Below are positions 1-27,913 of a stretch of 27,913 nucleotides of DNA, piece after piece. A program made the translations under genes and the position numbers. This DNA comes from Chloroflexota bacterium (GTDB taxonomy: Bacteria > Chloroflexota > Dormibacteria > Aeolococcales > Aeolococcaceae). The stretch covers positions 1 through 27,913 of the forward strand of contig VBHE01000028.1 of the NCBI GenBank assembly GCA_005889515.1, given 5' to 3'. Each line of letters starts with the position of its first letter. Positions within the stretch are counted from its first letter, which is position 1. Below the pieces are notes generated by a model. The model did not search any database, was not told where the DNA came from, and worked only from the letters and a program-made list of their open reading frames with translations.

Positions 1-8251: not shown

Positions 8252-8722
8252 ATGACCGCCACCGGCCATCCCCACCCCTCCCCGAGGCACCAGGCGATGG
8301 ACGAGGCCGTGCGCGCCGCGCCGGCCGAGCACAAGCCGAGGCTCGAGGTCTCCGCGCATCACCGCGGCACCGGCTTCCTCGACCGCACCGCCGAGGTGGT
8401 CAACCAGATCGTGGGCTCGATGTGGGTCTTCGTCTTCGTGACCCTGGGCATCGTGGTGTGGCTCTTCGCCGGGAACGTCGTGGGCTTCGACAGGACGCCG
8501 TGGCCGCTGCTGCTCACCATCCTCAACCTGCCCCAGCTCTCGATCATGATCTCGCTGCAGGTGAGCGCGAACCTCGCCCAGCGCACCTCCGACGCGCGTG
8601 CCCTCGCCGACCACCAGACCCTGATCGCCCTCCACGAGCTCAGCACCCAGCAGCTCCGCATCCTCCACAACCAGGACAAGGTGCTCGACCTGCTGCGCAA
8701 GAACCTCCCGACCGGCTCCTAG
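8252..8722 (+). CDS. DUF1003-family membrane protein, 156 aa
   Basis: GGAGGG RBS. Motifs DRTAEVVNQIVGSMWVF, FDRTPWPLLLTILNL and IMISLQVSAN match the DUF1003 pattern. Confidence 0.75.
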   Translation: MTATGHPHPSPRHQAMDEAVRAAPAEHKPRLEVSAHHRGTGFLDRTAEVVNQIVGSMWVFVFVTLGIVVWLFAGNVVGFDRTPWPLLLTILNLPQLSIMISLQVSANLAQRTSDARALADHQTLIALHELSTQQLRILHNQDKVLDLLRKNLPTGS

Positions 8723-8730
8723 CAGGCGGC

Positions 8731-9465
8731 TCACGGAGTCCGGCGGCGGAGCGTCGCCGCGCCGAGCAGCAGCGACAGCAGCACGCATCCCGCCACGATG
8801 GCGATGTCGCGCCCCAGCTGCGCGCCCGCCGCCGCCGAGGTGGTCACGAGGGTCATCGCGTCGACGGCGTAGGCGAGCGGCATGACGTCGGACAGCCGGC
8901 CGAGCACCGCCGCCGTCTGGTCGCGCGGCACGAAGAGCCCGCAGAGCAGCACCTGGGGCAGCGCGAAGAGTGGCATGAACTGCACCGCCTGGAACTCGGT
9001 GCGGGCGAAGGCGCTGACGAGCAGGCCGAGCGCCATCCCGAGGAGCGCGTCGAGCACCGCGATGACGATCAGCAGGACGACGGATCCGCTGACGCCGAGC
9101 CCGAGCCAGGTGAGCGCGATCGCCGCGACGACGCCGACCTGGGCGACCGCGAGGAGGCCGAGGGCGAGCGCGTAGCCGGCGAGCAGGTCGAGCTTGCCGA
9201 TCGGCATCGTCATCAGCCGCTCGAGGGTGCCGGTGGTGCGCTCGCGCAGCGTCCCCACCGAGGCGATGAGGAACATGACGACGAACGGGAAGATGCAGAG
9301 CAGGGCGGGAGCGACGCGGTCGAAGGTGCGCTGCTCGTCGAGCACGTAGCGGAGCAGGACGACGAGGAGCGAGGGGAGCAGGATCGTCATCCCCACGGTG
9401 CGGCGGTCGTGGCGCAGCTGCTCGAGCGTGCGCCGGGCGGTGGCGAACGTCCGCGACGCGCTCAT
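8731..9465 (-). CDS. ABC-2 type exporter permease, 244 aa
   Basis: LEQLRHDRRT, LRERTTGTLERLMTMP, FARTEFQAVQFMP and LLCGLFVPRD, with six TM-like segments. The start overlaps the ATPase stop (TGATG). Confidence 0.92.
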   Translation of the reverse strand: MSASRTFATARRTLEQLRHDRRTVGMTILLPSLLVVLLRYVLDEQRTFDRVAPALLCIFPFVVMFLIASVGTLRERTTGTLERLMTMPIGKLDLLAGYALALGLLAVAQVGVVAAIALTWLGLGVSGSVVLLIVIAVLDALLGMALGLLVSAFARTEFQAVQFMPLFALPQVLLCGLFVPRDQTAAVLGRLSDVMPLAYAVDAMTLVTTSAAAGAQLGRDIAIVAGCVLLSLLLGAATLRRRTP

Positions 9466-10124
9466 CAGGACACCGCCCTCACCGTCGTCCCGCTCCGCAC
9501 CAGCCGCAGGAAGGCGCGCTCGAGATCGGACGCGCCGGTGCGCTGGAGCAGTGCCTCGGGGGTGTCGTCGGCGAGGATGCGGCCCTCGCGCATGAGGATG
9601 AGCCGCTCGCAGCGGCTCGCCTCGTCCATCACGTGCGAGGACACGAGCAGGGTGGTGCCGCGCTCGTCGCGAAGGCGGTGGAACGTCGCCCACAGCTCCT
9701 CGCGGAGCACCGGGTCGAGGCCGACGGTCGGCTCGTCGAGGACGAGGAGCTCCGGCGTCCCGAGCAGGGCGACGGCGAGGTTCGCCCGCGACAGCTGGCC
9801 TCCTGAGAGGCGGGAGACGAGCTGGTCGCGCTCGGGCGCGAGCGAGACCTCCTCGATCACCCGTTCCGGGTCCCGGGCGGGCGCACCCAGGACGCTCGCG
9901 AAGTAGCTCCCCGCCGGGAGCCCGAGCACGGTGACCGCGCCGCCGGCGACCTCCTGCACGCCGACGATGGAGCGCAGCAGGGTCGACTTCCCGCAGCCGC
10001 TCGGGCCGAGCAGCCCGGTCACCGTCCCCCGGGCCACCGCGACGTCGAGGTCCGGGATGACCTCACGCCCGCCGCGGACGACGCGCAGTCCCTCCACCGA
10101 GATCGCCGCGGGGAAACTCATCAT
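9465..10124 (-). CDS. ABC exporter ATP-binding subunit, 219 aa, apparently lacking the Q-loop segment
   Basis: Walker A GPSGCGKST, signature LSGGQ, Walker B LLVLDEPT and H-loop SSH are all present. Between LPAGS and YFASVLG (junction 9905/9906) the usual GY..Q.P..Y..LT..EN segment is absent. Confidence 0.88.
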   Translation of the reverse strand: MMSFPAAISVEGLRVVRGGREVIPDLDVAVARGTVTGLLGPSGCGKSTLLRSIVGVQEVAGGAVTVLGLPAGSYFASVLGAPARDPERVIEEVSLAPERDQLVSRLSGGQLSRANLAVALLGTPELLVLDEPTVGLDPVLREELWATFHRLRDERGTTLLVSSHVMDEASRCERLILMREGRILADDTPEALLQRTGASDLERAFLRLVRSGTTVRAVS

Positions 10125-10161
10125 ACGTTGAATTGTCGTCCATGCCACGCCGGGGCGTCAA
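10115..10161 (-). promoter_or_regulatory. Sigma-70-type leaderless promoter of the ABC operon with an overlapping imperfect palindrome (probable TetR operator)
   Basis: On the minus strand: TTGACG (10161-10156)-18 nt-GACAAT (10137-10132)-7 nt-ATG 10124. The palindrome AACTCATCATACGTTGAATT (10115-10134) pairs at 7 of 10 positions and covers the start site. Confidence 0.62.
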
Positions 10162-10197
10162 GATGCCCGGTGTCCCGTCGCTCACGAGGAGGCATCC

Positions 10198-10569
10198 ATG
10201 CGCGTGACCCGCACCCGGCCCGAGAGCGTGGCCGGCCCCGCCGCCTGGTTCACCGGCACCGTCTGGATCGACCAGATCGCGGCCGCCGCCGCCCCGTCGA
10301 CCCTCCATGCGCTCAGCGTGCACTTCACCCCCGGGGCGCGCACCGCCTGGCACGAGCACCCCCGCGGGCAGATCCTCCATGTCCTCGAGGGGTCCGGGCG
10401 GGTCCAGTCCCGCGGCGGGCTCGCCGAGCCCGGGGAGTGGCACTGGCACGGTGCCGGCCCGGGAACGTTCATGACCCACCTCGCCCTCCAGGAGGCGGGT
10501 GACGACGGCGCCCATGCGCACTGGGGCGACCACGTGAGCGACGAGGACTATCAGTCGCCGTCGAGGTAG
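10198..10569 (+). CDS. Cupin-domain protein, 123 aa, apparently shortened internally
   Basis: GAGGAGG RBS. Motifs WFTGTVW, VHFTPGARTAWHEHPRGQILHVLEG and EPGEWHWHGA...FMTHLALQE. The linker between VQSRGG and LAEPGE is shorter than usual. Confidence 0.82.
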   Translation: MRVTRTRPESVAGPAAWFTGTVWIDQIAAAAAPSTLHALSVHFTPGARTAWHEHPRGQILHVLEGSGRVQSRGGLAEPGEWHWHGAGPGTFMTHLALQEAGDDGAHAHWGDHVSDEDYQSPSR

Positions 10570-11137
10570 CGCTGGATCGTCGGGGCGACGAGCCTCACGA
10601 TCTCCTCCTCGTCCGCCGACGCCAGCGGCTCCACGCCGATGAGGTGGCGGACCATCGCCAGCCCGATCAGCTGGGAGGCGGCCGCGGTGACCCGCAGCGG
10701 GGGGACACCGAGCGCGCCCGCGACCCGGGTGACCAGCGCCTCGGTGACGAACTGCCGGATCATCTCCGCCGCCTGCTCGTTGGTCGTCGCGGAGCGCAGC
10801 AGGGCGAGCACCGGCGCGCGCCGCTCGGGGTCGCGCCAGAGGGCGAGGAAGAGTCTCACGAAGCGCTCGCCGACCTGCTCGCGCGGGCCGCCGACCAGCT
10901 GGGGGAGCAGGTCCGCGGGCTGGAAGGGCAGCTCCATGGCGGCGACGAAGACCTGCTCCTTGGTGCCGAAGAAGTGGTGCACCAGGGCGGCGTCGACCCC
11001 CGCCTCCTGGGCGATCGCCCGGATGGTCGCGCCGTCGTAGCCGCGCTCGGCGAAGAGCCGGCGTGCGGCGGCGAGGATGTCGCCGCGGGAGACGGTGGGG
11101 CCGGAGCGGCGCCCCGGCCGCCGGGCCGGCGCGTCGC

Positions 11138-11141
<4 letters not shown>
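10551..11141 (-). CDS. TetR-family regulator (Rv1685c/TetR_C_16-like), 196 aa
   Basis: GTG 11141 overlaps the typA stop (GTGA). HTH region ILAAARRLFAERGYDGATIRAIAQEAGVDAALVHHFFGTKE, with C-terminal ASQLIGLAMVRHLIGVEPLAS. Confidence 0.92.
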
Positions 11142-12985
<1,844 letters not shown>

Positions 12986-13012
12986 TGGCGCATCCTAACC
13001 GCGAACCGACGA

Positions 13013-13033
13013 GGGGGCGGCGGAGCCGCCCCC
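13013..13033. terminator. GC-rich hairpin between the htrA stop and the typA promoter; possible terminator without a U-tract
   Basis: GGGGGCGGC-gga-GCCGCCCCC, a 9-bp perfect stem with no poly-U. Confidence 0.45.
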
Positions 13034-13057
13034 CGTGGTCCGTGACACTCCGTGGGA

Positions 13058-14560
13058 TTACTGACCCTTGGGGCGTTCGGTGAGGGTCGCCTGCAGCTTC
13101 ATCGTGTCGTTGCCGCGGCGCACCGTGAAGCTCACCGAGTCCCCGACGTGGTACTGCTGGATGAGGCCACCGAGGGTCTGGCCGTTGTCGAGGTCGACGC
13201 CGTTCACCGCGATCAGCACGTCGCCGCTGTGGAAGCCCGCAGAGGCGGCGGGGGTGGCGTCGACCACCTTGGTGACGAGCACGCCGGGGCCGGTGAAGGG
13301 CTGGCCGCTCTCGGTGGCGTCGATGGCGGTCAGGTAGGAGATCCCGAGGAAGGGATGCTTCACCGGCTGGCGCGCGATCAGCGCCTGGGCGACGTTCTGG
13401 GCGACGTCGCTGGGGATGCTGAACCCGATCCGGCTGGTGTTGCCGGCGACGGCGACGTTGATCCCGATGATCCGTCCCTGCATGTCGGCGAGAGGGCCGC
13501 CGCTGTTGCCCGGGTTGATCGAGGCGTCGGTCTGGAGCACGTCCTGGAGGGTCTCCGCGGAGGTCGACGTCCCCGAGCCGGCGCTGATGGTGCGGTGGAG
13601 CGCGCTGATCACCCCGACGGTCACCGAGCCGTCGTTGCCGAGCGGGCTGCCGATGGCGACCACCTGCTCGCCCACCTTGAGGTCGGCCGACTTGCCGAAG
13701 ACCGCCTGGGGCAGGCCGGTGTCGGCCACCGAGATCACCGCCAGATCGTCGAAGGCGTCGGTGCCGACCACCGTCGCCTTGAGGTTCTTGCCCCCGGGCA
13801 TCACCAGGTCGAGCGACTTGGCGCCGTCGACGACGTGGTTGTTGGTGATCAGGTAGCTGTTGCTGCTGTCGTGGGCGATCACCACCCCGCTCCCGAGCGA
13901 GGCGCTGCCGGTGCCGGTGGCGGTTCCCGTTCCCGACTTGGCGATGATCGTCCCCACCGCGGGGCCCAGGTCCTGGGCGACGCGCACCGCGTCACCGCCG
14001 CCGCTGGATCCGCTGCTCGAGGTGGTGGGCTGGTCGTTGACGAGGATGTTGGCGGTGCGCGAGCCGGAGTCGTTCCTGGCGAACCCCGCGCCCACCAGCG
14101 CCCCGGCGGCGACCCCGACCGCGAGCATGAGCGCACCGACGACGATGAGCGGACGTCGCGAGCCGCCGCCGGCGTCGCCGGCGGGCCCTCCGGGAGGGGG
14201 AGGTGAGCCCCACCCGGCCGGCAGGGCGGGAGCCGACCATCCCGGCGTGGCGCTGCCGGGGACGGGCGGCCCTGCCGGGGGCGGGGCCGGGGGGGCGACG
14301 GTCTCACCCCATGCCGCGGGGGGCGGAGGGGGAGGGGGAGGTGCGACCGGGGGGGGCCCGGTCGGGGAGGGCGGGAAAGGGTGCGCCCCCGCAGCCGGAG
14401 GGGTAGCGGCCGGCTGCGGGGGAGTGGGGGGCGGAGGAGGTGCCGAGGACGAGCCCCAGCTCCAGGCGGCCGCGGGACCGGAGCCGGCGTCCGGCGCGGG
14501 GCCGGGGGCCTGCTCGGGCGGGGTCGCCTCGCCGGGCGGCGGTGTCTGCTCGTCCGTCAT
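13058..14560 (-). CDS. htrA: Membrane-anchored HtrA/DegP-family serine protease with one PDZ domain, 500 aa
   Basis: AGGA RBS before ATG 14560. Pro-rich N-terminal tail of about 130 aa, TM LIVVGALMLAVGVAAGALVGAGF, catalytic His (TNNHVV), Asp (DDLAV) and Ser (INPGNSGGPL), then a C-terminal PDZ domain. Confidence 0.92.
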   Translation of the reverse strand: MTDEQTPPPGEATPPEQAPGPAPDAGSGPAAAWSWGSSSAPPPPPTPPQPAATPPAAGAHPFPPSPTGPPPVAPPPPPPPPAAWGETVAPPAPPPAGPPVPGSATPGWSAPALPAGWGSPPPPGGPAGDAGGGSRRPLIVVGALMLAVGVAAGALVGAGFARNDSGSRTANILVNDQPTTSSSGSSGGGDAVRVAQDLGPAVGTIIAKSGTGTATGTGSASLGSGVVIAHDSSNSYLITNNHVVDGAKSLDLVMPGGKNLKATVVGTDAFDDLAVISVADTGLPQAVFGKSADLKVGEQVVAIGSPLGNDGSVTVGVISALHRTISAGSGTSTSAETLQDVLQTDASINPGNSGGPLADMQGRIIGINVAVAGNTSRIGFSIPSDVAQNVAQALIARQPVKHPFLGISYLTAIDATESGQPFTGPGVLVTKVVDATPAASAGFHSGDVLIAVNGVDLDNGQTLGGLIQQYHVGDSVSFTVRRGNDTMKLQATLTERPKGQ

Positions 14561-14675
14561 GTCGGGAGTCCTGGTTCTGGCGCGAATCCGGTCGCGCCGG
14601 CCGGGTGGGCGGCCCGCGGGCCGAGGTCCATCACCGGAGCGGAGCCTAGCGAGCCACGATAACCCGGCTGTAAAC

Positions 14676-15611
14676 ATGGGTGCCGTCATGCCGCGCCTCA
14701 CCTGTGCCCTCGGCCCCGACAGCGCCGGTGACCTCCTCGCCGGGATCATCGGCGGTGCCTCCGACGCCCTCGACCTCGCCGTCTACGAGGTGGGCCCGTC
14801 GTACGCGGGACCGCTCGCGGCGGCCGCGTCGAGGGGAGTGCGGGTCCGCCTCCTCGTCGACGGCCACGCCGGCGCCAACGCCGCCTCCGCCCGGCTCCTC
14901 GCGGGCTGCGGCGCGGAGGTGCGGGTGTGGGCGCGCCGCCCGGCCGAGGCCCACTGGAAGCTGCTCGTCGCCGGCGACGCGACCCTCGCGGTGGGCAGCG
15001 GCAACCTCATCGCCCGCGACGCCCTCGCCGCCTGCGCGCGGGCCGCGCTCGAGGCGGCCTGGGGCGAGGCGGATCCCCCGCCGGCGGCGTGGGCCGGGGC
15101 GGTGGCCGAGGTCCCCGCCGTCGGCGTCCCCCGCCCCGCCGTCGCCGCCCTCGAGGTGGACGTGGACCCCGGGGCGCTCGAGCTCGTCACCGGGGGCCGG
15201 GTGGTGGCCGCGCTGCTCGCCGCCCGCCTCGGGGGGGTGCGCCACCGCGCCCTCGTCACCGTGCCCTACGTGCACCCCCACGTCATCGCCGTCGCCGGCC
15301 TCCTCCGCGCGCTCGCCGCCGCCGCGGGCCGCGGCGCCGACGTCCGCCTCCTGCTCGGCGGCGTCCCCGACCCGGCCGACCTCGCCGCGGTCCGCGGGCT
15401 CGGGCTCGCGGCGCGGGTGATGGACCCCGCCCGCTCCACCACCGGCCACGCCAAGGGCGCGGTGCTCGACGGCGCCGCGATCGCCGGGTCGGCGAACTGG
15501 AGCGGCGCCGGTCTCGGCGCCAACCTCGAGGCCGCGCTGGCGGCCGACGACCCGGCCGCCGCCGGCTACTTCGCGGCCGCGTTCGAGCGCGACTGGGCGG
15601 CGTCGGGCTGA
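14676..15611 (+). CDS. Phospholipase D-superfamily protein with two HKD half-domains and no signal peptide (alternative start 14688)
   Basis: LDLAVYE...GVRVRLLVD, HWKLLVAGD...GSGN, ALVTVPY...GADVRLLL and HAKGAVLD...GSANW...NLE. Confidence 0.78.
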   Translation: MGAVMPRLTCALGPDSAGDLLAGIIGGASDALDLAVYEVGPSYAGPLAAAASRGVRVRLLVDGHAGANAASARLLAGCGAEVRVWARRPAEAHWKLLVAGDATLAVGSGNLIARDALAACARAALEAAWGEADPPPAAWAGAVAEVPAVGVPRPAVAALEVDVDPGALELVTGGRVVAALLAARLGGVRHRALVTVPYVHPHVIAVAGLLRALAAAAGRGADVRLLLGGVPDPADLAAVRGLGLAARVMDPARSTTGHAKGAVLDGAAIAGSANWSGAGLGANLEAALAADDPAAAGYFAAAFERDWAASG

Positions 15612-15614
15612 GGG

Positions 15615-16175
15615 TTACCCGGTGCCGTGGAGGACGCCCCCGACGAGCGCGTCGACGATCCCGCCGGAGGGGGATGGGCTCGACGGCGGCGGGGTCGGCT
15701 CCGGGGAGCCGGTGGGCGGAGCGGCCGTCACCGGGTCGACCGCGGCGGAGGGTGGGACCGGGACGGCGGCGAGCACCGGTGCGGTGACCTGGGTGAGCTG
15801 CCGCTTCGGGCGGCTCGCGGCCGGCGGGGGGGCGGTGACCGGCGCCGCGGGGATCGCGGCCGGGGCCGGGGAGGGGAGGAAGGTGGGAGGGAACGCGAGG
15901 CCGCCGAGGCCGGCGGAGCTCGGGAGGTTCGGCGACCCGGGCTCGATCACGGAGAGCGGGGGAGAGGAGGAGACCGGCACCGCGCTCGGACCGACTCCCG
16001 CGGGAGTCAGGTTGAGGACGATGAGGCCGCCCATGGCGAGGGCGGTGGCGGCGACGACGCTCCAGGCCACCCGCACGGCCTGGCCCTGGCGACGGCGCAG
16101 GTGGCGGGTGACCACGTCGAAATCCGAGACCACGCCGTCGACAGAGGCCTTCCAGCCCGCGTCACCGTCGGTCAT
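15615..16175 (-). CDS. Hypothetical single-pass membrane protein with a Pro/Ser/Ala-rich C-terminal region, 186 aa
   Basis: ATG 16175, a basic stretch RHLRRRQG, TM VAWSVVAATALAMGGLIVL, then a low-complexity Pro-rich tail ending in TAA. Confidence 0.6.
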   Translation of the reverse strand: MTDGDAGWKASVDGVVSDFDVVTRHLRRRQGQAVRVAWSVVAATALAMGGLIVLNLTPAGVGPSAVPVSSSPPLSVIEPGSPNLPSSAGLGGLAFPPTFLPSPAPAAIPAAPVTAPPPAASRPKRQLTQVTAPVLAAVPVPPSAAVDPVTAAPPTGSPEPTPPPSSPSPSGGIVDALVGGVLHGTG

Positions 16176-16271
16176 CCCATGCCCCCATAGCCCGCCTGTG
16201 GACACCGCTCCGAAACCTGGAGACGCACCCGCGCACCGGCATCTTGCGGGGGTCATCGGATCGCGACCCCG

Positions 16272-16312
16272 CCTTCACATCCCTTCACAACCGTCACCGC
16301 CTCGCCTACTCT
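16272..16312 (+). promoter_or_regulatory. Sigma-70-type promoter with tandem CCTTCACA repeats
   Basis: TTCACA (16284-16289)-17 nt-TACTCT (16307-16312)-7 nt-GTG 16320. CCTTCACA occurs at 16272 and 16282, with a degenerate CCGTCACC at 16291. Confidence 0.6.
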
Positions 16313-16319
16313 CCGCCGC

Positions 16320-16452
16320 GTGCAGCACGCTGCTCCTCCAGCAGCACGGCGACCTCGACGGCGCGCGCCGGGCGTTCGGGGTGGCCGCGGGCTCCGGGGA
16401 CGAGGAGTTCGCCCGCTACGCGAGAGCCCGGCTCAGGGCGCTGGAGCGGTAG
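16320..16452 (+). pseudogene. Probable remnant of a TPR-like helical-repeat gene
   Basis: 16330-16452 encodes LLLQQHGDLDGARRAFGVAAGSGDEEFARYARARLRALER* with high GC3 and a TPR-like pattern. It has no in-frame start, and the promoter-aligned GTG 16320 is in a different frame. Confidence 0.5.
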
Positions 16453-16484
16453 AGGCCCGTCGCCGCTGCGGGTACGCTAGGGTC

Positions 16485-19043
16485 ATGGACCTGCGAGACG
16501 AGGTGCGGTCGGCCGGCGACCCGGCGATCGAGACGCTCCCCGTCGTCCCGCTGCGCGACAACGTCGTGTTCCCTCAGCAGCTCGCGCCACTCGGCGCCGG
16601 GCGGCCGCGGTCGGTCGGCGCCCTCGAGGCCGCGGTGGGGGCGGACGGGCGGGTGGTGCTCGCCGTCCAGCGCAGCGCCGAGATCGACGACGTCGGCATC
16701 GCCGACCTCCATCCCATCGCCGTCGTCGCCCATGTCGGGGCGTTCCGGCGGATGCCGACCGGGGCACAGGCGCTCGTCGAGGGACAGCATCGGGTGCGCA
16801 TCCAGACCCTGGAGGCCGACGGCGAGCGCTGGAGCGGCACCGTGGTCGGGGTCGAGGACACCATCGAGCAGGGCAACGAGGTCGACGCCCTCGCCGGCTC
16901 GGTGAAGTCGCTCTTCGGCGAGTACGTCGTCGCCGGCGCGGCGGTGGCGCCCGAGGTGGCGGTGGCGGTGTCGCGCACCACCGAGCCGGCGCGGATCGCC
17001 GACGTCTGCAGCGCCGCCCCCGACATCGCCGCCGTCGACAAGGTGGCGCTCCTCCAGGAGCTCGACGTGGGCACGCGGTTGCGGATGCTCGTCCCCCTGC
17101 TCGCCAAGCAGGTCGAGGTCGCCCAGCTGCGCAGCAAGATCAACGAGGACGTCCAGAAGACGATCAACAAGGGTCAGCGCGAGCACATCCTCCGCGAGCA
17201 GCTCCGGGCCATCAAGCGCGACCTGGCCGAGCTCGAGGGCACCGTCGAGGACGAGGACGATCTGGCCACCCGTGTCGCGAACCTGGGGATGCCCGACTCG
17301 GTGCGCGTCCGCGCGCTCAAGGAGGTGTCGCGGCTCGAGCAGATCCCCCAGGCCTCCCCTGAGCTCGGGATGGTGCGCACCTACATCGACTGGCTGCTCG
17401 AGCTGCCCTGGGCCGACCCACCCCCCGAGGAGGTGGACATCGAGCGCGCCAAGGAGATCCTCGACGAGGACCACTTCGGCCTGCCCAAGGTGAAGGAGCG
17501 CATCCTCGAGTGGCTGGCGGTGCGCCAGCGCACCCTGGGACGGCTGCGCCTGCGCGAGGCCCAGCGCGCCGCGGAGGCGGTCGGCGACGCCCCCACCGAG
17601 CCGCCCGCGTCCGACGCCCCCTCGGTGGCCACCCCGCTGGTCGAGGAGCCGCGGCCGCGGCGGGCGCTGCAGACCCCGATCCTCTGCCTGGTCGGCCCGC
17701 CCGGCGTGGGCAAGACCTCGCTGGGGCGCAGCATCGCCCGCGCCATGGACCGGCGCTTCGTGCGCATGTCGCTCGGCGGCATCCGCGACGAGGCGGAGAT
17801 CCGCGGCCACCGCCGCACCTACATCGGCGCGCTCCCCGGCCGGATCATCCAGTCGATGAAGCAGGCGGGGACGCGCAACCCGGTGATCATGCTCGACGAG
17901 ATCGACAAGGTCGGCGCCGACTTCCGCGGCGATCCGTCGGCGGCGCTGCTCGAGGTTCTCGACTCCGAGCAGAACCGCGAGTTCTCGGACCACTACCTCG
18001 AGGTTCCATACGACCTCTCCCAGGTGCTCTTCATCACCACCGCGAACGTCACCGAGACCATCAGCCCGCCGCTGCGCGACCGCATGGAGGTGATCCGGAT
18101 CACCGGGTACACCGAGGAGGAGAAGCAGGGCATCGCCGAGCGCCACCTGGTGTCGCGACAGATGGACCAGCACGCGCTCGAGCCGTCGGAGATGGAGATC
18201 ACCGGCGAGGCGCTGATCGCGCTGATCCGCGGCTACACCCGCGAGGCCGGGGTGCGCCAGCTCGACCGCGCCATCGCCCAGGTGTGCCGCAAGGTGCCGC
18301 GCAAGCTGGTGGAGTCGGGGAGCACCGAGAAGGTCGTGGTGCGTCCCGAGGACCTCGAGGAGTTCCTGGGCCCGCAGCGCTACGACTTCGGCGAGGCCGA
18401 GGAGGAGGACCAGGTCGGCGCGGTCACCGGGGTGGTGGTGAGCGAGGTCGGCGGCGACATCGTCACCGTCGAGGCGCTCGCCATCGAGGGCAAGACCGAC
18501 CTCCTGCTCACCGGCCAGCTCGGCAGCGTGATGGAGGAGTCGGCGCGCGCGGCGCTCAGCTGGTCGCGGGTGAACGCGCACCGCTACGGCGCGCGCAAGG
18601 GCTTCTTCGACCAGCATGGCCTGCACATCCACGTCCCCGCGGGGGCGATCCCCAAGGACGGGCCGTCCGCCGGGGTCACCATGGTCACCGCGATGGTGAG
18701 CGCCGCCAGCGGTCGCAAGGTCGACCGTCGGGTGGCGATGACCGGCGAGGTGACCCTGCGCGGCCGGGTGCTCCCCATCGGCGGGGTCAAGGACAAGCTG
18801 CTCGCCGCCCACCGCGCCGGGCTCGCGGTCTTCCTCCTCCCCAGCCGCAACGAGCGCGACCTGCGCGAGGTCGACCGCGAGATCCTCGACCGGATCGAGG
18901 TCATCCCCGTCGACACCGTCGACCAGGTGCTCGAGCGGGCGCTGCTCCCCACCTCGGAGCGCCGCTTCGGCGGCGACCGGCGCGCCGGCTTCGTGGTCGG
19001 TGGTGACGTCACCCCGCCGCCGGGGTTGACAGCCGTCCCCTAG
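16485..19043 (+). CDS. lon: ATP-dependent Lon protease (LonA type), 852 aa
   Basis: [27 protein letters not shown], Walker [16 protein letters not shown], catalytic Ser PKDGPSAG and Lys IGGVKDK. TACGCT lies 6 nt before ATG 16485. Confidence 0.97.
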
Positions 19044-19084
19044 CCGCCCACCCTGCTCGGATCCGGCACCGAGGAGGGTGGAGC

Positions 19085-19879
19085 ATGGGACGGGCGGCAC
19101 CCAGGTTCGCGGCGATCGCGCTGCCGCTGCTCCTCCTCGCCGGCGCCGTGCCCGCCCGGGCGGCGGAGCCGGCCGGCCTCGCCTACGCCGCGCTCGGCGA
19201 CTCCTACGTCGCCGGCAACGGCTCGGGGAACGAGGACGGGACCTCCTGCCGCCGCTCCGCGAACGCCTACCCGCCGCAGTTCGCGCGGACCAGCGGTCGC
19301 TACGCGCTCAGCGACTTCGCCGCGTGCAGCGGCGCCACCATCGCCGCCGTCGAGCAGTCCCAGCTGGGGGCGGTCGCGCCGGCGCGGCTGGTGACCGTGC
19401 TCGTGGGCGGCAACGACGCACGTTTCAGGGACATCCTCGTCGACTGCCTGCGGCCGGGCTCCGCCTGCCGCGGCGACTTCCCCGACGAGGACCAGCGCAT
19501 CGACTCCCTCGCCGGCCCGCTCCACCGGCTCTACGGCGAGGTCGTCACCGCCGCCCCCACCGCCGAGCTGGTGGTGATGACGTACCCGCAGATCTTCCGC
19601 CCGGGGGGCACCTGCGAGTCCACCTGGACGCTCAGCCGAGAGGACGTGGACTGGTTCCGCTCCGAGTACACCCACATGAACGCGGTGATCCGCCAGGCGG
19701 CGCAGGGGGTCCCGCGCACCCGGGTGCTCGACGTCGAGGGCGCGCTCGCCGGTCACGAGCTCTGCACCCCACAGGAGTGGGCCTTCGGCGGGCGCTGGCG
19801 CGACCCGTACACCAGCTTCCATCCCAACGCCCTCGGGCACGCGGCGATGGCCGCGCGGCTGCGCGCGACGGCGCCCTGA
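19085..19879 (+). CDS. Secreted SGNH/GDSL-family lipase/esterase, 264 aa
   Basis: Signal peptide ending PARA-A, block I LGDSY, ACSGA, block III GGNDA, block V SFHPN and paired cysteines; GAGGAGG RBS. Confidence 0.88.
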   Translation: MGRAAPRFAAIALPLLLLAGAVPARAAEPAGLAYAALGDSYVAGNGSGNEDGTSCRRSANAYPPQFARTSGRYALSDFAACSGATIAAVEQSQLGAVAPARLVTVLVGGNDARFRDILVDCLRPGSACRGDFPDEDQRIDSLAGPLHRLYGEVVTAAPTAELVVMTYPQIFRPGGTCESTWTLSREDVDWFRSEYTHMNAVIRQAAQGVPRTRVLDVEGALAGHELCTPQEWAFGGRWRDPYTSFHPNALGHAAMAARLRATAP

Positions 19880-19906
19880 GCAGCCCGGTCCGTACACTCG
19901 GCCCTC

Positions 19907-20560
19907 ATGACCGATACGCTGCGCGACCTCGTCCAGCTGTCCATCGTCGTCGACCCGACCTACGACCAGAACTGCTACGTGCTGCGCCGCCGCGACGCCC
20001 GCTCGGTGCTCGTGCTCGACCCCGGGCTGCAGCACCCCCGCACCCTGGAGCTGCTCGAGCGCGAGGGGCTGACCTGCGAGCGCATCCTGCTCACCCACGG
20101 GCATCCGGACCACGTCAACGGGGTGCCCGCGGTGAAGAGCGCGCACGGCTGCGAGGCCGCCATCCACGCCGACGACCGGCCACTGCTCGAGTGGGCGTCG
20201 CGGCTCCCCGGCATCCCCGCCGACCTGCCGCCGGTCGTCTGCGAGGCCGACCTGACGCCGGGCGAGACCATCCGCTGGCGGGACCTCGACATCCGGGTGC
20301 TCCACACCCCCGGGCATACGCCCGGATCGGTCTGCCTTCTCGTCGGTCCCGACCTCATCGCCGGCGACACCCTCTTCCAGCGCAGCGTCGGCCGCACCGA
20401 CCTCCCCGGCGGCGACTGGGACACCCTGATGTTCTCGATCGAGAACACCATCTACGCGCTCCCGCCGGAGACCCGCGTCTATCCGGGCCACGGGCCGAGC
20501 ACCACCGTCCGCGAGGAGATGCGCCACAACCCCTTCGTGGTGCATCCCCGCTACCGCTGA
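19907..20560 (+). CDS. Metallo-beta-lactamase-fold hydrolase (glyoxalase II/YcbL-like), 217 aa
   Basis: THGHPDH, TPGHTPGS, GDTLF..SVGRTDLPGGD and YPGHG. TACACT lies 8 nt before the ATG. Confidence 0.9.
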   Translation: MTDTLRDLVQLSIVVDPTYDQNCYVLRRRDARSVLVLDPGLQHPRTLELLEREGLTCERILLTHGHPDHVNGVPAVKSAHGCEAAIHADDRPLLEWASRLPGIPADLPPVVCEADLTPGETIRWRDLDIRVLHTPGHTPGSVCLLVGPDLIAGDTLFQRSVGRTDLPGGDWDTLMFSIENTIYALPPETRVYPGHGPSTTVREEMRHNPFVVHPRYR

Positions 20561-21132
20561 GCCGCCACCTCGCGCGGGGCGCGGAGCCGTCCCAGCAGGT
20601 CGTGGAGCACCGCGGCGGTCGCCCCCCAGATGACCTGGCCGCGGGCCTCGTAGAAGTGCACGGGCGGGCGCTCCTCCATCCCCGGGATGACCCGGCTGGT
20701 GAGCGGCGCCTCGAGCAGCTCGGCGATGGGGATGCGGAACCAGGTCGCCACCTCGTAGCCGTCAGCGACGGGGACGACGTCGCTACGCTGCCGGCCGACG
20801 ACGGGGAGGAGGCTGCGCTCGGAGCCGCGGGTCCAGACCATGGTGAGGAGACCGAGGGGCTCGACCGACTCCGGGGGGATCGCCATCTCCTCGCGGGCCT
20901 CGCGCAGCGCGGCGTCGACGACGCTCGCGTCACCGGGCTCGACGCCGCCGCCGGGAAAGGCGACCTGCCCGCGGTGGGTCGAGACCTGCCGGGTGCGGCG
21001 GATGAAGAGCAGTGGCAGCCCCGGGTCGGTGGGATCGAGGAGGAGGAGGACCGCCGCGGAGATCTCCGGGGGCACCCCCGCTCCCGGAGCCGGCAGCGGA
21101 TCGAGGGCGACGCGCAGGCGGTCCAGGAGCAT
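20551..21132 (-). CDS. Nudix hydrolase of the CoA-pyrophosphatase (NudL/Pcd1) type, 193 aa
   Basis: ATG 21132. AAVLLLL, FIRR...HRGQVAFPGG, Nudix box AALREAREEM and IWGATA. Confidence 0.88.
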   Translation of the reverse strand: MLLDRLRVALDPLPAPGAGVPPEISAAVLLLLDPTDPGLPLLFIRRTRQVSTHRGQVAFPGGGVEPGDASVVDAALREAREEMAIPPESVEPLGLLTMVWTRGSERSLLPVVGRQRSDVVPVADGYEVATWFRIPIAELLEAPLTSRVIPGMEERPPVHFYEARGQVIWGATAAVLHDLLGRLRAPREVAAQR

Positions 21133-21154
21133 CGCCCCAGTATTCCAGCGGGAG

Positions 21155-21361
21155 CTATGCCAGCTGCAGCGCCATCTCCAGGCGGCCCATCGCGTCGGCG
21201 TGGCGGAGGGCGGTGGTGACCAGGACGCTGTAGTCCCGGAGGCGGCGGTAGCGGGCGGTGGCGGCGTCCTCGGTCGCGTCGACCAGCGTCTGCAGCTGCT
21301 CGGGACCGGGGTGATCGACGACGGAGAGTCCACCCTGCATCCGGCTCACTTCCCTTTCCAT
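21155..21361 (-). CDS. Small hypothetical helical protein, 68 aa
   Basis: GAGGAG RBS 9 nt before ATG 21361; MEREVSRMQGGLSVVDHPGPEQLQTLVDATEDAATARYRRLRDYSVLVTTALRHADAMGRLEMALQLA. It lies 22 nt upstream of the Nudix gene. Confidence 0.55.
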   Translation of the reverse strand: MEREVSRMQGGLSVVDHPGPEQLQTLVDATEDAATARYRRLRDYSVLVTTALRHADAMGRLEMALQLA

Positions 21362-21445
21362 TGCCCCATACTCCTCGGCGACCGGGTCCCTCGCGGGTCT
21401 CGCCGTCGCCGTGACCCCATCGTCCTCGCGGCACCCTTTCAGGAA

Positions 21446-21556
21446 GGTGACGGCGCCGCCGAACCCCGGTCGCGGAGGGTGACGTTCGATGGCGAACGCG
21501 ACACGGGGCGGTGACGGAGCCGTCGCGGCTGACGCAGCCCGGCCAAACCCGTCACC
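21446..21556. repeat. Three direct GGTGACG copies at a 32-bp period plus one inverted copy
   Basis: GGTGACG at 21446, 21478 and 21510; CGTCACC at 21550-21556. All are in the intergenic gap between divergent small genes. Confidence 0.6.
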
Positions 21557-21565
21557 CTTTCGCTC

Positions 21566-21871
21566 GTGAACCGCACCAACCCGGGCGCGCTCGACGCGCT
21601 CCCCGCCAACCGTTCCTGCCGCCTCTGCGGCGCGGCCACCCGCTTCTCCCACACCGCCTACGAGCGTGCCGGGGTGAGCGTGGCGCTCTACGTCTGCAGC
21701 TCCTGTGGCACCTCCTTCCGCGGCGGCCGGCGCGGCGGCGACGACCAGCCGGTCCCGGCCCGCAACGGCGGTCGCGAGCGCAGGCGGCCGGCGATCGACG
21801 AGGGACCGCCCGTCAACCCCGTCCTCGACGAGGCGACGGCGCGGATGCTGCGCGAGGCTCTCGGCCAGTAG
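21566..21871 (+). CDS. Hypothetical zinc-ribbon protein, 101 aa
   Basis: CRLC...CSSC pair and a C-terminal PPVNPVLDEATARMLREALG segment. GTG start with no obvious SD. Confidence 0.6.
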   Translation: MNRTNPGALDALPANRSCRLCGAATRFSHTAYERAGVSVALYVCSSCGTSFRGGRRGGDDQPVPARNGGRERRRPAIDEGPPVNPVLDEATARMLREALGQ

Positions 21872-21881
21872 CTCGCCGCCG

Positions 21882-22685
21882 TCAGCCGGTCCGTGCGACC
21901 GCGGCGTCGCCGGTCTGGCGCTCGAACCAGTCGGCGATGCGCGGCTCGAGCTCGTCGCGGTCGATGTCCACGCTCATGGCGTGGCCGCTGCGTGGGTAGA
22001 TGCCCACCTCGACCTCGCGGCTGCAGACCAGCCGGCGCCTGATGTCCGCCGCGTTGCGGGGATCCACGGTGCGGTCGCGGCCGCCGTGGAGCAGCAGGAC
22101 CGGTTGGCGCACCATCGGGAGGTCGCCGCGGACGTGGTGGAGCAGGCGGGTCAGCTCGTGGATCGAACGGGTGGAGCGCCGGCCGTAGGAGTGCAGCTCG
22201 TTCACCGCCTCGGGCACGTACAGGTCGACGTCGTCGGGGTCGGGGGTGTGCCAGCGCTGCACGTACTTGGCCGCGAAGATGATCTTCAGCCGCCAGTCGG
22301 TGAGCCAGATCGGCGCCGCGAGTGTCGCCACCGCGGCGATCCGGGTGTCGTGGGCGGCGAGGTGGAGCGCGAGGGCGCCGCCCATCGACTGTCCCGCGAC
22401 CACGACCGGGTCGCAGTCGGCGGCGACGCGGTCGACCGTCTCGGCGGCAGAGCGCGCCCAGTCCTGCCAGCGGGTGCCCGCGAAGTCCTCCGGGGTGGTG
22501 CCGTGGCCGGCGAGCAGCGGTCCCTCGACCCGCCATCCGTGGGCGGCGAGGTGCTCGCCGAGACGGCGCAGCTCCGGTGGGGTGCCGGCGAAGCCATGGA
22601 GCAGCACCGCGCCGCGGTGGCCCGATCCCAGCCGCCACGGCTTGATCGCCTCGGGGTCGAACGGGTGCTGCGAGCGGGCGGTCAT
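21882..22685 (-). CDS. Alpha/beta-hydrolase carboxylesterase (Est30/YvaK-like), 267 aa
   Basis: VLLHGFAGTP, GPLLAGHGT, nucleophile GQSMGG, HGGRDRTV (Asp) and SGHAMSVD (His). TATACT lies 7 nt before the ATG. Confidence 0.9.
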   Translation of the reverse strand: MTARSQHPFDPEAIKPWRLGSGHRGAVLLHGFAGTPPELRRLGEHLAAHGWRVEGPLLAGHGTTPEDFAGTRWQDWARSAAETVDRVAADCDPVVVAGQSMGGALALHLAAHDTRIAAVATLAAPIWLTDWRLKIIFAAKYVQRWHTPDPDDVDLYVPEAVNELHSYGRRSTRSIHELTRLLHHVRGDLPMVRQPVLLLHGGRDRTVDPRNAADIRRRLVCSREVEVGIYPRSGHAMSVDIDRDELEPRIADWFERQTGDAAVARTG

Positions 22686-22753
22686 CGGCGGGAGTATAGG
22701 AAGGACGGGCCCGAGGTCCGCGGACGCCGCCGACCTGCTACCGTCCGGCGGCG

Positions 22754-23842
22754 ATGACCGAGGCCAAGTCGCTCATGCGCGAGGCGCTCGAGCGGCTCGT
22801 CCGCGGAGAGCATCTGGACGTCGCGACGGCACGGTCGGTCATGGACCGGGTGATGGAGGGGAGCGCCACACCGGCGCAGATCGGTGCCCTCCTCGCGGCC
22901 CTGCGCATCCGCGGCGAGACCGTCGACGAGCTCACCGGCATGGTGATGTCGATGCGCGACCACGCGGTGCGCGTCGACCTCGGCGTCGACGCCGTCGACA
23001 CCTGTGGCACCGGCGGTGACGGCAGCGGCACCTTCAACATCTCGACCGCCGCGGCATTCGTCGTCGCCGGCGCCGGCTGCCCGGTGGCCAAGCACGGCAA
23101 CCGGGCGGCGTCGAGCCGCTGCGGCAGCGCAGACGTCCTCGAGGAGCTCGGCGTCGCGATCGCGCTGAGCCCGGACGGGGTGCGCTCCTGCGTCGAGGAG
23201 GTGGGGATCGGCTTCCTCTTCGCGCCCGCATTCCACCCGGCGATGCGCCATGCGGCGGCGCCACGCAGCGAGCTCGGCATCCGCACCGCCTTCAACATCC
23301 TCGGACCGCTCGCCAACCCGGCGCGGGTGCCGTACCAGTCCCTGGGGGTCGGCGACCCGGCGCTCGCCGCCAGGATGGCGGGCGTGCTCCGCGGCCTCGG
23401 ACATCGCCACGCGATCGTCTTCGCCGGGCCCGGCGGCATCGACGAGCTCGCTCTCCACGGCCCCGCCCGCTGCATCGAGGTGAGCGCCGCGGGGCTGCGC
23501 GAGTTCGAGCTCGACCCCGCCGCACTCGGGTTGCGCCCGGCGCCGCTCGAGGCGCTGCGCGGCGGCGACGCCCACGAGAACGCCGCCCGCCTGCGCGCGG
23601 TGCTCGACGGCGCGCCCGGCCCGGCGCGCGACGTGGTGGCGCTCAACGCCGCCGCGGCGCTCTGGGCGGCGGAGCGTGCGGCGGACATCGGCGAGGGCCT
23701 GGAGCGCGCCGGCGAGTCGATCGACGGCGGCGGCGCCCGGCGCTGCCTCGACGGGCTCGTCGCCGCGTCGACGGCGGCGCGGGAGCGCGACGCGCGGCCG
23801 CGTCCGAAGCCGGCACCCGCCGCCGGTGGGGCGGGCGGATGA
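22754..23842 (+). CDS. trpD: Anthranilate phosphoribosyltransferase, 362 aa
   Basis: DTCGTGGDGSGTFNISTAAAFVVAG, AKHGNRAASS..GSADVLE, FLFAPAFHPAM, RTAFNILGPLANP and GIDE. Confidence 0.95.
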   Translation: MTEAKSLMREALERLVRGEHLDVATARSVMDRVMEGSATPAQIGALLAALRIRGETVDELTGMVMSMRDHAVRVDLGVDAVDTCGTGGDGSGTFNISTAAAFVVAGAGCPVAKHGNRAASSRCGSADVLEELGVAIALSPDGVRSCVEEVGIGFLFAPAFHPAMRHAAAPRSELGIRTAFNILGPLANPARVPYQSLGVGDPALAARMAGVLRGLGHRHAIVFAGPGGIDELALHGPARCIEVSAAGLREFELDPAALGLRPAPLEALRGGDAHENAARLRAVLDGAPGPARDVVALNAAAALWAAERAADIGEGLERAGESIDGGGARRCLDGLVAASTAARERDARPRPKPAPAAGGAGG

Positions 23843-24318
23843 CCACCCCAGGGCTGCCCCGCCGGCTGCGCGGGCTGCTCGACGTGCTCCCCGAGGCCGA
23901 CACCGTCGCCGACGTCGCCGCCGGGCACGGCCGGCTCGCGGTCCACCTCGCCGCCCGCTCGCGGCGGGTCATCGCCACCGAGGCGACCGACGGTCCCTAC
24001 GCCGAGCTCTGTCGCAACCTCGCCCGCTGGGAGGCGACCGGCCGGGTCGAGGCGCGCCGCGGCGACGGCCTCGAGCCTCTCGCCGCCGGCGAGGTCGAGG
24101 GCGTCGTCGTCGCCGGGCTCGGGGCCCGGCGGCTGACCCGGATCGCCGCCCAGGCGCCCGGCCGCGGCGTGCGCTGGCTGGCGCTGCAGTGCGTCCAGCA
24201 CCCCGAGGAGCTCTCCGCCTGGGTGCGCGCCGCCGGCTGGCGGGTCGTGGTCGAGACCGCCTGCGAGCAGCGCGGCCGTCTCTACTCGACCTGGGTGCTC
24301 GAGGTCGCCGAGCGGTGA
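23839..24318 (+). CDS. Class I SAM methyltransferase, TrmK (tRNA m1A22)-like, short form of 159 aa
   Basis: VADVAAGHGRL, GDGLEPL, VVVAGLGA, LALQ and ..RGRLY match the TrmK N-terminal domain pattern. The C-terminal coiled coil is absent. ATGA overlap with trpD. Confidence 0.72.
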   Translation: MTTPGLPRRLRGLLDVLPEADTVADVAAGHGRLAVHLAARSRRVIATEATDGPYAELCRNLARWEATGRVEARRGDGLEPLAAGEVEGVVVAGLGARRLTRIAAQAPGRGVRWLALQCVQHPEELSAWVRAAGWRVVVETACEQRGRLYSTWVLEVAER

Positions 24319-25007
24319 GCACCGGCGCGATGCTCGAGCTCCAGGACCTCGACGACCTCCTCGCCGCGCGGCGCCAGGCGGCGCGGGCGGTCGAAGCCCG
24401 GATCGCGGGCTCGCCGGAGCTCGACGCGGCGCGGGCGCGGGCGGCCGAGCTCGGCGCGGAGGAGCGCACGCTCGAGGAGCGGGTCGCCGCCGCCGATCGC
24501 CACGCCGCCGCGCTCCGCGCCCGGGTGAAGGTCATCGACCGTCAGCTCTATGGCGGCAGCGTGCGCAACCCCCAGGACCTGCTCATCCTCCAGCGCGAGC
24601 TCGCCGAGGTGCGTGAGCGCCTCTCCGAGGCCGACGACGCCGAGCTGGGGCTGATGGAGGAGGGGGAGGCCGTCGCCGCCGCCGCCCGGGACGCGGCCGC
24701 GGCCGTCGCCGTCATCGAGGGCGAGCGCAGCGCCGCCGCCGGCGACGAGCGGGAGCGCCTCGAGGCGTTGCGCGCGGAGATCTCCCGGCTGGAGAGGGAC
24801 CGCGCCGCGGTCGCCGGGGCGCTCCCACCCGCCGAGCTCGCCCTCTACACCCGCCTCGCCACCCGGCTCCATCCGGCGGTGGCGCGGCTCCAGGGCGACT
24901 CCTGCGGCGGCTGCCACCTCCCCCTCGCGGTCCGTGAGGTGCGCGCCAGCCGGGCGGGTGGGGAGCTGGTGCAGTGCTCGAACTGCGATCGCGTGGTGGT
25001 GCGGTGA
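24315..25007 (+). CDS. DUF164-type coiled-coil protein with a C4 zinc ribbon, 230 aa
   Basis: LELQDLD, LYGGSVRNPQDL..LQREL, a long coiled coil and CGGC...CSNCDRVV. GTGA overlap with the upstream gene (alternative ATG 24330). Confidence 0.88.
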   Translation: MSTGAMLELQDLDDLLAARRQAARAVEARIAGSPELDAARARAAELGAEERTLEERVAAADRHAAALRARVKVIDRQLYGGSVRNPQDLLILQRELAEVRERLSEADDAELGLMEEGEAVAAAARDAAAAVAVIEGERSAAAGDERERLEALRAEISRLERDRAAVAGALPPAELALYTRLATRLHPAVARLQGDSCGGCHLPLAVREVRASRAGGELVQCSNCDRVVVR

Positions 25008-25468
25008 GGGTGGAGGAGGGGCAGCTCCGCCTCGATGTCGCCGTCCCGGTCCGGACGGTGGTCGCCTACACCGACGGCGCCTGCTCGGGCAACCCCGGCG
25101 CGGGCGCCTGGGCCTACCGGCTGGAGTGGCCGGACGGCGCCGTCGAGGAGCGGGCCGCGGCCGAGCCGATGACGACGAACAACCGCGAGGAGCTCAAGGC
25201 GGTCCGCGAGGCGCTCCGCGCGGTGCGACGGCGGATCGGCGACGACCCCGGGTGGCGGGTGCTCGTGCGCACCGACAGCATGGGGGTGATCAACTGGCTG
25301 CAGGGGCGGTGGAAGCGGAACAAGAACCTCGACCTGTTCCCCACCATCGACCCGCTCGTCGACGGCCGGGTCCGCTTCGAGCACGTCCGCGGCCACAGCG
25401 GCGACCCCGGCAACGACCGCGTCGACCGCCTTGCGGTCGCCGCCTACGAGGAGCTCCTCGGCCGCTAG
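25004..25468 (+). CDS. rnhA: Ribonuclease HI, 154 aa
   Basis: YTDGACSGNPGAG, TTNNREEL, RTDS, W...W and HVRGHSGDPGNDRVDRLA supply the D-E-D-D catalytic set. GTGA overlap with the upstream gene. Confidence 0.92.
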   Translation: MRVEEGQLRLDVAVPVRTVVAYTDGACSGNPGAGAWAYRLEWPDGAVEERAAAEPMTTNNREELKAVREALRAVRRRIGDDPGWRVLVRTDSMGVINWLQGRWKRNKNLDLFPTIDPLVDGRVRFEHVRGHSGDPGNDRVDRLAVAAYEELLGR

Positions 25469-25478
25469 CCGTCCGGGC

Positions 25479-25589
25479 TCAGAAGAGCCGGCGCAGCACC
25501 CTGGCGACACGGGACGCGAGGCCTCCGGCGGTGTGCCGGCGCGCCTCGACGTTCTTCAGCTCCAGACGGAGCCACTCCTGGTCGGTCAT
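25479..25589 (-). CDS. 36-aa microprotein (absent from the ORF track)
   Basis: AAGGAGGGCAGGAG directly before ATG 25589; MTDQEWLRLELKNVEARRHTAGGLASRVARVLRRLF* with TGA at 25481-25479. GC3 is high and it has its own TTGCGT-17-TACGAT promoter. Confidence 0.62.
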   Translation of the reverse strand: MTDQEWLRLELKNVEARRHTAGGLASRVARVLRRLF

Positions 25590-25628
25590 CTCCTGCCCTC
25601 CTTGGGCGCTGAGCCGGTCCCCCAGCTC

Positions 25629-25692
25629 TCGTTGCGTTACGCAACGATCGTACCAGAGAAGGTTGCATCACGCAACGCTCACGAGGTAGGCT
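25629..25692. promoter_or_regulatory. Divergent promoter pair with two GTTGC-N5-GCAAC palindromes (probable HxlR operators)
   Basis: TCGTTGCGT-t-ACGCAACGA (25629-25647, perfect) and GTTGCATCACGCAAC (25662-25676), centres 31 bp apart. Plus strand: TTGCAT-18-TAGGCT-6-ATG 25699. Minus strand: TTGCGT-17-TACGAT. Confidence 0.78.
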
Positions 25693-25698
25693 GACCTC

Positions 25699-26190
25699 AT
25701 GCTCGAGCGCACCTACGACGCCGAGGTCTGCTCGGTCGCCCGCGCCCTCGAGGTCGTCGGGGAGCGCTGGACGCTGCTCATCGTCCGCGACGCCTTCCAC
25801 GGGGTGCGCCGCTTCGAGGACTTCCAGCGCCGGCTGGGGCTGGCCCGCAATGTCCTCACCGACCGGCTCCAGCGGCTCTGTGCGCTCGGCGTCTTCGAGC
25901 GCGTCCGCTACCAGGAGCGACCCGGGCGCCACGAGTACCGCCTGACCGACATGGGGCGCGACCTCTGGCCGGTGATCATCGCGCTGCGTGCCTGGGGCGA
26001 CCGGCACATGGCACCGGCGGGCCCTCCGGTGCGCCTCGAGCACCGCGGCTGCGGCGGGCGGGTCGAGCAGCAGGTGGTCTGCGCCGACTGCGGCGAGCCC
26101 CTGCGGGCGCGCGACTCCGAGATCCTCCCCGGCCCGGGCGCCCCGCCGTCCCCACCGGCGATCCCGGTGGGAGCGGGCGCGGCCGGTTGA
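25699..26190 (+). CDS. HxlR-family winged-helix transcriptional regulator, 163 aa
   Basis: CSVARALEVVGERWTLLIVRDA, RRFEDFQRRLGLARNVLTDRL and EYRLTDMGRDL..VIIALRAWGD, with a C-terminal HRGCG...CADCG. Confidence 0.93.
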   Translation: MLERTYDAEVCSVARALEVVGERWTLLIVRDAFHGVRRFEDFQRRLGLARNVLTDRLQRLCALGVFERVRYQERPGRHEYRLTDMGRDLWPVIIALRAWGDRHMAPAGPPVRLEHRGCGGRVEQQVVCADCGEPLRARDSEILPGPGAPPSPPAIPVGAGAAG

Positions 26191-26191
26191 G

Positions 26192-27415
26192 ATGAGAGGG
26201 GGGGCGGCGGCCGCGACCCGGCGCCCGGCGACGCCCGGACCGGCGCCGGCGCCGGGCCCGGCGCGGCCGGCGCCGCATCCGCTGCTCGTCGCCGCGGGCC
26301 TCGCCGCCGGCCTCCTCCTCCCGGGGATGCGCGCCGACCTCCACTGGTCCTTCGCCCAGGCGGGCGCGATCAACGCCGCGAACGCGTTCGGCTACCTCGC
26401 CGGCGCGATGGTCACCCCCGCGATGAGTGCCCGCATCGGCCGCCGCGCCGCCTTCGTCGGGGGGACGGTCGCGGTCGTGGTCACCCTGCTCGCCACCGCG
26501 CCGGCCTCCGGGTTCGCGGCGCTCATGGCGCTGCGCGTGCTCGCCGGTGTCGCCGGGGCGCTGGTGTTCATCACCGGCATGGACCTCACCGCCTGGCTGG
26601 GCCGGGGCCACTCCAGCACCCGGGCGGCGGTGCTCCTCGGCGTCTACGTCGCCGGGGGCGGCCTGGGGATCGTCCTCTCCGGGCTCGCGGTGCCGCCGAT
26701 CCTCGGGCTCGCCGGCCCCTCCGCCGGATGGCGCCTCGGCTGGCTGGCGCTGGCGCTGCTCTCCGTCGCCGCGCTCGCCGTCGCCGACTGGGCGGCGAGG
26801 CAGGTCGACGCCCCCGCGGTGGCGCGGCGCGGCCAGAGCGCCGGCTGGCCGGCGCGGCGCTTCGTCCCCAGCCTGGCGAGCTACCTGCTCTTCGGCCTCG
26901 GCTACATCTCCTACATCACCTTCGTGGTCGCGCTGCTCGTCCGCGAGGGCATGGGGAGCCTCGTCGTCGGCGCCTTCTGGGTGGTGCTCGGGCTCGCCTC
27001 CATCCTCTGCGTCCCGCTCTGGGGCCGCGCCCTGGGACGGCTCCAGGGTGGAGCCGGGCCGGCCCTGGTGCTCGCGGTGGTGAGCGTCGGCGCCGCCATG
27101 CCGCTGCTCGGCGGCGGAGCGCCGGTGGCCCTGCTCTCCGCGCTCGTTTTCGGCGGCGCCTTCCTCGCGGTGGTCACGGCGGTCACCGCGGTGGCGCGCG
27201 AGGCCCTCCCGGCGGCGCAGTGGGGCCCGGCGATCGCCGCCCTCACCGCGGCGTTCGCCCTCGGCCAGTGCGCCGGCCCGGTGCTCACCGGCCTGCTCTC
27301 CGACCTCGCCGGCGGGGTGCGCTCCGGCCTCGGGCTCTCCGCGGGGCTGATCGGGCTCGCCGCGCTCATCGCCCTCGCCCAGCACGGACCGGACCCCGCC
27401 CGGACGCCGGGGTAG
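26192..27415 (+). CDS. YbfB/YjiJ-family MFS transporter, 407 aa, TM1 apparently shortened
   Basis: LLLPGMRADLHWSFAQAGAINAANAFGYLAGA, YVAGGGLGI, LFGLGYISYITF and FALGQCAGP. It starts 1 nt after the HxlR stop. Confidence 0.88.
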   Translation: MRGGAAAATRRPATPGPAPAPGPARPAPHPLLVAAGLAAGLLLPGMRADLHWSFAQAGAINAANAFGYLAGAMVTPAMSARIGRRAAFVGGTVAVVVTLLATAPASGFAALMALRVLAGVAGALVFITGMDLTAWLGRGHSSTRAAVLLGVYVAGGGLGIVLSGLAVPPILGLAGPSAGWRLGWLALALLSVAALAVADWAARQVDAPAVARRGQSAGWPARRFVPSLASYLLFGLGYISYITFVVALLVREGMGSLVVGAFWVVLGLASILCVPLWGRALGRLQGGAGPALVLAVVSVGAAMPLLGGGAPVALLSALVFGGAFLAVVTAVTAVAREALPAAQWGPAIAALTAAFALGQCAGPVLTGLLSDLAGGVRSGLGLSAGLIGLAALIALAQHGPDPARTPG

Positions 27416-27442
27416 TCGCGGCAGAGGGTGACCTGCCGCGAC
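27415..27442. terminator. Hairpin between the convergent MFS and EAL genes; possible bidirectional terminator
   Basis: GTCGCGGCAG-agggtgac-CTGCCGCGAC, a 10-bp perfect stem with no U-tract. Confidence 0.55.
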
Positions 27443-27452
27443 CTCGTCGAAC

Positions 27453-27913
27453 TCAGAGTGCGGGGTTCAGCCGCCCTGCCGGTCGCTTGCCGACGCGGCG
27501 TGGCCGCTCCTGTCCGGGTGCGATCGAGGGCCCGGGCTGGGCGGAGGGGACCACCGGGCGGGTGCGTCCCGCGCCACGACGGCCGGGGGCGAGGACGTCC
27601 ATGTCGTACCCCGGGCCGGTCACCACCTTCGCCGCCGCCACCGCACCGAGCGGCTTCGAGAAGCAGTAGCCCTGGCCGAAATCGACGCCGAGCGAGCGAA
27701 CGTACTCGAGCTCCTCGGCGGTCTCGATGCCCTCGGCGATCGTGGGCAGGTCGAGGGTGTCGACGAGGCGGACGACGGCGAGAGCCAGCTCGCGACCCTG
27801 CTCCGAGGTGGACAGCCCGGCGACGAAGGTGCGGTCGATCTTGACGGCGTCGAGGGGGAGGCGGCGCAGGTAGCCGAGGGACGAGTAGCCGGATCCGAAG
27901 TCGTCGACCGCGA
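27453..27913 (-). CDS. EAL-domain (c-di-GMP phosphodiesterase-type) protein, 3' end only
   Basis: AVDDFGSGYSSLGYLRRLPLDAVKIDRTFV, IAEGIET and GQGYCFSKP, then an Arg/Pro-rich tail. The 5' part is outside the window. Confidence 0.92.
   Translation of the reverse strand, partial: AVDDFGSGYSSLGYLRRLPLDAVKIDRTFVAGLSTSEQGRELALAVVRLVDTLDLPTIAEGIETAEELEYVRSLGVDFGQGYCFSKPLGAVAAAKVVTGPGYDMDVLAPGRRGAGRTRPVVPSAQPGPSIAPGQERPRRVGKRPAGRLNPAL

Follow-up and report, generated by a model that had tools for sequence, protein, structure and literature searches.

A conserved 36-residue microprotein gene predicted to be controlled by a divergent HxlR-family regulator in Dormibacterota

Background

According to existing descriptions, sensors of the HxlR/HypR type control detoxifying enzymes whose substrates are aldehydes, quinones or oxidants. 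The locus analyzed here raises the question of what such a sensor controls when the reading frame divergent from its own gene is only 36 codons long and, more basically, whether so short a reading frame is a gene at all. Within the window (that is, the whole 27,913-nucleotide stretch of DNA that was analyzed, which comes from the high-G+C metagenome-assembled genome of an uncultured soil bacterium) a 230-bp spacer separates an RNase H gene (24974-25468, plus strand) from hxlR (25699-26190, plus strand). The minus strand of this spacer encodes an open reading frame (ORF) of 36 codons plus TGA (25479-25589), which reads divergently from hxlR and converges on the RNase H gene, with a gap of 10 nt between the end of the ORF and that gene. 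An earlier note, made from the sequence alone, had drawn attention to this ORF; its ATG start, its length of 36 aa and its divergence from the HxlR gene are all confirmed. Evidence for regarding it as a microprotein gene comes from the ORF itself, its orthologues, pN/pS ratios, codon-position G+C content, synonymous variation and AlphaFold2 modeling.

Coding potential of the small ORF

A six-frame search of 40 related genomes finds orthologues in six of the seven same-genus genomes, with E-values from 5e-15 to 5e-6, and no convincing match to the microprotein outside the genus. These same-genus orthologues are 36-43 codons long, keep both the ATG and the GGAGG core of the Shine-Dalgarno (SD) sequence, and differ in length by multiples of three. 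When a profile was run against 1.84 billion representative proteins, only eight clusters were recovered, every one of them 34-59 residues in length, which implies that the ORF is not what is left of a longer gene. The earlier note had allowed that homologous loci might carry a much longer gene here; none was found, and the idea of a deletion remnant is thus ruled out. (One weak match in another family, at locus L008, with E = 0.118 and within a 222-aa open frame, was rejected as due to chance because neither an HxlR nor an RNase H gene adjoins it.)

Selection on the ORF was assessed in several ways. Pairwise dN/dS values are mostly 0.1-0.8, so that the expectation of values below 1 holds for most pairs and fails for a few pairs with values above 1, which may arise when synonymous sites number about 30. 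With three metagenome members of greater distance added to the same-genus orthologues, the annotated frame has a summed pN/pS of 0.63, which is the lowest of the six frames (0.87-1.48 in the other five) and constitutes an overall signal of moderate size, the C-terminal third being variable in length. The G+C content at codon positions 1, 2 and 3 is about 0.8, 0.48 and 0.95, respectively (with third-position values ranging from 0.89 to 1.0), a pattern characteristic of genuine genes in G+C-rich genomes. Finally, eight residues are invariant within codons 1-18, and each of the six that is neither Met nor Trp shows synonymous codon variation, which indicates that the constraint is on the protein rather than on the DNA or RNA. 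Hence the features that mark a small protein-coding gene--a conserved start codon and SD sequence, frame-preserving indels and frame-specific purifying selection--are found together and, judged by such comparisons, the small ORF is a genuine conserved protein-coding gene, the translation of which is predicted.

The family to which it belongs lacks any evident counterpart among those already described. The microprotein has no Pfam, NCBIfam or PADLOC match; a feature search of the ESM Atlas with the peptide gives a best score of 0.80, which is at chance level; and profile matches within the PDB are confined to de novo designed helical repeats and were set aside as reflecting helix-forming composition rather than homology. 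On these searches the microprotein family is an undescribed one, its known members being confined to a single Dormibacterota genus and related metagenome contigs.

Genomic context

The ORF lies divergent from an HxlR orthologue (75-89% identity) in five of the five same-genus loci whose contig extends as far as hxlR; in a sixth same-genus locus the contig ends within the spacer. Thus the conserved synteny for which the earlier note had suggested looking in related genomes is indeed present. It extends, moreover, to the four more distant metagenome cluster representatives that were looked up, each of which has an HxlR gene (155-167 residues) reading away from the ORF. The other flank varies: in one metagenome group the RNase H gene is replaced by a TadE pilus gene set. 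The constant neighbor of the microprotein gene is therefore hxlR and, so far as gene order tells, the gene is strictly linked to this HxlR orthologue at every locus examined. The association is a narrow one. A metagenome scan using an HxlR alignment identified more than 550 relatives, among which this peptide occurs on two contigs only, both with an HxlR that is 100% identical to that of the window; most HxlR homologues at 51-66% identity have a long divergent neighbor.

The variable flank also bears on two alternative explanations for the conservation. A leader-peptide or attenuator role for the microprotein family was rejected because no constant gene lies downstream on the same strand. That the conserved element is instead non-coding (for example, a non-coding RNA, the leader of a divergent promoter, or an antisense transcript into rnhA) might be suggested by the conserved hairpins within the 5' leader, which are described below, and by the way the ORF ends: a scan downstream of it detected no terminator site, and 10 nt separate its end from the RNase H gene that converges on it. 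Against this stand the frame-specific constraint, the synonymous variation at invariant residues, the in-frame indels, and the conservation of both ATG and SD sequence. Nor is there a significant Rfam match (a search over 25350-25800 yields one match, E = 0.56, which is at chance level). And because the downstream gene may encode either RNase H or TadE, no single antisense or downstream target is shared by the loci. A non-coding origin of the conservation is thus very improbable. A perfect inverted repeat, CGAGGAG/CTCCTCG, is located at 25449-25462, within the final codons of the RNase H gene and 17 nt past the stop codon of the microprotein gene; it lacks a T-run and is the sole candidate terminator hairpin for these two convergent genes.

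On its other side, hxlR is followed by a gene encoding a 407-aa MFS_4 (YbfB-type) transporter (26192-27415, plus strand; PF06779, E = 1.3e-56), which starts 1 nt past the hxlR stop codon; this spacing predicts that the two genes form a single operon. An MFS_4 gene follows hxlR in the three metagenome peptide loci that were scanned with Pfam and in those same-genus contigs that reach that far. MFS_4 homologues from another genus (52-53% identity) are associated with a TetR regulator and lack the peptide. The proposed link between the microprotein and MFS_4 is one of co-occurrence only. In one metagenome relative (L022:1160-2403) two ORFs take the place of an intact MFS_4 gene downstream of hxlR, owing either to a frameshift or to an assembly error.

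The divergent regulatory region

The spacer contains two palindromes of the form GTTGC-N5-GCAAC, termed here O1 (GTTGCGTTACGCAAC, 25631-25645) and O2 (GTTGCATCACGCAAC, a perfect instance, 25662-25676). They were described previously as lying 31 bp apart, in agreement with their starts at 25631 and 25662. Such sites are rare: the looser form GTTG-N7-CAAC occurs twice within the window, as compared with 0.01 times expected from shuffled sequences, and there are only four GTTGC-N5-GCAAC sites in the 3.9-Mb assembly, O1 and O2 among them. Among the ten loci that were compared, O2 is a perfect GTTGC-N5-GCAAC in all ten (which include other 50%-identity clusters), O1 degenerates in relatives to GTTG-N7-CAAC, and the distance between the centers of the two remains 31-32 bp. 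Paralogous HxlRs (57-60% identity) from the same and neighboring genera are also accompanied by TTGC-N5-GCAA boxes, which are often paired and which precede ordinary divergent genes, encoding a molybdopterin-oxidoreductase-like protein, an MFS, a GNAT and an SRPBCC protein. Since the same type of box thus precedes the divergent genes of the paralogues, the two palindromes are very likely operators of this HxlR clade. One of the two other GTTGC-N5-GCAAC sites in the assembly (G000:C395:1252-1266; locus L012) occupies an apparently intergenic, less G+C-rich stretch beside a terminator-like hairpin, and HxlRs of this clade may bind there too.

A scan for consensus sigma-70 promoters came up empty, and the promoters were therefore read by eye, using a looser TANNNT definition of the -10 box and conservation as support. 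The predicted microprotein promoter (minus strand) consists of a -35 box, TTGCGT (25675-25670), a 17-nt spacer and a -10 box, TACGAT (25652-25647), which conforms to TANNNT in all ten loci, with variants TACAAT, TAGGAT, TATATT and TAAGAT located between the operators of relatives. These positions put the predicted transcription start near 25640, so that the contention that the first palindrome covers the microprotein start site stands, as regards a predicted start, with O1. The predicted hxlR promoter (plus strand) consists of TTGCAT (25663-25668), 18 nt, and TAGGCT (25687-25692), the latter being TAGACT or TAGGCT in most relatives. The second palindrome was likewise correctly said to contain the -35 boxes of both promoters: TTGCAT on the plus strand and TTGCGT on the minus strand are the two half-sites of O2.

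Because the hxlR -10 box ends just 6 nt before the ATG at 25699 and no SD sequence is present, the hxlR-MFS mRNA is predicted to be leaderless. With its -10 box 6 nt ahead of the start codon, hxlR looks leaderless not only in the window but also in L002, L007 and L023. Loci L003-L006, which form a sub-clade of the genus, carry an insertion of about 40 nt that gives hxlR a leader with its own SD sequence, GAGGAGG, and in L003 and L005 the hxlR start codon is TTG.

The microprotein gene has an SD sequence, AAGGAGG (25597-25603, minus strand), 7 nt before its ATG, whose GGAGG core occupies the same position in ten of the ten loci. Of the strong double SD sequence proposed earlier, this conserved element stands; the second GGAG, which touches the ATG, is not conserved among relatives and only a single SD sequence is thus supported. 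Two hairpins are predicted within the mRNA leader (minus strand), based on the window and on the equivalent regions of L002-L007, L018, L022 and L023. One, obtained by applying RNAalifold to the ten 5' leaders, is a small, weak GCCC/GGGC hairpin of 4 bp (25595-25607), in which the SD sequence falls within the loop and 3' arm. The other, obtained by applying RNAfold to each leader separately, is a putative G+C-rich hairpin of 7 bp with a GGGA loop (25611-25628), just past the predicted transcription start; most of the individual folds share its position while differing in sequence. Such hairpins may affect microprotein mRNA stability or translational control.

The putative HxlR sensor

The hxlR gene encodes a protein of 163 aa, residues 19-105 of which match PF01638 (E = 1.6e-24; 86 bits, as against a gathering cutoff of 20.8), followed by a C-terminal extension. 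The earlier note had pointed to Cys11 as an N-terminal cysteine of the thiol-sensing type. This residue is invariant in nine orthologues and aligns with Cys14 of Bacillus subtilis HypR (YybR), the redox-sensing cysteine of that protein, as well as with a cysteine of PA1607 and of 4GCV. No counterpart was found of the second HypR cysteine, Cys49, which forms the intersubunit disulfide; the aligned position is Leu or Gly. Hence the redox mechanism cannot be the two-cysteine mechanism of HypR. As for the remaining cysteines, Cys61 is not conserved, and Cys118, Cys129 and Cys132 constitute the sole conserved C-terminal cluster.

This cluster, H115-x2-C118...C129-x2-C132, lies within the C-terminal extension (26041-26097; residues 115-132) and could either bind zinc as a knuckle or provide resolving thiols. 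Most paralogues have one (L033, L034, L036, L037, L039 and L052 were examined), and the assembly encodes about seven HxlR paralogues of this type.

The closest solved structures are PA1607 (2F2E; E = 5e-32) and 4GCV (E = 2e-29). Both are long-form HxlR-like proteins, which align with the window HxlR through the extension to about residue 148 and share its N-terminal cysteine; they lack its Cys/His cluster, and their entries do not define their targets. Comparison with HypR (YybR), YodB and QorR is also instructive: these have the PF01638 winged helix, the N-terminal cysteine, palindromes overlapping a divergent promoter pair and, by layout, autoregulation in common with the regulator here. It differs from HypR, however, in having the PA1607/4GCV-like extension with its HxxC...CxxC knuckle and in lacking a Cys49 counterpart; and it differs from all three in that its gene is predicted to be co-transcribed with an MFS_4 transporter gene and in that what it would control divergently is not an oxidoreductase but a 36-residue protein that belongs to no known family.

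Predicted features of the microprotein

AlphaFold2, given an alignment of 15 sequences, models a helix spanning residues 3-35 (pLDDT 80, lowest near the Gly-rich middle). The peptide can be divided into a conserved helix (residues 1-18), a Gly-rich hinge, and a basic amphipathic helix (residues 24-36). No transmembrane stretch was found in the peptide, the mean hydrophobicity being 0.06-0.26 and the net charge +4 to +6.

The C-terminal helix, LASRVARVLRRLF, has a hydrophobic moment of 0.71, which is reached by 0.3% of shuffled sequences, and a net charge of +4; equivalent helices across the family have moments of 0.56-0.71 and charges of +3 to +4. The earlier note likened this helix to the MinD membrane-targeting sequence. 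The likeness (as compared by sequence) lies in the helix being short, positively charged and high in hydrophobic moment, and this cationic, amphipathic character holds across the family. On the other hand, 11 of the 15 members have 5-12 mostly basic residues beyond the amphipathic helix, so that it is not terminal in most of them; Phe36 is present in only two of the 15; and the hydrophobic face consists mostly of Val, Ala and Leu. In view of the basic tail and the rarity of Phe36, the MinD analogy is only partial. Most likely, the C-terminal helix serves as an anchor for the peptide, either on the inner membrane surface or on a partner.

The N-terminal helix is the best conserved part, with M1, T2, D3, W6, R8, L9, N13 and R18 invariant, and yet its moment is only 0.16--that is, it is not amphipathic. 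Such a low moment, together with conserved and hydrophobic residues around most of the helix, suggests a specific macromolecular partner in preference to simple lipid binding; judged from this pattern, the N-terminal helix is probably a specific recognition surface.

Which partner this might be can be considered in the light of the surrounding genes. One candidate is the exporter. On this proposal the microprotein serves as an accessory subunit or modulator of MFS_4, acting from the cytoplasmic face in the manner of AcrZ on AcrB or of WatS on WatABO. The presence of MFS_4 after hxlR wherever this could be checked fits the idea, as does a cationic amphipathic helix that could lie at the membrane surface, and there is documented precedent for efflux pumps being tuned by small proteins under a regulator's control (WatR/WatS; PMC10355033). 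Unlike the known pump-binding small proteins, however, the peptide lacks a transmembrane segment, and the MFS_4 homologues of another genus do without it, so that this role is considered unlikely. The other candidate is the regulator itself: the microprotein might bind HxlR as an anti-repressor or co-repressor, much as SinI acts on SinR, and so prolong or sharpen derepression. Here the peptide's being tied to one HxlR orthologue, and not to MFS_4 homologues elsewhere, is in favor, as is the burial of its conserved, non-amphipathic helix on more than one face; an extra operator lock on the peptide gene alone would also suit a potent regulator of the switch. Yet paralogous HxlRs of the same domain layout, Cys knuckle included, lack such a peptide, and nothing was found that sets this HxlR orthologue apart; a feedback role thus seems a little less likely still. 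(A complex prediction for MFS_4, two copies of HxlR and the peptide gives a score of 0.00, which counts neither for nor against contact.)

A third possibility needs no protein partner: the microprotein may be a basic peptide, induced by stress, that targets nucleic acid or arrests growth through an action on the membrane, and would thereby resemble in role, though not in sequence, the Fur-regulated basic proteins or LexA-controlled small toxins. It is very basic and Arg-rich, has one invariant Trp, appears to be tightly controlled by two operators, and has a cationic amphipathic helix like that of membrane-active peptides. But it is similar to no known family, and it has neither a hydrophobic transmembrane stretch nor an antisense RNA or antitoxin partner, which makes this very improbable.

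A model for the locus

The reading preferred here, to which we assign a probability of roughly 0.6, is that the microprotein is repressed by HxlR, is made together with the exporter upon modification of Cys11, and acts either at the membrane surface or on a partner within the same stress response. An HxlR/HypR-like repressor would thus have the microprotein gene as its dedicated target on the divergent side. The two 15-bp palindromes, which are three helical turns apart, would each be occupied by an HxlR dimer. When bound to O2, which holds both -35 boxes, HxlR would shut off both promoters--that is, both the microprotein gene and, through autoregulation, the leaderless hxlR-MFS_4 operon--and O1, which covers the microprotein transcription start, would serve as a second lock on the microprotein gene only. 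Modification of Cys11 by an oxidant or electrophile would release HxlR, upon which the microprotein and the MFS_4 exporter would be produced together; our best guess is that the microprotein then serves the stress response in which the exporter takes part. The regulatory part of this scheme is well supported by comparison among loci; HxlR binding, repression, the inducing signal, translation, and the location and contacts of the peptide are what we infer.

A bolder version, which is offered tentatively as the less probable one, makes the peptide an active part of the switch: after HxlR is released, the N-terminal helix might bind to HxlR or to MFS_4 and alter its behavior, in which case the microprotein could be viewed as a regulator-encoded 'memory' or 'specificity' peptide.

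Relationship to other small proteins

Transcription-factor-gated small proteins that tune transporters include those of the MarA/Rob/SoxS-AcrZ-AcrB and MntR-MntS systems. In the WatR-WatS-WatABO system a stress regulator co-controls a pump and a small ORF (PMC10355033). The AcrZ, MntS and WatR-WatS-WatABO systems resemble the arrangement predicted here in that they place a pump and an unannotated small ORF, at most 50 codons long, under one stress regulator. They differ from it in that their peptides have either a transmembrane helix or a known partner, whereas the peptide here is predicted to be soluble and basic, and in that the regulator belongs to another family. A search of the literature for HxlRs associated with small proteins found no report of such a module. 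What is new is thus the pairing of an HxlR sensor with a new peptide family; a small protein gated by a transcription factor is of a known kind.

A second, unrelated family of small ORFs, 35-50 aa in length, is divergent from hxlR in 16 of the best 80 of the more than 550 loci (L080, L088, L094, L106, L109, L114, L115, L119 and eight more; e.g., L106:1620-1772 and L088:2244-2390, both on the minus strand), where the HxlR homologues are 53-59% identical to that of the window. Its members have a basic N-terminus, a core like RIAITQEEIAADLHYPA, a basic tail and a strong SD sequence, TGGAGG, and in those loci whose spacer was inspected there are two GTTGC-N5-GCAAC palindromes about 43 bp apart. 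The hxlR gene of these loci heads an aldehyde-dehydrogenase operon, and the small ORF is a first cistron that overlaps or precedes a 4HBT thioesterase gene, an XRE HTH gene, or both; it may therefore be a leader cistron rather than a stand-alone output. Its presence in 16 of the best 80 loci indicates that small ORFs beside this HxlR clade are recurrent.

Conclusions

In a candidate phylum without a cultured model, the only gene behind the divergent promoter of an HxlR-family regulator encodes a 36-residue protein that, by the comparisons described here, is under protein-level selection. The practical reach of this finding is limited by the narrowness of the microprotein family. If the proposed scheme is right, then a small-protein output would be added to those of thiol-stress regulons, in the form of a compact three-part module consisting of a sensor, an exporter and a microprotein. 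The second small-ORF family hints that such outputs have been overlooked more widely because of ORF-length cut-offs. Taken together with the bolder version of the model, that second family would make small-protein outputs a trait that is general to this widespread clade of soil HxlRs and has been overlooked.
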